NCBI GenBank assembly: GCA_023443725.1
Contig: JAEZTF010000010.1
Coordinates: 29,948 to 93,947 of the forward strand
Reading direction: 5' to 3'
Length of the DNA stretch: 64,000 nucleotides
Origin: Candidatus Parcubacteria bacterium
GTDB taxonomy: Bacteria > Patescibacteriota > Microgenomatia > UBA12405
The position numbers and the translations under genes were made by a program. Numbering within the stretch: the stretch's first letter is position 1; the number at the start of each line of letters is the position of its first letter. The notes under the pieces were generated by a model. The model made no database searches. It worked only from the letters and a program-made list of their open reading frames with translations, and had not been told where the DNA came from. Shown here one piece after another: positions 1-64,000 of the stretch.

Positions 1-39
1 AGAAATGTTACTTTTGAGATCAAAATCTATCAAAAACGT
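1..39. repeat. Copy 1 of a ~40-bp imperfect direct repeat (AGAAATGTTACTTTTGAGATCAAAATCTATCAAAAACGT); partner at 719..758
   Basis: Direct comparison of the two copies shows 2 substitutions and 1 extra A. The window edge may truncate this copy. Confidence 0.8.
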
Positions 40-73
40 TCCAACTTCGTCCCACACGGCCCGCAAAGTAATT

Positions 74-98
74 AATCCCCTATTTTAGGGGATTTTTT
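74..98 (+). terminator. GC-clamped hairpin AATCCCC-TATTTTA-GGGGATT followed by a T-run (intrinsic-terminator-like on + strand)
   Basis: 7-bp stem with a T-tract at 93..98. A related hairpin (ATCCCCTATTTGGGGA) recurs at 18921..18936. Confidence 0.5.
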
Positions 99-107
99 AA
101 TGAAATC

Positions 108-662
108 TTATGGATATTTAAGAAAATCAACTGATCCAGTTTTTTCTATTCTTTGATTATGTTTAAAAATCGCAATAACGGTAGCTAATTCGTTTAGAAC
201 TTCATTTCTTTGTGATATCATTTTTGCACGCATATCATAATGAGAACAGGTTTCTCCTTTGTTTTCCCACCAACAAGTATTGTCTTCTACGCTTCTATTG
301 TAACAACCAACTTGGTAACCGACTTGAGTTTTTACAACTCCTATTGCTTCTTTTGTAATATTAAAGTAACCGCTATAATCACCACTACCTTCAATCCAAT
401 GTTTGCAGTCTGTGTACACTAAAAAATAACCAGGGAACGAAAATGATGCCCCAGTTTCTATATGAATTGGTTTATCTGAATTCCCTTTTATAGTTATAAT
501 TCCTTTATCAATTACTTCTTGAAAAGCTGATACTACACCAAGATCAGTAAGGTCTTTTTGTGCTTCTGTAATATTTCTTTGTGATTCATTTCCACAAACA
601 CCGTTAATATTTTGTTGGGCGGAATTAACTCGATCAAGAAAACTAGGTCTTTCTGTAGGCAT
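108..662 (-). CDS. Hypothetical protein, Cys/Trp/Tyr-rich C-terminal half, no recognisable family
   Basis: 184-aa ORF from the track. No motif recognised. Bracketed by the 40-bp direct repeats. Confidence 0.55.
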   Translation of the reverse strand: MPTERPSFLDRVNSAQQNINGVCGNESQRNITEAQKDLTDLGVVSAFQEVIDKGIITIKGNSDKPIHIETGASFSFPGYFLVYTDCKHWIEGSGDYSGYFNITKEAIGVVKTQVGYQVGCYNRSVEDNTCWWENKGETCSHYDMRAKMISQRNEVLNELATVIAIFKHNQRIEKTGSVDFLKYP

Positions 663-718
663 TTTGTTTATTTAACGGATAATATCGAGTATATTACTTT
701 TTTCTACTTTTTCAATAT

Positions 719-758
719 AGAAATATTACTTTTGCGATCAAAATCTATCAAAAAACGT
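719..758. repeat. Copy 2 of the ~40-bp direct repeat (AGAAATATTACTTTTGCGATCAAAATCTATCAAAAAACGT)
   Basis: Near-identical to 1..39. Lies in the divergent intergenic region between ORF 108..662 and the GNAT gene. Confidence 0.8.
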
Positions 759-802
759 ACTATATTTATTTAATTATCTATTTCGTAGTTGTATAATTTG
801 GA

Positions 803-1225
803 ATGGAGATAGAAATATTAAAAAAGTCGGATATAGAATCATATAAAGCGTTAATCGATGAATGTTTTGATGGAAGTAATAGTATTTCTGAATATGAAAA
901 ATACGACACAGAAGCTAATTATAAAATTATAGTGGCGAAAAATGGAAATAAAGTTGTTGGAAGTGTTACTTTTTACAAATTAGATTTGTTTACTTTTTCT
1001 TTTCAACCAGCATTAGAAGTTTTTAATGTGGCAGTATTAAAAGAATATCGAGGTCAAAAAATTGCTAAAAAACTTTTTGAATATGTTATTGATTATGCCA
1101 AGAAAAATGGTTACAAATCGATAAATTTGACTTGTTTAGATACGGCTATATCGGCTCATAAACTTTATGAAAGTATTGGTTTTGTAAAAGCTAGTAGCAT
1201 TAAATATAATTTTTATTTAAAATAG
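803..1225 (+). CDS. GNAT-family N-acetyltransferase
   Basis: Acetyl-CoA-binding motif A (VLKEYRGQKIAKKLFEYVIDYAKKNGY), a C-terminal YESIGF element and typical 140-aa size. Confidence 0.8.
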   Translation: MEIEILKKSDIESYKALIDECFDGSNSISEYEKYDTEANYKIIVAKNGNKVVGSVTFYKLDLFTFSFQPALEVFNVAVLKEYRGQKIAKKLFEYVIDYAKKNGYKSINLTCLDTAISAHKLYESIGFVKASSIKYNFYLK

Positions 1226-1256
1226 TTTTTATTTTAGTTTTTTATTCTAAAGAAAA

Positions 1257-1282
1257 GCCGTATAAATAGGTATTTATACGGC
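1257..1282. terminator. 12-bp perfect hairpin GCCGTATAAATA-GG-TATTTATACGGC between convergent genes
   Basis: Perfect palindrome. A T-run follows on the minus strand (serving ORF 1303..1695) and an A-run precedes on the plus strand. Confidence 0.6.
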
Positions 1283-1302
1283 GTGGGTGCCAAAAAAGAG
1301 TG

Positions 1303-1695
1303 TTAATTTTGTTCAGGTGAAACGAATGATGCTTTGGCTTCTTCGTAATAAAAAGATAGGTTTGGATCTGCACATTTGTCAATGTCTTTGGTAATCATTT
1401 CCAATCTGACATCGGACTTGGCGGTGGCGATGAACTGTTGGAGAATGAAAATTGCCAGATTATTGTTTTCTTCGGAGTCGATAGCTGGATGATCTATGAA
1501 ATTGGTTTTAATAATTCCAAGATCGGTTTCGTCTGTTGTTTGACTGGTGATTTCTTTGACTTTGTCGTAGAAAGCCATAATCGTTTTGGGATTTTTTTTA
1601 CAGACCCTTAGTTCTGGAATCAGTCCGACAATTTCTACTACAGTTTTGGCGGCTTCAATCTTACTTTTCAACATTTTAAACACACTCCTTTTCAA
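1303..1695 (-). CDS. Hypothetical protein
   Basis: 130-aa ORF with no recognisable motif. By eye it is more G+C-rich than its neighbours. Confidence 0.5.
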   Translation of the reverse strand: MKRSVFKMLKSKIEAAKTVVEIVGLIPELRVCKKNPKTIMAFYDKVKEITSQTTDETDLGIIKTNFIDHPAIDSEENNNLAIFILQQFIATAKSDVRLEMITKDIDKCADPNLSFYYEEAKASFVSPEQN

Positions 1696-1800
1696 TGTTC
1701 TTTCTTACTTTTTTGAAAAACGCTATCGTTCTTCGGGGTAATCGGATTATAACACTCAAAGTGATTTACTTAAAAAAAATGAATAAAGTATAATGTAGCC

Positions 1801-2397
1801 ATGATTAAATTTATTTATTTTGACTTTGGGGCGGTATTAGTTAATTATGATAATGTTTTTACAAAAGTTTGTAATGATTTTGGTTTAGACAAAAATGAAT
1901 TTAAAAATTTTTATAACAATTTTGTAGATGAAATGGATGTGGGTAAGGATAGTGTTGATGGATTTTGGAAAAAATGTGTGGAAAATTTTAATCTCAATAA
2001 TGGTTTAAATTATAAATTGGCAAAATCTTGGGTGTCGGATTATAAAATTATTAAACCGATTTTTGAGATGATTACTTCTTTGGAAGGAAAAATAAAAATG
2101 GGAATTATTTCAAATATTCATGCAGATGTTTGGTGGGCAGCTTTTAATGATGATTGGGTTCCTAAAATAAAATATAGTGAGATTATATTGTCTTCTGACG
2201 TGGCGACAATGAAACCAGATAAAGAAATTTATGAAATAGCTCAAAAAAGATCAGGAGTAAATTCTAATGAAATTTTGTTTGTTGATGATAAACCAGAAAA
2301 TTTAGTTATCCCTGACAAAATGGGTTGGAAGACTGTGTTGTTTGATCAATTTAAAGCGGATGATGGTGTGTCTAGAATATTAGAATTGCTAAAATAA
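1801..2397 (+). CDS. HAD-superfamily hydrolase (subfamily IA-like)
   Basis: N-terminal FDFGAVLV (degenerate DxD motif I), ISN (motif II), KPDKEIYE and FVDD (motifs III/IV). Confidence 0.7.
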   Translation: MIKFIYFDFGAVLVNYDNVFTKVCNDFGLDKNEFKNFYNNFVDEMDVGKDSVDGFWKKCVENFNLNNGLNYKLAKSWVSDYKIIKPIFEMITSLEGKIKMGIISNIHADVWWAAFNDDWVPKIKYSEIILSSDVATMKPDKEIYEIAQKRSGVNSNEILFVDDKPENLVIPDKMGWKTVLFDQFKADDGVSRILELLK

Positions 2398-3477
2398 TTT
2401 ATTTTTTGGTCTAGAATAAATATTGGTAGCTAAAAAAGTGGTTATAGGAACAGCTAATATTAAACCAATACTACCAATTAAAGTTCGAATAATTTCTTCT
2501 GAAATCATTTCGAAATTGATAATTTCTGAAAATGGATGTGGATTATCAATAAATATTAATAATAATGGTAGTGAAGCACCAGCGTAAGCTAAAATTAAAG
2601 TGTTTACCATGGAAGCAATATGATCTCTACCAACTGACATGGAATGGTTATAAAGATCGATGCTTTTTAAAAATTTTCCAGTCTTCGAAAGTTCTTCAAC
2701 GACAGCTGTTTGAGCAATAGTAATATCATCTAAAACACCTAATGTTCCAAGAATAATTCCAGCCAATAAAATTCCCTTCATATTTAAATATGATTGTTTG
2801 AGAGATAACATACCAGCTTCTTCTGAGGAAAGTCCGGTTAAGTGTCCGATTTTAATAAAAATTGATCCTAAAACTATAGTGATAATAAGAGAAAGAATAG
2901 AGCTTACTATAGCGACAGTAGTTTTTTTGTTAAAGCCGTGAGTTAAATAAAAAGAAAAAGGAATAATGATTAGTGAACCAATAATGGCAATAGAAATAGG
3001 GTTACTGCCGGATGATATTTTTGGTAGGACATAAATAAAAACGATAATAAACGTAAAGGCCATACCTAAAATAGAAGAAACACCTTTCCATTTGGCAATA
3101 AAAATTAAAAAAACTAGGAAAATTATAGATAATAAAACTAAACTGTCAGTACGGACAAAATCAGTAATTGAATAGTGGTCTACCCCGTCAATATTGTCAT
3201 TAGTAACAATAACTCGATCATTACGGTTGTATTTTATAATATTGGCCAAAGCTTGGTCACCATTTTCAATAATTATTTTTTGATGATTGGAATCTAGCTC
3301 TAGTTCTAATTTTTGATAGAGTTGGTTAACTCCCATGACAGAAATTTGTTTTTCTTCAAGAATATTGGTGATTGTGGCTTTGGTAGATTGAGAATCAATT
3401 GCTTTAATTGATTTTGGTGACATCAAAAAAACCACCAAAAAAAATATAAAGATAAATATTTTTTTGAAAAAAGTCAT
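2389..3477 (-). CDS. YibE/F-like integral membrane protein
   Basis: N-terminal anchor plus an extracytoplasmic domain, then multiple TM helices. The GRDHIASMVNTLILAYAGASLPLLL segment resembles the YibE/F family signature as I recall it. Confidence 0.55.
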   Translation of the reverse strand: MTFFKKIFIFIFFLVVFLMSPKSIKAIDSQSTKATITNILEEKQISVMGVNQLYQKLELELDSNHQKIIIENGDQALANIIKYNRNDRVIVTNDNIDGVDHYSITDFVRTDSLVLLSIIFLVFLIFIAKWKGVSSILGMAFTFIIVFIYVLPKISSGSNPISIAIIGSLIIIPFSFYLTHGFNKKTTVAIVSSILSLIITIVLGSIFIKIGHLTGLSSEEAGMLSLKQSYLNMKGILLAGIILGTLGVLDDITIAQTAVVEELSKTGKFLKSIDLYNHSMSVGRDHIASMVNTLILAYAGASLPLLLIFIDNPHPFSEIINFEMISEEIIRTLIGSIGLILAVPITTFLATNIYSRPKNKLF

Positions 3478-3492
3478 TAATCTAGAATAGTT

Positions 3493-4104
3493 TTATTCTA
3501 GAATTCCGTCAAGGTTGACATCGTAGATGATTTCTTCACTAACAAGTCGATAAGAAAGAATCTCTTCTTTAGTAAACCAAACATCAATTTCGGCTTTGGC
3601 TTCTTCAACTGACCCAGAAGAATGGATAATATTTCTAACAGCTCGACTATCAGTGTCAGCCATAGAATAAGAATCGATAGTGTAATCACCTCTAATAGTG
3701 CCTGGAGCTGAAGAAAGTGGTTCTGTGGAACCAGTAATTTTTCTGACGATAGCGACTGCTCCATTTCCTTGCCATATCATAGCCACAACTGGACCACTGC
3801 TCATAAAATCTAAAAGTTTTCGTCTGATGCCTTCAGCAAATTCAACTGGGTCTTTACCAGGAAGTGGTCGACCTTGTTTTTCATAAGCTTCAAAAGATTT
3901 AGTACCGGTTTTAATAGCCCAATCAGGATCAGTAGAATAATGTTTTAGAGCCATTTCTTTAGTTGGAATAACCATTTTTAATGCAACTAATTTAAGTCCA
4001 CAAGTTTCATATCTTTTAATTACTTCACCGATTAGTCCTCTTTGAACTCCATCTGGTTTGATTAATACTAAAGTTTTTTCTTGTTTGACATCGTAATTTT
4101 TCAT
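3493..4104 (-). CDS. ndk: Nucleoside diphosphate kinase, long form with internal insertions and a C-terminal extension
   Basis: KTLVLIKPDGVQRGLIGEVI, FMSSGPVVAM and the NIIHSSGS active-site His region. About 60 aa longer than the E. coli-type Ndk. Confidence 0.85.
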   Translation of the reverse strand: MKNYDVKQEKTLVLIKPDGVQRGLIGEVIKRYETCGLKLVALKMVIPTKEMALKHYSTDPDWAIKTGTKSFEAYEKQGRPLPGKDPVEFAEGIRRKLLDFMSSGPVVAMIWQGNGAVAIVRKITGSTEPLSSAPGTIRGDYTIDSYSMADTDSRAVRNIIHSSGSVEEAKAEIDVWFTKEEILSYRLVSEEIIYDVNLDGILE

Positions 4105-4191
4105 AGTGGTTAATTTTGCCCTAATTTATTTAAATAATCAAGAAGAAGTTAAGCTTTGATTATATTGATGTTTGTCGATATAATAGATTAT

Positions 4192-4503
4192 ATGGATAAA
4201 ATATTTAAAGCCTTAGCAGATATAAATAGGAGAAAGATAATTACTTTGTTGAATAATAATCAAGAATTGTCTGTTAATCAGTTATTAAAATATTTTGACA
4301 ATATTGGACAATCAACATTGTCAAATCATTTATCAATTTTAAGAAAAGCGAAATTAGTGGAGTTTAAAATATTGGGGAAACAAAGAATATATAGGTTAAA
4401 CAAAGATTTATTAATGGCGTTTGCGGAAAATATGCGTAAATTCGTTGGAAAAACAGATGAATTTGTAGTAGATAATATTGAAATTAGAGGAATAAAGGTG
4501 TAA
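4192..4503 (+). CDS. ArsR/SmtB-family HTH transcriptional regulator
   Basis: FKALADINRRKIITLL...LSVNQLLKYF...STLSNHLSILRKAKLV winged-helix pattern. The ATG at 4192 is preferred over the track's TTG at 4156. Confidence 0.75.
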   Translation: MDKIFKALADINRRKIITLLNNNQELSVNQLLKYFDNIGQSTLSNHLSILRKAKLVEFKILGKQRIYRLNKDLLMAFAENMRKFVGKTDEFVVDNIEIRGIKV

Positions 4504-4504
4504 A

Positions 4505-5116
4505 TTGATATTTAGTTATAGTTTTTTATTATCATCAAATAATATGAATTTGAAGCGACTTAAAAGGAAATATTTTAATTCTACAGAAGAAATTGTAAGC
4601 ATGTTTTTGGGTTTAGTAATTGTGATGGTAGTAGTAGGTTTAATATTTAATTTTTTCCAAAGAAAAAAAGGAAACATCGCTATTCCTGGTTCTAGTGATA
4701 TTGAAATTAGCCAAAACGTAAAAGAAAATGTTAGCGAAAATGAATATGTTGTTAAGAAAGGAGATAATTTATGGAAAATAGCTGTTGATAAATATAAAGA
4801 TGGTTATAAATGGAGTCTGATTGCTAAAGAAAATAATTTAAAGAATCCTGGTAGTCTTGAGATTGGCCAAAAATTGATTTTACCTAAAATAGATAGTGAA
4901 GTTTTGACTGATGGTTCAACAACAAAAAAAGATACTAATTTATTAGTTGGGTCTGAATATAAAGTTGTTAAAAATGACAGTTTATGGAAAATATCAGTCA
5001 AGGTTTATGGTGATGGATATCAATGGGTAAAGATTTGGCAGGTTAATAAAATAAAACTTAATGATCCAAATAGTTTGGAAATTGGTATGATTTTAACGAT
5101 ACCGAGCTTGAAATAG
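4505..5116 (+). CDS. Membrane-anchored protein with two LysM peptidoglycan-binding repeats
   Basis: Two LysM repeats (YVVKKGDNLWKIA...IGQKLILP and YKVVKNDSLWKIS...IGMILTIP) and one TM helix. The true start is probably the ATG at 4544. Confidence 0.75.
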   Translation: MIFSYSFLLSSNNMNLKRLKRKYFNSTEEIVSMFLGLVIVMVVVGLIFNFFQRKKGNIAIPGSSDIEISQNVKENVSENEYVVKKGDNLWKIAVDKYKDGYKWSLIAKENNLKNPGSLEIGQKLILPKIDSEVLTDGSTTKKDTNLLVGSEYKVVKNDSLWKISVKVYGDGYQWVKIWQVNKIKLNDPNSLEIGMILTIPSLK

Positions 5117-5139
5117 TTCGCATGCTAAAATAAATCGTT

Positions 5140-5210
5140 GCGGCTATAGTTTAGTGGTAAAATGTGTCCTTCCCAAGGATAAGTCGAGGGTTCAATTCCC
5201 TCTAGCCGCT
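5140..5210 (+). tRNA. tRNA-Gly (anticodon CCC)
   Basis: Manual cloverleaf: acceptor GCGGCTA/TAGCCGC, anticodon loop TT-CCC-AA, T-arm GAGGG-TTCAATT-CCCTC, discriminator T. No encoded CCA. Confidence 0.9.
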
Positions 5211-5225
5211 CTCTTTTTATATTAG

Positions 5226-5296
5226 GCCGATATAGTTCAACGGCAGAACTGCGGTTTCGTAAACCGTCGATGGTAGTTCGACTCTACCTATCGGCT
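5226..5296 (+). tRNA. tRNA-Thr (anticodon CGT)
   Basis: Manual cloverleaf: acceptor GCCGATA/TATCGGC, anticodon loop TT-CGT-AA, T-arm GGTAG-TTCGACT-CTACC. No encoded CCA. Confidence 0.9.
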
Positions 5297-5324
5297 CTGA
5301 AAATTTGATACAATAAGTAACATT

Positions 5325-6038
5325 ATGGCTGAATTTAAAAGATCAAGGTTGGCTCGAAGAAATGACGAGACAGTAACAAAAAAGACTGTCTTTATGGGTT
5401 TTTTGACAATTTTGTCAATCATATTAGTAATATTATTTGGCTTACCATTGTTAGTAAAGTTTTCTGTTTTTTTGGGAAATACTAAGAAAGTAGACAGTTC
5501 TGATAAAAAACTAGTTCCACCATTGGCACCTAGATTGGTAATACCTTATGAAGCAACTAATAGTGCTAATATTTCTGTTAATGGATTTACTGAGGTTGGA
5601 GTTGAAGTAGAATTATTTAAAAATGAAGTTTCAATAGGTAAGACACAGGTTACAGAAAGTGGAGATTTTGTTTTTAAAAATATTCCTTTAGATGATGGAG
5701 ATAATAGTTTTAGTGCCTTAGCAATAAGTAAAGAGGCTGGTTCTAGTGACGGTTCAGTTCCTATAGTTGTATCTTTTGATAATAAAGCTCCCGATTTAAA
5801 AATAACTAATCCGGCTGAATCTGAATTGACAATAGATTATGCTGATTTTGATGTTATTGGAGAGTCGGAGAAAGATACTAGTGTAACGATTAATGGAAAA
5901 GTAGCCGTAGTTGATGATGATGGTAAGTTTAAATTAAAGTTTCAACTCAATATGGGTAAAAATGAATTAGAAGTAATAAGTAGAGATTTGGCAGGAAATG
6001 AAACTAAAAAAAAGATAACAATTACTTACAGTCTTTAA
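5325..6038 (+). CDS. Membrane-anchored extracytoplasmic protein with beta-rich (Ig-like) repeats
   Basis: N-terminal TM helix followed by beta-strand-pattern repeats (SVNGFTEVGVEVELFKN..., TINGKVAVVDDDGKF...). The fold assignment is inference. Confidence 0.5.
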   Translation: MAEFKRSRLARRNDETVTKKTVFMGFLTILSIILVILFGLPLLVKFSVFLGNTKKVDSSDKKLVPPLAPRLVIPYEATNSANISVNGFTEVGVEVELFKNEVSIGKTQVTESGDFVFKNIPLDDGDNSFSALAISKEAGSSDGSVPIVVSFDNKAPDLKITNPAESELTIDYADFDVIGESEKDTSVTINGKVAVVDDDGKFKLKFQLNMGKNELEVISRDLAGNETKKKITITYSL

Positions 6039-7111
6039 AATAAAACTAAAGATATTAATACCCAAGGATAGAGCAAGGAATTAGCAAATATAGAATGAAA
6101 TAAAATAGAAATGATCATGGTTTTTTGAAGAATCGAACTGTTGATAAATAAATCTTTAATTCCTAGTAAAAACAAAATACCACCGATTACTCCCGTAGAA
6201 ACAAATATAGTAGCCAAACTACCATCAAATCCAGAATTGGCATGAGAATTGGTTATTTTCTTATCTCGAACAAAAGAGATGTTGTTATAACCAATACCGA
6301 TGATTGGTGATTTTTTAAAATTTGTTAAAGCCTCTTGGTAATTTTGAATTTTGGCTGTTATAGAAGATGTTCTTTCTAATTTAGTTCCCTCTCCAGGTTG
6401 TCTAGGTAAAACAATTATGGTTAAAGACATAATAAATAAACTAATTAAAAATATATTTATTTTTTTATAATGTTTAGCAATATAAATAAAAGCAATTAAA
6501 AAAGATAAATAAGTGGAACGGCTATAGGTTAGAGCCATGGCGATGTAACTGATGATTAATAGTGGTATTCGATAAGGTGTTTTTTTGTTTAAAAAGGTTT
6601 TGATGATAAAAAATAGAAAAATTAAACCGGTGAAAGTGGGATCAAAGAAAGTACTAACCAATCGATATAAATGTGGATCCCAATTTAAAGCGTCAAAATA
6701 AGTAAAATTTGGCCAGAAGAAATATTGAATAAAACCAAAGATAATATTAGCAATAATAGATAAATAAAATATGTTCTTAAATTTATTTTCAATATTAAAA
6801 GGAAGAATAAAAAAGGATAATAAACAACTCAAGCGAATTAGATAAAAAAACGGTGTTAAAGAATTAATTTGAAATCGAAATAAATTAATTAATAAACTAA
6901 TCCAAGCAAAAATTAAAAAATATAAAAAATATTTATTTTTAATTTTAAAATTTTTAGTTTTGAAATGTGAATAAAGATTAAACAAAAATAATAAAATTAT
7001 AGATATGTCTATTAAAGGAAAAGATAAATTAAAAAGATTAATTCGATATATTTGACCAATAAAGAAAGAAAAAACGGTGAAAGTAAAAATTATAGTTGTG
7101 ATAAATGCCAT
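6035..7111 (-). CDS. O-antigen ligase/polymerase-like (Wzy_C-type) polytopic membrane protein
   Basis: About 10 TM helices. Has a YSRSTYLSFLIAF loop motif typical of Wzy_C/O-antigen ligase-like proteins. Sits next to GT2 genes. Confidence 0.5.
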   Translation of the reverse strand: MAFITTIIFTFTVFSFFIGQIYRINLFNLSFPLIDISIILLFLFNLYSHFKTKNFKIKNKYFLYFLIFAWISLLINLFRFQINSLTPFFYLIRLSCLLSFFILPFNIENKFKNIFYLSIIANIIFGFIQYFFWPNFTYFDALNWDPHLYRLVSTFFDPTFTGLIFLFFIIKTFLNKKTPYRIPLLIISYIAMALTYSRSTYLSFLIAFIYIAKHYKKINIFLISLFIMSLTIIVLPRQPGEGTKLERTSSITAKIQNYQEALTNFKKSPIIGIGYNNISFVRDKKITNSHANSGFDGSLATIFVSTGVIGGILFLLGIKDLFINSSILQKTMIISILFHSIFANSLLYPWVLISLVLF

Positions 7112-7863
7112 AGCTTAGATTTATTTAAAAAGACATGAAAACTAAGGCAGAGTGCCATAATAATTCCTGGAGTTCCATCTAAAAATCCAAATCTAAAGAT
7201 ATAGTTTTGGAGAAATTTACCAATTGGAAAGAAAATAATTTCAAAAAGATTAGTAGAAACTTTTTGGTCAAATAATTCTTGAGATCTAATAGTGGAATAA
7301 AGATCAATTTTCTCCATAAAAGATTTTAAATTTTTATGAGAATTATGATTAATAACTAAATCTGTTTCTTTGGTTGTTTTTACAGATACCCAAGTTTCAT
7401 GAACCTGACCATCAAATTTACCAAAATTTTTATTGAACAATCGAGTGAATTTTAAAGAAGCCGTTTCACCATGTTTTAACGTATTACCAAGGAAGATGTC
7501 TTGGCGTTTAAAAGAATAATTGTTATATTTATGTTTATCGATATGATTTAAAAATCCGATTAATTTTTTACTTGGATATTCGTCAGCATCAAGCCAAAAG
7601 ACTAAATCATTGGATGCTTTGCAAATTCCAAAATTACGTTGAGCGGAAAAATCATTATTTAATCCCCTATTAAAGACTTTAACATTTCTGTTTTTTGAAT
7701 TTAATTTTTTAGCAGTTTCGACAGTATCGTCTGTAGAATTGTCATCGACAATAATTACTTCATTAATAGTTTTGCATTCGTCTAACCATTTAAAATTGTT
7801 CTTTAAATTTTCCGATTCGTTTTTGGTGATCAGGAGAAGCGAGATGTTAGTCAATTTTTTCAT
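7090..7863 (-). CDS. Glycosyltransferase family 2
   Basis: LLLITKNESENL...IIVDDNSTDDT...DADEY (GT-A DxD). Confidence 0.75.
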   Translation of the reverse strand: MKKLTNISLLLITKNESENLKNNFKWLDECKTINEVIIVDDNSTDDTVETAKKLNSKNRNVKVFNRGLNNDFSAQRNFGICKASNDLVFWLDADEYPSKKLIGFLNHIDKHKYNNYSFKRQDIFLGNTLKHGETASLKFTRLFNKNFGKFDGQVHETWVSVKTTKETDLVINHNSHKNLKSFMEKIDLYSTIRSQELFDQKVSTNLFEIIFFPIGKFLQNYIFRFGFLDGTPGIIMALCLSFHVFLNKSKLWHLSQL

Positions 7864-8704
7864 GATTTAATGTGTTTCTAATCTTTAAAATTGATTCTTC
7901 AATGGTAAAAATAGTATTTAATATTATAGCTTGAATCTTAGGAAGATGTTTTTTAAAAAATATTTTTCTAGATTTATACCAATAATTTAGAGATGTTCGA
8001 TATTTATTAGGGGTGCTAACTCCTCCGATATGTATTACGAAAGAATTTGGATCAAAAATAACTTTCAGACCATTTTCATTGTTTTTTATTCCAAAATCCA
8101 CATCTTCCATATACATAAAATAATCTTCACTAAATAAGTTTAATTTATTTCTTTTTAATCATCTGAATATCATATATGCACCACAGACTGCTGATACTTC
8201 TTTGGGTTCTGTAATTTTAATATTTTGTTCTATCCAGAATTCTTTGGAATATTTATTTTTTGGAAATATTTTTTTGAGATTAGTAAATTCAAAAATTCCT
8301 GTTAAAAATGTGGGTTTATTATTTGCACTTGGATATATTTTATGGTTTGGAAAAAAAATTTTTCCACCAATAACACCTATACTAGAATCTTCATTAATTA
8401 GATTAAATGTTTTTTTTATTGAATCGTTAGTAAAATAAGTATCTGGATTTAATAGTAGGATTAATTTTGATTTTGATATCTTTATTCCTTGATTAACAGC
8501 TTTTGCAAATCCTAAATTTTTTTTGTTTTTAATTATTTTAATATTTTTATTTTTTTTAAGATTAAAATTATTTGAATTATTATCAATTATTATTATTTTA
8601 TTTAGTATTTTTGATATTTTTTTTGTTGACTGAATTAATTTTTTTAAACAGTTTGTTGAATTATAATTAACTACAATTAAATCTAATTTTTTTTCTATTG
8701 ACAT
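7847..8704 (-). pseudogene. GT2 (rhamnosyltransferase-like) gene interrupted by one in-frame TGA (8159..8161)
   Basis: Track ORFs 8159..8704 and 7847..8116 are in the same frame. Read-through gives ...GAYMIFR*LKRNKLNLFSEDYFMYMEDVDFGIK..., colinear with intact paralogs at 47207..48130 and 50724..51629. Confidence 0.75.
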
Positions 8705-8731
8705 ATTTGATAAATTATTTACACTTTAATT

Positions 8732-11146
8732 GTGATTATAAATACTTTATTGAAGAAATTTTATTTTTTATTTTTCTTAATTTTACCATTCGTTTTACCA
8801 TATGACGTTTTAGCAGAAAATTATTTAGTCGATAATTTTGATTCTTTGGGAAACTGGGTTTTTATTCCTAGTAGTACATCTGATTTTAATAGTTGGTCTG
8901 TGTCAAATAATAAATTGATAGGTAATATAAACAGAAAAGGTAGTTCACTTTTAATATCAAAAATGAATAACTTTGGTGAAAATTTAGATTTCAGTTTTAA
9001 TGGGACAAATATTAATGGTATTGATCAAGAAGTTTTATTTGGTGTAAAAGACTTAAACAATTACTATGTTTTGAATACTAGATTTGAAGAACCTTCATGG
9101 TCTCAGGATAAAAATATTAATCAAGTTGTTTTATGGAAATATTATTCTGGTACTTATCATGAAATGAAAAGGATTGAACTTAAAAATTTTGGTATTAATT
9201 TAGAGAAAAATGTCGCTTATGAATTTTCAATAATCATTAGAAATAATGAGATTGTAGTTTATATTAACGATATTTTAATATTTTCCATTGTTGATCAAAA
9301 TTTATTTTATGGCGGTGTTGGTTTTTGGAATTGGGGAGGTGATTATAGTAAAACAGTTAATTATTATTCTGATTTAAGAATTAATTCATTTTTGACTCCA
9401 ACTCCTACCCCTATTCCAACCAACACTCCGTTCCCTGATCCTACATTAACACCAACATTGGCACCGACTATAACACCTACTCCAACACCAACTTTTACAC
9501 CTACACCAACGCCTACTCCGATACCAATTCCTAAAAAAAAGATTTTTATATTACCAGGATTAGGGGCGAGCTGGAACCCGGAGGCAATTGTTTACAATAA
9601 AAATGTTAGTAATAATGATTGGAAAATGACTCCTTTTGTTAATAATTATGATGGCTTGATTGAGAATTTAGAAAAAAATGGTTTAGTAAGAAATCAAGAT
9701 TTCTTTGTTTGGAATTATGACTGGAGAAGATCAATTAGTGAAAGTGAAAATAATTTTAATATTTTTCTAGAAAGTAAAAATATAAGTAATAATGATGAAA
9801 TTTATTTAATAGGTCATAGTCTTGGTGGTGTTGTGGCCAGAATATGGGGACAAGAACATTCAAATGATCAAAGATTAAAAAATATAATTACTTTAGGTTC
9901 TCCTCATTTAGGTTCTTTGGACGTATATACTGTTTGGAATGGTGGCAAAGTGGCTAATTCAAAAGGATTAAGTTCGGTAATTTTTCAAATTTTATTAAAC
10001 TTACAAAATAAAGGTTTTATTACTGATCTAGATAAATTAAGAGCTTATGCCCCAGTGGTTAAAGACTTATTGCCTACTTATGATAATTATGTTTCTAGAA
10101 ATGGTATTTTATTAAAACAAAATCAATTGGAAACAAAAAATAATTTTTTAATAAATAAAAATAATCAAGTTAGTAAAATATCAGATAAATTGTTTTTATC
10201 GACTGGTGTTGGATTTTCAACTCCAAATATAATTAAATTAATCAACAGGTCGGTTTTTGATAAAACTTTTGGTTTATGGCCAGATGGAAAATTTGTGGGT
10301 TATGGTTATGAAAATGGTGATGGTACTGTTTTAAAAAATAGTGCTAGTTTTGGTTCAACTGAATTGACTGAATTAAACTCTGATCATGGTGAAATTGTAA
10401 ACAACTCTTTGACATTCATAATGTCAAAACTTGGTTTAGAGAGTAAGAAAGTTGATTTTATTTATAATGATAATTTTGCTAATAGTTTGATTGTTTTTGT
10501 TGGTTCACCAGCGACTGTGTCTTTAAAATGTGAAAACGATATTTTAAATGAAGTTGATGGTTTTGTAGTTATAAATAATAAAAATTATAAAGATTGTAGT
10601 TTAAATCTTAATCCCATTGATAATGGGACTGTTCATTTGGTAGTTGGAAATACTAATAATAACGATTGGAATTATATTGAGAAAAAAGTCTCATTAAGTA
10701 ATAAAGAGAAAGTAATTATTAATTTTTCTGATGGATCGATAAAAATTGATAAGTTAAATAAAGATTTTTTAATCTCTTGGATAAAATCTGACTTGCAACA
10801 AATTAAACTAGATAGTGCTATTAAATATTTAGAAAAAGGAAATTTAAACCAAGTGGTAAAGATGGTATTTGTTTATAGATGGAAAACAAAAGAAATGATT
10901 GTTAGTCAAAGAATTTTAAATAATTTGTTTATTTTAGGATCGATAAATAAATCAAACAAGAAAAATATAAATTATAAGTGGATATATATAAATAAAGATT
11001 ATTTAAGTAAAAGAATAAAAAATAATCGTTACTCTGCTTATAGTTTTGATAAATTAAATAAATTTATTGAATACAAAAAATATCCGGATGAAGAAATGGC
11101 TAGATCTTTTTTTGATGGATATTTAATGGAGGCTTTAGGAAATTAA
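8732..11146 (+). CDS. Secreted multidomain protein: jelly-roll/lectin-like N-domain, Thr/Pro linker, LCAT/PGAP1-like alpha/beta-hydrolase (lipase/acyltransferase), C-terminal region of unknown function
   Basis: Signal peptide. TP-rich linker encoded at 9395..9532. WNYDWRRS and the YLIGHSLGG (GxSxG) nucleophile elbow. The N-domain assignment is inference. Confidence 0.65.
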   Translation: MIINTLLKKFYFLFFLILPFVLPYDVLAENYLVDNFDSLGNWVFIPSSTSDFNSWSVSNNKLIGNINRKGSSLLISKMNNFGENLDFSFNGTNINGIDQEVLFGVKDLNNYYVLNTRFEEPSWSQDKNINQVVLWKYYSGTYHEMKRIELKNFGINLEKNVAYEFSIIIRNNEIVVYINDILIFSIVDQNLFYGGVGFWNWGGDYSKTVNYYSDLRINSFLTPTPTPIPTNTPFPDPTLTPTLAPTITPTPTPTFTPTPTPTPIPIPKKKIFILPGLGASWNPEAIVYNKNVSNNDWKMTPFVNNYDGLIENLEKNGLVRNQDFFVWNYDWRRSISESENNFNIFLESKNISNNDEIYLIGHSLGGVVARIWGQEHSNDQRLKNIITLGSPHLGSLDVYTVWNGGKVANSKGLSSVIFQILLNLQNKGFITDLDKLRAYAPVVKDLLPTYDNYVSRNGILLKQNQLETKNNFLINKNNQVSKISDKLFLSTGVGFSTPNIIKLINRSVFDKTFGLWPDGKFVGYGYENGDGTVLKNSASFGSTELTELNSDHGEIVNNSLTFIMSKLGLESKKVDFIYNDNFANSLIVFVGSPATVSLKCENDILNEVDGFVVINNKNYKDCSLNLNPIDNGTVHLVVGNTNNNDWNYIEKKVSLSNKEKVIINFSDGSIKIDKLNKDFLISWIKSDLQQIKLDSAIKYLEKGNLNQVVKMVFVYRWKTKEMIVSQRILNNLFILGSINKSNKKNINYKWIYINKDYLSKRIKNNRYSAYSFDKLNKFIEYKKYPDEEMARSFFDGYLMEALGN

Positions 11147-11180
11147 ACTCTGTTGACTATTTTGATTTTTTTTTGCTAGA

Positions 11181-11750
11181 ATGCAGTCTATGGTGAAAAG
11201 TGGAGAAAATTTGAATGCCCCCATTAATTTAAAAGATTATCTTAGAGTAGTTCCAAATTGGCCGGAAAAAGGAGTAAATTTTATAGATATAACTACGGTT
11301 TTGGAAAATAGAAAAACTTACAGTGAAACAATTGATAGAATGACACAATTAGTTTTAGATCTAGGTCAAGATGTGGATAAAATTGTGGCTATTGACGCAA
11401 GAGGTTTTGTATTTGGTGGTGCCATTGCTAACAGACTAAATCTCGGTCTTTCGTTAGTCAGAAAACCGGGGAAATTACCATACGATACTATTAGTGAAGA
11501 ATATGAAAAAGAATATGGTAAAGATACTCTCATAATGAATGTAGACACAATAAAACCAGGTGAAAAAGTAGTGATTGTGGATGATCTCTTGGCTTCTGGT
11601 GGAACAGCAGAGGCGGCAGCTAAATTGGTTGAAAGAGAGGGTGGTGAAGTTGTTGGAATGATCTTTATGGTGAATTTACCTTTCTTGGGTGGAAGTGAAA
11701 GATTAAGTCAATATAATCCAAGATGGTTAGTTGAATATGATTCGGAGTAA
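11181..11750 (+). CDS. apt: Adenine phosphoribosyltransferase
   Basis: KIVAIDARGFVFGGAIA and the PRPP motif VVIVDDLLASGGTAEAA. An alternative ATG lies at 11190. Confidence 0.9.
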   Translation: MQSMVKSGENLNAPINLKDYLRVVPNWPEKGVNFIDITTVLENRKTYSETIDRMTQLVLDLGQDVDKIVAIDARGFVFGGAIANRLNLGLSLVRKPGKLPYDTISEEYEKEYGKDTLIMNVDTIKPGEKVVIVDDLLASGGTAEAAAKLVEREGGEVVGMIFMVNLPFLGGSERLSQYNPRWLVEYDSE

Positions 11751-11756
11751 ACTTTT

Positions 11757-12797
11757 TTAAAGTTTACTTATTTCAATCATCAATTCTTCCAATATTTTTT
11801 CTTCAGGTACGGTTTTTAAGACAACACCTTTTTTAAAAATGACGCCTTGATGATGACCACCAGCAACACCGATATCGGCTTCTTTGGCTTCCCCTGGTCC
11901 ATTAACCACACAACCCATAACGGCAACAGTAATTTTTTTATCTATACCGACTAATGCTTTTTCAACTTTATTGGCTAATCCAATTAAATCAATTTCGGTT
12001 CGACCACAAGTAGGACAAGAAACAAAATTAACTCCCCTATCTCGTAACTTTAAAGATTTTAATATTTCCCAACCAACACGAACTTCTTCAACTGGATCTC
12101 CAGTTAAAGAGACACGAATCGTATCACCAAGTCCTTCAAAAAGCATGATTCCTAAACCAACGGAACTTTTTATAGTGCCACTATTCAAAGTGCCTGCTTC
12201 AGTGATACCAAGATGAAGTGGATAATCGACTTTTTGAGAAAGCAGTCGATAAGCTTCAATAGTTCTTTGAATATCAGAAGCTTTTAAAGAAATGACAATA
12301 TCGTGGAAATTAAGTTTTTCTAAGATTTGAATATGTTTTAGAGCACTTTCAACCATAGCTTTAGCAGTTCGACCATATTTTTCTTCTGCTTCTTTCTCTA
12401 AAGAACCAGTATTGATACCAATACGAATAGGAATTTTTTTATCTTTACATGCGTCAACAACTTTCTGAACATTTTCATTAGAGCCAATATTGCCTGGATT
12501 TATACGAACTTTATCAACTCCATTTTTGATTGATTCTAAGGCTAATTTATAATCGAAATGAATATCAGCAACTAAAGGAATATTTATTCCTTTTTTAATA
12601 TCTTTAATGGCTTTGGCAGCAATCATATCAGGAACAGCAACGCGAATAATTTCACAACCGGCATTTTCTAATTTTTTTATTTGAGAAACAGTGGCTTTAG
12701 CGTCTCGAGTGTCAGTATTGCACATGGATTGAATAGAAATTGGATTACCACCACCAATTTTTATATTATCTACTTGAACAGTTCTAGTTTTTTTCAT
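11757..12797 (-). CDS. ispG: 4-hydroxy-3-methylbut-2-en-1-yl diphosphate synthase (MEP pathway)
   Basis: [27 protein letters not shown] and a C-terminal CPTCGR plus GCVVNGPGE Fe-S cluster motif. Confidence 0.9.
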
Positions 12798-12833
12798 AAT
12801 TAATTAGTCGTACTTTTTTAAATTTTCCTTTGT

Positions 12834-12909
12834 TGGTGGTCGCTACAGGACTCGGACCTGTGACAACCGCAATGTGAATGCGGTGCTCTACCAACTGAGC
12901 TAAGCGACC
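12834..12909 (-). tRNA. tRNA-Val (anticodon CAC) with genomically encoded CCA
   Basis: The reverse complement folds as GGTCGCT...anticodon loop TT-CAC-AT...T-arm...AGCGACC-A-CCA. Confidence 0.9.
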
Positions 12910-12944
12910 TAGTATTTCGTAATTATATCAGTTAGAATGAACTC

Positions 12945-13538
12945 ATGAAAAATGTTTATAAAAATCAATCTGGATTCGCTTTAGGAAAATTTTTATTGGA
13001 ATTTATTCAATCAATTGTTTTGGCTTTGTCAGTGTTTGTTTTAATTTATTTGTTTGTGGCTCAACCAAATGAAGTTAAAGGTACTTCGATGGTTCCTAAT
13101 TTTTTAGACAAAGAATTTCTATTAACAGAAAAAATTTCTTATCAGTTTAAAGGAGATCCACAAAGAGGAGATGTAGTAATTTTTAAAGCACCAGCATCGG
13201 AATCTTGTTCAGAAGAAGGTTGCGAATATATTAAAAGAGTGATTGGAATTCCTGGTGATCGAGTTATGGTGAAGGATGGTCAAGTTTATTTGAATGGAGA
13301 AGTATTAGATCAATCCTTTTTACCCAACGGTGTAATCACCGAGGCCGGATCATATTGTCAAGAAGGTTTGGAGGTTACCGTTCCTGCTGGAAAGTATTTG
13401 TGTTTTGGTGATAATAGACCAAATTCAAGAGATGGTCGAGAGTTTGGTCCTATAACTCGTGATTTAATTATTGGCAAAGCTTTTCTTAAATATTGGCCAG
13501 TGGATTCAATCGGATTAATTCCAAAAGTATCTTTTTAG
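12945..13538 (+). CDS. lepB: Signal peptidase I
   Basis: GTSMVPNF (catalytic Ser), YIKRVIGIPGDRV (catalytic Lys box), GDNRPNSRDGR. Confidence 0.9.
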   Translation: MKNVYKNQSGFALGKFLLEFIQSIVLALSVFVLIYLFVAQPNEVKGTSMVPNFLDKEFLLTEKISYQFKGDPQRGDVVIFKAPASESCSEEGCEYIKRVIGIPGDRVMVKDGQVYLNGEVLDQSFLPNGVITEAGSYCQEGLEVTVPAGKYLCFGDNRPNSRDGREFGPITRDLIIGKAFLKYWPVDSIGLIPKVSF

Positions 13539-14377
13539 TTATTGGTAAGGTCTTTTTTACAAATTTGTTTATAAAGATCTTTGAGGTTGTCGAATCTGTG
13601 ATCTACACTACCTTTAAATTGGAAAGTTACTTGAGTGACAATATTGGTTTGAGTGATTTTGACATTGGTAGTATTGTCTTTAAAGAATGTTTTGAAGTCG
13701 GAGCTGATATTATCTAATTTGGATTTTAAAAACTGAGGAATATTTTCTTTGGTGATTGGCACAGTTCCCTCTTCGATTTTTTTACGCATTCGACGAGCAA
13801 TATCTTCAGCTCGACGAACAGAAGCTTTTTCACGAAGAACTATTTTATAAGCCTCAATCATAAGTCTAGTATCTCCAATACTAGATAAGGCTCTAGCATG
13901 GCCTTCACTAATAAGTCCAGATAAAAGACCATCTTTTATAGCGTCTGGAAGAGTAAGCAATTTAAGACAATTAATGACATAAGGAACACTTTTACTGACT
14001 TTTTTGGCTATCTGATGATTGTCAAATTGAAACTCTTCTTTAAGTCTAAGAAATGCTTTGGCTCGTTCTATTGGGTTTAAATCTTTTCTTTGGACGTTTT
14101 CCACAATAGCCATTTCTAACATTTGTTGTGGATTGGTTTCTTTGATAATAGCTGGAACAAATTCTAGTTTTAATATTCGAGCAGCTCGCCAACGACGTTC
14201 TCCGGCAATTATTTGAAATCCAGCAGGAGTTTTAGCAACAATTAATGGTTCTAAAATACCATGTTCTCTAATTGATTCAACTAATTCTGTAACTGATTCT
14301 GGAGAAATAATACCGCGAGGTTGAAGAGGGTTTGGTTCTAATTGATTAGTAGGAATTTGAGTTACTTGTTTCATCAT
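13535..14377 (-). CDS. parB: ParB/Spo0J chromosome-partitioning protein (no adjacent parA)
   Basis: LEPNPLQPRG, GILEPLIV, IIAGERRWRAA (ParB box II), then an HTH region. Confidence 0.9.
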   Translation of the reverse strand: MMKQVTQIPTNQLEPNPLQPRGIISPESVTELVESIREHGILEPLIVAKTPAGFQIIAGERRWRAARILKLEFVPAIIKETNPQQMLEMAIVENVQRKDLNPIERAKAFLRLKEEFQFDNHQIAKKVSKSVPYVINCLKLLTLPDAIKDGLLSGLISEGHARALSSIGDTRLMIEAYKIVLREKASVRRAEDIARRMRKKIEEGTVPITKENIPQFLKSKLDNISSDFKTFFKDNTTNVKITQTNIVTQVTFQFKGSVDHRFDNLKDLYKQICKKDLTNN

Positions 14378-14383
14378 GAAACA
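14367..14383. promoter_or_regulatory. parS-like 17-bp palindrome TGTTTCAT-C-ATGAAACA overlapping the parB start codon
   Basis: Each half-site matches the canonical parS half (TGTTTCAC/GTGAAACA) at 7 of 8 positions, but one central base is inserted. Confidence 0.4.
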
Positions 14384-14444
14384 AGGTTACTATGAAAAAG
14401 TCCGTGAAAAAAGGAGGGTAAAATAATTCAAACAATATCAGAAA

Positions 14445-14696
14445 TTAAGCTTTGATGACAGAAACAAAACTTTTGCCTAGTTTTTTGAAGAATTTGACAA
14501 TTCCTGGTTTGATAGCGTAGATTGTATAATCTTTGCCTGTTTTTGTGCCAGGGCCACCTCGAAAACTAGAACCGACTTGTCGAACAATAATTTGACCAAC
14601 ATCTATTTTCTGGCCACCAAATTTTTTAACTCCTCGCCTTTGCCCAGGACGATTGGCTTTTTGATTTGTTTTACCTTGTGTTTTTTTATGTGACAT
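14445..14696 (-). CDS. rpmA: 50S ribosomal protein L27
   Basis: MSHKKTQGKTNQ...GQIIVRQVGSSFRGGPG pattern. Confidence 0.95.
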   Translation of the reverse strand: MSHKKTQGKTNQKANRPGQRRGVKKFGGQKIDVGQIIVRQVGSSFRGGPGTKTGKDYTIYAIKPGIVKFFKKLGKSFVSVIKA

Positions 14697-14698
14697 AT

Positions 14699-15013
14699 TT
14701 AGTTAGAGATTTTGGTAATTTTAATTTCAGTTAATTGATGACGAAAACCAGTTGTTTTACGATATCTAGATTTGCCTTTATATCGGAAAATTCTAACTTT
14801 ATCGCCTTTATAATTTTTGACGACTTCAAATTCGACTTTGGCGTCTTTAACTGTTGGGGTACCGACTTTAATATCTTTTTCATCAGATGTTAAAAGAACT
14901 TGATCACAAGTAGATTTTTCACCTTCTTTTAAATTTAGAGTGGTTACAGATAATTTTTGATTTTCTGTTACTTTGAATTGAGAGCCACTAATGGCAATAA
15001 CTGCGTGTTTCAT
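14699..15013 (-). CDS. rplU: 50S ribosomal protein L21
   Basis: MKHAVIAISGSQFKV...RIFRYKGKSRYRKTTGFRHQLTEIKI. Confidence 0.95.
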   Translation of the reverse strand: MKHAVIAISGSQFKVTENQKLSVTTLNLKEGEKSTCDQVLLTSDEKDIKVGTPTVKDAKVEFEVVKNYKGDKVRIFRYKGKSRYRKTTGFRHQLTEIKITKISN

Positions 15014-15021
15014 ACTTTTCG

Positions 15022-15049
15022 ATTATAACATAGGAAAAAATGTTGACAA
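15022..15049 (-). promoter_or_regulatory. Putative sigma70-type promoter (TTGTCA-16 nt-TATAAT) ending 8 nt before the rplU ATG
   Basis: Read on the minus strand: TTGTCAacattttttcctatgtTATAATcgaaaagtATG. No SD sequence. Confidence 0.4.
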
Positions 15050-15051
15050 GC

Positions 15052-16050
15052 TCAGGATGAATAGATAATTCCAATTGAAAATAATAAAGTCATTATTGAT
15101 GATCCACCAACAGAAATAAATGGTAAAGGAATACCAGTTACAGGAAGGATACCAATGTTCATACCTATATTAATAAACATTTGTATCCAAATTTGAAAAG
15201 CAATTCCTAAAATAAATAAAAATAACGGTTTATTGTTGGTAGTATTAAAAGCTTTTTTAAATAAATTTGTTAACAACAAGAAATAACCGGTAAAAATAAT
15301 TAGAATACCAACAAGGCCTAACTCTTCAGCCGTGGCGGCAAACATAAAATCTGTGTGTTTTTCTGGTAAAAATAATAATTGTCCTTGAGTTCCTTTTCTG
15401 TAGCCTTTACCAAAAATTCCTCCAGAACCAACAGCTATTTTGGATTGAATAACATTGTACCCTTTACCTAATGGATCAGACAATGGATTTATAAAATTAA
15501 TTATCCTATCTTTTTGGTAACCATGAAGAATATATTTGTAAACAAAAGGTGAAAGAGCGATGAAACATATACCTAAAATAAGTGATAATTTAAGTATTTT
15601 TTTATCATAAAAAATCACCGGAATAATTAAACAAAGAACCGATATAGCACTGCCTAAGTCTGGTTGAAGCATGATTATGCCCACTGGAATTAAATGAAGC
15701 AAAGGTAAGTTTGAATTGGCTAAAACTAACATAAGCCATGGCTTAGTTACTTCAGATGGTTGGATGGTAGTGCCAGCTATATTAATCCATCGTCTAGAAC
15801 CACGAGTTATATTGTTTAATAAAATGGGTAATATTAAAAAAACACAACAAACTATAAATATAAGCCACTTTGAAGAATTAATTTGTTTAACGTTTATTTG
15901 TTTTCCTAAAAAAAATAAACCAACCCCAATCCCCCAAGCAATTAATTGTTTTGCAACTAATGATGGGGCAATCGAGCTGATCATTAGAATATTGATACAA
16001 AAAAGAATACCAAAACTAATCAAAAGCGAAAGTTTGCCTTCTTTAAACAT
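15052..16050 (-). CDS. rodA: SEDS-family peptidoglycan glycosyltransferase (RodA-like)
   Basis: Polytopic. IQPSEVTKP, LQPDLGSA, FLPEKHTDFMFA and GIPLPFISVGGSS are SEDS hallmarks. It lies outside the dcw cluster, hence RodA rather than FtsW. Confidence 0.75.
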   Translation of the reverse strand: MFKEGKLSLLISFGILFCINILMISSIAPSLVAKQLIAWGIGVGLFFLGKQINVKQINSSKWLIFIVCCVFLILPILLNNITRGSRRWINIAGTTIQPSEVTKPWLMLVLANSNLPLLHLIPVGIIMLQPDLGSAISVLCLIIPVIFYDKKILKLSLILGICFIALSPFVYKYILHGYQKDRIINFINPLSDPLGKGYNVIQSKIAVGSGGIFGKGYRKGTQGQLLFLPEKHTDFMFAATAEELGLVGILIIFTGYFLLLTNLFKKAFNTTNNKPLFLFILGIAFQIWIQMFINIGMNIGILPVTGIPLPFISVGGSSIMTLLFSIGIIYSS

Positions 16051-16059
16051 TATTTAATT

Positions 16060-18867
16060 TTAGTTTATTTTTTCAATTTTGAGGGAATCGGATTGTTTAA
16101 TGCTTTGGCCTAATGTTTTGGAAAGGATTTCTTTTTCAAATTGGCTAGGCCAATTTGGGGCAAAAATTATGATTTTGTCTTTTAAATCCAAGTTGGCTTC
16201 TTTTCGAAGACTTTGAATTGAACGAATTAAATCTCTAGATTCTCCTTCTGCTTTTAGTTCTGGTGTGATGTTTGTGTCTAACAAAACAGATAAATTGTCG
16301 GATGATTTAACAATTTCTATAGTTTTTACATTAATTTCATTTTTTATAATTTCTATTAATTTTTCAGATAAATCTAATTTTTGATTAGTAGAAATAGTTA
16401 GTTTAGACAAAGGTTGACGAGTGCTAATATTTTGAGTTTTTCGAATCATATTCCCCTGCTCACAAATTTGTTGAACTAAAATCATATCATTAGCTAATTT
16501 TTCATTGAATTGGTCAACATTTGGATAATTTTCCAAATGAATGGATTCTGATTTGGTAGAATCAATATTAACAACTAAATTTTGCCAAAGAGTTTCAGTA
16601 ATAAAAGGAATGATTGGAGCGACGGCTAGACTAAATTTAACCAAAACTTGCCAAAGAGTTTGTAAAGCTTGTTGGTCACCTGTGGCAAATCGATCGCGTG
16701 ATTGACGGATATACCAACGAGAAAGATCGTTAATAAAAGGTTCAATTAATCTAGTAGCATTGGGAAGATTATATTCTGTTAAATTTTTTTCTAGATTAGA
16801 AATAAAATTATTAGTTTGATTTTCGATCCATTGGTCAAGAACATTATCAGAATTTTGTGTTTCTAAGTTTGGAGAAAAATCAAAAAGATTAGCGTAAGTG
16901 ATGAAATACTTATACGAATTCCAAAGTGGTAATAATATATTTTTGACTTGATTGTCGAATTCTTTTTCATCTAGATTAATATTTTCTCCAACCATAATGA
17001 CACTACTCATAAGATAAAGTCGCATAGCGTCGCCACCATATTTTTGAAGAACCATTTTTGGATCTGGATAATTTTTGAAAAGTTTACTCATTTTTCGACC
17101 ATCATTCCCCATCATGGTACCGGTGACAACACAATTCTTGAAACTTTCTGATTGAAATAATGTGTTGGATAAAACATGAAGAGTGTAAAACCAACCACGG
17201 GTTTGACCAATATATTCGACTATATAATCGGCAGGAAAGCTTTTTTCAAAAAATTCTTTATTCTCAAATGGATAATGCACTTGAGCATAAGGCATAGCCC
17301 CTGATTCAAACCAACAATCTAAAACTTCAGGAACGCGGTGGGCTTTTTTCCCACATTTATCACAAGTGACGGTAACTTCATCAATATCTGGTTTATGAAG
17401 ATTAGTGATTTTTTGTCCCGATCTTTTCTCCAATTCAGCAATACTAGATGGAACGAACCTTTCACCACATTCACATTCCCAAATTGGAATTGGTGAAGCC
17501 CAAAAACGAGATCGAGATAAACACCAATCTGGTGCTGTTTCTATCCCCTGTCCAAAACGACCATCTTTTATATGATCTGGTACCCAATTAATATTTTGGT
17601 TGGTAGATTTCATTTTATCTTTGACTGATTGAACATTGAGATACCAAGCACTTTGAGATTTATAGATTAATGGAGTACCACAACGATAACAAAATGGGTA
17701 ACTGTGAGTAATCAAATCTTGTTTAAAGAGTAAATTGCGACTTTTTAAATCCTCAATAACTAGTGGATCAGCTTTTTTAACAAAAAGATTAGCAAATGGT
17801 TTGACTTGATCAATAATTTTACCTTCATCATCAACATGGTTAATTAAAGATAATTTATTTTCTTTTCCAAAATTAGAATCATCTTCACCAAAGGCAGGAG
17901 CAATATGAACAACGCCGGTACCATCAGTCATAGAAACAAAATCAGCATGATAGATTTTATAATCGTTTTGTCCAACTTCAAAAAAGTTATAAAGTGGTTT
18001 GTAAGAAAGTCCAATCAATTCTTGACCTTTAAAATCTCTAATAAGCTCATATGGTTGATTATCAACCACTACTTCAATTCTGGCTTTTGCTAAAATTAAA
18101 TTTTGCTCATTTAATTTGATTTCAGAATAAATTTCATCTTTATTAACAGCAAGAGCAAGGTTGGCGGGAAGAGTCCAAGGAGTAGTTGTCCAGGCTAAAA
18201 CATAAGCATCACGATCTTTTAATTTAAACTTAATGGAAATAGCTGGATCTTCAACATCTTTATAGGAATTATCCATAGCAATTTCAAAATTTGAAAGTGG
18301 GGTGGAACATCGAGGACAATATAAAGAAATTCGGTTACCTTTATAGATTAATCCCTTTTTATAAATTTCTGAAAATACCCACATGACAGATTCCATGTAT
18401 GGTAAATCCATGGTTTTATAGGCATTTTTTAGATCTACCCAACGACCAACATGATCAATATACCAAGGCCATTCTTGAGAAACATTTTGAACATAATCAT
18501 AACAAGCATCAATATATTTTTTGATACCAATTGATTCAATATCTTTTTTATTTTTTAAACCAAGTTGTTCTTCAACTTTATTTTCTGCTGGAAGTCCATG
18601 ACAATCCCAACCCCAAACACGACGAACCCTTTTACCTTTCATAGTCCAAAATCTTGGAACGACGTCTTTGGCAATACTAGAAAGCAAATGTCCATGATGA
18701 GGCATGCCGGTAATGAATGGAGGACCATCATAAAAACTATATGCATTTTCTTCTGAACGAGATTCGACTGATTTTTCAAAAATCTTTTTATCTTGCCAAA
18801 ATTTAATTATTTCTTCTTCAAGAGAAGGAAAAGTTATGTTTTGAGGAACTGATTTAAATTTTGGCAT
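16060..18867 (-). CDS. ileS: Isoleucyl-tRNA synthetase
   Basis: PPFITGMPHHGHLL (HIGH), KMSKL (KMSKS), a CP1 editing region and 935-aa length. Confidence 0.95.
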   Translation of the reverse strand: MPKFKSVPQNITFPSLEEEIIKFWQDKKIFEKSVESRSEENAYSFYDGPPFITGMPHHGHLLSSIAKDVVPRFWTMKGKRVRRVWGWDCHGLPAENKVEEQLGLKNKKDIESIGIKKYIDACYDYVQNVSQEWPWYIDHVGRWVDLKNAYKTMDLPYMESVMWVFSEIYKKGLIYKGNRISLYCPRCSTPLSNFEIAMDNSYKDVEDPAISIKFKLKDRDAYVLAWTTTPWTLPANLALAVNKDEIYSEIKLNEQNLILAKARIEVVVDNQPYELIRDFKGQELIGLSYKPLYNFFEVGQNDYKIYHADFVSMTDGTGVVHIAPAFGEDDSNFGKENKLSLINHVDDEGKIIDQVKPFANLFVKKADPLVIEDLKSRNLLFKQDLITHSYPFCYRCGTPLIYKSQSAWYLNVQSVKDKMKSTNQNINWVPDHIKDGRFGQGIETAPDWCLSRSRFWASPIPIWECECGERFVPSSIAELEKRSGQKITNLHKPDIDEVTVTCDKCGKKAHRVPEVLDCWFESGAMPYAQVHYPFENKEFFEKSFPADYIVEYIGQTRGWFYTLHVLSNTLFQSESFKNCVVTGTMMGNDGRKMSKLFKNYPDPKMVLQKYGGDAMRLYLMSSVIMVGENINLDEKEFDNQVKNILLPLWNSYKYFITYANLFDFSPNLETQNSDNVLDQWIENQTNNFISNLEKNLTEYNLPNATRLIEPFINDLSRWYIRQSRDRFATGDQQALQTLWQVLVKFSLAVAPIIPFITETLWQNLVVNIDSTKSESIHLENYPNVDQFNEKLANDMILVQQICEQGNMIRKTQNISTRQPLSKLTISTNQKLDLSEKLIEIIKNEINVKTIEIVKSSDNLSVLLDTNITPELKAEGESRDLIRSIQSLRKEANLDLKDKIIIFAPNWPSQFEKEILSKTLGQSIKQSDSLKIEKIN

Positions 18868-18880
18868 ATAGTGTATTTTA

Positions 18881-18908
18881 CAAAAAAATCCTTCAAATTG
18901 AAGGATTT
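18881..18908 (-). terminator. Intrinsic-terminator-like hairpin (AAATCCTTCAA/TTGAAGGATTT + T7) 13 nt upstream of the ileS ATG
   Basis: Read on the minus strand: a long stem followed by TTTTTTTG. It could end read-through from the region upstream or act as a leader attenuator. Confidence 0.55.
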
Positions 18909-18913
18909 TGAAT

Positions 18914-18942
18914 GCCGATTATCCCCTATTTGGGGAATCGGC
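18914..18942. repeat. Nested GC-clamped hairpin GCCGATT-ATCCCC-TATTT-GGGGA-AATCGGC
   Basis: The inner module ATCCCCTATTTGGGGA resembles the hairpin at 74..94. Confidence 0.6.
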
Positions 18943-19016
18943 TATTTAATAATAATTATTTTAGATGATTTAGTCATCGAATAGGTTTATTATACACTAT
19001 TTGGATTTAAAGTATA

Positions 19017-19045
19017 TTGACTTTTGATGAATGTCACCATAAGAT
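19017..19045 (+). promoter_or_regulatory. Putative promoter TTGACT-17 nt-TAAGAT
   Basis: Good -35 element and spacing. About 145 nt upstream of the small ORF at 19193. Confidence 0.4.
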
Positions 19046-19192
19046 TGGGTACTTTAATAAAAATGGTTATTAAAGTTGAAAACCTTTTTATAACTGAAAC
19101 GAAAGCGTTTTGGTTTTTAGATAAAAAAGTTGGTTCTTTAAAAGAATAGATTTTGTTAAATTATTTTCAAAAAATAAAGAAAGGAGATTTTT

Positions 19193-19345
19193 ATGTCAAC
19201 CGACTTTGGCAGTGGATCAATGATAATCATTGTATTGATTACAATTGGTTTTCTTCTTTTGGCTATCCTTTGGGGTTTGGCTTATTTATTCAAAGGATGT
19301 TTCAAATTGACCAAAAGAATATTTTGTAAGAAAGAAGCTTTTTGA
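19193..19345 (+). CDS. Small (50 aa) single-pass membrane protein, below the ORF-track size cutoff
   Basis: AAAGGAG SD lies 7-8 nt upstream of the ATG. Translation is MSTDFGSGSMIIIVLITIGFLLLAILWGLAYLFKGCFKLTKRIFCKKEAF (one TM helix, basic tail). Confidence 0.5.
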   Translation: MSTDFGSGSMIIIVLITIGFLLLAILWGLAYLFKGCFKLTKRIFCKKEAF

Positions 19346-19414
19346 AATGTATTTTCAAATCTATCCAAAAAGCGGTTGATCAAAAATTTGTACCCTTTGG
19401 GTGTAAATTAAATA

Positions 19415-20584
19415 TCAGCCGTTTTTTCTTAAAAAAGCAGGGATATCAAATTCGTCAACTATATCAACGCCAGTAGGTATATCTTTATCACCTAAAAATT
19501 TTTTAATTTGATGATCACTTAATTCTTTTACTTCTAAAGAATTAGCAGTGGGTGTTTGTTGAATAATTGGATCTCTATCTATTTGAGGTATTGGTTTTTT
19601 TATAGAACTGTAAAATTGACTTTTAGTATTATCAAATCCAGTAGCAATAACAGAAATTTTTATTTTTCCTTTTAATTCTTTATCGATAGTAGTACCAAAA
19701 ATAATATTGGCATCTGGAGCACTTCTTTCAGTTATGGTTCTAGCAGCTTCTTCTATTTCGGCCATAGTAAGATCTGGTCCTCCAGTAATATTAATCAAGA
19801 CACCTCTAGCACCTTGAATTTCGACTTCAACCAAAGGTGAGTTAATGGCTTCTTCGACTGCTTTTTTAGCTCGAGAATCACCTTCTGCTTCTCCTACTCC
19901 CATAAGTGCAGTACCAGCATTACTCATAACAGATTTGATATCGGCAAAGTCTAAATTTATTAATCCTGGATTAGTAATAAGATCAGCAATAGCTTTCGTA
20001 CCTTTATTTAGTACTGAATCGGCAATTTTGAAAGCTTCTAAAAGAGTGGCCTTATCGTTAACTACTTCCATAACTTTTTGGTTTGGAATGACAATTAAGG
20101 TATCGACATTATTGCGTAATTGAGAAATTCCCTCTTCAGCATTAGTCATACGACGAGTTCCTTCAAAAGCAAATGGTTTGGTGACTACTCCAATAGTTAG
20201 AATACCTAATTCTTTTTTGGCTATTTGAGCAATTATAGGAGCTGCTCCGGTGCATGTTCCTCCACCCATTCCACCAGTAATAAAAACCATATCTGTACCA
20301 GCTAAAACTTCTTTGATTCTTTCCTTAGATTCTTCGGCTGCCTTTTGACCCATTTGAGGATTACCTCCAGCACCTAAACCTTTGGTTAGTTTTTCTCCTA
20401 TTTGAATTTTTATTGGGGCAAGAGAATTTAATAAAGCTTGTGAATCGGTGTTTACGGCAATAAAATCAACTCCAATAATACTATCTTCGGAAATCATCGA
20501 ATTAATAGCATTATTACCGCCGCCACCGACACCGATGACTTTAATTTTGGCAAATTGTCCAGTTAATGTTTTTACTAATCCCAT
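19415..20584 (-). CDS. ftsZ: Cell division protein FtsZ
   Basis: VIGVGGGGNNAIN, the tubulin signature region GGMGGGTCTGAAP (Cys at the fifth position) and a C-terminal DIPAFLRK peptide. Confidence 0.95.
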   Translation of the reverse strand: MGLVKTLTGQFAKIKVIGVGGGGNNAINSMISEDSIIGVDFIAVNTDSQALLNSLAPIKIQIGEKLTKGLGAGGNPQMGQKAAEESKERIKEVLAGTDMVFITGGMGGGTCTGAAPIIAQIAKKELGILTIGVVTKPFAFEGTRRMTNAEEGISQLRNNVDTLIVIPNQKVMEVVNDKATLLEAFKIADSVLNKGTKAIADLITNPGLINLDFADIKSVMSNAGTALMGVGEAEGDSRAKKAVEEAINSPLVEVEIQGARGVLINITGGPDLTMAEIEEAARTITERSAPDANIIFGTTIDKELKGKIKISVIATGFDNTKSQFYSSIKKPIPQIDRDPIIQQTPTANSLEVKELSDHQIKKFLGDKDIPTGVDIVDEFDIPAFLRKNG

Positions 20585-20586
20585 AG

Positions 20587-21843
20587 TTACGGTAAGATAG
20601 GCTCAATTAATTTTTTGACTCGACCAATAATACCTCCAAAATTTAGTTTTATTTTTCTGTTCGAAGAAGAACTAGAAGTATTGTCTTTGTTTTCTCTAGC
20701 CGTCATAAGTAAACCAATAGTACTAGTGTATGCAGGATTGAGAATATCATCGACGATACCTCCCATTTTTGGGGGAAAAGCAATTCTAAAAGGTAAAGGA
20801 ATTATTTTTTCACAAATTTCTTTTGCATTGACGGTTTGGGCACCACCACCAGTAAGAACAATTCCGGCTGGAATTACATGATGCAAATTGGCTGACTCTA
20901 ATTGATTAAAAATTAGATTAAATATTTCTTCAAGTCTTGGTTTGATAATTCCATTAGTGGCAGTTTGAATTGATATTTTTCTGTTTTTATCAAGAGAATC
21001 TATATCTAGTTTGGAAATTTCAATCTCATCATCAAAGTTTTTATTTTCAACTAACTTGTTTAATTTAAGTTTTATTTTTTCAGCATCATCAAGAGAAAAT
21101 CTTAGTCCTATAGCCAAATCATTAGTAACATTATTAGCACCGATAGGAATCACTGAAGAAAATATAGGAGCACCTTCATTAAAAACAGTGATAGTAGTAA
21201 CACTACCACCGATATCTACAAGTGCGACTCCTAATTCTTTTTCGGTTTCACTTAGACTGGCTTTTGCAGCAGCTAAACCAGAAAAAGTAAGATTGTTTAT
21301 ATGGATACCAATATCTTCAAGACATTTTCTAAGATTTTTAAGTGACGGCGTTGAAGCTAGAACAATGTGAGTTTCTACTTCAAGCCTAGTACCATTCATA
21401 CCAATAGGATCGACTACTCCTTCTTGACCATCAACAGTATATTTAATTGGTATTATGTGAATTATTTCTTTTCCAGGTGGTATAGCGATGGCCTTAGCGG
21501 CTTCAACTACTCGATTAATATCATTTTGGTCAATTTCACCGTTGGGGTTGCTAATAGCTACTACACCATGTGAGTTAACAGATTCGATATATGGTGCTGA
21601 TAAAGAGATAGAAGCAGAATTGATTTGAAAACCAGCCATTCTTTCAGCAGATTCTATACTTTGAGTAATAGTGTTGGATGCTTGGTCAATATTAATAATT
21701 TGACCTTTTCTAAAACCTGTGGCAGGGATTGAAGATACAGCAATAATATTAAATTTATCCTCTACTTCCTGATATTGACCGATTATAGTGGTTACTTTTG
21801 AAGTTCCGATATCAATGCCACTAATTGTTTTTGAGTGTTGCAT
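20587..21843 (-). CDS. ftsA: Cell division protein FtsA
   Basis: Actin-like ATPase motifs (GIDIGTSKV, VDIGGSVTT, LTGGGAQ) and its position upstream of ftsZ. Confidence 0.9.
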   Translation of the reverse strand: MQHSKTISGIDIGTSKVTTIIGQYQEVEDKFNIIAVSSIPATGFRKGQIINIDQASNTITQSIESAERMAGFQINSASISLSAPYIESVNSHGVVAISNPNGEIDQNDINRVVEAAKAIAIPPGKEIIHIIPIKYTVDGQEGVVDPIGMNGTRLEVETHIVLASTPSLKNLRKCLEDIGIHINNLTFSGLAAAKASLSETEKELGVALVDIGGSVTTITVFNEGAPIFSSVIPIGANNVTNDLAIGLRFSLDDAEKIKLKLNKLVENKNFDDEIEISKLDIDSLDKNRKISIQTATNGIIKPRLEEIFNLIFNQLESANLHHVIPAGIVLTGGGAQTVNAKEICEKIIPLPFRIAFPPKMGGIVDDILNPAYTSTIGLLMTARENKDNTSSSSSNRKIKLNFGGIIGRVKKLIEPILP

Positions 21844-22198
21844 AAGGATGATCGATGCTAAGATCGACTAAATTAAATTGTCTATTATTCATTTTAGCTG
21901 TTTTAGAAAGATCTTGCAAAGATACAATTTGCCAATATGGATCTTTTTGAGTAGAAATAATAACTTTAACTAAATTATTATTGTTATCTTGTAAATAAAA
22001 TTCAACTTCATTTAAATAATCTCTAATAGTTAAATTAATAGGATCTAATTGACTGGTTTTAAAAGCATTGTTTAATTTATCGTAAAAATCGTTTTGGTTT
22101 GATTTTGGAGTAATAGTTGAGGGATAAGTTTTAATTATAGTAAAAGCAATTATTCCAATAGTTAAAGTCAAACTAAAAATGATTTTAAATAATTTCAT
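21821..22198 (-). CDS. Short membrane-anchored protein in the ftsQ/divIB position
   Basis: N-terminal TM helix plus a ~95-aa periplasmic domain. The assignment rests on synteny only. Confidence 0.35.
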   Translation of the reverse strand: MKLFKIIFSLTLTIGIIAFTIIKTYPSTITPKSNQNDFYDKLNNAFKTSQLDPINLTIRDYLNEVEFYLQDNNNNLVKVIISTQKDPYWQIVSLQDLSKTAKMNNRQFNLVDLSIDHPYATLKNN

Positions 22199-23276
22199 AA
22201 ATTAACTTTAATAGTTTCAGATTAATTTGATTTTTTATATTTTTATTCTGAAACTTTATTAGTTTTAGTGAATTGATGGATGATAAAAGATTCTTACTGT
22301 TTAATTGGGATTGATCAATAATAATAGTTTGTTGTGGTAATTGTTGTTTAACCCAATTAGCATTTATTAACTGTTCATTTTGTTGACTTTTGGGCAAAGG
22401 AATCAGAATGGATCTTTGATTAAAAGCAACAATTTCTTGGCTAGTATTAGCACCACTTCGACTAATAATTATTGAGGCTTTTTTGAAAATCCACCCCATA
22501 TATTCTGTTTTTATATAATCAAAAGGATAATAATTTTTATATTTTGAAGACAATTTTTTAAATTTCTCGAAGTCTAATGGTCCAGTTTGATGAATAATTA
22601 AAAAATCTTTTAAGTTTGGTAAGATTTTTTTAATAGTTAAGTTAATAACATGCGATCCTTGATTACCAGCGGTAATATAAATAATTGGTTTTTGGTTAGA
22701 TTTAATTGAAGGAATTTTAATTTCTTGAGTAAATAATTCATAGCGGAGTAAATTTCCAGTAACAGCGGTTTTTGTTTTAGGTAAACTTTTTAATTGTTTT
22801 TGATTGTCGAAAGACAAGGCAATTTTAGTTACAAACAAACTGTTTATTTTTGTGGTTAAGCTATTAGTAGCGGTTTGTTCATGAGTAATAGTAGGAATGT
22901 GTTTTAAACAACCATTAATGATTACAGGAACAGAAACATAACCACCAAAAGAAACAATTACATCAGGTTTAATTTTGACTATAATTCTTTTTGATTCAAA
23001 AAAACCAATTATAGTTTTTTTTATACCTCTAAGAGTATTGGGAAAGTACTTACGATCAAATTTACCACATTCAATACCAAAATAACTTATCCCCAATTCA
23101 GGAATAATCTTTGATTCAATTGACTTTTCTTGGCCTTCCGAAGAATTTAATTTACGGCCAATATAATAAATGGTCCAATTAAATTTGGAGTCATTTTTAA
23201 GTTGACGAATCAGTTCTAGAGCTGGTGTGAGATGAGTGCCGGTGATGATGATTATCTTTGTTATCTTTTGACTCAT
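22185..23276 (-). CDS. murG: MurG-like GT28 glycosyltransferase (lipid I to lipid II)
   Basis: N-terminal IIITGTHLTPAL (a degenerate G-loop), C-terminal SRSGANTSQEIVAF...ILIPLP, and dcw position. Confidence 0.75.
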   Translation of the reverse strand: MSQKITKIIIITGTHLTPALELIRQLKNDSKFNWTIYYIGRKLNSSEGQEKSIESKIIPELGISYFGIECGKFDRKYFPNTLRGIKKTIIGFFESKRIIVKIKPDVIVSFGGYVSVPVIINGCLKHIPTITHEQTATNSLTTKINSLFVTKIALSFDNQKQLKSLPKTKTAVTGNLLRYELFTQEIKIPSIKSNQKPIIYITAGNQGSHVINLTIKKILPNLKDFLIIHQTGPLDFEKFKKLSSKYKNYYPFDYIKTEYMGWIFKKASIIISRSGANTSQEIVAFNQRSILIPLPKSQQNEQLINANWVKQQLPQQTIIIDQSQLNSKNLLSSINSLKLIKFQNKNIKNQINLKLLKLIYEII

Positions 23277-24366
23277 GATTTGAGTATAGCAGGGTTGTGT
23301 TATTTTTTTCGATATTATGAACCAACCCGATGGCGGCGGCTAAAGTAGTTAAAGATGATCCACCATAAGAAATAAATGGTAAAGGAACTCCGGTTAAAGG
23401 GATAATACCAGCAATTGCTGAAACATTAATTAATGTTTGATAAGTAATCCATAAAGCAGTGCCTGAAACTATAAGAGATTGAAAATTGTCAGGAATAATA
23501 TTGGCTAATTTAAACAAATAAGAAATTAAAGAAATATAAACAATTATTATAGAAAATAATCCGATGAATCCGGTTTCTTCACCAATAACCGCCAGAATGG
23601 AATCAGTAGATATTTTTGGAAGAAAACTATATTTTTGATCTGAATTAGCAAAACCTTTACCAAAAAAACCACCAGAAGCTAGAGTTAAAGTAATTTGATT
23701 ACTATGATATGAAGCCGTGTTTTGATTTTGTTCAGGATTTAGCATAGTTTTTAATCTAGCAGACCTATAAGGAGAAGTTAAAACCAATATCAAACTAATC
23801 GAAACTAAAAAAACACAAAATGTAAGAAGTGAGCTAATTTTGCCACCCCCAAGGTAATAAAGTGAAATAGAAATAGCCGATATTAAAATAGCTGTACTTA
23901 AATTTGGTTCTATAATTATTAGTACAAAAGGAATACCTAAATAAACAACCAAGTTTTTTAATTGACAATTTTCACTTTTTGAAAAAAATTTTGAAAGAAA
24001 TAACACTAAACTCAGTTTTAAAATTTCTGATGGTTGAAATTTAACGATGCCCAAATTCAACCAACGATGAGCTCCAAGAGTTTCATCACTAAATCCTGGA
24101 ATAATAACTAATATCAAAGCAATAATTGAAAAAATAAAAAATAAAGGAATATATTTTTGAATAGTTTTAAGTTTTATCTTAGAAAAAATAAAATAAACTA
24201 CAAAACTAATTATTAACCAAAGACTTTGTTTTCTAAGAAAGAAAAACTTATCTCCAATACTAGTAGTAGCTTCACTAAGTGAAGCAATGGAAATAAAAAT
24301 AATTCCAATAGCAATTAGAATAGAAATTAGGGAAATTAAAGGTGATTTAAATGCTGACGGTTTCAT
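23197..24366 (-). CDS. ftsW: SEDS-family protein FtsW
   Basis: FQPSEILKL, FLPKISTDSILA and GVPLPFISYGGSS. The ATG at 24366 (MKPSAFK...) is preferred over the track start at 24489. The 3' end overlaps murG by 80 nt. Confidence 0.8.
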   Translation of the reverse strand: MKPSAFKSPLISLISILIAIGIIFISIASLSEATTSIGDKFFFLRKQSLWLIISFVVYFIFSKIKLKTIQKYIPLFFIFSIIALILVIIPGFSDETLGAHRWLNLGIVKFQPSEILKLSLVLFLSKFFSKSENCQLKNLVVYLGIPFVLIIIEPNLSTAILISAISISLYYLGGGKISSLLTFCVFLVSISLILVLTSPYRSARLKTMLNPEQNQNTASYHSNQITLTLASGGFFGKGFANSDQKYSFLPKISTDSILAVIGEETGFIGLFSIIIVYISLISYLFKLANIIPDNFQSLIVSGTALWITYQTLINVSAIAGIIPLTGVPLPFISYGGSSLTTLAAAIGLVHNIEKNNTTLLYSNHESKDNKDNHHHRHSSHTSSRTDSST

Positions 24367-25480
24367 TGGCAGATTTGATAATTGAGGGTTTGATATTGAT
24401 AGGATTGTTTTGATTAGAAAATGGAATAAAATCTCGATAACGACTACAGGTATTATTTGATTTATCTTTTTTGGTAATTTCAGAACCAATGATTTTAGAA
24501 TTGTAAAATCTTTTATTTTCTTGAGGGATATCTATTTTTGTTTCTATTGGTAAGAATGATAAAAGATGAAAGAAAAAAAGTGAATTAATATTATTTCTAA
24601 TTTCGATTTGATGGTAAAGATCAAAAGAAGCTGTTAATCTTGGATTACATTCTAAAATGAAAACTTCTTCTTGATCAGTTACAAAAAAATCTAGACCAAA
24701 GAAACCATGATAATCAAAATTTGATAATACATCGGCAAGTTGTTCAGTTAAAATTTTAATTTTTTCAACAATTTTTGTTGGAGCAAACGATGGCCATTGT
24801 CGACCAACAGTAGTGAAAGGGTTTTGAGTAAATTGAGAAAGTCCAGTATATTGTAGTCCCGGTGGACTTTGAATTAGACCAGCGTTGGTAAGACAACAAT
24901 TATTAATTAATGAATAACCAGATAAAAATGGTGTAAATTTTACTGGAGTTTGAAGTGGAATTTTATCTTTTATATCTTCCCAATTTGATGAACTAAAGGT
25001 GCTTTTACCAGCCCAACCGAATCTGGTTTGAAGAACTAAATGTTTATTTAATACTTGTTGATATTTTTCAAAGTTTTCTTGATTGAATTTATCAATAATT
25101 GATGGAATTGTAGGTAAATAATGTTTTTTACAAAGTTTAGAAAAATTTATTTTATCTTCTAAAAAGCGATTTATTTTGGCTGGATTAGCGGCGTAAATCC
25201 AATTTTTTTGATGACAGATATGTTCTATCTTTCCCGAAGGTTTGAATGGAATTATAACTGCTTGGTGGCCAGTTTGTTTAATTTTGTTTTTAATAAAATT
25301 AATAGTTATGACTTCTGATAATAATTTCCCCGAATTTTTAATTTTATTGTTTAAATTCAAAATATCTGAATTTAATAAATAAAAATTACTTATTTCTTTA
25401 ATATTGATAGTTAAAAACTTATCAACACTAATAAAGAAAAAATCAAAATTACTATTTTGAAGTGTGTTAATTAGATTCAT
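24347..25480 (-). CDS. ATP-grasp superfamily ligase, not Ddl-like in sequence
   Basis: FGWAGKSTF (P-loop-like lysine region) and the C-terminal HGFFGLDFFVTDQEEVFILECNPRLTAS (ATP-grasp Mg/ATP-binding E-x-N motif). Confidence 0.65.
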   Translation of the reverse strand: MNLINTLQNSNFDFFFISVDKFLTINIKEISNFYLLNSDILNLNNKIKNSGKLLSEVITINFIKNKIKQTGHQAVIIPFKPSGKIEHICHQKNWIYAANPAKINRFLEDKINFSKLCKKHYLPTIPSIIDKFNQENFEKYQQVLNKHLVLQTRFGWAGKSTFSSSNWEDIKDKIPLQTPVKFTPFLSGYSLINNCCLTNAGLIQSPPGLQYTGLSQFTQNPFTTVGRQWPSFAPTKIVEKIKILTEQLADVLSNFDYHGFFGLDFFVTDQEEVFILECNPRLTASFDLYHQIEIRNNINSLFFFHLLSFLPIETKIDIPQENKRFYNSKIIGSEITKKDKSNNTCSRYRDFIPFSNQNNPINIKPSIIKSANETVSI

Positions 25481-26298
25481 CTTTTGGCACCGGTTAAAAG
25501 AATAACTGGAAAGTTTCCAACATCGATTCCATTTTTAATCGCTTTTTGATAACCGGCTAAAGCTAATGATCCTTCTAAAGAAGTAAAAATATTTTTAGAT
25601 TCGAGTAGTTGATTGGCTAATAAAATAGCTTCATTTTGAACAGTAAAAGCCGAACCATTACAATTCTTAATATTTGAAATAATTTTGTCTTTTAGGGGTA
25701 TAAATTTTACAGATAAAGCATCAGTAATTAGTCTGTTTTCAGGTATAAAGTTGTTATCAAAGCGTTTGGAAATAGGACAGTTACTGGCCGATTGAACAGC
25801 AAAAATCTTAGTTGAAGGTGGAAGTTTTTGGGCAATTCCGAGAAGGGTAGTACCACTACCAACAGGAATAAAAATACTGCTAATTTGTGGTAAATCTTGA
25901 ATAACTTCTAAGGCAATTTGTTGATATCCGATTAAAGCTGAAGGATCGGTTGATTGACGAAGTAGATAAACTTGTTTACTTTTTGCATATTTAATAGCAT
26001 CGCTAATAGGTTGGTCACTTAAAATAATTTCAGCAGAGTATTGCTTTAAAAGATCTAATTTCTTTTGATTTACTTTTGAAGATAAAAATATAGTTAATTC
26101 AATCTGATTGATTTGGCAAAAATGAGCCGCTGAAATTGCTGCATTACCAGTACTAGAGATAACAGCTTTAGTGAAACCAAGATGTTTTAAGTTTTCTATT
26201 TGAAACGGTATGGCTCTATCTTTAGCTGAACCGGTTGGGTTTTGGTCTTCCCTTTTTAAATAAAAATTGTCTATTTTAACTAAAGGAGTATTTGTCAT
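25477..26298 (-). CDS. Fold-type II PLP-dependent enzyme (threonine synthase / cysteine synthase / serine racemase superfamily), short form
   Basis: LKREDQNPTGSAKDRA (PLP-lysine motif), SSTGNAA, PVGSGTT. Confidence 0.75.
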   Translation of the reverse strand: MTNTPLVKIDNFYLKREDQNPTGSAKDRAIPFQIENLKHLGFTKAVISSTGNAAISAAHFCQINQIELTIFLSSKVNQKKLDLLKQYSAEIILSDQPISDAIKYAKSKQVYLLRQSTDPSALIGYQQIALEVIQDLPQISSIFIPVGSGTTLLGIAQKLPPSTKIFAVQSASNCPISKRFDNNFIPENRLITDALSVKFIPLKDKIISNIKNCNGSAFTVQNEAILLANQLLESKNIFTSLEGSLALAGYQKAIKNGIDVGNFPVILLTGAKR

Positions 26299-26341
26299 AT
26301 AATTGGCTAATTATACTAATTATATATTTTTTATCTTTAAT

Positions 26342-26506
26342 ATGACAGAAACAAAGAAAGTTAAATGTCCTGATTGTGGAGCTGAAATTTTATTATCTGG
26401 AACTGAAGAAGTCGGTGATATTTTGGAATGTGGCGAGTGTGGTACTGAAGTAGAAATTACTTCTATTGATCCTCTTTCTTTTAGAGAATTAGTCGAAGAG
26501 AAATAA
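26342..26506 (+). CDS. LysW-like zinc-ribbon small protein (54 aa) with an acidic tail
   Basis: MTETKKVKCPDCGAEILLSGTEEVGDILECGECGTEVEITSIDPLSFRELVEEK. The CPxCGAEI...GE/DIxxCxxCGxExE pattern and length match my recollection of Thermus LysW, but the C-terminus is VEEK, not EDWGE. It is the only plus-strand gene inside the dcw block. Confidence 0.5.
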   Translation: MTETKKVKCPDCGAEILLSGTEEVGDILECGECGTEVEITSIDPLSFRELVEEK

Positions 26507-27061
26507 TCTGTAAATACCTTGATTCTCAAAATTCAGATCAGTTAAATCGGCTTGTCCATAATGAACTCCCCTATTATCTCTTGAACTATCGACATATAAA
26601 ATAATATTGTCTTTTTTCTCGATGATAAACAAAACATGATGACCATTCTTTTGACGAACTAGGTCGCCAGTTTGAATATCAGTAATATTTGTAATTTTTT
26701 TTGATAAAGGAGTGGAAGTTAACATGTCAGCAGAAGTTTTTCGAGGATTAAGATCTACTTTTTTATTGATCAAAGAACCATAGAATATTAGCAACTGACA
26801 AACTAATCCGGAGCAATCGATACCGATTTTATTTTTCTTTTGAAAATTGTAAATTTCTCTTTCTGAAAGATTTAATAATTTTAAATTTTCTTGGTTAGCC
26901 AATTCAACAGTTTTAAGAGCGATATCTTTAGCGTTTCCCTTACCTCCCATAAATCCCTCTTTGATTATTTTGCCGTCTTTTAAAGTATTCTTCCAATATG
27001 GAATACCGATGTATTTACTGATTTCTAATTTTAATTGATTGATTAATTCAGGCCCAACCAT
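26489..27061 (-). CDS. NlpC/P60 (C40) family cysteine peptidase, no obvious signal peptide
   Basis: GIDCSGLVCQLL (catalytic Cys) and GHHVLFII (His). The ATG at 27061 is preferred over the track start at 27097. Confidence 0.7.
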   Translation of the reverse strand: MVGPELINQLKLEISKYIGIPYWKNTLKDGKIIKEGFMGGKGNAKDIALKTVELANQENLKLLNLSEREIYNFQKKNKIGIDCSGLVCQLLIFYGSLINKKVDLNPRKTSADMLTSTPLSKKITNITDIQTGDLVRQKNGHHVLFIIEKKDNIILYVDSSRDNRGVHYGQADLTDLNFENQGIYRLFLFD

Positions 27062-28077
27062 AATCCAAAAATAGCTAAAATAATACCAGCTAACCAAGCA
27101 CGAGTAACAATTTTAGGTTCTTCCCAACCAATTTTTTGCAAAGTAAGATGAATAGGAGCAGCTGGAAAAACTTTTTTACCAAAATATTTTTTACTAAAAA
27201 TCTGAATAGCACTACTCATACCTTCAATGATGAATGGAGAACCAATAATTAATAATGGAACTATTTTTCCTAAAAGAATAGCAATTACGGCAAATGTAGC
27301 GCCAAATGATAAAGCTCCGACGTCACCCAACCAAATTCTGGCTGGATAAACATTAAAATATAAAAAGGCGATTAATGATCCTAACCATAGTGACAAAAAT
27401 AAAGAAGTTGGAGTATCTAATGAGGTATTTGATAAAAACCAAAAAGCAAACAAAGCTATCATTAATAAACCACAAGACAGACCATCTAAACCATCAGTAA
27501 TATTAAAAAAGTTGGTAAAAGCAGTGATGATGATGGTGGATATGGGGATAAAAAATAAACCTAAGTGAATTGGTCCAAAAAAAGGTATGTAGAAAAAATC
27601 TATTTTTAATTTTAGATAAATAAGAAAAGAAATAATAACTGATAAAAGTAATTGAAGAATAAGTTTATGAATTAATCTAAGTCCAAAAAAACCAGTTTTT
27701 TTGAAACCAAAAAACTTATAAATATCATCATAAAGTCCAAGAATACCAAAACTAATAAAAGTAAAAAAGATTATTTCTAACTCATAATTTATTTGAAAAT
27801 TAGAAGAAATAAATATTTTGGAAAATTTTAATATAGGAAATAGAATTAAAAACATAACACAAACAGCAATGATGATTAAGAGTCCTCCACCTACAGGTGT
27901 GCCACTTTTTGAGTTATGAAATTTATCAAAAATAGGTGTTTTGTTATTTTGAAAATCGGTTGTTTGTTGTTTTTGACGTTGAAATTTGAGTTTGTAAAGA
28001 AGATTGATAAATGGAACAACTAAAGTACTAGAAATAAAGAAGGAAAAAAGTAATAGACCTAAATAAAGATGAATCAT
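27043..28077 (-). CDS. mraY: Phospho-N-acetylmuramoyl-pentapeptide transferase
   Basis: LYDDIYKF, NITDGLDGLS and PAAPIHLTLQ motifs. 10-TM topology. Confidence 0.9.
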   Translation of the reverse strand: MIHLYLGLLLFSFFISSTLVVPFINLLYKLKFQRQKQQTTDFQNNKTPIFDKFHNSKSGTPVGGGLLIIIAVCVMFLILFPILKFSKIFISSNFQINYELEIIFFTFISFGILGLYDDIYKFFGFKKTGFFGLRLIHKLILQLLLSVIISFLIYLKLKIDFFYIPFFGPIHLGLFFIPISTIIITAFTNFFNITDGLDGLSCGLLMIALFAFWFLSNTSLDTPTSLFLSLWLGSLIAFLYFNVYPARIWLGDVGALSFGATFAVIAILLGKIVPLLIIGSPFIIEGMSSAIQIFSKKYFGKKVFPAAPIHLTLQKIGWEEPKIVTRAWLAGIILAIFGLWLGLN

Positions 28078-28079
28078 AA

Positions 28080-29408
28080 TTAAATTTTAATATATTCAAT
28101 ATTAGCACCTAAGGAAGAAAGTCGTTCAGCTAATTTTTCGTAGCCTCGTTCTATAAATTCGACACCATCTATAGTAGATATTCCATCAGCAACTAAAGCA
28201 GCTATAGTAGTTGAGGCTCCGGCTCGAAGATCATCAATAACAAAATTAGTTGGTTGTAATTTGGTTGGTCCATATATTTTTACTCCGTGAAAAAAGTTAG
28301 GGTTGTCATTTTCTGGATTAAATTGATAGTAAGTTTCTGGATTTTCAACTATAGGATTAAATAATTGGACTTTTGCTCCCATTTTTTGTAAGTTAGCAAT
28401 ATGTTGAAAACGACTTGGATAGACTTTTTCGATTACCGAACTACAACCTACTGATTGAGTCAAAAGAATTGAAAATAAAGCTTGCCAGTCAGTCATAAAA
28501 GCTGGTTCTGGTCCAGTTTCGATATTGATAGCTTTTAATGGTTTTTCCCAAGAAATATATATTTCTTCCTCCCCTGTTTGGACTTTAGCTCCCATATTTT
28601 CGATGGTATCTAAAAATGTTTTAACCGTTTTTGGATCAGCCCTAAGAATATTGACACTACCTTTGGTGGCTAGAGCAGCGCAAGCAAAAGTAACAATTTC
28701 ATTTCGATCACAAATTACTTGATGTTGAGTACCGGTTAGAGATGAAACTCCTTGGATAACAATTTTTCCAGGGTCAGATGGTTCTCTTTGAATTTTTCCA
28801 CCCATTTTATTTAAAAGAATTATTAGATCGTCTATTTCTGGTTCTTGGCCACAATTTTCTAAAATAGTTTCTCCTGGAACTAATACAGCTGTCATAATTA
28901 AAGTTTCAGTGACGGTATGAGAAGGTTTATTAAAAACATAATGAACTGGTTTAATTTTTTCAGTAGTAAAAACTAAGTTAGTTTCTGTTTCCTTGGTTTG
29001 AATATTCATTTTTGAAAAACAGTCAATTAGACGATCTAGAGGCCTATTGCCAAGACGATCTCCTCCTGGAGTAGGAACTACAGCTTGCCCAGTTCTGGCT
29101 AATAGTGGAGCAGAAAACATAAATGAACTACGAGATTTAATTCCAGTTCCTTGTGGGACAGTAAAATTTTTTATTTTTGAGGTAGTTACTTTGATGCAAT
29201 GTTCACCACAAGAACTTATTTCTGATCCTAAAGATTTTGCAATGCTTTCGGTTATTTTTATATCAGAAATATTGGGAATATTGGTTAATTGGGTAGTTTG
29301 ATCAGAAAGCATAGAAGCAATAATTTGTTTATAGCTAGCATTCTTTGCTCCTCTAATAGAAACTTCACCTTGAAGTTTTTTCCCGCCAGAGATGATATAT
29401 CGTGACAT
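28080..29408 (-). CDS. murA: UDP-N-acetylglucosamine 1-carboxyvinyltransferase, Asp at the Cys115-equivalent position
   Basis: ISGGKKLQGEVSIRGAKNA... and PGGDRLGNRPLDRLI (E. coli PGGCTIGARPVDLHI). Confidence 0.9.
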   Translation of the reverse strand: MSRYIISGGKKLQGEVSIRGAKNASYKQIIASMLSDQTTQLTNIPNISDIKITESIAKSLGSEISSCGEHCIKVTTSKIKNFTVPQGTGIKSRSSFMFSAPLLARTGQAVVPTPGGDRLGNRPLDRLIDCFSKMNIQTKETETNLVFTTEKIKPVHYVFNKPSHTVTETLIMTAVLVPGETILENCGQEPEIDDLIILLNKMGGKIQREPSDPGKIVIQGVSSLTGTQHQVICDRNEIVTFACAALATKGSVNILRADPKTVKTFLDTIENMGAKVQTGEEEIYISWEKPLKAINIETGPEPAFMTDWQALFSILLTQSVGCSSVIEKVYPSRFQHIANLQKMGAKVQLFNPIVENPETYYQFNPENDNPNFFHGVKIYGPTKLQPTNFVIDDLRAGASTTIAALVADGISTIDGVEFIERGYEKLAERLSSLGANIEYIKI

Positions 29409-29413
29409 AAATA

Positions 29414-30787
29414 TTAGTGAATATTTTTAATAATTGATTTAATAATTTTATTACCAGACAAACCACCAGAACTCATATATATAAGGATATCATTTGATGA
29501 TAAATGATGTATATAGTAGGCTTTTATTTCTTTTTCGATAGGAATATAAATCAACTTTGATCCAATTTCTTGTTTAAAGTCTTTAGCAGTAGCACGAGAT
29601 TTTTTGTCTACATTAGGGTTAAATCTAATTGGTCCTAAAACTATTTCATTAGCTTTTGTAAAAGCTTTTTTTAAGCCAATTAAATTACTTTTATATTGGG
29701 TAAATGAGGCATGAGGTTGAAAGAATACTTTTATTAATTTATCTGGAAAATGAGTTGTTAAAGCTTCAATGGTTGATTTAATACGATTTGGTGATTGAGC
29801 GAAATCTTCAAAAAACAAAATATTTTTTTGTTTATCAATTAATTCTAATCGCCTTTTAACTCCTCTATAAGAAAAAACAGCTTTTTGAATAAAACGAAAA
29901 CTAATACCTAATTGATCAGACATACTAACTGCAGCCAGAATATTCTCAAAGTTAAATTGACCGATAAGAGTAGTTTGAATAGATAACGGACCTTTGGGGG
30001 TATGGATTAATAAGTTGGTTATATCAGATTTAATATTTATTTTTTCTATAAAATAATCAGATTCTGGAGAATTATAGGAAACAATTTTAGCTTTTGAATA
30101 AAGACTAAGTTTTTTGGTTTGACAGCCAAGAGAATTGATTAAAAGGGTGCCATTTTCTGGTAGTCGATTAATTAATTTCTTAAAAGCTTGAAAATTTTTT
30201 ATTTTACTAGAATAAGAATCTTTATGTTCCCAATCGGCACTAGTTAAAATTAAATGTTTAATTGGATAATATAAAAACTTAGCTTTTCGATCTAATCCAT
30301 TAATTGATTCATCGGCTTCAACGATAGACCAATTAGATGGAGAGAAGTTAATAGAGTTCATCTTATTTTTGGCGTATCCACCAAACATGTAATTTGGATC
30401 TTTTTTAGCTTGAATGAAAATCCAAGACAATAGACTAGTGATAGTAGTTTTTCCAAAACTACCAGCAATTAAGACAGACTCATCTTTAATTAAGTTTTGA
30501 GCTAAATAATTAGTAGCAGAAATATAGGGAATTTTTAGTTTTTTTATTTGATTAAATTCTTTTTTGGTTTTTTCAAAAGAAAGATATGATGATCCAATAA
30601 TAGCCAAATCAATATTAGTATTGATTTCTATCGAATTGATCGATATATCCGCTTTTTTTAACATAGTACTAATTGGGGGATAAATTTTTTCTTGATCTGA
30701 TCCGGTTATATAAACTCCTCTTTTTTTGAGATTAACTGCCAGAGGAGCAGTCATGGTTCCAGCTATTCCGACTATGTGAATATGCAT
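29414..30787 (-). CDS. Mur ligase of the Mpl/MurC family, closer to Mpl (UDP-MurNAc:tripeptide ligase) by motif
   Basis: MHIHIVGIAGTMTAPLA...ITGSDQEKIYPPISTML (Mpl-type YPPMST motif), AGSFGKTT, EADES, RRLEL, EDFAQSP. Confidence 0.75.
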   Translation of the reverse strand: MHIHIVGIAGTMTAPLAVNLKKRGVYITGSDQEKIYPPISTMLKKADISINSIEINTNIDLAIIGSSYLSFEKTKKEFNQIKKLKIPYISATNYLAQNLIKDESVLIAGSFGKTTITSLLSWIFIQAKKDPNYMFGGYAKNKMNSINFSPSNWSIVEADESINGLDRKAKFLYYPIKHLILTSADWEHKDSYSSKIKNFQAFKKLINRLPENGTLLINSLGCQTKKLSLYSKAKIVSYNSPESDYFIEKINIKSDITNLLIHTPKGPLSIQTTLIGQFNFENILAAVSMSDQLGISFRFIQKAVFSYRGVKRRLELIDKQKNILFFEDFAQSPNRIKSTIEALTTHFPDKLIKVFFQPHASFTQYKSNLIGLKKAFTKANEIVLGPIRFNPNVDKKSRATAKDFKQEIGSKLIYIPIEKEIKAYYIHHLSSNDILIYMSSGGLSGNKIIKSIIKNIH

Positions 30788-30802
30788 ATTAGTAAATAGC
30801 TA
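30788..30802 (-). repeat. 15-nt motif TAGCTATTTACTAAT directly abutting the start codon of the mpl-like gene
   Basis: An identical 15-mer lies 1 nt upstream of the galE ATG (60536..60550). A 14/15 copy is at 61538..61552. Confidence 0.8.
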
Positions 30803-30822
30803 ATAAATAGTTAATAGTTGAA

Positions 30823-31419
30823 TTATTTTTCATATGGAAGCCATTGATTGTCTTTAAAATATTCAAATCCAGGCATATTACGTTTATAGAATCCAGTTTC
30901 AATAGAAAAACGACCTAAATAACAAAATTGAAGATTTTGTTGTTGACTGTCAACAATGGTTTGTAACACCAATCTAATAGGTAAATTACTATGATTATAT
31001 TTAGGATTATAAAAAACATAAGCAATATGACTAATAGAGTTAGAAAAATAACATATTGAATAAGCAATTATCTGATGATTTTCATTATACCAACTATAAA
31101 TAGTATTAAAAATATGATTAGTAAATGTTTTTTTGACTGAACTTATGGGAAAATCCCAACCTAATTGTTTTATCCAAGAAAAAATTTCTTTTTGAATATT
31201 AAGATCAAATTTAAAATCGTTCAAATTAGTTTTAATAAAAGAAAAATTATCAGTTTTTCTTAAAATCCTTCTATTTTCTGAACTGAGATTAAACTTGGAT
31301 AAATTTGATCGACAACTACTATCCTGATACCAAAGATCTTTTTGGTTTCTTTGAGGAAGGAATCCTTGTTGATAATTTAATTCTATAGATTGATTGTTGG
31401 TTAAATTAAATTGGGTCAT
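30823..31419 (-). CDS. ATE/Bpt-like (arginyl/leucyl-tRNA-protein transferase family, ATE_C-type) protein
   Basis: FNLSSENRRILRK, IAYVFYNPKY...L and FCYLGRFSIETGFYKRNMPGFEYFKDNQW parallel the ATE_C pattern (SavYfFYdP...YLGYyi...M.YK..f.P.E.l....W) as I recall it. Confidence 0.55.
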   Translation of the reverse strand: MTQFNLTNNQSIELNYQQGFLPQRNQKDLWYQDSSCRSNLSKFNLSSENRRILRKTDNFSFIKTNLNDFKFDLNIQKEIFSWIKQLGWDFPISSVKKTFTNHIFNTIYSWYNENHQIIAYSICYFSNSISHIAYVFYNPKYNHSNLPIRLVLQTIVDSQQQNLQFCYLGRFSIETGFYKRNMPGFEYFKDNQWLPYEK

Positions 31420-32735
31420 ATTTTTTTTAATTTTAAAGCAGTTCTAAAAGCTTCTGTTTCTGACCAAGGATATTCAGTATTTCCATGAAGAATAGTATCT
31501 TCATGACCTTTACCACAAGCAATCACAACATCATCGGGTTGGGCTAACTTAATAGCTATATTGAAAGCGTCCTGTCGATTGGGAATATTAAAATAAGTAA
31601 ATTTTTGGTCAATCTTTTTTAGAATATCATTTATTTGTTTTTGATTTTCAATTTTTTGAATGTCAACAAAATTGGATTTATTAGGATCAATACCATTGAT
31701 TATTTGTTGATTAATTTGACTAATATCTTCGTTTCTAGTGTCGTCTGAAGTAATAATGGCAATATCAGCTAGACTAGAGACTACTTGACCCATTTGAGGT
31801 CGTTTTGTTTGATCTCGTCCGCCTGTGGCTCCAAAAATAATAATAATTTTACCTTTAGTAATTTTCTTTAATGAAGAAAGAGTTTTTTCTAAAGCGTTTG
31901 GAGTATGGGCAAAATCAACAATTGTTTTAAATTTAAAATTATTTTTAACTTCTTCTCGACGACCTTTGGTTTCGGGAAAATTTTTAACTGTTTCGAGTAA
32001 GAATTGTCGATTAATTTTTAAGTTATCAATAATTCCTAAGGCAACCAATATATTATTAATCTGATAAAAATAATTACTATCAGTGGTTATGGTTAGTTTA
32101 TTTACTTTAAAACTTAATTTTTTATTAGTTAATTTAATATCTTTAGCTTGATAATCTGACTTTTGGTCAACACTGTAAGTTGAGTAAGGAATTTGAATCA
32201 TAGGTTTAATTATTTGATATGACGAATCGTCTTTATTGATAATGCCATAATCTGATTGAGAGAAAATTTTTGCTTTAGACTGAATATACTCTTCCATGTT
32301 TGAATAATAATCTAAATGCTCATGTGAAGTGTTGGTAATAGCTGCAGTTATAAAGTGGCAACCTAAAAATCGATATTGATCAAGGCCATGAGCAGTAACT
32401 TCACAAACTACATGAGTAACTCCTGCAGCTAACATTTGACTAAGTATTTGCTGAAATAATTTTGGATCTGGACTAGTCATATGTAAACCAGTACTTATTT
32501 CTTGATTATTTCCAAACTTAGCGCCTATTGTAGTAATTACACCGGCATTAATACCAGCTTTTTTTAAAATTTCATAAACTAAAATACAACTAGTTGTTTT
32601 ACCATCGGTTCCAGTAATACCAATAAGTTTTAGTTTTTTTGCTGGAAAATTATGTTGAAGACTGACAAAAAAGTTTTTTGGGTAATGCCAGAAAAGATTT
32701 TTTATTTTTTGAAAATTGATCGATTTTAATGACAT
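31416..32735 (-). CDS. murE: UDP-N-acetylmuramoyl-L-alanyl-D-glutamate--diamino acid ligase
   Basis: GITGTDGKTT, EVTAHGLDQYR, TNTSHEHLDYY and ITSDDTRNED (a variant of the DNPR specificity motif). Confidence 0.85.
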   Translation of the reverse strand: MSLKSINFQKIKNLFWHYPKNFFVSLQHNFPAKKLKLIGITGTDGKTTSCILVYEILKKAGINAGVITTIGAKFGNNQEISTGLHMTSPDPKLFQQILSQMLAAGVTHVVCEVTAHGLDQYRFLGCHFITAAITNTSHEHLDYYSNMEEYIQSKAKIFSQSDYGIINKDDSSYQIIKPMIQIPYSTYSVDQKSDYQAKDIKLTNKKLSFKVNKLTITTDSNYFYQINNILVALGIIDNLKINRQFLLETVKNFPETKGRREEVKNNFKFKTIVDFAHTPNALEKTLSSLKKITKGKIIIIFGATGGRDQTKRPQMGQVVSSLADIAIITSDDTRNEDISQINQQIINGIDPNKSNFVDIQKIENQKQINDILKKIDQKFTYFNIPNRQDAFNIAIKLAQPDDVVIACGKGHEDTILHGNTEYPWSETEAFRTALKLKKI

Positions 32736-32749
32736 ATTTAGCGAGTTAA

Positions 32750-34369
32750 TTATAACAAATGGTTGATTTTAGAGGCTAATTCAAACCAAATTGGAGCAGC
32801 AGTACTAGAACCCCAAGGTGAACTTTTAGGATTATTAATAGTTACAATCATGGTAAATTTTGGATTATCACATGGAGAAAAACCAATATAGGAAGCAATG
32901 GTTGAAGAATCAGTATAACCACCTTTTACAGCAATTTGAGCGGTACCACTTTTAGCACAAACTTCAAGATTTTTTGGTTTCATAACAGAAACTACTCCAT
33001 TTTCGACAGAATATTTAAGGATTGATTTAATTTCTTCAATCGAATTTTGATTGAAAATTTGTTGTGGATTATTGTTTTTGTCTATTAAAATGTGAGGTTT
33101 AACTAATAACCCATTGTTAGCAATAGTATTAAATGCTTGCAACATACCTACTTGAGTAACGACTATTCCCTGTCCAAATGAAGCAGTAGCTAGATCTATA
33201 TCTGGCCAATTAGTTTTAGTACTAGGACGTGATTCTCCTTGCAAATCAATACCAGTTTTTTGGTTGAGACCAAGTTTTTGAAAATAATTTAAAAACTTTT
33301 CTAAACCAATTTTTGAGATAATATGGCTCATACCGATATTGTCGGAATTTTTTATGATCTCTTTAAGAGATGAGTCTGGATGGGTTTCGTTATCATGATT
33401 GGTTATAGTATATTCCCCTATTTTTAGAGGTTTATCGCATTCATGGCAAACATAATCAGGAGAAATTGATTTACTATCCAAACCAATAGTGACAACTAAT
33501 GGTTTAAATATTGATCCTGGTTCAAAAAGATCAGAAATTGAATTTATTTTTGTAGCACTGGGAGTGGCTGAAGTGGTGGCAGTAAAAGTGGTCATAGCTA
33601 AAATACCTCCGGTTTTACTATCCATAACTGTAATGGATCCAGAATCGGCATCATATTTTTCAACACCTTCTTTTAATTCTTTTTCTACTTCAAATTGAAC
33701 ACTGCGATTTAAAGTGGTGTGTAAATCTTGTCCGTCAATAGCAATAGAATTCCAAGACTTTTTAGTAAGAATAGCTTTTCCAGTAGCGTCTTGAGGAGAC
33801 CAAGTAAAACCCGTTTTACCTTTTAATTGTTTTTGGTAATAGCCTTCAAGCCCTCCGTAACCTATATCGTAGCCTTGATCGTTTTTTGCTACCAACCCTA
33901 AAATTGGTTGAGCCAATGATTGTTCTGGATAGTATCTTTTTTCATTTTTTTCAAAACTAAGACCGGGTATTTTAAGTTGGTTTTTTTCTTCTTCGTTAAA
34001 AAGACTAGTGAAAGTTAACCATTTTTGATTTTGATTACTTTTAAACAATTCAATTAACTTTATATTTTCTTGGTTGAATTGTGGATGAATTTGATTGATT
34101 TTTGTAAAAACTTCTTCAAGACTTTGATCTAAATTTGGTTTGTATATCGACAATTTATAATTAGTAACATTAAGAACCAAAGGAAAATCATCGGACGAAT
34201 ATATTTTTCCCCGACTGGGGATAGTTTTCTCAAGTTTGTACATTTGAATTAAAGCCTTTTCTCTTAATTCTGGTCCTTCTATCACTTGAATATAAAAAAA
34301 TCGACAGATTATAAAAATAAAACAGATTATTAAAGTTGTAGAAACAGTTTTAATTCTAGAGCTATTCAT
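32750..34369 (-). CDS. ftsI: Class B penicillin-binding protein (FtsI/PBP2 transpeptidase)
   Basis: N-terminal anchor, dimerisation domain, GSIFKP (SxxK), SDN (SxN), KSGTA (KTG). Confidence 0.9.
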   Translation of the reverse strand: MNSSRIKTVSTTLIICFIFIICRFFYIQVIEGPELREKALIQMYKLEKTIPSRGKIYSSDDFPLVLNVTNYKLSIYKPNLDQSLEEVFTKINQIHPQFNQENIKLIELFKSNQNQKWLTFTSLFNEEEKNQLKIPGLSFEKNEKRYYPEQSLAQPILGLVAKNDQGYDIGYGGLEGYYQKQLKGKTGFTWSPQDATGKAILTKKSWNSIAIDGQDLHTTLNRSVQFEVEKELKEGVEKYDADSGSITVMDSKTGGILAMTTFTATTSATPSATKINSISDLFEPGSIFKPLVVTIGLDSKSISPDYVCHECDKPLKIGEYTITNHDNETHPDSSLKEIIKNSDNIGMSHIISKIGLEKFLNYFQKLGLNQKTGIDLQGESRPSTKTNWPDIDLATASFGQGIVVTQVGMLQAFNTIANNGLLVKPHILIDKNNNPQQIFNQNSIEEIKSILKYSVENGVVSVMKPKNLEVCAKSGTAQIAVKGGYTDSSTIASYIGFSPCDNPKFTMIVTINNPKSSPWGSSTAAPIWFELASKINHLL

Positions 34370-34617
34370 TTTAGATTTACTTTTTGATCAATGTATATGA
34401 GAGGCTTTTTTTGTTGTTCTAGATAAAGATAATTAATAGAAGTCATATCGGTGAATTTTTTTTCTAGGCCTTGAGTTTCTATTTTAAGTTTTTGATGTTC
34501 AATTTGATTTTGATAAAGCTGACTGTTTTGGTTGATAATTTCACTTGAATAATAAAAAGAAAAAACGATTTGAATAGAAATAATTACAACTAAAATGTAA
34601 GTAAAATATTTTGGCAT
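34366..34617 (-). CDS. FtsL-like bitopic division protein
   Basis: 83 aa with a TM helix and a coiled-coil-like segment. Lies between rsmH and ftsI. Confidence 0.5.
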   Translation of the reverse strand: MPKYFTYILVVIISIQIVFSFYYSSEIINQNSQLYQNQIEHQKLKIETQGLEKKFTDMTSINYLYLEQQKKPLIYIDQKVNLK

Positions 34618-35501
34618 TAAACTATTTTATACGATCTAAGGATAGCTGAGCGAGATAGTGGATTTTTTTTGATTTCTTTAAATGAAGGGTGGACTGCTTT
34701 GCTGACTTGGAAAATTTTATTTTCAGACAAATTATTTTGAATAAATTGTTTAATAATTCTATCTTCGCCTGAATGAAAACTAATAAAACAAGCCGTTCCG
34801 TTTGGTTTTATAATGTTTAAACTTTGAGAAAGGATTTGTTTGAGATTGCTAAATTCTTGATTAACAGCAATTTTTAAAGCTAAAAATATTTTAGTACTAG
34901 GATCGGTTTTAGTTCTGATTTTCTTTTCTAAATAAAAATTTCTGATAATATCAGCCAATCTTTTGGCATTGGTAATAGGTTTTTTTTGACGTTCAGAAAT
35001 TATTTTTGATACTAAGTCATGACTATACAATTCTTGACTATTTTTGGAAAAAATTTCATACAACTCTTCGGCAGAACCGATGTTAATGATATCTTTAGCA
35101 GTAGGATCATTGGAATTTTGGTTAATTCGCATATCTAAAGATTCCTCATCGTTAAAAGAAAAACCTCTATTAGTAGAGATTTGTTGGTTTCTACTTAAAC
35201 CTAAATCAACTAAAAGGCCATCAACTTTTTGATTAATTTTTTCGTTAACAATTTTTTGTAGTTGATTAAAATTGGATAATACAGGGGTAAATTTTCCTGA
35301 TAAACCGGCATTTTTGATTCTTTCAGTAGATATTTCTAAATTAGTTTGATCTTGATCTATACCATAAACAATAGCATCTTGTTGAAGAAGGGCTAAAGTA
35401 TGTCCCCCATTTCCTAAAGTAGCATCAATAATAATAGAGTTTGGTTTAATGTTTAGGCTAGATATTACTTCTTCAAGAAGAACTGGTTGGTGATAATCCA
35501 T
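34617..35501 (-). CDS. rsmH: 16S rRNA (cytosine1402-N4)-methyltransferase RsmH/MraW
   Basis: HQPVLLEEV, DATLGNGGHT, SFHSGEDRIIK. Confidence 0.9.
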   Translation of the reverse strand: MDYHQPVLLEEVISSLNIKPNSIIIDATLGNGGHTLALLQQDAIVYGIDQDQTNLEISTERIKNAGLSGKFTPVLSNFNQLQKIVNEKINQKVDGLLVDLGLSRNQQISTNRGFSFNDEESLDMRINQNSNDPTAKDIINIGSAEELYEIFSKNSQELYSHDLVSKIISERQKKPITNAKRLADIIRNFYLEKKIRTKTDPSTKIFLALKIAVNQEFSNLKQILSQSLNIIKPNGTACFISFHSGEDRIIKQFIQNNLSENKIFQVSKAVHPSFKEIKKNPLSRSAILRSYKIV

Positions 35502-36211
35502 TAGTTGATTAAGTAATCTCCAGTTATGACAGTGGTATCTTCTTTGGTAACTGTGGAAGGGGTAATAGAAGATACTTTACCACTACCATTACCACTAGAG
35601 AAAACTGAATAAACTGGTTTAAAGTTTTTGATTAAAACGAAGTAATCACTTTTTGAAGAAACACTAGCTTTAATAGAAAAATTTTCAGTCTCCAAACTTA
35701 AACCTTTAGATTTAATATCTGCAGAAGTTAACAAAACAAATGGTGCTTCGTATGAAGCTGATTGACCATCAGCAGTAATGAAACTAAGAGAAAGAGTTCC
35801 ACCAGTAATACCCTCATCGTATTTATATTTACAGCCGCTAGTACAACTTTCGGTACCCAAGAGTAATTCTCTGTCTATAGATGTACCTTCAATTTTAGCT
35901 GTACCACCAACTCCTTTTTCAATTTCAATATTTTCGTCTTTGGCGGTGTAGATTAAATCATATTCGATTTCTTTGATACTCTCAGGAATATTAGAAATCT
36001 TTAAGTTCAATCGATGGCCATCAGCTTGAGGAGTCAAACTAATATATGGTTTTTGATCATCAGTTAAAACCAATTCAATTTCGGTTTTTGTATTTTGAGT
36101 TGTATTATTGACTGAAGTTTTTTTGTTTTTGCCAGTTAATACCATAACAATGGTGATAATTATCAATACTAAAGCACCAATAATGAAATAGATTGCTGTT
36201 TTATTTTTCAT
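35501..36211 (-). CDS. Hypothetical membrane-anchored extracytoplasmic protein (occupies the position upstream of rsmH; no mraZ)
   Basis: N-terminal TM helix. No motif recognised. Confidence 0.55.
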   Translation of the reverse strand: MKNKTAIYFIIGALVLIIITIVMVLTGKNKKTSVNNTTQNTKTEIELVLTDDQKPYISLTPQADGHRLNLKISNIPESIKEIEYDLIYTAKDENIEIEKGVGGTAKIEGTSIDRELLLGTESCTSGCKYKYDEGITGGTLSLSFITADGQSASYEAPFVLLTSADIKSKGLSLETENFSIKASVSSKSDYFVLIKNFKPVYSVFSSGNGSGKVSSITPSTVTKEDTTVITGDYLIN

Positions 36212-36216
36212 AGTTA

Positions 36217-37536
36217 TTATTTATTTAACTGCTTTTCCATCCAACTGTCAATTTTATCGATAGAAACTCTAATTTGTTTCATAGTGTCACGATCACGAAT
36301 TGAAACAGTGTTATCTTCTAATGTTTGATAATCAACTACAGTACACCATGGTGTTCCTATTTCATCTTGACGACGATATTTTTTCCCAATATTACTACTA
36401 TCATCCCAATCAATAGAATATTTTTGACTTAATTGTTTATAGAGCTTTTCGGCTTTGTCAATTAATTCTGGTTTATTGGCAGCTAGAGGGAAAATAGCCA
36501 TCTTATAGGCAGAAACTTTAGGGTTCACTTTTAAAACAGTTCTAACATCTCCTGACTCAGTTTTCTCTTCTTGGTAAGCATCGAGAAGCATAAAAAAGAA
36601 ACTACGATCGACTCCTCCAGAGGTTTCAGTAATCCATGGGATATATCTCTCATGTGTAGTCGGATCGATATAAGATAGGTCTTGTCCACTAAACTTAGAA
36701 TGTTGAGTTAAATCATAATCTGATCGCCAATGTATTCCTTCCATTTCGGCCCATCCCCAGGGAGCATTATATTCAATATCAAAAGCTTTTTTAGCATAGA
36801 AAGCCAATTCATCCTTGCCATGTTCTCTAAATCTTAAATTATCTTGATTGTTAAATAATGATTTATACCAATTGATACGAGTTTCTTTCCAATATTCAAA
36901 CCATTTATCCATTTCATCTGGATGAACAAAATATTGAATATCCCATTGTTCGAATTCTCGAGTACGATAAAGGAAATTTTTAGGAGTAATTTCATTTCTG
37001 AAAGCTTTTCCGATTTGAGCGATACCAAAAGGTACTTTAACTCGAGTAGAGTCGACAATATTTTTAAAATCTAAATAAATAGTTTGGCAAGCTTCTCCTC
37101 GTAAATAGGCATGAAGTTTTTCACCTTCTATAACTCCAATTTCAGTTTCAAATAATATATTGTATTTTCGTCCCTCGGTAAATTGTCCACCACATTCTGG
37201 ACATTTAGACGGATCATCAAGTAAATCAGGTCGAAAACGTTTGTGACATGATTTACATTCAACCATGATATCGGCAAAATTTTTGACATGTCCTGAAGCT
37301 TCCCAGACTCGAGGGTGAGTAATAATTGATCCGTCGATCATAACAACATCTTGTCGAGAGGTAACATTATCGTGAATCCAAAGATCTTTCCAATTTTTTT
37401 TCATGAGAGAACCGATTGGTCCGTAATCATAAAAACCTTGAACACCGCCATAAATTTCAGAATTTTGAAAAATTATTCCTCTGCGTTTACAGAGACTGAC
37501 GATTTTGCTGACAAGATCATTTTGATTGTCTGACAT
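36217..37536 (-). CDS. glyQS: Glycyl-tRNA synthetase, alpha2 (GlyQS) type
   Basis: RRGIIFQNSEIYGGVQGFYDYGPIG, class II motifs and a CxxC...CPECG insertion. The ATG at 37536 with an AGGAG SD is preferred over the track's TTG at 37554. Confidence 0.9.
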   Translation of the reverse strand: MSDNQNDLVSKIVSLCKRRGIIFQNSEIYGGVQGFYDYGPIGSLMKKNWKDLWIHDNVTSRQDVVMIDGSIITHPRVWEASGHVKNFADIMVECKSCHKRFRPDLLDDPSKCPECGGQFTEGRKYNILFETEIGVIEGEKLHAYLRGEACQTIYLDFKNIVDSTRVKVPFGIAQIGKAFRNEITPKNFLYRTREFEQWDIQYFVHPDEMDKWFEYWKETRINWYKSLFNNQDNLRFREHGKDELAFYAKKAFDIEYNAPWGWAEMEGIHWRSDYDLTQHSKFSGQDLSYIDPTTHERYIPWITETSGGVDRSFFFMLLDAYQEEKTESGDVRTVLKVNPKVSAYKMAIFPLAANKPELIDKAEKLYKQLSQKYSIDWDDSSNIGKKYRRQDEIGTPWCTVVDYQTLEDNTVSIRDRDTMKQIRVSIDKIDSWMEKQLNK

Positions 37537-37680
37537 AGTTCTCCTAAAAAACAATTAATATTTTTTAGGGATCCCGATAAATCAGGACGGTTCCACCCTA
37601 TTTGATAAATTATTTTTTCCAGTTAATTTATCCTCTTTTATTTTTCGGCTCGAGATTTGCCAAATCTGTCATTGCCTTGA
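37537..37680 (-). promoter_or_regulatory. T-box riboswitch-like leader (Gly, GGC specifier) with truncated Stem I and an SD-sequestering helix
   Basis: Minus strand: K-turn hairpin GGC-AAU-GA-C-AGAU[UUGGCAA]AUCU-C-GA-GCC (37676..37647); Stem III (37632..37604); AGGG-UGGAACC-GUCCUGA-UUUA-UCGGGAU-CCCU antiterminator-type fold (37599..37567); CCUAAAAAA-N9-UUUUUUAGG hairpin overlapping the SD (37569..37543). Confidence 0.7.
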
Positions 37681-37686
37681 TGTTGA

Positions 37687-37715
37687 AGTTTATCTTGTTT
37701 TAAGAAAACTGTCAA
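37687..37715 (-). promoter_or_regulatory. Putative promoter TTGACA-17 nt-TAAACT for the glyQS leader
   Basis: The consensus -35 overlaps the stop codon of the upstream GT-C gene. Ideal 17-nt spacer. Confidence 0.55.
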
Positions 37716-39136
37716 TTCAGTTTGTTTACCTTATAAACTACCCACTTAGAATTTTCGATCTGCCAATAATTGTCAGGAGAATCTTTTCTAAAATGACTCA
37801 TCTCGTAAGCTGGGTCTTCTCTTATTTTGTCCCATGAGTTGTAACTGATCACATATAATGTTTTTGGATTTTGATAATCGTCAGACGCTAAGGGATATAT
37901 GTTTTGAACTTTCAAAAGATCTCGAAATCGACTACCTTTGGTGTTGCCGTCTGGACTTTGTAAAACTACTAGATTAAAAGTATTACTATTTGATTGAGAC
38001 AAATCATTTTTAATAATATTAGTTATTTTATTTAGAGCCTCTATATTATTAGTTGAATCATTTTGAAAAAGTATTTTTGGTAAAGAAAGCAAACTACTAA
38101 TGATAAGACTGATAATAATTAATCTGGAAATGTTTGATTTTAAATTTTTTGCTAACCATAAAATAAAAAACAAAATAGCTGGAATTAAATAACGATTAGC
38201 AATAGGTGAAGAAATAAAAGACAAACCTAAAAATTGAAATAAAATAGGTATTAAAAATAAGTTTAAGGAGGTTTTTTTTAAACGTATATTTTTAACAAAA
38301 AGTATTGTTGATAGTAATAATATTATCCAGATAAATATTTTGTTTCCATAAGATATGTATTGAATAAATTGTAACGGAGTGTTGATAAATTTAATAAAGA
38401 AATTGATTATACTGAAATGGCTATTGGATGAGATAGGACTAAAATATAACATTCGACTTAAGAATAGTCCTGGTGGATGGGTAATATCGAAAATAATGAA
38501 AGGAACGATAGAAATAAATAATCCAATTAAATACAAAATAATATCTTTTATCTTTTTATTTTTTTTATAAACAAGAAAAACTAATCCTAAACAAAAAAAT
38601 ATTGAATACCAATGTTGGTGAACTGTTAAACCAAATATTATGCCACTAATTAATATATTTAGAGGAAAATTTGAATTGAGAATTAATATTCCTAGAATTT
38701 GCCAGAATGGAATAAAATGTGGATTCCATGCCCATCTAGAAGTTTCTACATAAGGAGAAAGTATAACTGGTAATAAAAAAATAGGTAACCATTTTATTTT
38801 TTCTTTTTTTAAAAATAACCAAATTAATAAAACAGTCAATGAACCGTAAAAAGCAGTAGCCAAAGCTGGTCCAAGAGGATTGTTTTTTGAAAAAAATACA
38901 AATGGTAGAGAAATATAATATGTTAACGAACTAAAAATACCAGTGTTGCCTTCAGCAATTGGCCCAATAAGGGTGATATCTTTTTGATCAATAATTCTTT
39001 TTATGCTTACTAAATCACTTGATTCATCACGAGTAAATCTGGCCGTGATTTTAAGATTATAAAATCGAACAAAAATAGTGAATATAAATATCAAAAATAA
39101 TAGAAGTATTTTTTTATTTAATTTTATTTTTTTCAT
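37712..39136 (-). CDS. GT-C fold glycosyltransferase (ArnT/PMT_2-like)
   Basis: Polytopic. The first loop, RFYNLKITARFTRDESSD, is an acidic DE-type motif. C-terminal soluble domain. Confidence 0.55.
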   Translation of the reverse strand: MKKIKLNKKILLLFLIFIFTIFVRFYNLKITARFTRDESSDLVSIKRIIDQKDITLIGPIAEGNTGIFSSLTYYISLPFVFFSKNNPLGPALATAFYGSLTVLLIWLFLKKEKIKWLPIFLLPVILSPYVETSRWAWNPHFIPFWQILGILILNSNFPLNILISGIIFGLTVHQHWYSIFFCLGLVFLVYKKNKKIKDIILYLIGLFISIVPFIIFDITHPPGLFLSRMLYFSPISSNSHFSIINFFIKFINTPLQFIQYISYGNKIFIWIILLLSTILFVKNIRLKKTSLNLFLIPILFQFLGLSFISSPIANRYLIPAILFFILWLAKNLKSNISRLIIISLIISSLLSLPKILFQNDSTNNIEALNKITNIIKNDLSQSNSNTFNLVVLQSPDGNTKGSRFRDLLKVQNIYPLASDDYQNPKTLYVISYNSWDKIREDPAYEMSHFRKDSPDNYWQIENSKWVVYKVNKLN

Positions 39137-40722
39137 TTTAATAATGAATCTTTGATTGGTTTTGTATTATGACAATTGTTATCTTTTGCTTGTCTAGTTT
39201 CTAGTAAAAAATCACCAAATTTAACTTGGTTTTTATAATCAGAAAAATATTCTTCAATTTTTAAATCTTCATTAATAATTTTTTCAGATAAACCATTAGC
39301 TGGTTCAACTACTCTAAATCTGATACATGTAGTGCCATTTGTTGGCGATGGTAAATTTCCTGGAAAGCCAAAGGTATTTCCTGTTTCCCAGAAAGGAAGA
39401 TAGCCATATTTTTTTTCTCCATAAAAATGGAATAAATATGCCCAAACTGTTTGGACTTTATAAGGTATTCCACTTAATCTGACGGTAAATCCATTGCCAT
39501 TGGCTTGTTGATATATATCATCGATTATTTTATATTCATCTGACAACTTCATATTTACTTGTGGTGCAAACTGAACAAGTAGACTTTTTGGTGATTGATA
39601 CTTAATTTGTTTTAAATTCCCCAATATTATTAATGCAACTAAAATGATTGCCAAGGGTTTATTAAATTTAAATAATTTTTCTAAAATGACGCTAACTAAA
39701 ATTAAAATTCCAACACTTAACCCAGCATTAGTGTAATAAGCTAAGTGACCTCCAATAAACATTAATATTACCCATCCAAGAATCCAAACTAAAAGTAAAA
39801 TATATTTTATATTTTTTCTAGCTTTGACAAAAAGCCACAAAGTAACAATAGAAATAATTATGTAGATAATTATTTTATTATCAATTAAGCCTAAAATATT
39901 ATCTTTAAACATTAATAAATATTTTTGTAAATATAAGGAATATTTTGATTCATTTGGATTTAAAATCCCGAAACCTTGTTGAAATAATGAAATTGCTAAT
40001 TTTATACTTCTAAACTTGTATTTCAGTTCTATTAATATATAAGTTGAGAGTATAAAAATGGTGGTAAAAAAGGAATATAAATAATATCTTATTTTTATTT
40101 TTTGTGCTTCTTTTTTGAATATTATTAAAATAATAAAAACTAATATAAAAGAGTAAACATACATTAAGTTGAATTGAGTGGCAATGGCTGCTCCGGTAAA
40201 CATTAGTAAAGGACTCCACTTTTCTTGTTTATCTTTGTTTAACAACCAACTAGCGCCATAAAAAATTAGAAGAATTGCTAAGACTGCCAGACTAGGGTTT
40301 CCAACATATATTGAATATTGAGTCTCTTCAAACGAAATAGCATAAAACAATGCTGATAATAAACCAACTTTTGAGTTAAAAATATTTTTGGCGATTATAA
40401 ATACTAGAAATACACCTAGAGCATTTATCAATCTAAATATGGCTGATATTAATAATGGGTTGCCATTTAACAAAAGATTTAATGGACCTATTAGATACCA
40501 AAAGAGAACTCCATGAAATAAACCTATATTACCTGATACTGGAGGCCCCATAAATTTTAAATCCCCTTTTAGATAAATGTCTTGGGAAATATAAATATCG
40601 CGAGCCTGATCGAAAGAAAAATAAATACTTTCTTTGAAAGAGTAAAATCTGACGATTATAGCAAAAATAAAAATAATGATTAAAAATAACCATTCATATC
40701 GTCTCATGGTTGATATTAGCAT
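39133..40722 (-). CDS. GT-C fold glycosyltransferase (ArnT/PMT_2-like), paralog of the previous gene
   Basis: Polytopic. First loop RFYSFKESIYFSFDQARD. C-terminal soluble domain. Confidence 0.55.
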   Translation of the reverse strand: MLISTMRRYEWLFLIIIFIFAIIVRFYSFKESIYFSFDQARDIYISQDIYLKGDLKFMGPPVSGNIGLFHGVLFWYLIGPLNLLLNGNPLLISAIFRLINALGVFLVFIIAKNIFNSKVGLLSALFYAISFEETQYSIYVGNPSLAVLAILLIFYGASWLLNKDKQEKWSPLLMFTGAAIATQFNLMYVYSFILVFIILIIFKKEAQKIKIRYYLYSFFTTIFILSTYILIELKYKFRSIKLAISLFQQGFGILNPNESKYSLYLQKYLLMFKDNILGLIDNKIIIYIIISIVTLWLFVKARKNIKYILLLVWILGWVILMFIGGHLAYYTNAGLSVGILILVSVILEKLFKFNKPLAIILVALIILGNLKQIKYQSPKSLLVQFAPQVNMKLSDEYKIIDDIYQQANGNGFTVRLSGIPYKVQTVWAYLFHFYGEKKYGYLPFWETGNTFGFPGNLPSPTNGTTCIRFRVVEPANGLSEKIINEDLKIEEYFSDYKNQVKFGDFLLETRQAKDNNCHNTKPIKDSLLK

Positions 40723-41282
40723 TATTTAAATAATTTATTGCTTTCTAATGGTTTCTCGATGATACTTTCAAAAAAATTTTTGATTAATTTTTGGGTGACA
40801 GGATAATCTTTTTTTTGAAAAGAAGTAATTATTTCTGGTGGTATTCCAAATCCTAAATTGTCTAAGAGTTTTATTTCATTGTCTATATATCGGTTGACTT
40901 GGTTTTTGTTGATAGATTCAATAATGTTTTTGGAAATAGAGTATATATTTTCGATTTGTTGATTTTCAGCAATAAATCGATTGATTAGTTCTAAAAAATA
41001 AAACAGTAAATTTAATTGAGTTAAACTTTTATCTGTTTGAAGAAATTGACTAATAGTTTGAGCTTCAGATATCCAAAGAAAATCATTTTTTTGATAGAGG
41101 TGAACCTTGATAATATTACCTAATTGAAGACTACCAAGACGACTACTTCTAATGTTTTTAGCACCTTTAGCTAAAGCAACAATCTTTCCATCTCTTGGGG
41201 TTAATAAAGTAATTAAACTATCAACCTCTTTTGAATTACGATGATTAATAACAATCGCTTCTGTTGTTTTATATTTATCCAT
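40722..41282 (-). CDS. recO: DNA repair protein RecO
   Basis: N-terminal OB-fold pattern EAIVINHRNSKEVDSLITLLTPRDGKIVALAKGAKNIRSSRLG. Start at the ATG in a TAATG overlap with the upstream stop. Confidence 0.7.
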   Translation of the reverse strand: MDKYKTTEAIVINHRNSKEVDSLITLLTPRDGKIVALAKGAKNIRSSRLGSLQLGNIIKVHLYQKNDFLWISEAQTISQFLQTDKSLTQLNLLFYFLELINRFIAENQQIENIYSISKNIIESINKNQVNRYIDNEIKLLDNLGFGIPPEIITSFQKKDYPVTQKLIKNFFESIIEKPLESNKLFK

Positions 41283-43240
41283 TAGAGAGATACTTTTATA
41301 GTTTTGTCGGCTGCCCAACTAAAAGTATCCATTTTTTTACCATTGATAGTTAAATTATATTCAACGGCTTTAGTACCTGGTTGTTTTTGAAGTAACAAAG
41401 AATAAGTTGATCCAACTTTAACCCCAGATTTATATTGAACAGAAACTTTACTGCTGGATTTTGGATACAAAGGATATTTATCTCCATAAAAACCTTCAAA
41501 AACTTGTTTATCTAACTCTTCATATTGAACAGTTTCAACTTCTGATCCGGTCATTTTGATAAGAGTTGAACCTTTTGGTACATAAAATCTAAATAGATCT
41601 CTATACTTAGAAGCATTTAGACAAAGATCACCTTTTTCAAGATTACAATTGGAAGCAGCATATGGATTGGTATAAGTAACAGAAACTTTGTGTTCCGCAA
41701 CTCCATTTTTGATAGTAATATCATGATCAATTTTTTGAGTAATAAACATGTTACTTTTGGCGCTAGCAAAATTAGCATCATTAAGATGAAGGTAATCGAT
41801 GGTTTCTGGTGTTTGAGTAATTTGGCCACTAATATTAGCTGAATTTCCTACTTCAGCCATATTTTTATCAGTAAAATAAACTAAAATATGTTTTTCATTA
41901 ATATTTTTAAAGAAAGCTTCGATTAGGCTGGTCATTTTTGACTTTTCAGATCCCATAACATTGGCTAATAAAGCAGACATAAGAGGATTTAAGAAATCTT
42001 TTCGATTTGGTTCAATGTAGTTTCTAGGTCGACCAGCCATCCATTCAATTTCGTAAATAACAGAAGGACAACCATTACATCTATTGTCAGGTTCGGCAGT
42101 AAATGTACCAACTCTAGTATCTAATTTACCTAAAACTTTAATCATATCGGCTAAAAGTTGAGTATCAATAGCAATAACAGCATCAAATGATTCCTTTGAT
42201 TTACTAGCTTTTTGATAATTTTCTAAGAAAAGTTGAGCATCAGTTGGAAAGTCAGGAGATAGATTACTATCTCGAAGATAAAGACTAGGGACATTTATAT
42301 GATAAGAAGAAATTAAACGTGGAGCTTTACCGAGAGTGCCTAAACGATCATCTAAATCATAAATATTACTAGCGGTTCCTGGAGTTACTTTGCCGTTAGA
42401 AACTGTCATAGTACTATAAGCAGTCCAAAAACCACCACTTGGTCGAAGTTCACCATCGTTTTGGAAAACCATCAAATAATGTCGAGGATCATCTTTTCCT
42501 AACAACCAAGAAATTTTTGATAATAAAGGTTTACCATTTTTAACTAATTGACCAACTTGAGTGACACTTTCTTGGGCTTGAGATATTTTTGATCTAATTT
42601 CGATATTCTTAAATTTTTCAGGATAACGATTTGGATTAATTTGATTAAGCTCAGTTTCAATATTGGTAATTTTTGTGTCTAATTCGTCTAAATATGGAAT
42701 TAAACCTTCGGCAGATTCGGTCAAGAAAGTAATTCTATCAGCAGTAGTTTTTTCACTACTATCAGATCCACCTTTGATGCCAAGAAAATCTTGATACGGT
42801 TCAATGGCTTGAATAACTATTTGACCAGCATCTATACCTTGAAATGCAATATTAATAACTTTTTGACCATCTTGATAATATTTGTTTAATCCAGGAATTA
42901 TTTTTAATAATCCCATTTTTTTATAAGTTGATTCAATTGTTTTAGTGTCAGTTTCAATATTGACTAAACTTTGATTGACTTTGGCTAAATCTTTATCACT
43001 AATAGCTTGCTGAATTATTTGATATTCACTTTTTATAGAATTGACTTTGTTTAATATTTTCTTACCTGGAACGAGAACAGTGAAAAACAAAAGAGAAAGT
43101 ACTAAAGTTATGACAATCAAGAATATCGATAAGATAGTAATGATTTTTTTACCTTTGTTTTTTTTCATAGGTTTTATCAATGATGTGTTTACTACATCTG
43201 ATATTGGTTCAGTTTGAATTGGTTTAATAAAATTATCCAT
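41282..43240 (-). CDS. DUF4012-like large extracytoplasmic protein, membrane anchored
   Basis: N-terminal TM helix. RHYLMVFQNDGELRPSGGFWTAY resembles the DUF4012 core motif as I recall it. Confidence 0.55.
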   Translation of the reverse strand: MDNFIKPIQTEPISDVVNTSLIKPMKKNKGKKIITILSIFLIVITLVLSLLFFTVLVPGKKILNKVNSIKSEYQIIQQAISDKDLAKVNQSLVNIETDTKTIESTYKKMGLLKIIPGLNKYYQDGQKVINIAFQGIDAGQIVIQAIEPYQDFLGIKGGSDSSEKTTADRITFLTESAEGLIPYLDELDTKITNIETELNQINPNRYPEKFKNIEIRSKISQAQESVTQVGQLVKNGKPLLSKISWLLGKDDPRHYLMVFQNDGELRPSGGFWTAYSTMTVSNGKVTPGTASNIYDLDDRLGTLGKAPRLISSYHINVPSLYLRDSNLSPDFPTDAQLFLENYQKASKSKESFDAVIAIDTQLLADMIKVLGKLDTRVGTFTAEPDNRCNGCPSVIYEIEWMAGRPRNYIEPNRKDFLNPLMSALLANVMGSEKSKMTSLIEAFFKNINEKHILVYFTDKNMAEVGNSANISGQITQTPETIDYLHLNDANFASAKSNMFITQKIDHDITIKNGVAEHKVSVTYTNPYAASNCNLEKGDLCLNASKYRDLFRFYVPKGSTLIKMTGSEVETVQYEELDKQVFEGFYGDKYPLYPKSSSKVSVQYKSGVKVGSTYSLLLQKQPGTKAVEYNLTINGKKMDTFSWAADKTIKVSL

Positions 43241-43268
43241 AGATAAGTTTAAACAAAATTATTACAAA

Positions 43269-43907
43269 TTACCATCTAGAAAGCATTGACAACGGTGTTT
43301 TGATGATAATAGTTATTTCTTCTATAAAAGATTGTTTTTTAATATAATCAGCATCCATTTTGGCTCTTTGTCTAAAAGATATATCATTTCTTCCGGATGT
43401 TTGCCAAACACCAGTGATACCCGGTTTAGCAGAACGAATAATTTTTATATATTTTTTGGTATCTGGATACTTTTTTTCTTGTTCTTGAAGTTCTTCTTCA
43501 CGATAGGCACGTGGTCCAATTAAACTCATATCCCCTTTTAAGACATTAATTAATTGAGGAAATTCATCGATAGTTAAAGATCGAATCTTTTTACCTATTG
43601 GAGTAATTCTAGGATCTTCTGACATTTCCAACTTCCAACCATTTTCTTTATATTTTTTCCAAAGTTCAGGATAATTTTCTCTTAATCTTTTATCATTATC
43701 TCCAGTGTACATAGATCTAAATTTGTACATCCAAAATTGTTGACTGTCTTTGCCAACTCTTTTTTGTTTAAAGAAGATTGGTCCTGGTGAACTTAATTTA
43801 ACTAAAATCATGGTAACTATCATGATTGGAGAAAATATTATCAATAAAACTAATGAACCAGTAATATCGACAGTTCTTTTGAAAATTTGGAAAATTTGTT
43901 TTTTCAT
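43269..43907 (-). CDS. Small monotopic phosphoglycosyl transferase (bacterial sugar transferase family, initiating enzyme)
   Basis: KRTVDITGSLVLL...PIFFKQKRVGK...YKFRSM...DEFPQLINVLKGDMSLIGPR. Confidence 0.9.
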   Translation of the reverse strand: MKKQIFQIFKRTVDITGSLVLLIIFSPIMIVTMILVKLSSPGPIFFKQKRVGKDSQQFWMYKFRSMYTGDNDKRLRENYPELWKKYKENGWKLEMSEDPRITPIGKKIRSLTIDEFPQLINVLKGDMSLIGPRAYREEELQEQEKKYPDTKKYIKIIRSAKPGITGVWQTSGRNDISFRQRAKMDADYIKKQSFIEEITIIIKTPLSMLSRW

Positions 43908-43908
43908 T

Positions 43909-44997
43909 TTAATTTAAAAAATATTTTTTTAATTTTTTCTTTTTGACTATTTGTCCAACAATATCTCTAACTTTAGCACTACCATTTTTAGAAATATTAC
44001 AGATTAATAAACCATCTGGAGTATCTATAACAGCTAAATTATTAACATCGATTAGACTAACTAACTTGTTTCCTGAAGTTGAAATAAGGCAATTTTTGGA
44101 ACCAATTTCTAAATGATCAATATTTTTATTTAAAACAGCGATGCCATTTTGATCTTTGTCTAATTGATTATAAATAGATTTCCACTCACCTACATCACTC
44201 CAATCAAATTCAGCTGGAATAACAAGCATATTTTTTGATTTTTCGGAGATAGCCTGATTAATATTAAGGTTTTCTGATTTGTTGTAAATTGATTCAACTT
44301 GTTTGGAATTAGGATTCTTTACAAGTTCTTCGAAAAATTCATAATATTCAGGATGAATTTTTTGAAATTCTTCTAACATAACATTTATTTTGAAAGTATG
44401 AATGTCTGAATTCCAAAAACTGTTTTTTTTAATTAATTTTTCGGCAGTATCTGAATCTGGTTTTTCAATGAAAAAACTAATATTGGCATAATGATCACTT
44501 TTCTGTTGAGGCACAATATATCCAAAAGATGGATTTGGCCAAGTTGGTCTAATACCGATAGTAATTATTTTTTCCATTTTTGCAGCTAAATTAAAAGCGT
44601 AGTTGATAGATTTTTTGAACTTAAGAGATTTTGTGATGTATTGATCTGAAGCACTAGTAGTAATAATAGCTGTTGGATCAAGTTGATAAATTTTGCTCAT
44701 AGCAAAAATATAAGCCATGGCAGTATTTTTTTTGGCAGGTTCGTATAGAAAATTTTCTAACGGTATTTTTTTACCAATTAATTTTTCCAATTTTTCTTGA
44801 TATTTCTGATTGGAAACAATAAAAATATTTTTTGAAGGACAAACTTTTTTAGCTCGATTAAGTGTTTGTTCAATAAGGCTTTTTTTGCCAATTAAAGTTA
44901 AAAATTGTTTTGGATGATTAGCTCTAGATTGAGGCCAAAGACGAGGACCAGTACCTCCACAAAAAATTACAAAATAGTGATTTGGTGTTGTTGCCAT
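43909..44997 (-). CDS. manC: Mannose-1-phosphate guanylyltransferase-like nucleotidyltransferase
   Basis: VIFCGGTGPRLWPQSR...PKQFL N-terminal NTP-transferase motif and ~360-aa size. Confidence 0.75.
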   Translation of the reverse strand: MATTPNHYFVIFCGGTGPRLWPQSRANHPKQFLTLIGKKSLIEQTLNRAKKVCPSKNIFIVSNQKYQEKLEKLIGKKIPLENFLYEPAKKNTAMAYIFAMSKIYQLDPTAIITTSASDQYITKSLKFKKSINYAFNLAAKMEKIITIGIRPTWPNPSFGYIVPQQKSDHYANISFFIEKPDSDTAEKLIKKNSFWNSDIHTFKINVMLEEFQKIHPEYYEFFEELVKNPNSKQVESIYNKSENLNINQAISEKSKNMLVIPAEFDWSDVGEWKSIYNQLDKDQNGIAVLNKNIDHLEIGSKNCLISTSGNKLVSLIDVNNLAVIDTPDGLLICNISKNGSAKVRDIVGQIVKKKKLKKYFLN

Positions 44998-46073
44998 AGT
45001 TGATCAATTTCTTGTTTAAAGTTTAACATAAAATTTTGAGTAGAAAATTGTTGAGCTTGTTTAATGCAATCGCTTTTTTTAAATTCTTTTGGATTGAATT
45101 TTTCTAAAACATGCGTAAGTGACTTAGTAGTTTGTTTTTCAAAAAACAAACCTGTTTTTTTATCAATTACAGTTTCGGTAATACCACCTTTTCTTAGGGC
45201 AATTACTGGTTTTCCACAAGCCTGAGCTTCAAGTGGAGTTAGACCAAAATCCTCTATTTGTGGGCAAATTAAAGCTTGACAGTTTTGATAAAGATCTAGT
45301 AATTTTTGAGCTGATACTTTACCAGTAAAAATAATATTTTTGTCTTTTAATTTATTTTTTAGATCAATTAAATCCTTTTTATCACGACCTTGACCTACAA
45401 TTATTAATTTTTGATTAAGTTTATGGCAAGCACGGATAGCTAAATCTATTTTTTTGTGACGAACTAATCGTGAAACAACTAAAAAATATTTTTCGATTGG
45501 CTTTTGAGTTGATGGCTTAAAAAAATTTATATTTACACCAGGGTAAATAATTTTGCTGAATCGATGATAATGTTCCAAAATTCGTTGTTGAACAGTTTTG
45601 GAGTTACAAAGCAAATAATCTGGCCTTTGGCCATAAATAAAATCGGTTTTTTGATATTTATTGAGCAATGGTTTTAAAAATTTAAATTGAAGTGGTGTTT
45701 GATAGGTGTAACGGTTGGTGTTGTGAAGATAACAAACAAAAAGAGTTTTTGGTGAAGTAATCAAACAATGACCGCAAACTTGAGTAGTAGAAATGACTAT
45801 ATCAAATTCAGAGAAATCAAATTGCTCTAGGGCTATGCCATAGAAAGGAGTGTGAAATAAACTGTTTTTTTTAGTTAAAGAAAATTTATCAATGACTGAT
45901 GGAATAATTTTGATTTTCTTGGGAAGCCATTTAGTTTTTTTGGAATTATAAATGGTAGTGAATAAAGTAGCTGAGGGATAAATTTTTAAAATATTAAGAA
46001 GAACTCTTTCGGCTCCACCCCATTGATTGAGCCAGTCATAAAAAATAGCAATCTTCAAGTTCTTATAATCCAA
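44967..46073 (-). CDS. Glycosyltransferase family 4
   Basis: GT-B fold. N-terminal WGGAERV. C-terminal EDFGLTPLEAQACGKPVI (E-x7-E region). Confidence 0.8.
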   Translation of the reverse strand: MDYKNLKIAIFYDWLNQWGGAERVLLNILKIYPSATLFTTIYNSKKTKWLPKKIKIIPSVIDKFSLTKKNSLFHTPFYGIALEQFDFSEFDIVISTTQVCGHCLITSPKTLFVCYLHNTNRYTYQTPLQFKFLKPLLNKYQKTDFIYGQRPDYLLCNSKTVQQRILEHYHRFSKIIYPGVNINFFKPSTQKPIEKYFLVVSRLVRHKKIDLAIRACHKLNQKLIIVGQGRDKKDLIDLKNKLKDKNIIFTGKVSAQKLLDLYQNCQALICPQIEDFGLTPLEAQACGKPVIALRKGGITETVIDKKTGLFFEKQTTKSLTHVLEKFNPKEFKKSDCIKQAQQFSTQNFMLNFKQEIDQLWQQHQITIL

Positions 46074-46076
46074 TTT

Positions 46077-47210
46077 TTAGTTTTTAACTAATAATTTCTT
46101 ATAGACGGTAAATGTTTGTTGAGCAGTTTTGGTCCAAGAATATTTTTTGACTTGAAGATAACCTAATTTTATTAATTGGTTTCGTAATTCTTTTGATTTA
46201 TATAATTTATCGATTTGTTCAACCAAATCATTGGTATTATTAGGATCAAAATAAAGGACTGAGTCTTGATAAATTTCTGGAAGACAACTATTGTTTGAAG
46301 AAATTACAGGGCAACCAAGCGCCATAGCTTCTAATCCTGTTAAACTGAAACCCTCCATAAAAGATGGGTGGACTAAGGCTAAAGCTTGGCTATAAATTTC
46401 TCGAAATTGTTCGTCAGGAATGTAACCTAAAAATTCAACTCGTTTATTAAGGTGATATTTTTTAATCAAAACTTCAAGTCTTTCGGTAAAATAATTACGA
46501 GCACAAATAATTTTTAATTTTAAATAAGGTAATTTAGTTAAAGCTTCAATTAATATTGAAGGATTTTTGTGAGGGTAAAGATTGCCTGTATATATAATAT
46601 AAGGATTTTTTGAATTATATTTGATTTTTGATTGGCTTAATTGATTAATCTTGATTAAAAAATTTGGATCAACTGCTTCATGAGTAGTGGTTACTTTCTG
46701 AGGATCAAGATGAAACTTGTCAATTAAATAATCACGCCAAAAATCACTAGGAACAATAATAGAACTGGTTTTGATGGCAATATGAGTGGTAATGAGATAG
46801 AAAAAATGTTTGATCCAATAAATACTGGCATTTTTAGTAGTGTTGAGACGACCTTTAAAAAAATGTTTGATTAAATCATGAATAGTAACAATTGATTTAC
46901 CAAAATAAAAAATTGGTTTATTGAAATGAGTGAAATGAACTAAATCTGGATGAAGTTTTTTTATTAAGAAAGGTAAGAATATCTGTTCTTTAATAGAATA
47001 ATGTTTAATATTGGTGGTAACATATGCAAAATTATTACCTAAATCTTTCTTAATCTCAGTTTCTAGGTCGGGATAAATTATCAAAGTATATTGAAACTGA
47101 GAAAAACCAGGTTGGCCAACTAAAGCCTTAAGTAAATTTTTAGTATATCGACCGATACCAGTATGTTTAGGACCGTAAAGTCTGGCATCAATAACTATAT
47201 GTTGTTTCAT
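46077..47210 (-). CDS. Glycosyltransferase family 4
   Basis: TGIGRYTKNL N-terminus and MEGFSLTGLEAMALGCPVI. Confidence 0.8.
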   Translation of the reverse strand: MKQHIVIDARLYGPKHTGIGRYTKNLLKALVGQPGFSQFQYTLIIYPDLETEIKKDLGNNFAYVTTNIKHYSIKEQIFLPFLIKKLHPDLVHFTHFNKPIFYFGKSIVTIHDLIKHFFKGRLNTTKNASIYWIKHFFYLITTHIAIKTSSIIVPSDFWRDYLIDKFHLDPQKVTTTHEAVDPNFLIKINQLSQSKIKYNSKNPYIIYTGNLYPHKNPSILIEALTKLPYLKLKIICARNYFTERLEVLIKKYHLNKRVEFLGYIPDEQFREIYSQALALVHPSFMEGFSLTGLEAMALGCPVISSNNSCLPEIYQDSVLYFDPNNTNDLVEQIDKLYKSKELRNQLIKLGYLQVKKYSWTKTAQQTFTVYKKLLVKN

Positions 47211-48130
47211 AAGTATTTAGCTTTGGTGGTGCGTTTTAATTCTAATAATCTAATCCCCCACATAACTAATTTTTGAATTGGTTTGGGATATTTTTTGATC
47301 AAATTTTTTTCGTAAAAGATTCTCATAGCATTGACGCTAGCTTGAGCTACTTTAACTTTTGTTTCTCGTGAAGCTTTTGACAGATGTTGACTTTTACTAA
47401 CTAAACCAGAAGAAACACCCTGGTAATGGGTAATCTTACAAGTAGGATTAAAAAATAGCTTAAATCCCTGTTTTTTAATTTGATAACAAAAATCCAGATC
47501 TTCACCATAAAAGAAATAATCTTCATTCCACCAACCAATTTTTTGACCAACTGAATATTTAACCATTAAAAAAGCACCAACACAGGCTTCAATTTGATGA
47601 ATTTTTGAGGTATCTAAATGGCCTAAAAAATATCCAGCAAAGAGACGTGATTTGGGAAATAATTTAGTTAGACCAGAAAAATAACAAAAAGCTCGCCAAG
47701 GAGTAGGAAATCCACGATGACATTCTGGTTGCATTTTGCCAGTTAGAGCTAAAGTTATATAGCAAGTAGCAGCATCGACCTTTTTATCTTGATCAAAGAA
47801 CTCAATCATATTTTTGAGAGTACTCGGATCAACAATAGTATCAGGGTTCAAAAACAAAACATATCTTGTTTTTGAATTGATTTTTTTAACACCTTGGTTG
47901 TTACCATGAGCAAAACCTTTATTATCAGTAAGAAGTAAATATTTGGTAGAAATTTTTTGATTATTTTCAACTAAATTTTTGGCTAATTGAATACTATTAT
48001 CAGTGGAATTGTTATCGACGATAATAACTTCAATTTTATAATCTCCTAATTTTGATTTATAAATACTTGCAAGACATTTTTGAAGATAATCTTGAGAATT
48101 ATAATTTAAAATAACAATTGAAAGATCCAT
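47207..48130 (-). CDS. Glycosyltransferase family 2 (rhamnosyltransferase-like)
   Basis: LSIVILNYNS...VDNNSTDNS...NPDT...GAFLMVK...YGEDLDFC. Confidence 0.85.
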   Translation of the reverse strand: MDLSIVILNYNSQDYLQKCLASIYKSKLGDYKIEVIIVDNNSTDNSIQLAKNLVENNQKISTKYLLLTDNKGFAHGNNQGVKKINSKTRYVLFLNPDTIVDPSTLKNMIEFFDQDKKVDAATCYITLALTGKMQPECHRGFPTPWRAFCYFSGLTKLFPKSRLFAGYFLGHLDTSKIHQIEACVGAFLMVKYSVGQKIGWWNEDYFFYGEDLDFCYQIKKQGFKLFFNPTCKITHYQGVSSGLVSKSQHLSKASRETKVKVAQASVNAMRIFYEKNLIKKYPKPIQKLVMWGIRLLELKRTTKAKYL

Positions 48131-48131
48131 A

Positions 48132-49346
48132 TTATTTGTTAGTAATTTTTTTATAAATTTGATTTAAGCCCTTAACACTATTTTGATATGAATATTTTTG
48201 ACTAATGAGAATATTGGCCTGATCACCCATTTCAATTCTTTTTTTGTCATTTTTTAATAGATCAATAGTATGTTTACCAACATCTTCATATTTACAAATT
48301 ATTGATTGTTTAAAATTTTCAATTTTAATACCACCCATACCTTCTGGAGTGGTCACTATAGGTAAACGGCAAGCCATGGCTTCCAAAAATTTATTACGAC
48401 TACCACCGCCACTACCCATAGGAGCTAAAAGGACCCAACAATGTTGATAATAATACATTGGATCATGTGGTTGACCGTCAAAATCTGCTTCTTCAACTAT
48501 TACTGAAGAAGATCGATAGTGGCCATAATAATCAGGAGCTAAACGACCAATAATATAAAGTTTACAATCTGGTATAGCTTTCTTAATTTCTGGCCAGGAA
48601 TCCTTCATAATCATTTCGACAGATTCTCGATTTTGCATCCATTTCATATTGGAAACACCAAAAAGAACCGAAGGTGAGGAACTTTTTTTAGTCTTTGGTT
48701 TAGATTCAAAATATTTACTATCGACGCCATTATCAAAAAGTTTGATATCATTACGGCCGGTAATTTTGGCAATTACTTTTTGATCCTCTTCTCCAAAAGC
48801 AACTACAGTATTGGTGTTTTTCCAATAATAAGTTTCCCAATATTTTAATTTTTTAACATCTAACCAAAGTAATGGATAAATTAATTTTCTCCAACCTTTT
48901 ACGGTTTCAATATAGTGTTGGTAGACAGCAAATTCGATAGTTTGATCAACTAGAACAATCGGAATACTAGTTTCGGGAATGTTGGGCATTAAATAAAAAC
49001 ATTCACAATGAATTAAATCATATTTATCTTTGGCTAATTCTTGACTGATAGTATTTTTTAAATCACTACTAATATAATTGGCAACTAAAAATGGGTAAGT
49101 ACTAAAACCGGTAAAAAGAACTTTCTTTAAATCCCATGTTTTACCTCGTTTAACCACAATAACTTTTTTACAAAAAGATTTTATTTCGTCTAAACCTTCT
49201 TCGTCTCGACTGAAACAGATTAGAGTAATATCATTTTCGTTAGCAAGATATTTGATGGAATAATAGGAACTATTTTGACCACCTGATTGAGCTCTTCTAG
49301 GAAGATAAGGTGTAATCATTAATATTTTTCGTTTATTTTTGATCAT
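48132..49346 (-). CDS. Glycosyltransferase family 4
   Basis: GT-B pattern. GGGSRNKFLEAMACRLPIV. Confidence 0.75.
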   Translation of the reverse strand: MIKNKRKILMITPYLPRRAQSGGQNSSYYSIKYLANENDITLICFSRDEEGLDEIKSFCKKVIVVKRGKTWDLKKVLFTGFSTYPFLVANYISSDLKNTISQELAKDKYDLIHCECFYLMPNIPETSIPIVLVDQTIEFAVYQHYIETVKGWRKLIYPLLWLDVKKLKYWETYYWKNTNTVVAFGEEDQKVIAKITGRNDIKLFDNGVDSKYFESKPKTKKSSSPSVLFGVSNMKWMQNRESVEMIMKDSWPEIKKAIPDCKLYIIGRLAPDYYGHYRSSSVIVEEADFDGQPHDPMYYYQHCWVLLAPMGSGGGSRNKFLEAMACRLPIVTTPEGMGGIKIENFKQSIICKYEDVGKHTIDLLKNDKKRIEMGDQANILISQKYSYQNSVKGLNQIYKKITNK

Positions 49347-50739
49347 GGAATTGAGTGATTAATTGATAATAAAGGCCCATCATAATCCAAAAAAGATAAG
49401 CCGTTTTAGAAGCTTCAAAAACATCTATAAAGATAGCATTGGCAAGTGTAGCAGCTAAACCACCAAAAAGAATAATAGCCATTTTTTGCTCATCAGTTTT
49501 ATTTTTTTTGAAACCAAACAAGAAAGTTTCTTTAACAAAAAAAATGATAACAGTGGAAAAAGTAATAAAACCCAAAACTCCACTTTCACCTAAATTTCTT
49601 AAGTAGTCGTTATCTGTAGCCAAAGTAATAGAACCTAAGCCTGTTCCAGTAATTGGATTTTTCTTAAAAGCATTAATAGCTCTAGGCCATTCAACATTAA
49701 AGCGGATTTCTCCTGATCGAGCGACTCCAACATCAGTATCAACTTGAGGGTAGTTTTCTGTCTCTTGGTGGCGAACAATGGTTGGAGTAGGGGTAGTAGA
49801 TTTTGTACCAGTAGGTTTTGTAGAAACAACAGTAGTGGGAATTGGAGTTAGGGTTGGAGTAGGATTATTAGTATTGTTGCTAGTAGATATAAATTGGTTT
49901 TTAAGAGCAGGAATGGTAGCCAATAGTCGTTGATTTAAATCTTTTGAACTGAACATACTAAATATGACTAAAAGAGAAATAGGAACGATCCATAAATATT
50001 TTCTTAATAAAATAAGTGATAAAGAAATTCCTCCCCAAAAGGCAAAAATAGAAACACGAGAAGCAGTTAATGTAAGAATATTGAAGCTAGCGATCCAGAT
50101 TATTAAACTAGTAATTTTAATTAATTTATTTTTACTAATAATGACAGCAGCCCCAATAATGATTAAAACTACACTCATAAAAGCGGCTAGATCATAATGT
50201 CCAGCGAAAGTAGAACTAATTCTGGTCCAAGTATTCATTTGCAAAAGTTGTCCTTTGGAAAACTCTGAATTCATAGTAGAAATTACAGGAAATTTGAAAT
50301 ATTTTTGACCATATCCATAGACACAAACAAAAAAGGTGGCAATCAAAAGAAAAATATAGAAAACTTTTGTATCTTTTATATTTTTGATAGCAGGTAAGGT
50401 AACAAAGAAAAGCGACATATATTCAAATCGACGAAATAAATTTAACACTAGAATATTAGTCAAATCAGTTTGGTAAACAAAAAAAGCAGTAACAAAACTG
50501 GCAATAATAGCTATAAAGTAGGCAATAAATAAAAGACTTATTTTAGTTTTAAATACTGGGAATTTATTTTTAATTTGATAGATAATCCAACTCAAAACTG
50601 CTAAACCAATGACTATATCGTCAAGTCTAATGGCAACATAAGTATCACTGACATTAAATAAAGGGAATTTAGGATATAAAGGGACAAACAAAATTAATAT
50701 AGCCAAAATGGATTTAAAAATATTTATATTTTTGAACAT
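49333..50739 (-). CDS. Wzy/O-antigen-ligase-like polytopic membrane protein with a Thr/Pro-rich loop
   Basis: Many TM helices, TASRVSIF loop motif and a TP-rich loop (NPTPTLTPIPTT...TTPTPT). Confidence 0.5.
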   Translation of the reverse strand: MFKNINIFKSILAILILFVPLYPKFPLFNVSDTYVAIRLDDIVIGLAVLSWIIYQIKNKFPVFKTKISLLFIAYFIAIIASFVTAFFVYQTDLTNILVLNLFRRFEYMSLFFVTLPAIKNIKDTKVFYIFLLIATFFVCVYGYGQKYFKFPVISTMNSEFSKGQLLQMNTWTRISSTFAGHYDLAAFMSVVLIIIGAAVIISKNKLIKITSLIIWIASFNILTLTASRVSIFAFWGGISLSLILLRKYLWIVPISLLVIFSMFSSKDLNQRLLATIPALKNQFISTSNNTNNPTPTLTPIPTTVVSTKPTGTKSTTPTPTIVRHQETENYPQVDTDVGVARSGEIRFNVEWPRAINAFKKNPITGTGLGSITLATDNDYLRNLGESGVLGFITFSTVIIFFVKETFLFGFKKNKTDEQKMAIILFGGLAATLANAIFIDVFEASKTAYLFWIMMGLYYQLITQFHDQK

Positions 50740-51629
50740 GCTTGTAGATAAATTGGTGATAAATGAATGATAGCGCGAATTAGAGCATTTATTTTTAAAA
50801 GCAATTTAACCAGAGGATATTGCCATTTTGGTTTGTGTTTTTTAAAAAAAGAAATAATGCCTCGATATTCATTCAGAATTGGATCAAGACGACTTGTAGC
50901 AGAAGCTCCACCTAAATGAATTATTTGTGGACCAATAAGGTACCAAACTTGATTATTGGTGGTATTTTTTCGAATCCGATAACAAAGTTCAACTTCTTCA
51001 CCGTACATAAAATAGCTTTCATCAAAACCACCGACTTTATCAAATAAATTTTTACGGGTAAGTAAAAATGCTCCGGTTACCCAGTCTTGGCGATGATCAG
51101 AAAGGTAAAATTTGTCTTTAGTATAAAATGTCGGAGTATGCGGGTGAATTGGTTTGATAATTTTATTAATTAAGGGAAGATCGTCAAGACTAAGACACCA
51201 AGTTAAAACATTAGCTAAATTGGGGAAAAATCCTCCACTGGCTTGAATAGTCTTGTCTTTGTTTAAAAGTTGAGCAGTACAAATAGAACTTTCTGGATGA
51301 GAACAAAGCCAGTCGAGACTTTGACTGATGGCAGAATGAAGAATTATAGTGTCAGAATTGAGTAAAAGAACATAGTTGCCTTTGGCTATTTTGACACCCT
51401 GATTATTGGCTTTACCAAAACCAGTATTGTCTTTGTTTTCAATTAGCGTAATTTTGTCTTTTAATTTTTTTAATTCTTGAACACTTTCATCATGAGAATT
51501 ATTGTCGATGACGATAATTTCAAAGGGAATCTCTTTTAGGCCTTTATCTAGAAAAATTGATTTAATGCAATCTAAAGTTAATTTAGCGGTATTGTAGGAA
51601 ATTATGATAATAGAAAGAATAGGTTTCAT
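50724..51629 (-). CDS. Glycosyltransferase family 2 (rhamnosyltransferase-like)
   Basis: LSIIIISYNT...IDNNSHDES...NSDT...GAFLLTRK...YGEEVELC. Confidence 0.85.
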   Translation of the reverse strand: MKPILSIIIISYNTAKLTLDCIKSIFLDKGLKEIPFEIIVIDNNSHDESVQELKKLKDKITLIENKDNTGFGKANNQGVKIAKGNYVLLLNSDTIILHSAISQSLDWLCSHPESSICTAQLLNKDKTIQASGGFFPNLANVLTWCLSLDDLPLINKIIKPIHPHTPTFYTKDKFYLSDHRQDWVTGAFLLTRKNLFDKVGGFDESYFMYGEEVELCYRIRKNTTNNQVWYLIGPQIIHLGGASATSRLDPILNEYRGIISFFKKHKPKWQYPLVKLLLKINALIRAIIHLSPIYLQACSKI

Positions 51630-52162
51630 TTTTTGTAGCCAGATTTAATTAAATAAAAAATAGCCACTATAGAAAGTTCAGTAAAAAAGAAAGAAATTAA
51701 GCGACGAGGAATGTTGGTAGGAAAAGTGCGAATAGTGATTTTACTTTTATATTCTTTATTTTGAAAAACCAATTTGTTTTTGGCTCGTTTTTCTGGTTTG
51801 GTAAAGACATCATTTTCCCACTCAAAACCATTAATATATAAAGACTCTTTGAAAGGAAGGATAAATTCTTCAAAATAATAACTAGGAATGGTATTGACAA
51901 TAATTTCTTTGGCTTTTTCGGGAGGATGATTGAGATTAATCATAAATAATCCATAGTAATTTGATTTGTAAAATTTCATGACTTCAGTTCTAGTCATATT
52001 GGTAAAATAAGCCGAAACATTGGGTATTTGAACTGTATCGCCTGGTAAGTCTGACTTAACACTATTGACCAAATCGGGTAATTTTGGAGTAGGTGTAATC
52101 AAGTAAATAACGGCAAATATATTGAAAATGATAAAGATAGTAATAAATATTTTTTTTATCAT
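51626..52162 (-). CDS. Hypothetical bitopic membrane protein
   Basis: TM helices at both the N- and C-termini. No motif recognised. Confidence 0.5.
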   Translation of the reverse strand: MIKKIFITIFIIFNIFAVIYLITPTPKLPDLVNSVKSDLPGDTVQIPNVSAYFTNMTRTEVMKFYKSNYYGLFMINLNHPPEKAKEIIVNTIPSYYFEEFILPFKESLYINGFEWENDVFTKPEKRAKNKLVFQNKEYKSKITIRTFPTNIPRRLISFFFTELSIVAIFYLIKSGYKK

Positions 52163-52755
52163 TATTGAAAGAGCATGGAACGACCAAGACGATAATTGGG
52201 ATTGTCAATTTTGCGATCGGAGATTTTTTTAGCTGGTACTCCACCCCAAATTTCAAATTCAGGAATATCTTTAGTGACAATAGCTCCGGCGGCAACAACG
52301 GCACCTTTACCTATTTTAATGTTGGGTAAAATTATGGCCCTTGGGCCAATAAAAACATAATCTCCGATTTCAACTGGTCCAAAAGAATTACCATAATCTG
52401 GTGAATTGATATCATGTTCATCGTTATAAATTAAAACTTGACTAGCAATGCCAACATGGTTGCCAATTTTAAGAGGGGCGCGACCATCCATAAAACAATG
52501 ATCTCCAATAATAGTGTCGTGACCAATAGTGATATTTGATGGTTTAAAAAAATTAGCTCCAATATGAATAGTAGAATCGAACGGCATATCAATACCAGAA
52601 GCTAAATAAAATATTTTTCTAACAAAATGAAGTGGAATAAAACCAACAAATCTTAAGATCATTAACCAAAATTCCAAACAAATAGTTTGAATTCGAATAA
52701 TGATTTTTTGAAAAATATCTTTTTGAGTTAAATCTTTACCTACGCGATCTTTCAT
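52162..52755 (-). CDS. Left-handed beta-helix (hexapeptide-repeat) O-acetyltransferase
   Basis: Hexapeptide repeats IGDHCFM.., IGNHVGI.., IGDYVFIGPRAIILPNIKIGKGAVVAAGAIV. Confidence 0.85.
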   Translation of the reverse strand: MKDRVGKDLTQKDIFQKIIIRIQTICLEFWLMILRFVGFIPLHFVRKIFYLASGIDMPFDSTIHIGANFFKPSNITIGHDTIIGDHCFMDGRAPLKIGNHVGIASQVLIYNDEHDINSPDYGNSFGPVEIGDYVFIGPRAIILPNIKIGKGAVVAAGAIVTKDIPEFEIWGGVPAKKISDRKIDNPNYRLGRSMLFQ

Positions 52756-52758
52756 ACT

Positions 52759-53910
52759 TCATTTTACTAAATTTTTATCAAAAACATTCATTATTGATTT
52801 GGCGGTGTTTTCCCAACTAAATTTGTCGGCTTGTTGTTTGCCAATTAATGAATATTTTTGCCTAACTTTGGGCTGTAAAATCTCAACCATTCTTTCAACC
52901 AGATCTGATTCTTTATTAGGGTCGATAAACAAACCACATTCAGCAACTACTTCTTTAAATGGAGGTATATGGGAAACTATTACCGGGGTGCCAATTTTCA
53001 TAGATTCAATAGCAGGAATACCAAAACCTTCATAAGTACTTGGTAAAATTGAAGCTATAGCATTTTGATAAAGAGTCCATTTTTGATCGTTATCAACAAA
53101 ATCTGTAAAAATCACCTTATCTTCTATCCTCTCTTTTTTGACAGTTTGAAAAATTTCTTCGAATAACCAACCTTTTTTACCAGCAATAACGAGTTTAGGA
53201 ATCAATCTTCCCCCATCCCCTTCTTTGACAAGACGGGGGGTAATATTATTTTGTTTTAAATATTTTGAATAAGATCGAATTAAAAAAGGAATGTTTTTGT
53301 TGGGTTTGAGAGTACCGAGGTATAGAAAGTAACTATTAGCTTTTAGTGAGTAGTTAGACAAAATTTTTTGTTGAGTTGTTTGATCAATTTTTGGTGGAGT
53401 GTCGACACCGTTGTAAGCAATACTAATTTTTTGTGGGTCAATAGAATAAGTTTTGATGATTTCGTCTTTGGAAAATTGGGAAACAGTACAGATATGTTTG
53501 GATTTTTTAATTGATTGAATAGTCCAATTTATGAGTTGATATAAATCTTTTTTGGTAAATTGGGATTGATATTTAAGATAACCGAGATCATGAATAGTAG
53601 GAATAGTAGGACAAGGACAAATAATTGGTGAATAATGACTAGGAGAAAAGAATAAATCTAATTTTTCAGTTTGAAAAAAAAGATGTAATGGCAGAGAAAA
53701 ACGTGTCCATAATTTTTTAGGGCCAAAAACACGATATTGCCAATTGGCATTAGCGGAAGGTAAATCTGATGATGGTTGATCTTTAAGATAAATAATATAT
53801 TGATTATTTTTGTCTAATTGATGGAGTTTAATTAAAACATTGAAAGCATATTGACCAACGCCAACTTTATTAGAAACATTAGCTTCGTTACCATCGATTC
53901 CGATTAGCAT
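52759..53910 (-). CDS. Glycosyltransferase family 4 (carries hairpin module D1 in-frame)
   Basis: GVGQYAFNV N-terminus and YEGFGIPAIESMKIGTPVI. Confidence 0.8.
   Translation of the reverse strand: MLIGIDGNEANVSNKVGVGQYAFNVLIKLHQLDKNNQYIIYLKDQPSSDLPSANANWQYRVFGPKKLWTRFSLPLHLFFQTEKLDLFFSPSHYSPIICPCPTIPTIHDLGYLKYQSQFTKKDLYQLINWTIQSIKKSKHICTVSQFSKDEIIKTYSIDPQKISIAYNGVDTPPKIDQTTQQKILSNYSLKANSYFLYLGTLKPNKNIPFLIRSYSKYLKQNNITPRLVKEGDGGRLIPKLVIAGKKGWLFEEIFQTVKKERIEDKVIFTDFVDNDQKWTLYQNAIASILPSTYEGFGIPAIESMKIGTPVIVSHIPPFKEVVAECGLFIDPNKESDLVERMVEILQPKVRQKYSLIGKQQADKFSWENTAKSIMNVFDKNLVK
53201..53240. repeat. Hairpin module D1 (ATCAATCTTCCCCCATCCCCTTCTTTGACAAGACGGGGGG) inside a GT4 CDS
   Basis: About 33/37 identical to 56907..56944 in a different GT4 gene. 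Contains the CCCC-TTCTT-TGAC-AAGAC-GGGG stem-loop and encodes RLVKEGDGGRLI. Confidence 0.7.
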
Positions 53911-55043
53911 GAGAGAGAATTATAAATTTGTAAAGTTTGTTTAGCAGTTTTAAGCCAACTGTATTTTTGGGCTAAAACAATTCCATTTTGGGCCATTTTT
54001 TTTCTTAACTTTGGATATTTGATTATTTTCTCAATAGCTTTACTAATTTCCAATTCTGAAGTTGGATTAACTAAAATAGCAGCACCTTGAGCCACTTCTA
54101 CCAAAGAAGAAGTATCGCTAGTGATAACTGGAACACCGACTTTTAGAGATTTAACTATTGGTAATCCAAAACCCTCATACAAAGAAGGATAAGCTAAACA
54201 AAGTGCACTGGCATGAAGAGCAACCATATCTTTTTCTGGTATAAAACCAAGAATTCTTACACCAGGATGATTTGTGGCGACATCTTTTCCCCAACCATAT
54301 TTACCGGTGATAGCCAATTCGACTTTACTTCCAGGATTTCTTTTTTTAAAAGAGATAAAGGCATTGATTAATCTATCTAAATTTTTTCTTGGTTCACGTG
54401 TGCCTTGAGCTAGAATAAATTTAGTTAGGCCATATTGTTTTTGAATTTTTTCTTTTTGAAGAGATTGTTCAGATAGGGAAAGTTTTAAAAATTTGCCAAA
54501 TTTTTCTTCGGCTGATTCATATATAACAGTTGTTTTGGTACGGTCTATTTGAGGAAACAACTTAAATAAATCATTTTGAGTATTTTTGGAGACACAAATA
54601 AAATATTTACTTTTTTTAGCAGCCCAATACATTTTATTTTTATGAGCTTGAATAACTTTTGGATGATGCCATTGAGGATATAAAAATGGAGTAAGATCAT
54701 GAATAGTACAAATAGTTTTGGCTTTGAATGTTGGAGGTTGAGTCCAGTCTGAAGTATGAAAAATATCACATTTACCAATAAAAAGTTCTATTGGAAAAAG
54801 TCGAAGTTGGTTCCATAAAATTTGAAGAATAGTTGGAGGAATTTTTGACTGACAAATAGTGACATTAGAATGATACTTAGTTAGTAATTTAATTTCTTCT
54901 GGTAGGGGGAGTCTGAGAGATGAATAAAAAAGTTTATATTGATTGCTTTTGTCAACTTTAAGTAAATTCCTGACTAAATTTAAGGTGTAATTACTAACAC
55001 CAGTTTGATATCCAACTGAAGAGATATCTATTCCAATAATCAT
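53904..55043 (-). CDS. Glycosyltransferase family 4
   Basis: TGVSNYTLNL N-terminus and YEGFGLPIVKSLKVGVPVI. Confidence 0.8.
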   Translation of the reverse strand: MIIGIDISSVGYQTGVSNYTLNLVRNLLKVDKSNQYKLFYSSLRLPLPEEIKLLTKYHSNVTICQSKIPPTILQILWNQLRLFPIELFIGKCDIFHTSDWTQPPTFKAKTICTIHDLTPFLYPQWHHPKVIQAHKNKMYWAAKKSKYFICVSKNTQNDLFKLFPQIDRTKTTVIYESAEEKFGKFLKLSLSEQSLQKEKIQKQYGLTKFILAQGTREPRKNLDRLINAFISFKKRNPGSKVELAITGKYGWGKDVATNHPGVRILGFIPEKDMVALHASALCLAYPSLYEGFGLPIVKSLKVGVPVITSDTSSLVEVAQGAAILVNPTSELEISKAIEKIIKYPKLRKKMAQNGIVLAQKYSWLKTAKQTLQIYNSLSC

Positions 55044-56044
55044 ATTTTGATTGATTTTAACAGTTTTTGAAGTTGCTTTCTTTTGTTGATCATTTTGGGA
55101 AGTTTAATTAAGACTTGACTGTAAGTTTTAAGAATTGATATGGGTAAATAATAAATAGATTTTAATTTATACGATCTAATCGTAGTTTTGATTAAATAAG
55201 ATAAATTTCTTAATCTTTCTTCGGTAATTTTGGGTAAATTTTTTATTATCTCTTTTAGAGAATAATTTTTGATAATGACAAAAAACCAATTTTTGACATC
55301 CATACGGGCACGAAAATTACCCATTTGATTGCTAGTACCTCCACCAAGATGATAAGAAATAGCTTTTGGGATATATAAGGTTTTATAACCAAATTTGGTT
55401 AATCTTAAAGCTAAATCAACATCTTCTTCATAGGCAAAAAAATCTTGATCAAACATACCAATTTTTTGGATGATATTTTTTTGATAAACAACTAAAGCTG
55501 CAGAAGTACCCCATACTAGTTTATTAGTATTTAGCTTGTTAGCTTTTAGTAAAACAGATTTATGAAATAACTTACCATTGGAGATATTTTGACATTTACC
55601 AGAAATATAAAACTTTAAACCTTGAGATTCATATTTATCGCCTTCTTTATTTAAAACAGTTCCGAAAAAAGTAATAACTTTTTGATTTTTATTTTCTTTA
55701 ATGGCTTTTGTAATTAATTCAAACCAATCGGGATTGATAGTTAAATCGTTATTATATGGAACAACAAATTCATACTTGGCTTTTGAAATACCTAAATTTA
55801 TAGCTTTGGCAAAGCCAAGATTTTTAGGAGATGAAATAACTTTTGAAGTTAATTTGGTTGAACGATATTGGTTAAAAAAGTCTTTGATAATCTCAAGACT
55901 ATTGTCGGTTGAGTGGTTATCAATTATGATAATTTCAAAATTAGCCGAGGTAAATTTAATTGATTGATATAGAGAATAAAGACAGTCAAATAAAAAAATG
56001 GCACCGTTGTAGTTGGGGATAATAATAGAAAAATTATTGATCAT
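55040..56044 (-). CDS. Glycosyltransferase family 2
   Basis: FSIIIPNYNG...IDNHSTDNS...YEEDVDLALR. Confidence 0.85.
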   Translation of the reverse strand: MINNFSIIIPNYNGAIFLFDCLYSLYQSIKFTSANFEIIIIDNHSTDNSLEIIKDFFNQYRSTKLTSKVISSPKNLGFAKAINLGISKAKYEFVVPYNNDLTINPDWFELITKAIKENKNQKVITFFGTVLNKEGDKYESQGLKFYISGKCQNISNGKLFHKSVLLKANKLNTNKLVWGTSAALVVYQKNIIQKIGMFDQDFFAYEEDVDLALRLTKFGYKTLYIPKAISYHLGGGTSNQMGNFRARMDVKNWFFVIIKNYSLKEIIKNLPKITEERLRNLSYLIKTTIRSYKLKSIYYLPISILKTYSQVLIKLPKMINKRKQLQKLLKSIKI

Positions 56045-56492
56045 TTATTTTTGATAGATCGATGATATCGCCTGCTTTAAGGTTTATTTTTTTAGTTTCA
56101 TTTAGATTTAACTCAATGACATATTTAGCTGGTTGACTATTTTGAAGGATTTTAGTGGAGTTAGTTTCACTAACATTAATAATATCGGTAACCTTACCTT
56201 CTGAATTAAGCCAAATCATGTCTAAAGGAATGAACGTATCTTTCATCCAGAAAGGTAGAACTCCATTTTTGGAAAAAATAAAAATCATGCCACAGTTAGG
56301 ACAAAGGTTGGTTCGATTGGATAGACCAGCTGATTTTTGAGGAGTGGTTTTGGCGACTTCTAATTTGTAATCGATATTTTTAATTTTTAAATTGACAGTT
56401 TCAAACTTAGGTGGCGTTTTTTTGTAAAAGAAAAAAATAACAATTGGAATAGCGATGAGTATAATTAAAGTGATGGTAAGATTTTTTGACAT
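56034..56492 (-). CDS. DUF192 (COG1430-like) domain protein, membrane anchored
   Basis: SAGLSNRTNL...GMIFIF...FWMKDTFIPLDMIW pattern. Confidence 0.65.
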   Translation of the reverse strand: MSKNLTITLIILIAIPIVIFFFYKKTPPKFETVNLKIKNIDYKLEVAKTTPQKSAGLSNRTNLCPNCGMIFIFSKNGVLPFWMKDTFIPLDMIWLNSEGKVTDIINVSETNSTKILQNSQPAKYVIELNLNETKKINLKAGDIIDLSKINDQ

Positions 56493-57748
56493 ATTTTTTG
56501 ACTAACTTTGTTCCAAGTATAATTATTTTTAACATATAAATAACCATTTTGGCCAAATTGACGACAAAGTTTAGGATTAAAAATTAATTGTTGAATTTTT
56601 TGCTGAAGATCATCAATATCATCAGTTTTGAAAGTTAACCCCCCGTTTGATGATTTAACAATTTCTTTTAAAGATGGAATATCTGAAGTAATAACGGCTT
56701 TTTTTCTAGCCCAACTTTCTACTAGAACAAGGCCAAAACTTTCCTGAATTGATGGTAAAACTAAAAATTGGCATTGATCAATAATTGTAATTAAGTCTTT
56801 ATTGCTAACATTAAATTTGAAATGAATTTGTTTTTGGACCGATTTGGGAAGTGATTCAAAATATTTTTTTATTTGAGGAAAAAATAAAGTTTTTTGACCA
56901 ACAAGTATCAATCTTCCCTTAATCCCTTCTTTGACAAGACGGGAAAAACTATTTATTAACAAGTCGACACGTTTATGGGCGGCAAGAGAACCAATAAATA
57001 AGATTGTCAAACCCTTTCCGGATAAACCGGTTTTTCCCTTAAAAAGGGAAACTTTTTTTTCTTTTTTTAAAAATATATCCTCAACACCGTTGCCGGCAAG
57101 AATAATTTTTTTTTGGTTTATATTTAATTTTTTAATAAAAAAATCAGTTTCATATTTAGTTAAAGTCCAAAGATAATCAGCTTGTTGGAGAGTTTTGATA
57201 AGAGGTAAACGAGAAAAGTCGGGATCTGATTGGTGAAAAGAAGAATTGATGAGAAGTTTAGTGGATAATATTTTTCTGAAAAAATTAGCGTATAGAATAA
57301 TGGTGGTGGGAAGTGGGCCGGCAATAATTAACTCTGGTTTAAATTTAATTATTTTAATAGTAGCCCTAATAAAAGGTATGAGTTTAAAAATTGGTCCTTT
57401 TTGAAAAATTTGTAGCAATTGATGAAAGTAAGAGTTTTTGGGGATAAATAAATTAATAAATTTTAGAGGTCGACGAAGATGATGATAAACAGGAAGATAA
57501 ATAAAACCCTTTCCGGATAAACCGGTTTTTCCCTTAAAAAGGGAAACTTTTAAGCTCCCTTTTTTAAGGAGAGATGTCTGAAAGACAGAGGGGTTTTTCT
57601 TAATGAAATCGTCGGTGCTAGAGCAATCGGACGATAAATAAATTACATCATGGCCTTGAGATTCTAATTGATGGCTAAGTTGATAAACTACTTTTGATCC
57701 CCCATCGATAGCGGGAGGAAAAATATGACTAATTGCAAGTATTTTCAT
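56465..57748 (-). CDS. Glycosyltransferase family 4 carrying three in-frame hairpin-repeat segments
   Basis: MKILAISHIFPPAIDGGSK N-terminus and QESFGLVLVESWARKKAVI. The peptide KVSLFKGKTGLSGKG occurs twice. Confidence 0.8.
   Translation of the reverse strand: MKILAISHIFPPAIDGGSKVVYQLSHQLESQGHDVIYLSSDCSSTDDFIKKNPSVFQTSLLKKGSLKVSLFKGKTGLSGKGFIYLPVYHHLRRPLKFINLFIPKNSYFHQLLQIFQKGPIFKLIPFIRATIKIIKFKPELIIAGPLPTTIILYANFFRKILSTKLLINSSFHQSDPDFSRLPLIKTLQQADYLWTLTKYETDFFIKKLNINQKKIILAGNGVEDIFLKKEKKVSLFKGKTGLSGKGLTILFIGSLAAHKRVDLLINSFSRLVKEGIKGRLILVGQKTLFFPQIKKYFESLPKSVQKQIHFKFNVSNKDLITIIDQCQFLVLPSIQESFGLVLVESWARKKAVITSDIPSLKEIVKSSNGGLTFKTDDIDDLQQKIQQLIFNPKLCRQFGQNGYLYVKNNYTWNKVSQKICQKILPSL
56907..56944. 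repeat. Hairpin module D2 (ATCAATCTTCCCTTAATCCCTTCTTTGACAAGACGGGA) inside a GT4 CDS
   Basis: Partner of D1. Encodes SRLVKEGIKGRLI. Confidence 0.7.
57010..57057. repeat. Repeat element copy B (half element, 48 nt, two hairpins)
   Basis: 48/48 identical to 57504..57551. Contains the CCGG-ATAAA-CCGG and TTCCCTT-AAA-AAGGGAA hairpins. Confidence 0.85.
57503..57598. repeat. Repeat element copy A (96 nt, four hairpins, AAAACCC/GGGGTTTT termini), exactly 32 codons in-frame
   Basis: Terminal inverted AAAACCC...GGGGTTTT plus internal hairpins. Occupies codons 51-82 of the GT4 gene (KNPSVFQTSLLKKGSLKVSLFKGKTGLSGKGF). Confidence 0.8.
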
Positions 57749-57787
57749 GACACCTTATTATACGTGGTATCCTGATATTAAGTTTTT

Positions 57788-58747
57788 ATGGAATTAATAA
57801 AAAAGATTTTTAAATCAAAAATATTGAGGTTGATTTTTTCGGTGGCATTAATTTATTTTGCTTTTAGAAAAGTAGATATCAAAAGTTTATTGAGCCAATT
57901 AATAGGAATTAAATTATGGTTTGTGTTGGTGGTTTTGGTGATTTCTTTAATATTAAACTTATTAATTTCTTTTCGTTGGAGTCTACTTTTAATTAAGAAA
58001 CCAAAATTTAAAGATGTATTGGTGTTTTTCAAATCGAGTATGATGGCCTCGTTTTATGGTTTAATTTTACCTTCTGCAGCAGCCACAGATGTGGTTAAGT
58101 GGTTGTTGATAGATCAAAAATATCCTCAAATACCAAAAAGTAAAATGCTAGGTTCAGTTTTTTTGGATAGAGTAATTGGATTATCAACTTATATTTTTGT
58201 GGGTTTAGTATTTATTTTAATAGCTAAATCAAAAGGTATTTTGATTCCAGATATGATTTTTTATGCCATAGTTTGTTTAGTAATAGGGTTTATTGTTTTT
58301 TATGTTTTTATTTATTTCTTTGATCTTAAAAAAACAATTTTTAGATTTAAAATTTTTAAAAAATTTGAAAGCGTTGGTGAATTGGTCAATAGAGAAAATT
58401 TACCTCAAATTTTTAAGGGAATGTTGGTGGCGGTTTTTAGTGAATTTGGTTGGGTGCTGCAAACTTGGTTTATCTCTTGGTACTTTGGGGCTAATTTAAG
58501 CGTTTTTTCTATCTTAGTTTATATTCCAATTATTTCTTTGATATTAATATTACCAATTTCAATTGCTGGTTTTGGAGCTAGAGAACAATTATTTTTATTT
58601 TTCTTTTTGCCAGTTGGGGGAAAAGCGGAAGGAGTTTTGTTAACATCAGCATTTGGAGGGATATTGGGAATATTAATTTCTTTATTGGGAGGATTAATTA
58701 CTTTAACTCCTGAATTTAAAAATAATTTAAAGGATAAATTAAAATGA
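57788..58747 (+). CDS. Flippase-like / lysylphosphatidylglycerol-synthase-TM-like (UPF0104) membrane protein
   Basis: Polytopic. Has the ISFRWSLLL motif typical of this family. Adjacent to the glycan locus. Confidence 0.55.
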   Translation: MELIKKIFKSKILRLIFSVALIYFAFRKVDIKSLLSQLIGIKLWFVLVVLVISLILNLLISFRWSLLLIKKPKFKDVLVFFKSSMMASFYGLILPSAAATDVVKWLLIDQKYPQIPKSKMLGSVFLDRVIGLSTYIFVGLVFILIAKSKGILIPDMIFYAIVCLVIGFIVFYVFIYFFDLKKTIFRFKIFKKFESVGELVNRENLPQIFKGMLVAVFSEFGWVLQTWFISWYFGANLSVFSILVYIPIISLILILPISIAGFGAREQLFLFFFLPVGGKAEGVLLTSAFGGILGILISLLGGLITLTPEFKNNLKDKLK

Positions 58748-59169
58748 ACGAAGATTTTCAAAAGTTCCATATTTCCGTAAAAGGTTTAATAAAATTTGAT
58801 AATTCATTTCTTTTACTCCAAGAACATGATGGTATTTGGGAAGCTCCAGGTGGAAGAGTAAATGAAGGAGAATTATTAAAAGAAGCTTTATTAAGAGAGT
58901 TAAAAGAAGAATTAGATTTTAATTTATCATTAGACGATATAGGAAATTTATTTGAATTTAATCAAAGATATGATTATAAATTGGGTAACGGTTGGTGTTT
59001 GATGACTCTTTTTTTTGAAATTTCATTAAAACAAAAATTGGAAATTAATATTAGTGATGAACATGTTAACTTTGTTTGGGTAAAAAAAGATACTGATTTA
59101 AGTAAATTTGTTTTTAAAAACCCAATTCAAAGAGCTATATTCGAGAATTTTAAAAATAATTTGAAATAA
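58744..59169 (+). CDS. NUDIX hydrolase
   Basis: Nudix box GGRVNEGELLKEALLRELKEELDF. Confidence 0.85.
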   Translation: MNEDFQKFHISVKGLIKFDNSFLLLQEHDGIWEAPGGRVNEGELLKEALLRELKEELDFNLSLDDIGNLFEFNQRYDYKLGNGWCLMTLFFEISLKQKLEINISDEHVNFVWVKKDTDLSKFVFKNPIQRAIFENFKNNLK

Positions 59170-59198
59170 TTGACATTGTTTTGATATTTGTTAAAGTA
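59170..59198 (+). promoter_or_regulatory. Putative promoter (TTGACA then TAAAGT/AAAGTA after 16-17 nt) for the metK leader
   Basis: Consensus -35 at 59170..59175. Confidence 0.45.
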
Positions 59199-59206
59199 TT
59201 TTTAGT

Positions 59207-59307
59207 TTGTCGAGAGAGTCTTAAAAAAGACTAGCAACCGAGCCTCAAAGGGGTCACGGTGCAATTCCCTACTTGGGAGGACAAGCCTTTATAAATTTAA
59301 ATAAAGG
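59207..59307 (+). promoter_or_regulatory. SAM-I-clan riboswitch-like leader (minimal P2/P4 variant) with an SD-sequestering hairpin
   Basis: P1 UUGUC/GACAA; J1/2 GAGAG; P2 AGUCUU-AAAAA-AGACU; AGCAACC...GGUGC (P3) followed by AAUUCC (as in the SAM-I J3/4); mini P4 CCC-UACUU-GGG; then CCUUUAU-N8-AUAAAGG covering the AAGGA SD. Sits upstream of metK. Confidence 0.6.
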
Positions 59308-59313
59308 AAAAAT

Positions 59314-60432
59314 ATGAATTATTCCCTATTTACGTCAGAATCAGTTTGTGCTGGTCATCCCGATAAAATTTGTGACCAAATTTCAGATACTGTTTTAGAT
59401 ACTGCTTTAGAAATTGATAGAAATTCAAGAGTTGCTTTAGAAACTTTAGTGACCACTAATAAAGTAATAATGGCAGGCGAAGTGACTTGTAGTAAAAAAT
59501 TAGACTATGGACAAATCGCAAAACAAGTAATTAAAGATTTAGGTTATACTAATCCTCTTTTAGGTTTTGATACAAATGCAGACATAGAAGTATTGGTTCA
59601 TCAACAATCAAAAGATATTGCAATTGGAGCCGATAATGACGGTGCAGGTGATCAAGGAATGATGTTTGGTTATGCTTGTAATGAAACACCACAATTGATG
59701 CCATTATCAATTATGTTGTCACAAGAATTATGCAAAAAAATGGATAAACTGCAGTTTGAAAGATTAAATTATTTAAGACCAGATGGTAAGGCAGAAGTGA
59801 CAATTAAATATAATCAAGGAAAACCAGTGGAAATAGTAAAAGTGGTTTTGGCTAAACCAATGGATCTAATAGTTGAAGATACTCAAGCAAAAAAAGATTT
59901 GTATGAATTGGCTGTGTTGCCAATTTTGGAAAAATATAAACTTAATAAAGTAAGCGTAGAAAATGTAATTTTAAATGGTACAGGTAGATGGGAAATTGGT
60001 GGACCAGCAACAGATACTGGAGTAACTGGTCGAAAAATTGTAGTCGATACTTATGGTGGTATGGGACGAATTGGTGGAGGATGTTTTTCAGGTAAAGATC
60101 CAACAAAAGTAGATAGAAGTGCAGCTTATGCTGCTAGATTTATTGCCAAAAATGTAGTGGCTGCAGGATTGGCTGATCGTTGTGAAGTCCAATTGGCCTA
60201 TGTAATTGGTGTTAGAGATCCAATTTCAAAAGCAATTGAAACTTTTGGAACAAACAAAAAAGAAATAAATAAAATTGAAGAATTTGCTTGGAATTTAATG
60301 AATTTATCGGTTAAAGGAATAATTGATAAATTTGATTTAAAAAGACCAATTTACAAAAATACAGCTAGATATGGTCATTTTGGATATGATGAATATCCTT
60401 GGGAACAAATCAAAACCCCTCTGTCTCGATAA
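59314..60432 (+). CDS. metK: S-adenosylmethionine synthetase
   Basis: GHPDKICDQISD, GAGDQGMMFGYA, GGGCFSGKDPTKVDRSAAY. Confidence 0.95.
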   Translation: MNYSLFTSESVCAGHPDKICDQISDTVLDTALEIDRNSRVALETLVTTNKVIMAGEVTCSKKLDYGQIAKQVIKDLGYTNPLLGFDTNADIEVLVHQQSKDIAIGADNDGAGDQGMMFGYACNETPQLMPLSIMLSQELCKKMDKLQFERLNYLRPDGKAEVTIKYNQGKPVEIVKVVLAKPMDLIVEDTQAKKDLYELAVLPILEKYKLNKVSVENVILNGTGRWEIGGPATDTGVTGRKIVVDTYGGMGRIGGGCFSGKDPTKVDRSAAYAARFIAKNVVAAGLADRCEVQLAYVIGVRDPISKAIETFGTNKKEINKIEEFAWNLMNLSVKGIIDKFDLKRPIYKNTARYGHFGYDEYPWEQIKTPLSR

Positions 60433-60464
60433 ATCGAGACATCTCCCCTTGAAAAAGGGAGAAG
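60412..60464. repeat. Repeat element copy C (related to the second half of element A), overlapping the last 6 codons and stop of metK
   Basis: AAAACCCCTCTGTCT[CGATAAATCGAG]ACATCTCCCCTTGAAAAAGGGAG versus the coding-strand reading of A, AAAAACCCCTCTGTCT[TTCAG]ACATCTCTCCTTAAAAAAGGGAG. Confidence 0.75.
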
Positions 60465-60535
60465 TCTTAAAATCATTTTGATGATAAAATTTACTAACTA
60501 AATTATTTATTTATTGCTAATAGCTAATTAACTAC

Positions 60536-60550
60536 TAGCTATTTACTAAT
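60536..60550 (+). repeat. 15-nt motif TAGCTATTTACTAAT 1 nt upstream of the galE ATG, embedded in a TAGCTA-rich stop-dense spacer (60507..60551)
   Basis: Identical to the reverse complement of 30788..30802. Confidence 0.8.
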
Positions 60551-60551
60551 C

Positions 60552-61532
60552 ATGATTTTAATTGTTGGTGGAGCGGGATATATCGGATCCCATATTAATA
60601 AAGAATTAAACAAACAAGGTTTTAAGACAGTAGTTTTTGATAATTTATCTTCTGGAAAAAAAGAATTGGTTAAATGGGGTGAATTTTTTGAAGGCGATTT
60701 AGGAAACATTGAAAATATCAGAGAGGTTTTTAAAAAATATCCAATTGAAGCAGTATTACATTTTGCTGCTTTTAAAGCAGTTGGTGAATCAGTCATTGAT
60801 CCGCAAAAATATTATCAAAACAATGTGGCTAATACTTTAAATTTATTTAAAGTGATGTTGGAAAACAATGTGAAGAAATTTATTTTTTCTTCTTCAGCAG
60901 CGACTTTTGGTGAACCTCAATACATCCCAATTGATGAAAAACATCCACAAAGTCCAATAAATCCTTATGGTGAAACCAAATTGATAGTGGAACATATTAT
61001 GCGAGATTATAGTAAAGCTTATGATTTTAGATATATATCTTTAAGATACTTTAATGCTTGTGGGGCTGATTTAGACGCAGATGTAGGTGAATGGCCCGGT
61101 AGTAGTTCAAATTTAATTCCATTAGTTTTAGATGCAGCAATTGGTAGACGAGAAGATATCAAAGTTTTTGGGACTGATTATGAGACACCAGACGGTACTT
61201 GTGTTCGTGATTATATTCATGTAACTGATTTAGCAGATGCTCACGTATTGGCTTTGAAATATTTAATGGATGGCAAGGAAAGCCAATGTTTTAATTTAGG
61301 AAATGGTAAAGGATTTTCAGTTAAAGAAGTAATTGATGCAGCCAAAAAAATAACTGGAATTGATTTTAAAGTTACTAATGCTGACAGACGAGCTGGTGAT
61401 CCTCCAACTTTGGTGGCTGATGCAAAATTGGCCAGAGAAGTTTTGGGTTGGAATCCACAATATGCTGATTTAGAAACTATTGTTGCCAGCGCGTGGAAAT
61501 GGCACCAAAAAGTATGTAAGCTAATTAGCTAA
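60552..61532 (+). CDS. galE: UDP-glucose 4-epimerase
   Basis: GGAGYIGSH, SSSAATFG, YGETK and the overall SDR-extended pattern. Confidence 0.9.
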   Translation: MILIVGGAGYIGSHINKELNKQGFKTVVFDNLSSGKKELVKWGEFFEGDLGNIENIREVFKKYPIEAVLHFAAFKAVGESVIDPQKYYQNNVANTLNLFKVMLENNVKKFIFSSSAATFGEPQYIPIDEKHPQSPINPYGETKLIVEHIMRDYSKAYDFRYISLRYFNACGADLDADVGEWPGSSSNLIPLVLDAAIGRREDIKVFGTDYETPDGTCVRDYIHVTDLADAHVLALKYLMDGKESQCFNLGNGKGFSVKEVIDAAKKITGIDFKVTNADRRAGDPPTLVADAKLAREVLGWNPQYADLETIVASAWKWHQKVCKLIS

Positions 61533-61537
61533 TAGCT

Positions 61538-61552
61538 ATTAGTAAGTAGCTA
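61538..61552 (-). repeat. Third (14/15) copy of the TAGCTAYTTACTAAT motif, in the TAGCTA-rich spacer downstream of galE (61519..61560)
   Basis: The plus strand reads ATTAGTAAGTAGCTA. Not adjacent to a start codon. Confidence 0.7.
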
Positions 61553-61575
61553 GTAAATAGAAAAATAAAAAACAA

Positions 61576-62118
61576 ATGAAAATAATTAAAAAATACCAAA
61601 GTTTATTTTTATTTTGTGGTGGTTTTTTAATTGCTTATTTATTATTTAATATTTCTTTAATTAAAGATTTCTTCTTAGGTTTAGGGAGTTTTGGTTATAT
61701 CGGTGCATTTTTGGGTGGTTTAATGTTTGCTTATAGTTTGACGGTGGGAATTGGAGTAGCAATTTTATTCACTCTGGTAAAAAGTATGTCGCCTCTAACG
61801 CTATCTTTAGTAGCGGGTTTTGGTGCTATGTTGGGAGATTTGTTGGTATTTAATTTGGTTAGGAAAAAGCTAAAAACAAAAATATCTAAATTTTATAATT
61901 TGTTAGACAAAAAAAGTTTTTTAAGAAAAATATTAGATAACAAAAAATTTAATTGGATATTACCTTTGTTTGGTTTATTGATAATTGCTTCACCATTTCC
62001 AGATGAGTTAGGAGTAGCTTTGGTAGGAGAATCAAAAATGGAGGAAAGTCATTTTAAATTGATCGCTTTTTTAATGAATGCGATTGGAATTTATATATTG
62101 ATAGGAATGTTTAAATGA
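61576..62118 (+). CDS. Hypothetical polytopic membrane protein
   Basis: About 5 predicted TM helices by eye. No motif recognised. Confidence 0.5.
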   Translation: MKIIKKYQSLFLFCGGFLIAYLLFNISLIKDFFLGLGSFGYIGAFLGGLMFAYSLTVGIGVAILFTLVKSMSPLTLSLVAGFGAMLGDLLVFNLVRKKLKTKISKFYNLLDKKSFLRKILDNKKFNWILPLFGLLIIASPFPDELGVALVGESKMEESHFKLIAFLMNAIGIYILIGMFK

Positions 62119-63497
62119 AAATAAAAAATATTGGCATAGCCACATTAGAAAAGGCACCTAAACTTAGAAAAATGGTTGGGCCAAGTTTTATTTTGTTGGG
62201 ATTGGGTTTGGGTAGTGGAGAATTAATTTTATGGCCTTATTTATCGGCTAATTTTGGATTGGGTATTATTTGGGCAGCAGTTATTGGAATCACTTTTCAA
62301 TTTTTTATTAATATGGAAATTGAAAGATATACATTGATAAATGGAGAAAGTGTTTTTGTTGGTTTGGCTAGAAAATTTGGGACAATCTCCCCTGTTTGGT
62401 TTATATTGTCGACGATTATTCCATGGATGTGGCCAGGAATAATATTATCTTCGGCAACTTTAATTTCTCATGTTTTTGGAATTAAATATGCTGATTATTT
62501 AGCGATGGGGTTTTTAATTTTAATTGGTTTAATTCTTAGTTTAGGAAGAGTTTATAAAACTCAAGAAAAATTACAAAAAATTTTGATCTATGTTGGAGTG
62601 CCATTAATTTTAGTTTTGGCTGGATTTTTGGCCAAAGGACATGATTGGCAAGCATTAGCTAACGGTCTAGTTGGGCATGGAGATAATTTTTGGTTTATAC
62701 CAGCTGGTTTGTCTTTGATGACTTTCTTGGGAGCTTTTGCTTATTCTGGAGCTGGTGGAAATTTAAATTTGGCTCAATCTTTTTATATTCGAGAAAAAGA
62801 ATATGGGATGGGTAAATATGGGACTAAAATTACCTCCCTATTGAGAAAAAACAAAACCAACTTATCTTTGGAAGGTAAGACTTTTTTGATAAATAAAGAA
62901 AACTTAAAAGTGTTTAAAGATTGGTGGAAAAAAATAAATTTAGAACATATGTTGGTATTTTGGTTGACTGGAGCGACGACAATTTTAATGTTGAGTTTAT
63001 TGGCTTTTTCAACTGTTTACCAAACAACAAAAGGAGCAAGTGGTATCAACTTTTTGTTTGAAGAAGCAAATATGATTAGTCTTAGTACTTGGTCAATAGT
63101 TGGGACAATATTTTTGGTATTAGTAGGAATTATGTTATTTTTTACCCAACTTTCGGTGATGGATGCCACAGCTAGAATAAATTCAGAAAACTTAGTAATT
63201 CTAAATCAAGATCGATTTAAAATAGAACATTTGTCGTACTTTTATCATGCTTTTTTATGGGCGCAAATAATTTTAGGGATAATAGTTTTGTTGGTAGGTT
63301 TTGATCAACCTCTTCAATTAGTCACTTTAAGTGCTTTCTTAAATGCAATGACGATGTTGGTTTATACGATGGCGATTTTGTGGCTAAATCAAAAAACTTT
63401 AGCTAAAGAACTAAGACCAGTATGGTGGCGAAAAGCAATATTGGTTTTAATTATTTTGTTCTTTACTAGCTTTACTGGATTGATTTTATTTAATTAA
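62115..63497 (+). CDS. Polytopic transporter, distantly NRAMP/APC-like
   Basis: About 11 TM helices. The N-terminal GLGLGSGELILWPYL...FGLGIIW...QFFINMEIERYTLINGES is reminiscent of the NRAMP TM1-TM2 region but lacks the DPGN motif. Confidence 0.35.
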   Translation: MKIKNIGIATLEKAPKLRKMVGPSFILLGLGLGSGELILWPYLSANFGLGIIWAAVIGITFQFFINMEIERYTLINGESVFVGLARKFGTISPVWFILSTIIPWMWPGIILSSATLISHVFGIKYADYLAMGFLILIGLILSLGRVYKTQEKLQKILIYVGVPLILVLAGFLAKGHDWQALANGLVGHGDNFWFIPAGLSLMTFLGAFAYSGAGGNLNLAQSFYIREKEYGMGKYGTKITSLLRKNKTNLSLEGKTFLINKENLKVFKDWWKKINLEHMLVFWLTGATTILMLSLLAFSTVYQTTKGASGINFLFEEANMISLSTWSIVGTIFLVLVGIMLFFTQLSVMDATARINSENLVILNQDRFKIEHLSYFYHAFLWAQIILGIIVLLVGFDQPLQLVTLSAFLNAMTMLVYTMAILWLNQKTLAKELRPVWWRKAILVLIILFFTSFTGLILFN

Positions 63498-63499
63498 AA

Positions 63500-63787
63500 T
63501 TATCTAGCGATAAAGTTGATATTTAAATCACAGTTCAAAGCTTCCCCAATTCTTTTTAGTGTTTTGAAAGATGGATTAGCAGATGAAGATTCTATTCTAG
63601 AAATAATTGCTTGAGTTGTTTTGGCTTTTTTAGCCAATTCTACTTGAGAAATTTTTTTCTCAATTCTTAATTCGATAATTTTTTGAGAAAGTTGATATTC
63701 TGCTTTTAATTTTTCCCAAGCTTTTTTAAACTCTGGATCCTTAAGACTTTCTTTTAGATGATTTTTAAAATTATATTTATGGTTCAT
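63500..63787 (-). CDS. XRE-family HTH protein (HigA-like antitoxin)
   Basis: ISQVELAKKAKTTQAIISRIESSSANPSFKTLKRIGEAL HTH_3 pattern. Lies downstream of the toxin-like ORF. Confidence 0.75.
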   Translation of the reverse strand: MNHKYNFKNHLKESLKDPEFKKAWEKLKAEYQLSQKIIELRIEKKISQVELAKKAKTTQAIISRIESSSANPSFKTLKRIGEALNCDLNINFIAR

Positions 63788-63823
63788 ATTTGTACTTGAA
63801 TTATATCTTTTAAGATATAATTG

Positions 63824-64000
63824 TCAACTATTTAATTCCTTTAATCTTTTTAAAGCGATATTAATTTCTTTTTGCGGTGTTTTTTGAGTTTTCTTTAAAA
63901 ATGCATGCAATAAAGTAATTGAATTTTGTTTTTCAGCAAAATATAAAATTCTGGTACTTTCTTTACCAAATATTTTTATTTCCCATAATGAAGTTCCATT
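63824..64000 (-). CDS. HigB/Gp49-like (RelE/ParE superfamily) toxin, 5'-truncated by the window edge
   Basis: Own translation: ...WEIKIFGKESTRILYFAEKQNSITLLHAFLKKTQKTPQKEINIALKRLKELNS*. The LLHAFxKKTQKTP motif is typical of Gp49/HigB-like toxins. Below the track cutoff. Confidence 0.6.
   Translation of the reverse strand, partial: NGTSLWEIKIFGKESTRILYFAEKQNSITLLHAFLKKTQKTPQKEINIALKRLKELNS

What the first reader, a model, noticed from the sequence alone, without database searches (positions are those of the whole stretch)
37537..37715. Miniature glycine T-box upstream of glyQS: K-turn plus terminal-loop GGC specifier, with an SD-sequestering (translational) platform
All elements are read on the minus strand between the upstream stop codon and the glyQS ATG at 37536. 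A TTGACA-17-TAAACT promoter comes first. A 30-nt hairpin follows: GGC-AAU-GA-C-AGAU-[UUGGCAA]-AUCU-C-GA-GCC. This has textbook K-turn geometry (3-bp C-stem, 3-nt bulge, tandem G.A/A.G). It is topped by 4 bp and a 7-nt anticodon-loop-like loop presenting GGC plus the conserved 3' purine. Its 3' half (GGCA..CUCGAGCC) resembles my recollection of the B. subtilis glyQS Stem I base (GGCACUUCGAGCA). Next is a 9-bp Stem III. Then comes AGGG-UGGAACC-GUCCUGA-UUUA-UCGGGAU-CCCU, which matches the T-box antiterminator layout: helix A1, the 7-nt UGGNACC bulge, helix A2. UGGA would pair with a UCCA 3' end, and the tRNA-Gly in this window has a U discriminator. The CCCU strand of A1 is shared with a 9-bp CCUAAAAAA/UUUUUUAGG hairpin that buries part of the AGGAG SD. 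No U-tract follows, so control would be translational. The distal Stem I platform that normally docks the tRNA elbow is entirely missing. Stem-I-truncated translational T-boxes are known for actinobacterial ileS. To my knowledge a ~145-nt glycine-specific one in this kind of genome has not been described. Caveat: the A2 hairpin resembles a hairpin module of the local repeat family (60424..60441).
Basis: partly seen in the sequence, partly recalled or inferred. Interest (0 to 1): 0.75.

Follow-up and report, generated by a model that had tools for sequence, protein, structure and literature searches.

The report
Miniature glycine T-box leader of glyQS
The leader of the glycyl-tRNA synthetase gene in this ultrasmall (Patescibacteria) bacterium is a real but drastically shrunken tRNA-sensing "T-box" switch; it lacks the two RNA parts that published work treats as alternative requirements for holding the tRNA, so it may be the simplest natural design of this switch seen so far.

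Summary

- **Rfam match.** The T-box model RF00230 matches 37564..37681 end to end at 34.2 bits, below the curated 93. E is 6.9e-4 for the whole window. The distal Stem I (76 nt) and the Stem II region (40 nt) are deleted.
- **Conservation.** The window is from a Ca. Shapirobacteria-like genome. Twenty of 80 related genomes, plus two metagenome contigs, carry the same leader directly upstream of glyQS.
- **Invariant sites.** The apical-loop GGC is invariant in 21/21. UGGNACC is UGGAACC in 20/21.
- **Covariation.** 25 of 26 modelled base pairs show compensatory changes, and 96.5% of cells are paired.
- **Expression platform.** A hairpin reuses the A1 3' strand and ends 0-8 nt before the start codon (or overlaps it in four members) in 19/21. 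It covaries three ways with A1 and is never followed by a U-tract. In all 21, the ligand-free minimum-energy fold is the sequestered state.

It most likely senses uncharged tRNA-Gly(GCC) and opens the ribosome-binding site. It is a new variant of a known kind: no elbow platform and no Stem II, and some members also lack the K-turn or Stem III. tRNA binding itself is untested.

The parts
37687..37715 (-). Promoter: -35 TTGACA (37715..37710), 17-nt spacer, -10 TAAACT (37692..37687). Transcription would start a few nt before Stem I.
   Evidence: 10 of 12 matches. Orthologous leaders also have a -10-like box 6-14 nt before Stem I (read directly).
37647..37676 (-). Truncated Stem I. C-stem GGC/GCC; K-turn (bulge AAU, tandem G.A/A.G at 37670..37669 and 37651..37650); 4-bp upper stem AGAU/AUCU; apical loop UUGGCAA (37663..37657).
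   Evidence: aligned to RF00230 positions 1-18 and 95-105. Both helices covary in 21 leaders (helix 1 is 92.9% paired, helix 2 is 96.3% paired, and all 8 pairs show double changes).
37659..37661 (-). Specifier GGC (glycine codon) in the apical loop, followed by A37658.
   Evidence: Invariant in 21/21 leaders. The downstream gene is GlyRS.
37633..37646 (-). Single-stranded purine-rich linker GAAAAAUAAAAGAG. No Stem II and no IIA/B pseudoknot.
   Evidence: the 40-nt Stem II region of the model is replaced by 1 nt. Mean purine fraction of the linkers is 0.68 against 0.49 for the strand as a whole.
37604..37632 (-). Stem III: 9 bp in the window, with an 11-nt loop ACUGGAAAAAA.
   Evidence: 6 conserved pairs, 100% paired, all with double changes. 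Stem III is absent in L028, L030 and L078.
37600..37603 (-). Residues AAAU flanking Stem III on its 3' side (three purines, then U). Two A's are invariant across all 21 leaders.
   Evidence: Their role in docking the tRNA 3'-end helix is taken from TBDB and PMC11297988.
37566..37600 (-). Antisequestrator (discriminator core). A1 is UAGGG/CCCUA; the 7-nt T-box bulge UGGAACC is at 37595..37589; A2 is GUCCUGA-UUUA-UCGGGAU at 37588..37571.
   Evidence: A1 97.1% paired, A2 95.6% paired. UGGA would pair with a U73-CCA 3' end; U73 is seen in the window's tRNA-Gly(CCC).
37543..37569 (-). Sequestrator hairpin CCUAAAAAA / UUUUUUAGG. It shares CCU with the A1 3' strand and pairs AGG of the SD.
37541..37545 (-). 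Shine-Dalgarno-like AGGAG, 4 nt before the ATG. Three of its five nt lie in the sequestrator.
36217..37536 (-). glyQS: class II homodimer-type glycyl-tRNA synthetase, 439 aa.
   Evidence: tRNA-synt_2b and HGTP_anticodon domains. (closest relatives are named glycine--tRNA ligase of Ca. Shapirobacteria).

Best explanation
The glyQS leader is a miniature T-box riboswitch specific for tRNA-Gly(GCC). It controls translation initiation.

**Shown by sequence and comparison**
- Stem I is cut down to a K-turn, 4 bp and an apical loop that displays the glycine codon GGC.
- There is no distal elbow-docking platform, no specifier internal loop and no Stem II or IIA/B.
- A purine-rich linker leads to a standard discriminator: Stem III, flanking purines, A1, the UGGAACC bulge and A2.
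- The A1 3' strand (CCCU) can pair instead with AGG of the Shine-Dalgarno region, as the base of an AU-rich hairpin that ends 6 nt before the AUG.

**Inferred mechanism**
- Without ligand, the sequestrator hairpin forms and the ribosome-binding site is blocked.
- Uncharged tRNA-Gly(GCC) pairs its anticodon with the loop GGC in a loop-loop contact of three G-C pairs.
- Its free 3' UCCA pairs with UGGA of the bulge.
- This stabilises A1, which withdraws CCU from the sequestrator and frees the SD, so GlyRS is made.
- Glycyl-tRNA would be rejected sterically, as in other T-boxes.

**Speculative**
- The all-G-C codon-anticodon helix, presentation on a hairpin loop, and perhaps the purine-rich linker may make up for the missing elbow and Stem II contacts.
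For: **Family resemblance**
- RF00230 matches end to end, with the K-turn, Stem III and the sequence AAAUAGGGUGGAACCG aligned.

**Conservation**
- A covariance model built here finds exactly 21 full-length copies in 587 kb of related DNA. All lie directly 5' of glyQS, and there are none elsewhere.
- L097 and L131 add two more copies.

**Covariation**
- 96.5% of cells are paired, against 68.5% in shuffles.
- 25 of 26 pairs have compensatory changes.
- The covariation score is 0.759, against 0.259 shuffled and at most 0.151 when partners are slid.
- RNAalifold on a plain MAFFT alignment independently recovers Stem III, A1 and A2.

**Specificity**
- GGC is invariant, and UGGA occurs in 20/21 with UGGG in the other.
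- U73 is present in the window's tRNA-Gly(CCC).
- GGU plus GGC make up 61% of glycine codons in the window, so a GCC isoacceptor is expected.

**Switch**
- In 19/21 leaders, at least 3 of the 5 A1 3'-strand nt pair downstream.
- That hairpin ends 0-8 nt before the start codon in 17 leaders, and in four the paired region overlaps the start codon.
- No hairpin is followed by a U-tract, and the mean z is -2.5.
- A1 3' variants CCCUA, CUCUG and CCUCU are matched by changes in both the A1 5' partner and the sequestrator partner.
- In 21/21, the ligand-free minimum-energy fold has no A1 pairs. Forcing A1 costs 0.1-10.7 kcal/mol.
Against: - The Rfam score is 34.2 bits against a gathering score of 93.
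- The tRNA-Gly(GCC) gene is not in the window or in any related locus I held.
[quoted passage not shown] A T-box with neither part has no experimental precedent, and its tRNA affinity is unknown.
- Sequestrator and A1 overlap by only 3-5 nt. In L044, L055 and L078 the competition is weak.
- Loop size (5-8 nt) and the base after GGC vary (A in 15 leaders, U in 6).
- About 60 of 80 related genomes have no leader at all, so the element is dispensable.
- The covariation counts were made on a model-fitted alignment, which favours the structure.
Confidence: 0.8

Rival explanations
1. It is a T-box relative but not self-sufficient. A trans factor would supply the contacts normally given by the Stem I platform or Stem II. 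Candidates are a K-turn-binding L7Ae/YbxF-type protein, another protein, or a second RNA contact such as the YUGGA motif in the Stem III loop.
For: - The K-turn is kept in 17 of 21 leaders.
- Published work holds that truncated Stem I needs Stem II.
- K-turn-binding proteins are common in Gram-positive bacteria.
- An unexplained conserved motif sits in 8 Stem III loops.
Against: - Four members lack the K-turn, three lack Stem III and many lack the loop motif, yet all keep the GGC loop and the T-box bulge.
- No candidate factor was identified.
Confidence: 0.25
2. The element acts at another level than translation initiation: premature termination (intrinsic or Rho-dependent) or mRNA stability.
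For: - Two distant mini T-boxes (L107, L149) are followed by U-tracts.
- Most known T-boxes are transcriptional.
Against: - No terminator-like site lies in the window leader.
- In 21/21 leaders the residues after the hairpin are not a U-tract.
- The hairpin ends 0-8 nt from the start codon, or overlaps it, and covers the SD-like purines.
Confidence: 0.08
3. The Stem I hairpin is an operator bound by GlyRS itself, as a tRNA anticodon-arm mimic like the E. coli thrS operator. The T-box likeness would then be a relic.
For: - The window hairpin has a 7-nt loop on a short stem, as an anticodon arm does.
Against: - The loop shows the codon GGC, not the anticodon GCC.
- Loop length varies from 5 to 8 nt.
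- The UGGAACC bulge, A1/A2 and the three-way covariation with the sequestrator are conserved, and this model does not need them.
Confidence: 0.03
4. It is a decaying, non-functional remnant of a canonical glyQS T-box.
For: - Large deletions relative to RF00230.
- Patchy presence, in 20 of 80 relatives.
Against: - Compensatory changes occur in every helix.
- Functional sites are invariant across GlyRS identities of 63-94%.
Confidence: 0.03

Closest known systems
Bacillus-type glyQS T-box riboswitch (Rfam RF00230; B. subtilis glyQS-tRNA complex, PDB 6POM as listed in PMC12990946)
   Same: - Glycine specifier GGC.
- K-turn at the Stem I base.
- No Stem II or IIA/B.
- Single-stranded linker.
- Stem III with flanking purines.
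- UGGAACC bulge between A1 and A2.
- Same downstream gene, glyQS.
   Different: - Stem I ends at the specifier. The ~76-nt distal part with the elbow-docking double T-loop platform is missing.
- The specifier sits in a hairpin loop rather than an S-turn internal loop.
- The expression platform is an SD/AUG-sequestering hairpin without a U-tract, not an intrinsic terminator.
- The host is Patescibacteria, not Firmicutes.
- The Rfam score is 34 bits against a gathering score of 93.
Actinobacterial 'ultrashort' ileS translational T-box (Sherwood 2015; M. tuberculosis ileS, PDB 6UFG/6UFH, as described in PMC7583486, PMC11297988 and PMC12990946)
   Same: - Short Stem I without the elbow platform.
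- tRNA held by anticodon and NCCA contacts only.
- Translational control, with an antisequestrator competing against an SD-sequestering helix.
   Different: - Those RNAs have Stem II with an S-turn and the IIA/B pseudoknot. These stabilise the codon-anticodon helix and are reported as essential when Stem I is truncated. Here both are absent.
- Specificity is glycine, not isoleucine.
- The phylum is different.
- Some members here also lack the K-turn or Stem III.
Mini T-boxes in two 26%-GC contigs whose GlyRS is nearest to 'Bacilli bacterium' MAGs (L107, L149; found here)
   Same: - K-turn plus a short stem and an apical loop bearing a glycine codon.
- No Stem II.
- The same T-box bulge.
- Located upstream of GlyRS.
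   Different: - The specifier is GGA.
- The platform is a long hairpin that extends A1 by pairing the Stem III region with downstream sequence, followed by a U-run. It is probably transcriptional.
E. coli thrS translational operator (tRNA anticodon-arm mimic; from general knowledge)
   Same: - A small hairpin next to the ribosome-binding site of an aminoacyl-tRNA synthetase gene, controlling translation.
   Different: - That operator mimics the anticodon and binds the synthetase. This loop shows the codon and is joined to a T-box discriminator that would bind the tRNA 3' end.

Membership tests
T-box riboswitch (RF00230) | Score at or above the curated Rfam gathering threshold (93 bits) | tested here: not met
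   34.2 bits. E=3.8e-6 for the local search and 6.9e-4 for the whole window. The match is full length, with two large deletions.
T-box riboswitch (RF00230) | T-box sequence with a 7-nt bulge UGGNACC between helices A1 and A2, where N matches the tRNA discriminator base | tested here: met
   AAAUAGGGUGGAACCG at 37603..37588. A1 and A2 covary. N is A in 20/21 and G in 1/21. The window's tRNA-Gly(CCC) has U73.
T-box riboswitch (RF00230) | Specifier codon in Stem I that matches the amino acid of the regulated gene | tested here: met
   GGC is invariant in 21/21 apical loops upstream of GlyRS.
T-box riboswitch (RF00230) | Conserved purine immediately 3' of the specifier | tested here: inconclusive
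   A in the window and in 15 of 21 leaders; U in 6 (L019, L022, L024, L028, L030, L041).
T-box riboswitch (RF00230) | K-turn (GA motif) at the base of Stem I | tested here: met
   The window has a 3-nt bulge and tandem GA/GA, aligned to the model's K-turn. It is present in 17/21 and absent in L022, L024, L028 and L055. Published work notes that 29% of known T-boxes lack it.
T-box riboswitch (RF00230) | Distal Stem I platform (AG bulge plus distal loop, interdigitated T-loops) that stacks on the tRNA elbow | tested here: not met
   76 model positions are replaced by a 7-nt loop. The -10 box lies about 10 nt before Stem I, leaving no room for a platform.
T-box riboswitch (RF00230) | Stem III with flanking purines, forming the discriminator with A1/A2 | tested here: met
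   9 bp in the window. Six conserved pairs are 100% paired, all with compensatory changes. Two flanking A's are invariant. Three relatives lack Stem III.
T-box riboswitch (RF00230) | Mutually exclusive terminator or sequestrator that uses the 3' side of the antiterminator | tested here: met
   A sequestrator uses at least 3 of the 5 A1 3'-strand nt in 19/21 leaders. It shows three-way covariation with A1. The ligand-free minimum-energy fold is the sequestered state in 21/21.
T-box riboswitch (RF00230) | Binds cognate uncharged tRNA and rejects charged tRNA | not testable with these tools
   Needs binding, probing and toeprinting experiments. The tRNA-Gly(GCC) gene was not found in the sequence held.
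Actinobacterial ultrashort ileS translational T-box class | Truncated Stem I without an elbow platform, plus SD sequestration | tested here: met
Actinobacterial ultrashort ileS translational T-box class | Stem II with an S-turn and a Stem IIA/B pseudoknot supporting the codon-anticodon helix | tested here: not met
   A 13-20-nt unstructured linker lies between Stem I and Stem III. The 40-nt model region is deleted.
Bacillus-type transcriptional glyQS T-box class | Intrinsic terminator (hairpin plus U-tract) as the expression platform | tested here: not met
   No terminator-like site in 37537..37711. No U-tract follows the hairpin in any of the 21 leaders.

The most novel reading that the evidence does not exclude
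This would be a self-sufficient, minimal class of T-box: about 85-120 nt from Stem I to A1.

- It would recognise tRNA-Gly through only two contacts: a loop-loop codon-anticodon helix and the NCCA-bulge helix.
- It has no elbow platform and no Stem II.
- Natural members further dispense with the K-turn (L022, L024, L028, L055) or with Stem III (L028, L030, L078).
- It is present in Patescibacteria and, with a different platform, in contigs whose GlyRS is nearest to Bacilli MAGs.

If true, it defines the irreducible core of tRNA sensing by RNA. It would overturn the rule that a truncated Stem I requires Stem II.
Probability: 0.5. Interest if true: 0.8.

Novelty: new variant of a known kind. Interest (0 to 1): 0.72.

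Why it matters
**A gap in the current picture.** T-boxes are the model for RNA that recognises another folded RNA. Published work describes two solutions for holding the tRNA body. One is a long Stem I that stacks on the elbow. The other, when Stem I is truncated, is a Stem II/IIA-B module said to become essential (PMC7583486, PMC11297988). A conserved, covarying family with neither module asks directly what the minimum requirement for specific tRNA sensing is.

**Practical value.**
- It offers a very small natural scaffold for structural work and for engineered tRNA-responsive switches.
- It is the first T-box I could find linked to Patescibacteria, where almost nothing is known about gene regulation (PMC11665869).
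- It shows that curated Rfam thresholds miss such reduced elements.

**A natural contrast.** In this clade glyQS either carries the T-box or looks leaderless. That contrast could be used to study why an essential synthetase is regulated in some ultrasmall genomes and not in others.

Tried and rejected
1. **Rfam at gathering threshold.** It gave no T-box. Only the E-value mode showed the match.
2. **Repeat-family origin of A2.** Rejected. There is no second copy at up to 3 mismatches. The hairpin at 60424..60441 follows metK and differs at 6 of 18 positions (own comparison).
3. **Search for tRNA-Gly(GCC).** ARAGORN on the window and on 60 related loci found only Gly(CCC), Thr, Val and two tRNA-Glu. 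The cognate tRNA could not be checked. Codon usage served as indirect support.
4. **Plain MAFFT plus RNAalifold.** This missed Stem I and the sequestrator because of length variation. I solved it with a covariance model and per-sequence folding.
5. **Metagenome scan with AAWTAGGGTGGAACC.**
   - It returned 120 stretches.
   - Those whose listings I read were mostly canonical long-Stem-I terminator T-boxes or chance matches in coding DNA (output partly cut).
   - The K-turn screen flagged 3 of the 120 (L097, L107, L149). L131, which has no K-turn, was found by eye.
   - My first K-turn script missed L107 because it extended stems greedily.
6. **Other T-boxes.** None were found in the window or in 587 kb of related loci. 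ileS in the window has a structured leader that is not a T-box.
7. **Papers not held.** Sherwood 2015 and Battaglia 2019 could not be read. Their content is cited through reviews.
8. **GlyRS-operator (tRNA-mimic) reading.** Rejected, because the loop carries the codon, not the anticodon.
Full report
**What is in the sequence.** All elements lie on the minus strand between the stop codon of the upstream ORF (37712) and the glyQS ATG (37536).
- A TTGACA-17-TAAACT promoter lies at 37715..37687 (10 of 12 matches).
- A 30-nt hairpin follows at 37676..37647: GGC-AAU-GA-C-AGAU-[UUGGCAA]-AUCU-C-GA-GCC.
- Next come a purine-rich linker and a 9-bp Stem III (37632..37604).
- The sequence AAAU-AGGG-UGGAACC-GUCCUGA-UUUA-UCGGGAU-CCCU spans 37603..37567.
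- A hairpin CCUAAAAAA/UUUUUUAGG (37569..37543) overlaps the AGGAG at 37545..37541.
- The leader contains no terminator-like site.
- The downstream protein is a class II GlyRS.
- The 182-nt leader folds better than its shuffles (z=-3.3). Its minimum-energy structure contains Stem III, A2 and the SD hairpin, but not A1.

**Is it more than chance?**
- At Rfam's gathering thresholds the window gives only three tRNAs and a SAM-I/IV riboswitch.
- In E-value mode, the T-box model RF00230 matches 37564..37681 over its whole length (positions 1-219) at 34.2 bits.
- E is 3.8e-6 for the local search and 6.9e-4 for the whole window on both strands against all 4227 families.
- The alignment places the window's K-turn base, Stem III and AAAUAGGGUGGAACCG on the corresponding model positions.
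- It reports two deletions: 76 positions of distal Stem I replaced by 7 nt, and 40 positions of the Stem II region replaced by 1 nt.
- AGGGTGGNACCG occurs exactly once in the window.

**Host and relatives.**
- The GlyRS is 77-87% identical to proteins named as Ca. Shapirobacteria, Woesebacteria or Microgenomates. The window is about 30% G+C.
- A scan of one genome per species returned 80 loci with GlyRS at 61-94% identity.
- Twenty of them have a GTGGNACC motif 60-85 nt before the start codon.

**Covariation.**
- RNAalifold on a plain MAFFT alignment recovers Stem III, A1 and A2. Sixteen of 17 pairs show compensatory changes.
- I built a covariance model from the window and seven close leaders: 115 positions and 26 pairs in five helices.
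- Over the window plus all 80 loci (587 kb, both strands) it finds exactly 21 full-length matches. Each lies directly upstream of glyQS, and there are none elsewhere.
- On that alignment 96.5% of cells form standard pairs, against 68.5% in shuffles.
- 25 of 26 pairs show changes on both sides.
- The covariation score is 0.759, against 0.259 shuffled and at most 0.151 when partners are slid by 1-3 columns.
- The alignment is fitted to the model, which favours the structure. The slid controls and the independent RNAalifold result argue that the signal is real.
- The Stem I helices vary freely while staying paired. C-stem examples are GGC/GCC, CAAC/GUUG, CUGC/GCAG and CUUGC/GUAAG. Upper-stem examples are AGAU/AUCU, CGAA/UUCG, GGGG/CCCC and CCAAA/UUUGG.

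**Functional sites.**
- GGC in the apical loop is invariant in 21/21.
- The bulge is UGGAACC in 20 leaders and UGGGACC in one.
- UGGA is complementary to a UCCA 3' end. The tRNA-Gly in the window has U73 and no encoded CCA, but its anticodon is CCC. It therefore supports the discriminator argument, yet it is not the ligand.
- No tRNA-Gly(GCC) lies in the window or in the 60 related loci I scanned.
- GGU plus GGC make up 61% of glycine codons in the window's long ORFs, and GGG only 6%. A genome that keeps tRNA-Gly(CCC) almost certainly has a GCC isoacceptor. This is an inference.
- Two A's on the 3' side of Stem III are invariant. In known T-boxes such purines dock on the tRNA 3'-end helix.

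**Expression platform.**
- I folded the segment from the A1 3' strand to the start codon in each leader.
  - In 19 of 21, at least 3 of the 5 A1 3'-strand nucleotides pair downstream.
  - That hairpin ends 0-8 nt before the start codon in 17 leaders. In L019, L041, L055 and L078 the paired region overlaps the start codon.
  - The hairpin's 3' strand carries the SD-like purines.
  - The residues after the hairpin are never a U-tract.
  - The mean z against shuffles is -2.5.
- The A1 3' strand has three forms: CCCUA, CUCUG and CCUCU.
  - For each form, both the A1 5' partner and the sequestrator partner change to match (GGGAU/GGAU, GAGAC/GAGAU, GGAGU/GAGA).
  - This three-way covariation is the signature of two mutually exclusive helices.
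- In all 21 full leaders, the ligand-free minimum-energy fold has no A1 pairs. Forcing A1 costs 0.1-10.7 kcal/mol, typically 3-6. That is the design expected for an ON switch that is stabilised by four base pairs plus stacking with the tRNA 3' end.
- The overlap is short (3-5 nt), and it is weak in L044, L055 and L078.

**Mechanism.**
- *Shown:* the anatomy, its conservation, the invariant specifier and bulge, and the competing helices.
- *Inferred:* uncharged tRNA-Gly(GCC) pairs with the loop GGC and with UGGA. This stabilises A1, removes CCU from the SD hairpin and allows initiation. Charged tRNA is rejected as in other T-boxes.
- *Speculative:* what compensates for the missing contacts.
  - Three G-C pairs give the strongest possible codon-anticodon helix.
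  - The codon sits on a hairpin loop, and UGGCA is formally complementary to U33-A37 of a GCC anticodon loop. In canonical T-boxes, however, the purine after the specifier stacks rather than pairs.
  - The linker is purine-rich: 0.68 against 0.49 for the strand.
  - A protein or another contact cannot be excluded.

**Comparison with what is known.**
- The element looks like a Bacillus-type glyQS T-box cut off at the specifier loop.
  - Shared: glycine codon, K-turn, no Stem II, a linker and a standard discriminator.
  - Different: no elbow platform, and an SD-sequestering hairpin in place of a terminator.
- It works like the actinobacterial ultrashort ileS T-boxes, which are translational and lack elbow docking.
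  - Those RNAs possess Stem II and the IIA/B pseudoknot. These are described as compensating for the lost elbow contact, and as essential when Stem I is truncated.
  - Glycine T-boxes are the class that lacks Stem II, but they have the long Stem I.
- The present family therefore combines the two absences.
- Within the family, four members also lack the K-turn (L022, L024, L028, L055) and three lack Stem III (L028, L030, L078). L028 retains only a plain hairpin with GGC, a linker and the antisequestrator.
- It fails two membership tests for RF00230: the gathering score and the distal platform. It meets the others that could be tested.

**Distribution.**
- The element is patchy. T-box-bearing loci span 63-94% GlyRS identity.
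- 48 of 56 T-box-less orthologues have a TATAAT-like -10 box 5-7 nt before the ATG, which is a leaderless layout.
- A metagenome scan for AAWTAGGGTGGAACC returned 120 stretches. Those whose listings I read were mostly canonical Firmicute-type T-boxes or chance matches (output partly cut).
- It also returned two more Shapirobacteria-like mini T-boxes: L097 (RF00230 60.4 bits) and L131.
- It returned two further mini T-boxes in 26%-GC contigs (L107, L149). The GlyRS of L107 is nearest to 'Bacilli bacterium' MAGs.
  - Both have a K-turn and an apical loop bearing GGA.
  - Their platform differs: sequence 3' of A1 pairs with the Stem III region, giving a long hairpin followed by a U-run.
- The truncated Stem I design is therefore not confined to one lineage.

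**Novelty.** Full-text searches combining T-box terms with Candidate Phyla Radiation, Patescibacteria, Saccharibacteria or metagenomes found no description.
- TBDB applied its translational model to Actinobacteria and to class-I hits with a truncated Stem I.
- A 2026 review still lists only the canonical and the ultrashort ileS types.
- The library lacks most subscription papers, so prior description cannot be excluded.
- I rate it a new variant of a known kind.

**Verdict.**
- Confidence is about 0.8 that this is a tRNA-Gly-responsive translational T-box.
- The probability is about 0.5 that it is self-sufficient with only the two contacts.
- Interest is 0.72.

Noticed in passing
L002, L008-L013, L015, L018, L020, L021, L023 and others: positions about 2985..3003 of each locus: 48 of 56 glyQS orthologues without the T-box have a TATAAT-like -10 box 5-7 nt before the in-frame ATG (perfect TATAAT at 5-6 nt in most). 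This is a leaderless-mRNA layout. In this clade glyQS is therefore either leaderless or T-box-controlled.
   Followed up: partly
window 18868..18995 (- strand), upstream of ileS 16060..18867: The class I synthetase gene (probably ileS; tRNA-synt_1, Anticodon_1, DUF5915) has a leader of about 120 nt after a TATAAT. It forms three hairpins. The last is an 11-bp hairpin, AAAUCCUUCAA/UUGAAGGAUUU, running into a U-tract about 22 nt before the ATG. The fold has z=-6.4. There is no T-box or other Rfam match, so it may be an attenuator of an unrecognised kind.
   Followed up: partly
L107 about 8860..9005 (- strand); L149 about 5760..5880: Two 26%-GC contigs (the GlyRS of L107 is nearest to 'Bacilli bacterium' MAGs) carry mini T-boxes with a K-turn and apical loops UUGGAAU and CUUGGAAAA, giving a GGA specifier. 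Sequence 3' of A1 pairs with the Stem III region. This extends A1 into a long hairpin followed by a U-run, so the terminator keeps A1/A2 at its tip. That differs from canonical T-box terminators.
   Followed up: partly
window 37613..37623 (- strand); also the Stem III loops of L001, L004, L005, L019, L039, L041 and L097: A motif A-N-Y-U-G-G-A-(A/U) recurs in the Stem III apical loop of eight otherwise diverged leaders. It has the same UGGA as the T-box bulge and also resembles a tRNA D-loop. It is absent from members with short or missing Stem III, and it remains unexplained.
   Followed up: no
L028 2892..2977; L030 2873..2957; L078 2872..2960; L022, L024, L055, L131: Natural sub-variants exist. 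Three leaders have no Stem III, only a purine-rich linker. Five have a plain GGC hairpin without a K-turn. L026 and L046 carry an extra hairpin inserted in A2.
   Followed up: partly
window 59202..59323 (+): A SAM-I/IV riboswitch (42.7 bits, gathering score 41.1) lies directly upstream of, and slightly overlapping, the start of metK (59314..60432).
   Followed up: no
window 37478..37495 (- strand): A terminator-like hairpin with a T-rich tail lies inside the glyQS coding region, about 40 nt after the start codon. It is probably chance.
   Followed up: no
L001, L004-L007, L009, L012 and others (record titles): Many genome records titled 'uncultured Gammaproteobacteria bacterium' encode a GlyRS 84-94% identical to this Shapirobacteria-like one, with the same gene neighbourhood. 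The taxonomic labels look wrong.
   Followed up: no
L149 14486..14655 (+): The same contig as the L149 mini T-box also has a second, near-canonical T-box with a long Stem I (RF00230 79.2 bits).
   Followed up: no

What the first reader, a model, noticed from the sequence alone, without database searches (positions are those of the whole stretch)
57010..57598. Hairpin-rich palindromic repeat element inserted in-frame (twice) inside one GT4 glycosyltransferase gene
57503..57598 is a 96-nt (exactly 32-codon) segment bounded by inverted termini AAAACCC...GGGGTTTT. It contains four short GC-clamped hairpins: CCGG-ATAAA-CCGG, TTCCCTT-AAA-AAGGGAA, CTCCCTT..AAGGAG and TGTCT-GAA-AGACA. Its first 48 nt recur with 48/48 identity at 57010..57057 in the same ORF. 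As a result the protein carries KVSLFKGKTGLSGKG twice, while the flanking DNA is unrelated. The insertions fall after the N-terminal nucleotide-sugar domain strand and near the inter-domain region of a GT-B enzyme, and they keep the reading frame. This is the behaviour established for Rickettsia palindromic elements (selfish palindromic DNA tolerated inside protein-coding genes). I am not aware of it being described for this type of genome.
Basis: partly seen in the sequence, partly recalled or inferred. Interest (0 to 1): 0.7.

Follow-up and report, generated by a model that had tools for sequence, protein, structure and literature searches.

The report
Nuclease-linked hairpin repeats inside bacterial genes
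Two translated stretches inside a sugar-transferase gene of an uncultured ultra-small (CPR) bacterium are copies of a small selfish hairpin DNA element, and related genomes show these elements are the detached ends of a tiny unit carrying its own DNA-cutting enzyme gene, giving a testable lead on how such in-gene repeats spread.

Summary
A 48-nt exact repeat (57009-57056 = 57504-57551) lies in-frame twice in a GT4 glycosyltransferase gene on the minus strand (56465..57748), and 57503-57598 is a 96-nt, 32-codon hairpin-rich segment with AAAACCC...GGGGTTTT termini. The RPE-like reading is supported and can be extended. The DNA is base-for-base identical in Candidatus Shapirobacteria genomes whose GT4 genes are only ~68% identical. 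The element also occurs in intergenic DNA (rpmI-rplT spacer) and in antisense orientation at the same loop. A sister family is translated in at least five strand/frame combinations inside unrelated housekeeping genes (DnaA, PheT, MurB, TsaD and others). Both GT4 insert sites are modelled as disordered loops, and 64 of 120 orthologs have no recognisable cassette. New here: the 96-nt segment is the left end (F4) plus the right end (F1) of a ~0.55-kb unit, AAACCC-F4-[DUF559/Vsr-like endonuclease gene]-F1-GGGTTT, with the gene missing. A filled/empty locus pair exists. No nuclease gene lies within the ~84 kb examined of this genome. How the elements move (nuclease-driven copying) is inferred, not shown. 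I found no prior report for CPR bacteria.

The parts
56465..57748 (-). Host gene: GT4 (GT-B fold) glycosyltransferase, 427 aa, in a conserved polysaccharide/cell-envelope gene cluster (LPG_synthase_TM | GT4 | DUF192 | GT2 | GT4 | GT4 ...)
   Evidence: ORF list. Pfam Glycos_transf_1 1.6e-30 over aa 237-403. Orthologs are Candidatus Shapirobacteria. Synteny. AF2 model pTM 0.77.
57503..57598 (-). 96-nt two-ended, gene-less element (F4 left end + F1 right end), codons 51-82 (KNPSVFQTSLLKKGSLKVSLFKGKTGLSGKGF). Termini are AAAAACCCC...AAAGGGTTTT on the coding strand.
   Evidence: Aligns to both boundaries of group-A DUF559 units, with the junction GGGAG-CT|..|AAAAG-TTTCCC. Folds at z = -4.2 with the termini paired. 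pLDDT < 50 over aa 44-86.
57552..57598 (-). F4 module (left end): AAAAACCCC + hairpin TGTCT-TTC-AGACA + imperfect hairpin CTCTCCTT-AAAA-AAGGGAG
   Evidence: Compensated stem variant TGTTT/AAACA in L013. The same module precedes the TATAAT/ATG of DUF559 genes.
57503..57551 (-). F1 module (right end), copy 1: hairpin TTTCCCTT-TTT-AAGGGAAA + hairpin CCGG-TTTAT-CCGG + AAAGGGTTT. Encodes KVSLFKGKTGLSGKGF.
   Evidence: Identical over 47 nt to the 3' end of the L043 DUF559 gene.
57009..57056 (-). Solo F1 module, copy 2, in the inter-domain linker just before the first strand of the C-terminal Rossmann domain (aa ~232-247)
   Evidence: 48/48 identity. pLDDT < 50 over aa 232-244. Absent from the 88%-identical ortholog P0002 and most others.
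56909..56943 (-). Degenerate F2b-type module encoding RLVKEGIKGRL (GT4 'site 4', aa 270-281). The 5' CCCC arm is eroded.
   Evidence: 46 bits against a shuffle maximum of 28. 89% identical over 37 nt to the copy in the paralog (family D15). Sequences. Modelled with high confidence as helix end, loop and strand start.
53203..53238 (-). F2b-type module encoding PRLVKEGDGGRL inside the paralogous GT4 gene 52759..53910. L002, L013, L046 and L072 carry an F2 module at the same site.
   Evidence: RNA fold -18 kcal/mol, z = -2.1.
60412..60461 (+). Solo F4 module straddling the end of metK (59314..60432). It supplies the last residues KTPLSR, with the stop codon in the loop of hairpin TGTCTCGA-TAAA-TCGAGACA, followed by hairpin CTCCCCTT-GAAA-AAGGGAG. 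It is read in a different frame from the GT4 copy (KTPLS versus KNPSV).
   Evidence: Fold z = -4.3, 0 of 200 shuffles.

Best explanation
The segments are non-autonomous copies of a selfish DNA element family of Candidatus Shapirobacteria and related CPR bacteria. The parent unit is about 0.55 kb. It has a left end 'F4' that begins AAACCC and ends just before a TATAAT box and the ATG, then a ~150-aa DUF559 (Vsr-like, PD-(D/E)XK) endonuclease gene, then a right end 'F1' that encodes the nuclease's last ~16 residues and finishes GGGTTT. The window's 96-nt segment is left end plus right end with the gene missing, the way a MITE relates to its parent element. The 48-nt copy is a solo right end. Shown: the elements are copied as DNA, because they have identical bases across diverged genomes, occur in both orientations and several reading frames, and occur in intergenic as well as coding DNA. 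They survive inside genes only where their stop-free, G+C-rich hairpins add a peptide to a tolerant surface loop, so they are translated as loop insertions. Inferred: spread is driven in trans by a DUF559 nuclease encoded elsewhere in the genome. It would cut at or near the hairpin ends or at permissive sites, and repair from another copy (homing or gene-conversion-like) would paste in or replace the cassette. That would also explain why different cassette types replace one another at the same few loops.
For: DNA-level element: F1 is 39-50 nt identical in the window, L001, L002 and L004, while the genes are 68% identical and third-codon positions in identical residues match only ~60%. Both L001 copies share the same two private changes. 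Non-homologous sites: the genome scan gave 9 hits, of which 3 are in GT4 and 6 are outside ORFs, including the rpmI-rplT spacer in three genomes. F1 is antisense at GT4 site 1 in L077. Frames: F2 is read as PCPVKGR, PALSREG, PCQGKG, KPFPxPSLDRA or NPSxxLPLTG in different hosts. F3 and F4 are each read in two frames. Hosts are unrelated: DnaA, PheT, MurB, MiaA, TsaD, Sua5-TsaE, Fpg, UvrD, QueH, VirB4/TraG-like and others. Loops: the only pLDDT < 50 segments are aa 44-86 and 232-244. Parent unit: about 11 group-A DUF559 genes are bounded by F4 and F1. Homology between unrelated loci starts at AAACCC and stops at GGGTTT, and the window's 96 nt align to both ends. L085 has perfect 33-nt terminal inverted repeats. 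13 of 54 F1-type copies lie within 60 nt of a DUF559 gene, against about 1.4% of the DNA. Nearly all of 120 DUF559 homologs end in hairpin-encoded tails that track the nuclease lineage. L008/L011 is a filled/empty pair in which a 432-nt gene insert is flanked by a duplicated ~20-nt hairpin. Hairpins are maintained by compensated changes. Precedent: the Vsr/DUF559 clade includes a proven homing endonuclease and free-standing genes with 5' hairpins (PMC3424549, PMC3239194, PMC2677866).
Against: No DUF559 gene lies in the window or in the ~20 kb beyond it, so a trans-acting nuclease in this genome is assumed and not shown. No nuclease activity, cleavage site or target-site duplication was established; only the rpmI-rplT copy shows a possible AAATTAAAA flank repeat. 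PD-(D/E)XK nucleases are not known to perform strand transfer, and it is unclear how single-hairpin solo ends enter essential genes without a lethal intermediate. F2-type copies are almost all far from any DUF559 gene (73 of 76). The association could partly reflect hairpin elements accumulating around, or serving as terminators or insulators for, DUF559 genes. F1 copy number is low: 2 in ~84 kb here, and 9 strict-pattern hits across about 185,000 species genomes. F1's perfect conservation across diverged genomes might instead reflect a host-level function.
Confidence: 0.6

Rival explanations
1. Orphan palindromic repeat (pure RPE/REP-like) with no enzymatic link to DUF559. The hairpin modules would spread by a host process such as replication slippage or template switching at hairpins, or recombination between short GGGTTT/AAACCC ends. 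They would merely accumulate at the borders of DUF559 genes, or be used there as terminators or insulators.
For: 73 of 76 F2-type and 31 of 54 F1-type copies have no DUF559 gene within 500 nt. No DUF559 gene in ~84 kb of this genome. RPEs themselves have no known transposase (PMC10969869). The hairpin at the gene's 3' end could act as a terminator.
Against: The gene's C-terminal codons lie inside the right-end hairpin in nearly all of 120 homologs down to ~46% identity, with lineage-specific hairpin types. Units have sharp common boundaries and in L085 perfect 33-nt inverted repeats. There is a filled/empty pair. The roughly 17-fold enrichment of F1 next to DUF559 is hard to obtain by passive accumulation.
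Confidence: 0.22
2. The conserved hairpin sequence is primarily a functional nucleic-acid signal (an RNA stability, termination or regulatory element, or a protein-binding site) maintained by host selection. The copies inside GT4 would be incidental or regulatory, for example translational pausing between domains.
For: F1 is invariant across diverged genomes. It sits in the rpmI-rplT operon spacer in three genomes. Most F1-type copies are intergenic, often directly after or before genes. The stems are maintained by compensated changes.
Against: No Rfam family matches. Isolated 48-nt modules do not fold better than shuffles (z about -1). The copies occur in both orientations and in several frames, and are replaced by unrelated cassette types at the same loop in close relatives. 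That does not fit a position-specific function. A host function also does not explain the DUF559 unit structure.
Confidence: 0.12
3. Local intragenic duplication or gene conversion confined to the GT4 gene, or an ancestral, protein-level functional loop motif of this enzyme family.
For: In this window both F1 copies are in one gene. The same loops carry cassettes in many orthologs.
Against: The identical DNA occurs in unrelated loci and in intergenic DNA. 64 of 120 orthologs have no recognisable cassette and F1 occurs only 11 times. There is no synonymous variation. F1 occurs in antisense orientation at the same site. The segments are modelled as disordered.
Confidence: 0.03
4. Assembly or binning artefact (a collapsed or chimeric repeat).
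For: Metagenome-assembled genome. Repeats break assemblies, and many DUF559 contigs are only 0.6-1 kb.
Against: An independent assembly is identical over 11.9 kb. The same arrangement is seen in several samples and sources. The reading frame is intact with a confident fold on both sides.
Confidence: 0.01

Closest known systems
Rickettsia palindromic elements (RPE-1 to RPE-10; Ogata et al. 2000; reviewed in PMC10969869)
   Same: Short palindromic repeat families in a small, A+T-rich, reduced genome. They are found in intergenic DNA and inserted in-frame into many unrelated housekeeping genes, are translated as extra surface segments, and form several families per genome.
   Different: Different phylum (CPR/Patescibacteria versus Alphaproteobacteria). 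The modules are much shorter (35-50 nt, or 96 nt two-ended, versus about 100-150 bp). The same element is used in several frames and both strands. Cassettes replace one another at fixed loops. Here a candidate parent unit with a nuclease gene is visible, whereas no mobilising enzyme is known for RPEs. Sequence similarity to RPEs was not tested.
MITEs and their parent insertion sequences (e.g. Correia, ERIC/RU, RUP, Nezha; PMC10969869, PMC2759123)
   Same: Gene-less derivatives that keep both ends of a longer coding unit. They have short terminal inverted repeats (AAAACCC/GGGTTTT), can occur inside genes as in-frame fusions, and presumably move in trans.
   Different: The parent encodes a DUF559/Vsr-like PD-(D/E)XK nuclease and not a DDE, serine or Y1 transposase. 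No target-site duplication was established. Single-end 'solo' modules are the commonest form.
REP sequences and REPtrons (RAYT/TnpA-REP genes flanked by REPs; PMC3733652)
   Same: 20-40-nt G+C-rich imperfect hairpins, mostly extragenic. The enzyme gene is flanked by its cognate hairpins, and the hairpin type co-varies with the enzyme lineage.
   Different: There is no GTAG/CGTC head; the termini are AAACCC/GGGTTT. The flanked gene is DUF559 and not a Y1 (HUH) transposase. Frequent in-frame coding copies are not typical of REPs.
Free-standing Vsr-like (EDxHD) homing endonuclease genes, e.g. I-Bth0305I and the 'fractured gene' loci (PMC2677866, PMC3239194)
   Same: Same nuclease clade (Vsr/DUF559/DUF2726 in PMC3424549). 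Small free-standing selfish genes with hairpins upstream of the start codon that invade conserved genes. A filled/empty locus pair exists.
   Different: Those genes sit in introns, next to inteins or splitting genes, and no dispersed gene-less hairpin derivatives are described for them. Here the protein is only ~150 aa with no obvious separate DNA-binding domain, and the abundant products are translated hairpin cassettes.
Mobile G+C clusters and coding palindromes of A+T-rich organelle genomes (yeast mitochondrial GC clusters, from my own knowledge; Nematomorpha coding palindromes, PMC6649704; placozoan mtDNA hairpins, PMC7813641)
   Same: G+C-rich hairpins scattered through an A+T-rich genome, including in-frame copies inside protein genes.
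   Different: Organellar versus bacterial. No associated nuclease gene with the same ends is known for them.

Membership tests
Rickettsia palindromic elements (RPE) | Palindromic repeat present in multiple copies in both intergenic DNA and in-frame inside unrelated ORFs | tested here: met
Rickettsia palindromic elements (RPE) | Sequence homology to one of the RPE-1..10 consensus sequences; ~100-150 bp; genus Rickettsia | not tested
   No RPE consensus was available to align. The size (35-96 nt) and host phylum (Candidatus Shapirobacteria) differ, so I do not file it as an RPE.
Rickettsia palindromic elements (RPE) | Insertions lie on the protein surface and are compatible with the fold | tested here: met
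   AF2: the only pLDDT < 50 segments are aa 44-86 and 232-244, and the rest is a confident GT-B fold. This is a prediction, not a solved structure.
MITE | Terminal inverted repeats | tested here: met
   AAAACCC/GGGGTTT(T) termini of the 96-nt unit pair in the fold. L085 has perfect 33-nt TIRs around the gene. The TIR of the window copy is short (7-8 nt).
MITE | Longer autonomous relative sharing both ends | tested here: met
   Group-A DUF559 units share the left (F4) and right (F1) ends, and the window's 96 nt align to both.
MITE | Parent encodes a transposase | tested here: not met
   The only ORF is DUF559 (PF04480, 8e-27; PDB 3hrl 2e-12), a Vsr-like nuclease and not a known transposase.
MITE | Target-site duplication | tested here: inconclusive
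   A possible AAATTAAAA flank repeat in the rpmI-rplT spacer. None is evident at the GT4 sites. In L008 a ~20-nt hairpin is duplicated around the gene.
REP / REPtron | 20-40-nt G+C-rich imperfect palindrome, mainly extragenic, with enzyme gene flanked by cognate repeats | tested here: met
   31 of 38 F1-type copies are outside ORFs. DUF559 genes are flanked by the modules.
REP / REPtron | Conserved GTAG or CGTC head and a RAYT (Y1/HUH, PF01797) gene | tested here: not met
   The termini are AAACCC/GGGTTT and the flanked gene is DUF559.
Free-standing homing endonuclease gene (Vsr-like/EDxHD) | Nuclease of the Vsr/DUF559 clade with intact catalytic core | tested here: met
   PF04480 hits 2e-24 to 8e-27. 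Alignment to 3hrl keeps the D..E.DG..H...D..R core. The clade assignment follows PMC3424549.
Free-standing homing endonuclease gene (Vsr-like/EDxHD) | Gene-containing and gene-less alleles of the same locus | tested here: met
   L008 (filled) versus L011 (empty): a 432-nt difference, with flanks 78-81% identical. One pair only.
Free-standing homing endonuclease gene (Vsr-like/EDxHD) | Site-specific cleavage of the gene-less allele followed by repair-mediated copying | not testable with these tools
   Requires biochemistry or genetics.

The most novel reading that the evidence does not exclude
A previously unrecognised class of bacterial selfish element: a minimal unit made of a DUF559/Vsr-like endonuclease gene between hairpin ends. 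Its detached ends (35-96 nt) are copied by nuclease-triggered repair into intergenic DNA and, in-frame, into surface loops of essential proteins across CPR bacteria. This would make the elements a continuing source of loop-sequence turnover in these reduced genomes, and would give the first enzymatic explanation for RPE-type 'coding palindromes'.
Probability: 0.4. Interest if true: 0.85.

Novelty: new variant of a known kind. Interest (0 to 1): 0.78.

Why it matters
In-frame palindromic repeats inside genes have been known from Rickettsia since 2000, but how they move has never been explained, because no enzyme is linked to them. Here the same behaviour appears in an unrelated, uncultured lineage (CPR/Patescibacteria). 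The repeats can be traced to the two ends of a tiny unit that encodes a Vsr-like endonuclease, and a filled/empty locus pair exists. That turns an old descriptive puzzle into an experiment: express the 150-aa protein and test it on the 48- and 96-nt DNAs. It also matters practically. These cassettes inflate and diversify loops of conserved proteins (DnaA, PheT, TsaD, MurB, glycosyltransferases), break metagenome assemblies, and can mislead alignments, phylogenies and structure predictions for CPR proteins. It also suggests a biological role for part of the large, uncharacterised DUF559 family.

Tried and rejected
- G+C-island scan of the window: 50 islands, mostly ordinary coding or tRNA DNA, so not discriminating.
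- Family-independent search for perfect G+C-clamped hairpins in the window: 6 found against ~1.4 in mononucleotide shuffles. Only the metK copy belongs to the family. The hairpin at 74-94 followed by a T-run looks like an ordinary terminator, and 7660-7669 is a chance decamer.
- Rfam at gathering and permissive thresholds: nothing on any cassette. A mir-553 match at E = 0.8 is noise.
- Folding isolated 48-nt modules: not better than shuffles. Only the composite and the metK copy are significant, so I do not claim thermodynamic significance for a single module.
- tblastn of 120 DUF559 proteins against the window: only the F1-encoded tail matches. A 60-aa alignment upstream of site 3 (E 3e-6) is carried by the 16 identical residues plus lysine-rich sequence and was rejected as homology.
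- Extending ~10 kb beyond each end of the window: no DUF559 gene and no further copy.
- DGR idea (a bAvd/23S_rRNA_IVP gene lies next to metK in L001, L013 and L014): rejected. The variation consists of discrete cassette swaps and not adenine-directed substitutions, and the gene is absent from the window.
- P-loop-like reading of GKTGLSGKG: rejected, because the same DNA occurs untranslated and in antisense.
- The F6 (STIYHLR) and F7 (LLKANSYLLPAK) cassettes at GT4 sites 2 and 4 are not G+C hairpins but short direct repeats. I did not connect them to the DUF559 units.
- Literature searches for such elements in CPR/Patescibacteria and for DUF559 mobility found no prior description. The library lacks most subscription journals, so absence is not proof.
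Full report
**1. The observation**

The region lies in a 427-aa ORF on the minus strand (56465..57748). Pfam identifies it as a GT4/GT-B glycosyltransferase, with Glycos_transf_1 at 1.6e-30 over aa 237-403.

It has only these two matches in the window with up to three mismatches allowed, and none in 100 shuffles. Segment 57503-57598 is 96 nt and corresponds exactly to codons 51-82. AAAACCC is at 57503-57509 and GGGGTTTT at 57590-57597. Both 48-mers start at the same codon phase and encode KVSLFKGKTGLSGKG.

The isolated halves are not individually significant. A second, independent assembly is 100% identical over 11.9 kb, including the whole gene.

**2. Not an ancestral protein feature**

The orthologs are from Candidatus Shapirobacteria, a CPR/Patescibacteria lineage. 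In an alignment of 30 orthologs the enzyme is highly conserved except at about four fixed sites:
- site 1, aa ~50-83;
- site 2, after aa ~160;
- site 3, aa ~228-248;
- site 4, aa ~270-280.

At these sites a small set of peptide cassettes recurs in different combinations and at different sites. Across 120 orthologs the F1 peptide occurs 11 times (7 at site 1, 4 at site 3), and 64 orthologs have no recognisable cassette. P0002, 88% identical to the window protein, has the site-1 segment but not the site-3 copy. P0003 has the reverse.

An AlphaFold2 model (pTM 0.77) is confident everywhere except aa 44-86 and 232-244. These are exactly the two cassette-bearing segments, and they have no secondary structure. 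The first lies between strand 34-39 and helix 87-99 of the N-terminal domain. The second lies in the linker before the first strand of the C-terminal domain.

**3. A DNA-level element**

- The cassette DNA TTTCCCTTTTTAAGGGAAAAACCGGTTTATCCGGAAAGG is identical in the window (twice), L001 (twice), L002 and L004. The window and L002 share 50/50 nt. Yet the genes are ~68% identical, and third-codon positions in identical residues match only ~60%.
- In L001 both copies carry the same two private substitutions.
- A scan of one genome per species (~185,000 genomes) with the hairpin loops left free found nine matches. Three are in GT4 orthologs and six are outside long ORFs. The six include the rpmI-rplT spacer in three genomes and positions just upstream of start codons.
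- In L077 the element sits at GT4 site 1 in antisense orientation.

**4. A superfamily with one plan, used in many frames and hosts**

DNA from the variable sites of eight orthologs defines several families:

| Family | Encoded peptide |
|---|---|
| F1 | KVSLFKGKTGLSGKGF |
| F2 | PCPVKGRxREGF |
| F2b | PRLVKEGxxGRL |
| F3 | FPSFLQRRGLRGRF |
| F4 | KNPSVFQTSLLKKGSL |
| F5 | not characterised further |

All share one plan: a G+C-rich arm, a short loop, the complementary arm, a spacer or second small hairpin, and a partial repeat of the second arm ending in GGGTTT. Stems show compensated changes (TGTCT/AGACA versus TGTTT/AAACA). 12 of 13 variants of F1's second hairpin keep a 4-5-bp stem, using at least five different stem sequences. 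Nested insertions also occur.

F2 is translated in two sense frames and on the antisense strand in L002, L016 and L001.

In the first 80 loci:
- 31 of 38 F1-type copies lie outside ORFs of at least 100 aa;
- 29 of 48 F2-type copies lie inside ORFs, in five strand/phase combinations.

The hosts are unrelated housekeeping proteins: DnaA, PheT, MurB, MiaA, a MiaB-like enzyme, TsaD, Sua5-TsaE, Fpg, UvrD, RadA-like, QueH, VirB4/TraG-like ATPases, pilins, ATP-grasp enzymes and glycosyltransferases. This is the behaviour described for Rickettsia palindromic elements (PMC10969869).

**5. Inventory in the window**

A scan with the cassette library, against a shuffle background of at most 28 bits, finds six copies:
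- F1 at 57009-57055 and 57504-57550;
- F4 at 57551-57598;
- F4 on the plus strand at 60412-61, straddling the end of metK;
- F2b at 56909-56943 (GT4 site 4);
- F2b at 53203-53238 (the paralogous GT4 gene 52759..53910, at a site where other genomes carry F2).

The metK copy supplies the last residues KTPLSR, places the stop codon in a hairpin loop, and is read in a different frame from the GT4 copy. F4 therefore occurs on its own, and in other orthologs it is paired with F2 or F3 instead of F1.

**6. The parent unit**

In the scan loci, F1-type elements repeatedly form the 3' end of ~150-aa ORFs. These ORFs are DUF559 proteins (PF04480, to 8e-27; nearest solved structure 3hrl, 'endonuclease-like protein', 2e-12).

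About eleven 'group A' genes are organised as AAACCC-[F4-type module]-TATAAT-ATG...DUF559...[F1-type module]-GGGTTT. Aligning units from unrelated loci shows that homology starts at AAACCC and stops at GGGTTT. The window's 96-nt segment aligns to both ends, with the junction GGGAG-CT|...|AAAAG-TTTCCC. Its right half is identical to the 3' end of the L043 gene. So the 96-mer is the two termini of such a unit without the ~450-nt interior, and the 48-mer is a solo right end.

Other DUF559 lineages end in F2-type modules (L037, L042) or have perfect 33-nt terminal inverted repeats (L085). Of 120 DUF559 homologs down to ~46% identity, nearly all end in hairpin-encoded tails (xSLFKG in 47; also ASLSREV, SPPCQGRG, LSLVKGR, LLPFLRGD). 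Many sit on 0.6-1-kb contigs, as expected of repeats that break assemblies.

Over all 120 scan loci (830 kb), 13 of 54 F1-type copies are within 60 nt of a DUF559 gene (11 at its 3' end on the same strand), and 10 more are within 500 nt. Such neighbourhoods cover only ~1.4% of the DNA. F2-type copies are nearly all solo.

L008 and L011 form a filled/empty pair. A 432-nt DUF559 segment is present in L008 between two copies of a ~20-nt hairpin that occurs once in L011, and the flanks are 78-81% identical.

**7. Mechanism**

Shown:
- copying at the DNA level;
- tolerance limited to loops, termini and intergenic DNA;
- the structural relation between the short elements and the DUF559 units;
- one presence/absence pair.

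Inferred:
- that the DUF559 nuclease drives the copying. The Vsr/DUF559 clade contains a proven homing endonuclease (I-Bth0305I) and free-standing genes with 5' hairpins (PMC3424549, PMC3239194, PMC2677866). DUF559 genes are also enriched at inverted-repeat loci (PMC9881135);
- that short copies are mobilised in trans. No DUF559 gene lies in the window or in ~20 kb beyond it;
- that cassette replacement at the same loop reflects break repair or gene conversion templated by other copies.

Weak points: no target-site duplication was established, it is unclear how solo ends enter essential genes, and F2 copies are rarely near a nuclease gene.

**8. Comparison and novelty**

The element works like an RPE and like a MITE/REPtron, but it fails defining features of each. 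It is shorter than RPEs and in a different phylum. Its parent unit encodes a PD-(D/E)XK nuclease and not a transposase or RAYT. It lacks the GTAG/CGTC head of REPs. It resembles Vsr-like free-standing homing endonuclease genes in its enzyme and in the filled/empty pair, but dispersed, translated, gene-less ends are not described for those.

Full-text searches found no description of such elements in CPR bacteria, nor of DUF559 units with gene-less derivatives. The library is incomplete, so this is not proof of absence.

I rate it a new variant of a known kind. The descriptive core is very likely correct (about 0.9). The nuclease-driven mechanism is plausible but unproven (about 0.4-0.5).

Noticed in passing
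window 59202-59323 (+): SAM-I/IV riboswitch aptamer (Rfam RF01725, 42.7 bits against a gathering score of 41.1) directly upstream of metK (59314..60432). Its 3' part is conserved upstream of metK in L015 and L016.
   Followed up: partly
window 5140-5210 (+), 5226-5296 (+), 12837-12909 (-): Three tRNA genes, which account for some of the G+C-rich islands in this 30% G+C window.
   Followed up: partly
window 1-98 and 668-758; L138 6790-6879, 7642-7789: ~90-nt segments repeated at 94-97% identity around tandem ORFs (a 184-aa ORF in the window; two 244-aa ORFs in L138). This looks like a tandemly duplicated small gene family of unknown function.
   Followed up: no
GT4 orthologs, sites 2 and 4 (e.g. 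L002 gene aa 144-154; L013 gene aa 293-308): Two further recurrent cassettes, (K)ISTIYHLR(S/P)N and LLKANSYLLPAK/LLNNYS (23 and 13 occurrences in 120 orthologs). They are not G+C hairpins but contain short direct repeats (ATCTACGA x2; GCTAAAA x2). Their origin is unexplained.
   Followed up: partly
L001 52-393, L013 188-544, L014 6910-7257: A 23S_rRNA_IVP/bAvd-family gene sits next to metK in several related genomes but is absent at that position in the window, where an epimerase gene (60552..61532) follows.
   Followed up: no
L116 9424-9516 and 10877-11026: A group-A DUF559 gene split into N- and C-terminal parts by ~1.36 kb of inserted DNA, possibly a nested insertion into the unit itself.
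   Followed up: no
L043 (minus-strand view 4900-5900): Tandem array around one DUF559 unit: an F1 variant, then F4-DUF559-F1, then a second F4-like module with a nested insert, then a short remnant and another F1. The flanks repeat CTATTCTTGCTATGAAGTAAGTTAAAG...AAAGACTAGTTGATTATCC. This suggests repeated insertion or deletion at one locus.
   Followed up: partly
L024, L073, L091, L097, L106, L126: A distant DUF559 lineage (~31% identity) with a GTCCCCTTTTTAAGGGGAC hairpin upstream and an antisense F1-type module (AAACCCTTCCCCCTGCGGGTACTTCCC...) immediately after its stop codon. The gene is therefore oriented the other way round relative to the AAACCC/GGGTTT ends.
   Followed up: no
L137 11386-12048: An HTH_3 plus Gp49 (HigA/HigB-like toxin-antitoxin) gene pair just beyond the window's right end.
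   Followed up: no
L002 7871-7907: In the 906-kb relative, the C-terminus of MetK carries an F2 module read on the antisense strand (TNPSPSLPLTGQG), at the place where the window's metK carries an F4 module. The 3' end of metK is therefore another recurrent insertion hot spot.
   Followed up: partly

What the first reader, a model, noticed from the sequence alone, without database searches (positions are those of the whole stretch)
60412..60464. A copy of the same repeat family supplies the last codons and the stop codon of metK
AAAACCCCTCTGTCT-CGATAAATCGAG-ACATCTCCCCTTGAAAAAGGGAG matches the coding-strand reading of the second half of element A, except for an expanded central hairpin. It lies in the same orientation relative to the host gene but in a different reading frame. 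metK ends ...PWEQIKTPLSR*, and IKTPLSR plus the TAA are encoded by the element. An essential housekeeping gene therefore appears to have a 3' end remodelled by a repeat insertion. The two hairpins have no U-tract, so they are not an obvious terminator.
Basis: seen in the sequence. Interest (0 to 1): 0.5.

Follow-up and report, generated by a model that had tools for sequence, protein, structure and literature searches.

The report
Palindromic repeat forms metK's 3' end
In this tiny-genome (CPR, Shapirobacteria-like) bacterium, a roughly 50-base two-hairpin repeat sits on the stop codon of the essential metK gene and supplies its last six codons and its stop; this kind of event is known from REP, MITE and Rickettsia-type repeats, but the repeat has a 26-base core that is identical in bacteria of many phyla.

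Summary
metK (59314..60432) ends PWEQI-KTPLSR*. KTPLSR and the TAA stop are encoded by a GC-rich two-hairpin unit (60413-60464), and the stop lies in the loop of hairpin 1. A second copy lies in frame inside a glycosyltransferase gene (57555-57597, minus strand).

Of 120 MetK relatives, nearly all end 2-4 residues after PWE. Homology to Pfam and to solved structures stops at residue 365-367. The only other KTPLSR tail (P0059, 73% identical) has the same element in its DNA. Other lineages carry a hairpin-1 deletion derivative or a different module at the same spot.

The element behaves like REP/BIME, RPE or MITE repeats: it is modular, lies near gene 3' ends in either orientation, and is tolerated in frame. 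No terminator U-tract is present.

Unexpectedly, the core AAACCCCTCTGTC-[covarying hairpin]-GACATCTCCCCTT occurs in at least 118 loci from many phyla. It has no Rfam match and lacks the features of GTAG/CGTC REPs.

Verdict: the repeat really did remodel the gene end. It is a new member of a known kind. The cross-phylum core and the reuse of the same sites by different modules remain unexplained.

The parts
59202..59323 (+). SAM-I/IV riboswitch upstream of metK (context)
   Evidence: Rfam RF01725, 42.7 bits against a gathering score of 41.1
59314..60432 (+). metK CDS (372 aa). Residues 1-366 are homologous to MetK; residues 367-372 (KTPLSR) and the stop come from the repeat.
   Evidence: Pfam PF00438/PF02772/PF02773, with the C-terminal domain ending at residue 365; PDB alignments end at 364-367; C-termini of 120 relatives
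60413..60464 (+). Repeat unit of the metK type ('family 1'): head AAACCCCTC, hairpin 1, hairpin 2, and tail AAG
   Evidence: matches the cross-phylum consensus
60422..60441 (+). Hairpin 1 (TGTCTCGA-TAAA-TCGAGACA); the metK stop codon TAA (60430-60432) is the first three loop bases
   Evidence: Fold results; this stem covaries across copies
60442..60462 (+). Hairpin 2 (TCTCCCCTT-GAAA-AAGGGAGA), entirely 3' of the stop codon
   Evidence: Fold results; conserved in all copies
57555..57597 (-). Second family-1 unit, in frame inside the GT4 glycosyltransferase (encodes NPSVFQTSLLKKGS)
   Evidence: an insertion relative to orthologues
57504..57551 (+). 48-nt module (AAACCCTTTCCGGATAAACCGGTTTTTCCCTTAAAAAGGGAAACTTTT), tail to tail with the unit above; encodes KVSLFKGKTGLSGKGF on the minus strand
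   Evidence: 48/48 identical at the orthologous site of L007
57009..57056 (+). Second, exact copy of the 48-nt module in the same GT gene, in frame
56907..56943 (+). 'Family 2' module (CTTCCC..CCCTTCTTTGACAAGACGGG) in frame in the same GT gene
53201..53237 (+). 'Family 2' module causing a 12-aa in-frame insertion in GT4 gene 52759..53910
   Evidence: The same family forms the MetK tail TNPSPSLPLTGQGVSF in L007.
60552..61532 (+). Downstream galE-like epimerase gene (context; 120-nt spacer after metK)

Best explanation
A short GC-rich palindromic repeat unit became fixed across the original stop codon of metK. The unit consists of the head AAACCCCTC, a variable hairpin and a second hairpin UCUCCCCUU/AAGGGAGA. 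It belongs to a modular family of dispersed elements resembling REP/BIME and RPE repeats. Translation now runs from the conserved ...PWEQI into the element, reads six element-encoded codons (KTPLSR) and stops at a TAA in the AT-rich loop of hairpin 1. The change is tolerated because the MetK C-terminus beyond PWExI is short, variable and outside the conserved fold. Shown: the identity of the repeat, its boundaries, the loss of homology, recurrence at the same site in other lineages, and REP-like genomic behaviour. Inferred: the element is primarily a selfish or neutral DNA-level repeat, spread or refreshed by transposition and/or gene conversion between copies. Also inferred: its only likely effect on metK is the generic one of a stable 3' hairpin pair, meaning some protection of the mRNA 3' end and possibly slowed termination because the ribosome must melt both hairpins to reach and vacate the stop codon.
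For: Sequence and frame. Repeat identity above chance. End of homology: Pfam at residue 365 and PDB at 364-367; nearly all of 120 relatives end 2-4 residues after PWE. Syntenic relatives L004, L010 and L011 have no element. Same element at the same junction in L001, 51/54 identical, against 74.5% for the CDS and 53% for the spacer. L006 has the same unit minus 24 nt (hairpin 1); this removes the loop stop codon, so the ORF reads through hairpin 2 to give ETPPLKKGRSF*, showing that the tail is dictated by the element. L007, P0011 and P0050 have a different module at the same place. Tail-bearing MetKs are polyphyletic. Other CPR genes end in the hairpin-1 loop TAA (L051 KPLCR*, L047 KPLCQ*), are extended (L063), or carry the unit internally in all three frames. 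REP-like behaviour across 129 copies: convergent 13 against divergent 3; within 30 nt of gene 3' ends 14 against 5' ends 3; orientation 16 sense against 18 antisense; mosaic arrays. Hairpin 1 covaries: 98.1% paired against 81.9% in shuffles, 0/500 shuffles reach the observed score. Precedents: REP termini supply stop codons and REPs occur inside genes (PMC3733652); Coxiella QMITEs overlap the 3' ends of functional genes and give terminal residues or the stop (PMC5896051).
Against: No transposase, target-site duplication or clean empty site was found, so mobility is inferred and not shown. In the 'empty' relatives the corresponding spacer is not simply the window minus the element. The very high conservation of the element between distant genomes (51/54 and 48/48) and of its core across phyla is more than a neutral passenger would show. 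It implies constraint on the sequence itself, either for its propagation or for a host function that I could not identify. The same four sites are occupied in distant genomes but are empty in the closest relatives, which a simple single-insertion story does not explain.
Confidence: 0.75

Rival explanations
1. The element was recruited as a functional 3' module of the metK transcription unit. It would act as a factor-dependent or non-canonical terminator/insulator, or as an mRNA-stabilising 3' end, separating riboswitch-controlled metK from galE. Under this view it is retained by selection at this site.
For: The site is occupied by one module or another in at least four MetK lineages. The element is far better conserved than its flanks. 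metK is riboswitch-regulated and galE starts 120 nt downstream. The two hairpins are stable. REPs are known to stabilise mRNA, and within 15 nt of a stop codon they modulate translation (PMC12306157, PMC3733652).
Against: There is no U-tract and no terminator-like call. The same modules sit in frame in the middle of glycosyltransferase genes, where termination would be harmful. There is no orientation preference relative to the adjacent gene across 34 gene-proximal copies. The closest relatives manage without any element or strong hairpin at this position.
Confidence: 0.2
2. The conserved core is a strand-specific structured RNA (an undescribed cis-regulatory or small-RNA motif). On this reading the metK copy is one functional instance and not a repeat insertion.
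For: There are invariant single-stranded flanks plus a freely covarying helix across phyla, which is the classic signature of a functional structured nucleic acid. Copies are enriched just after stop codons.
Against: No Rfam family matches, even at permissive thresholds. Orientation relative to neighbouring genes is random, 16 against 18. G-U pairs (2) are no commoner than A-C (5) in the covarying positions, and the loops are mostly 3-nt loops and not RNA tetraloops. Copies occur in tandem or mosaic arrays and inside ORFs in all three frames, which is typical of DNA repeats.
Confidence: 0.1
3. KTPLSR is the ancestral or functionally selected MetK C-terminus, and the similarity to the repeat is secondary.
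For: P0059, only 73% identical overall, has the identical tail.
Against: 118 of 120 relatives lack it. The P0059 locus carries the full element, including its non-coding half. L006's deletion of hairpin 1 changes the tail to ETPPLKKGRSF. Homology to all solved MetKs ends before the tail.
Confidence: 0.02
4. Assembly or binning artefact: a chimeric join at a repeat.
For: Repeats can cause mis-joins in metagenome assemblies, and all exact-core hits are in MAGs.
Against: Identical sequence and synteny appear in independent assemblies from different samples (L008 from ENA, L009 from Logan; L001-L003 from three runs). Gene order is conserved on both sides in seven genomes. Related copies are present in finished replicons of cultured Rhizobiaceae.
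Confidence: 0.01

Closest known systems
REP/BIME elements (repetitive extragenic palindromes; GTAG- and CGTC-tagged superfamilies, Di Nocera et al. 2013, PMC3733652)
   Same: Short GC-rich stem-loops with conserved unpaired flanks. Multi-copy, often arranged as head-to-head or tail-to-tail dimers and mosaic arrays. Enriched between convergent or co-directional genes close to 3' ends. Some copies overlap ORF ends and supply stop codons, and some lie inside genes. Hairpin sequence is similar within a genome and differs between genomes.
   Different: No GTAG or CGTC tag. The TGTC here is base-paired, the stem does not start with A-T pairs, and there is no CCA tail. The unit has two hairpins. The 26-nt core is identical across phyla, whereas REP consensus sequences are lineage-specific. 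No RAYT association could be examined. In CPR genomes nearly half of the copies touch ORFs.
Rickettsia palindromic elements (RPEs)
   Same: Palindromic repeats in a small AT-rich genome that insert in frame into unrelated housekeeping and metabolic genes and are tolerated (PMC10969869, PMC3733652).
   Different: RPE-1 elements are about 100-150 bp and specific to Rickettsia. The units here are about 35-50 nt, are combined modularly, and belong to a family with cross-phylum distribution. Sequence relatedness to RPEs was not tested.
Coxiella burnetii QMITE1/QMITE2 (Wachter et al. 2018, PMC5896051)
   Same: Copies overlap the 3' ends of functional genes by 1-50 bp. They supply terminal amino acids and/or the stop codon without much change in protein size. 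One case (enhC in the Dugway strain) is a C-terminal extension controlled by an indel, which parallels the window and L006 pair here.
   Different: QMITEs have terminal inverted repeats and direct repeats and are larger. No TIR or TSD is evident for the metK unit.
Rhizobial intergenic repeats (RIMEs, Sm-repeats, AB/C palindromes; cited in PMC2573895)
   Same: Rhizobiaceae and Pannonibacter replicons contain a GC-rich version of the same core, e.g. CCCCCCTCTGTCAGCTTGCGCTGACATCTCCCCCTCAAGGGGGGAGA at L135:1499-1545.
   Different: I could not obtain the published consensus sequences, so I do not know which named rhizobial repeat (if any) this corresponds to. The head is CCCCCC, not AAACCCC.
Mobile GC clusters of yeast mitochondrial DNA (own knowledge, not checked here)
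   Same: Short GC-rich palindromic modules invading an AT-rich genome, including coding regions.
   Different: Organellar and eukaryotic, with no sequence relationship known.

Membership tests
REP (repetitive extragenic palindrome) in the broad sense | Short (about 20-40 nt) imperfect palindrome forming a GC-rich stem-loop | tested here: met
   Hairpin 1 is 20 nt and hairpin 2 is 21 nt. Folds are z = -3.1 (RNA) and -4.4 (DNA). Covariation is shown.
REP (repetitive extragenic palindrome) in the broad sense | Many copies per genome sharing a consensus | tested here: inconclusive
   The 64-kb window holds 2 family-1 units, 2 copies of the 48-nt module and 2 family-2 modules. One MAG (CAYGUI01) holds at least 11 exact-core copies in the fragments fetched. 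No complete genome could be counted.
REP (repetitive extragenic palindrome) in the broad sense | Mostly extragenic, near gene 3' ends, with convergent/unidirectional locations far commoner than divergent | tested here: met
   Convergent 13 against divergent 3. Within 30 nt of 3' ends 14 against 5' ends 3. In CPR genomes 9 of 20 copies touch ORFs.
GTAG- or CGTC-tagged REP superfamilies (PMC3733652) | Unpaired terminal GTAG or CGTC (TGTC/CCTC) tag; 8-9 bp stem beginning with two A-T pairs; 4-5 nt loop; CCA-like tail | tested here: not met
   A TGTC is present but its GTC pairs with GAC. The first variable pair is A-T in only 34 of 88 inserts. Stem length beyond GTC/GAC is variable. The tail is ATCTCCCC, not CCA. 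Peptides encoded by CGTC REPs (VIAGLDPAIH and similar) are unrelated.
REPIN/REP mobilised by RAYT (IS200/IS605-like Y1 transposase) | A RAYT gene flanked by the same REPs in the genome | not testable with these tools
MITE | Terminal inverted repeats and target-site duplication | tested here: not met
   The metK unit has no TIR. Only the composite in the GT gene has complementary ends, AAACCCC...GGGTTT. The flanks of 129 copies show no conserved or duplicated target.
Rickettsia palindromic elements | In-frame insertion into unrelated protein-coding genes of a reduced genome | tested here: met
   In-frame insertions in GT4 genes and in RimK-like, O-antigen-ligase-like and other ORFs of CPR genomes, in three frames.
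Rickettsia palindromic elements | Sequence membership in RPE-1 to RPE-10 families of Rickettsia | not tested
   No RPE consensus sequences were available to compare.
Intrinsic (Rho-independent) terminator | GC-rich hairpin followed directly by a U-tract | tested here: not met
   No terminator-like site at 60400-60550. Hairpin 2 is followed by AAGTCTTAAAATC.
Any Rfam 15 RNA family | Covariance-model match | tested here: not met
   The window at gathering threshold and six element-bearing loci at E<=1 gave only tRNA, rRNA, the riboswitch and chance hits.

The most novel reading that the evidence does not exclude
The metK element is one instance of an undescribed, pan-bacterial superfamily of modular hairpin repeats. 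Its 26-nt core (AAACCCCTCTGTC...GACATCTCCCCTT) is held invariant across CPR, Firmicutes, Bacteroidota, Proteobacteria and other phyla because it is the recognition site of a widely conserved trans-acting machine. That machine could be a mobilising enzyme without a dedicated REPtron, or a housekeeping nucleic-acid-processing factor. The superfamily re-uses or overwrites the same genomic 'landing sites', including stop codons and protein loops, over long evolutionary times.
Probability: 0.3. Interest if true: 0.75.

Novelty: new member of a known kind. Interest (0 to 1): 0.5.

Why it matters
For metK itself the consequence is probably small: a six-residue neutral tail and a hairpin-rich 3' end. 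The case still matters in three ways. First, it shows that in CPR/Patescibacteria, whose compact AT-rich genomes have little intergenic space, palindromic repeats are accommodated inside genes and on stop codons, even of essential genes. This inflates and diversifies protein termini and loops, and it can mislead annotation and homology-based trimming. Second, the same few sites are occupied by different modules in distant genomes. That offers a tractable system for studying how such repeats spread, whether by transposition, gene conversion or site preference. Third, a 26-nt core identical from Shapirobacteria to Clostridia and Bacteroidia, with a relative in Rhizobiaceae, is unusual for REP-like DNA. 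It suggests a conserved partner that could be found by phylogenetic profiling.

Tried and rejected
- **Rfam.** Scans at gathering threshold on the window and at E<=1 on six element-bearing loci found no family.
- **Literature by sequence.** Full-text searches for the core DNA strings and for the rhizobial peptide signatures gave only chance hits. Searches for CPR palindromic insertions found nothing specific.
- **Papers not held.** The S. meliloti genome paper and the original RIME paper are not in the library, so the rhizobial copies could not be named.
- **Metagenome scan.** The scan for MetK(WE)-element fusions returned 36 hits that were almost all chance or partial 13-mer matches, with no new MetK cases.
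- **Viral contigs.** Only 4 hits among 2.9 million contigs, so phages are not an obvious vector.
- **Retracted idea.** I first read the hairpin-1 loops as UUCG/GNRA tetraloops, which would be an RNA signature. On inspection they are mostly 3-nt loops (TTC, TAC, TGC) closed by GTCC/GGAC, so I withdrew that argument.
- **Strict hairpin census.** A perfect-stem hairpin census missed most modules and was abandoned in favour of BLAST and regex censuses.
- **CGTC-REP membership.** Considered because of the TGTC head, and rejected on the stem, tail and encoded-peptide criteria.
- **Promoter idea.** A promoter-like match that begins in hairpin 2 (60449-60476) is no better than shuffled background.
- **Not attempted.** A covariance model of the element and a whole-genome copy count.
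Full report
**1. What is at the coordinates**

The window is 29.8% G+C. The ORF 59314..60432 (+) encodes a 372-aa protein with the three S-adenosylmethionine synthetase domains. A SAM-I/IV riboswitch precedes it at 59202-59323. Its closest database relatives are annotated as Candidatus Shapirobacteria.

In the metK frame, 60412-60432 reads AAA ACC CCT CTG TCT CGA TAA, which is K T P L S R stop.

RNA and DNA folding both give two adjacent hairpins. Hairpin 1 is 60422-60441, with an 8-bp stem and loop TAAA. Hairpin 2 is 60442-60462. The stop codon is the first three bases of the hairpin-1 loop.

**2. It is a copy of a repeat**

The exact 15-mer AAAACCCCTCTGTCT and a 17/19 match to hairpin 2 recur, colinear, on the minus strand at 57555-57597. 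About 0.02 matches are expected by chance. That copy lies inside the glycosyltransferase ORF 56465..57748. It is sense to the gene but in another frame (NPSVFQTSLLKKGS), and its hairpin 1 is shorter.

The family-1 unit is joined tail to tail to a 48-nt module. That module also occurs alone, as an exact copy, at 57009-57056 and in another genome.

A third module type ('family 2') lies at 53201-53237 and 56907-56943.

All module types begin with AAACCCYT. Within the window they are confined to the 53-60.5 kb glycosyltransferase-metK block.

**3. The element replaces the native end of MetK**

- Of the 120 best MetK homologues, nearly all are 366-370 aa and end PWExI plus 0-2 further residues.
- The Pfam C-terminal domain ends at residue 365. 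Alignments to all solved MetK structures end at 364-367.
- Syntenic loci from relatives at 87%, 85% and 82% identity (L004, L010, L011) have no element and stop at PWERIVNSK*, PWEEISK* and PWEKIR*.
- The isoleucine is therefore ancestral. The element supplies KTPLSR and the stop.

**4. The refutation test**

One other homologue, P0059 (73% identical), ends in KTPLSR. Its DNA (L001-L003, from three sequencing runs) carries the same element at the same junction.

The element is 51/54 identical between the two genomes, differing only in loop 2. The metK CDS is 74.5% identical and the downstream spacer about 53%.

L006 (83% identical) has the same unit lacking exactly 24 nt, which is hairpin 1 with its loop stop codon. 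Its MetK consequently reads through hairpin 2 and ends ETPPLKKGRSF*.

L007, P0011 and P0050 end TNPSP(S/T)LPLTGQGV(S/N)F*. In L007 that tail is encoded by a family-2 module starting two to three bases away.

On a neighbour-joining tree, the tail-bearing MetKs fall in at least four separate places. The metK stop codon has thus been occupied repeatedly or for a long time.

**5. The same holds at other sites**

Protein alignments show clean in-frame insertions in two glycosyltransferases. At each of three further orthologous sites, the window and the distant genomes L001 and L007 are occupied. The closest relatives L004, L010 and L011 are not, and they show no detectable module anywhere in 15-21 kb of syntenic DNA.

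Module content at a given site can be identical. The 48-nt module is 48/48 between the window and L007, inside a gene that is 66.8% identical. It can also differ: family 1 plus the 48-nt module in the window, the 48-nt module alone in L007, and reversed family 2 in L001. The junction with host sequence (…AAGGGTTT|) stays the same.

I cannot decide between two accounts. One is ancient occupancy with module turnover by gene conversion and loss. The other is strong site preference with repeated gain. This is recorded as unexplained.

**6. The family is not confined to this lineage**

The hits come from Shapiro-, Woese-, Peri-, Abscondita-, Falkow-, Komeili- and Parcubacteria. They also come from Clostridia (Acutalibacteraceae, Oscillospiraceae, Christensenellaceae), Bacteroidia, Flavobacteriia, MAGs labelled Gammaproteobacteria, Synergistota, Cloacimonadota, Riflebacteria and Syntrophaceae. 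The loci range from 28 to 69% G+C.

The consensus is AAACCCCTCTGTC-[hairpin]-GACATCTCCCCTT-[loop]-(A)AGGGGAGA.

The enclosed hairpin differs between genomes and is similar within a genome. It covaries:
- Among 88 distinct inserts, the first three positions are paired in 80/88, 72/88 and 52/63.
- On a MAFFT/RNAalifold alignment of 62 copies, the first variable pair is CG 21, AU 19, GC 12, UA 6, GU 1, other 3.
- 98.1% of cells pair against 81.9% in shuffles, with 58 double-sided changes against 19 and 0/500 shuffles reaching the observed score. Slid registers collapse.

No Rfam family matches, and full-text searches for the sequence found nothing. Only four viral contigs carry it.

Finished replicons of cultured Rhizobiaceae and Pannonibacter carry a GC-rich version of the same core. 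From my own knowledge, this underlies the frequent '...ISPxxGE...' peptides in Rhizobiales annotations. Rhizobia are known to have several annotated repeat classes (PMC2573895). I could not establish which, if any, corresponds to this core.

**7. How it behaves**

Across the 129 copies, most are intergenic. Convergent intergenic regions outnumber divergent ones 13 to 3. Copies lie within 30 nt of a gene 3' end 14 times and of a 5' end 3 times. Orientation relative to the adjacent gene is random, 16 sense against 18 antisense.

In six cases the stop codon TAA overlaps the leading AAA of the element (TAAACCCC). In L047 and L051 the ORF ends in the hairpin-1 loop TAA, as in the window.

Copies occur in tandem and in mosaic arrays with other GC-rich hairpins.

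Copies in CPR genomes touch ORFs more often than copies elsewhere: 9/20, or 14/27 including CPR-like bins, against 21/94. They are read in all three frames, giving KTPLS..., NPSV... or KPLC....

G-U pairs are not favoured over A-C, and the loops are mostly 3-nt loops. There is therefore no sign of strand-specific RNA selection.

This is the behaviour described for REP/BIME elements. That description includes REP termini providing stop codons and REPs lying inside genes (PMC3733652). It also matches Coxiella QMITEs, which overlap the 3' ends of functional genes and supply terminal residues or the stop (PMC5896051), and Rickettsia RPEs, which insert in frame (PMC10969869).

The element nevertheless fails the defining features of the GTAG and CGTC REP superfamilies. 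It shows no TIR or TSD as a MITE would.

**8. Mechanism at metK**

Shown: translation must run from the conserved PWEQI into the element and terminate in the loop of hairpin 1. The rest of hairpin 1 and all of hairpin 2 form the first 30 nt of the 3' UTR. No U-tract or terminator-like site follows. galE starts 120 nt downstream.

Inferred: the six-residue tail is neutral, because this clade tolerates 2 to about 30 residues after PWE. The hairpins may protect the 3' end of the mRNA. Because the stop codon is embedded in a stable helix, they may also slow termination, as reported for E. coli REPs within 15 nt of a stop codon (cited in PMC12306157).

A dedicated terminator or insulator role is possible but less likely. 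The same modules sit in the middle of ORFs, they have no orientation preference, and the closest relatives lack them.

**9. Verdict**

As an event it is a new member of a known kind: a palindromic repeat overlapping and remodelling a gene's 3' end. It is notable for affecting an essential gene in a CPR bacterium.

Two features remain unexplained and give it moderate interest. One is the cross-phylum invariance of the core. The other is the re-use of the same sites by different modules.

Noticed in passing
window 56465-57748 (minus-strand GT4 gene): 57555-57597, 57504-57551, 57009-57056, 56907-56943: One glycosyltransferase gene carries four repeat modules, all in frame. The peptide KVSLFKGKTGLSGKG appears twice, from two exact 48-nt copies. 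Orthologues in the closest relatives lack all of them.
   Followed up: yes
window 53201-53237 (GT4 gene 52759..53910); L007:4449-4485; L001:~4220-4255: A 12-residue in-frame insertion sits at the same site of a second glycosyltransferase in three distant genomes. It is encoded by family-2 modules in the window and L007 and by a family-1-like hairpin in L001. It is absent from L004, L006 and L010.
   Followed up: yes
loci L012-L129 (genome-contig hits): The 26-nt core of the element is identical in at least 118 loci from many bacterial phyla (28-69% G+C), with a covarying internal hairpin. Every exact hit is in a MAG. There is no Rfam family or literature match.
   Followed up: partly
L135:1499-1545 (Pannonibacter plasmid); L134:1100-1700 (S. 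meliloti pSymB): GC-rich versions of the same core occur in cultured Alphaproteobacteria. In pSymB, several copies lie in an unannotated, acidic ORF-like stretch after mtaB.
   Followed up: partly
L119:400-640; L083:1944-2029: A low-GC MAG labelled Gammaproteobacteria has BIME-like mosaics and tandem copies of the element mixed with other GC-rich hairpin modules, located between convergent genes.
   Followed up: partly
L051:3541-3574 and 4020-4050: In another Shapirobacteria genome, one copy ends a RimK-like ATP-grasp ORF (KPLCR*). A second copy is in frame inside the adjacent paralogue, just upstream of tRNA and 23S rRNA genes.
   Followed up: partly
window 60495-60550; L004:11100-11175; L010:10830-10880; L011:8540-8580: The spacers downstream of metK are made of stop-codon-rich units of about 7 nt (TAATAGC/TAGCTAG/TAGATNN). 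A similar TAGATNN-type periodic AT-rich segment fills the glycosyltransferase insertion site in the genomes that lack GC-rich modules.
   Followed up: no
window 59202-59323: There is a SAM-I/IV riboswitch upstream of metK, just above the Rfam gathering score.
   Followed up: no
L004:11175-11522; L010:10883-11230: A 115-aa gene of the four-helix-bundle type (23S rRNA IVP / bAvd-like) is inserted between metK and galE in two relatives and is absent from the window.
   Followed up: no
window 74-94: An isolated intergenic hairpin, AATCCCCTATTTTAGGGGATT, has the same CCCC/GGGG flavour as the modules but lacks the AAACCC head.
   Followed up: no
protein P0086 (MetK homologue): This MetK has a 30-residue heptad-like C-terminal extension (DYRSEISDLRSQVSDLKEQISGFRTQI). 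It is another example of how freely this terminus is remodelled.
   Followed up: no
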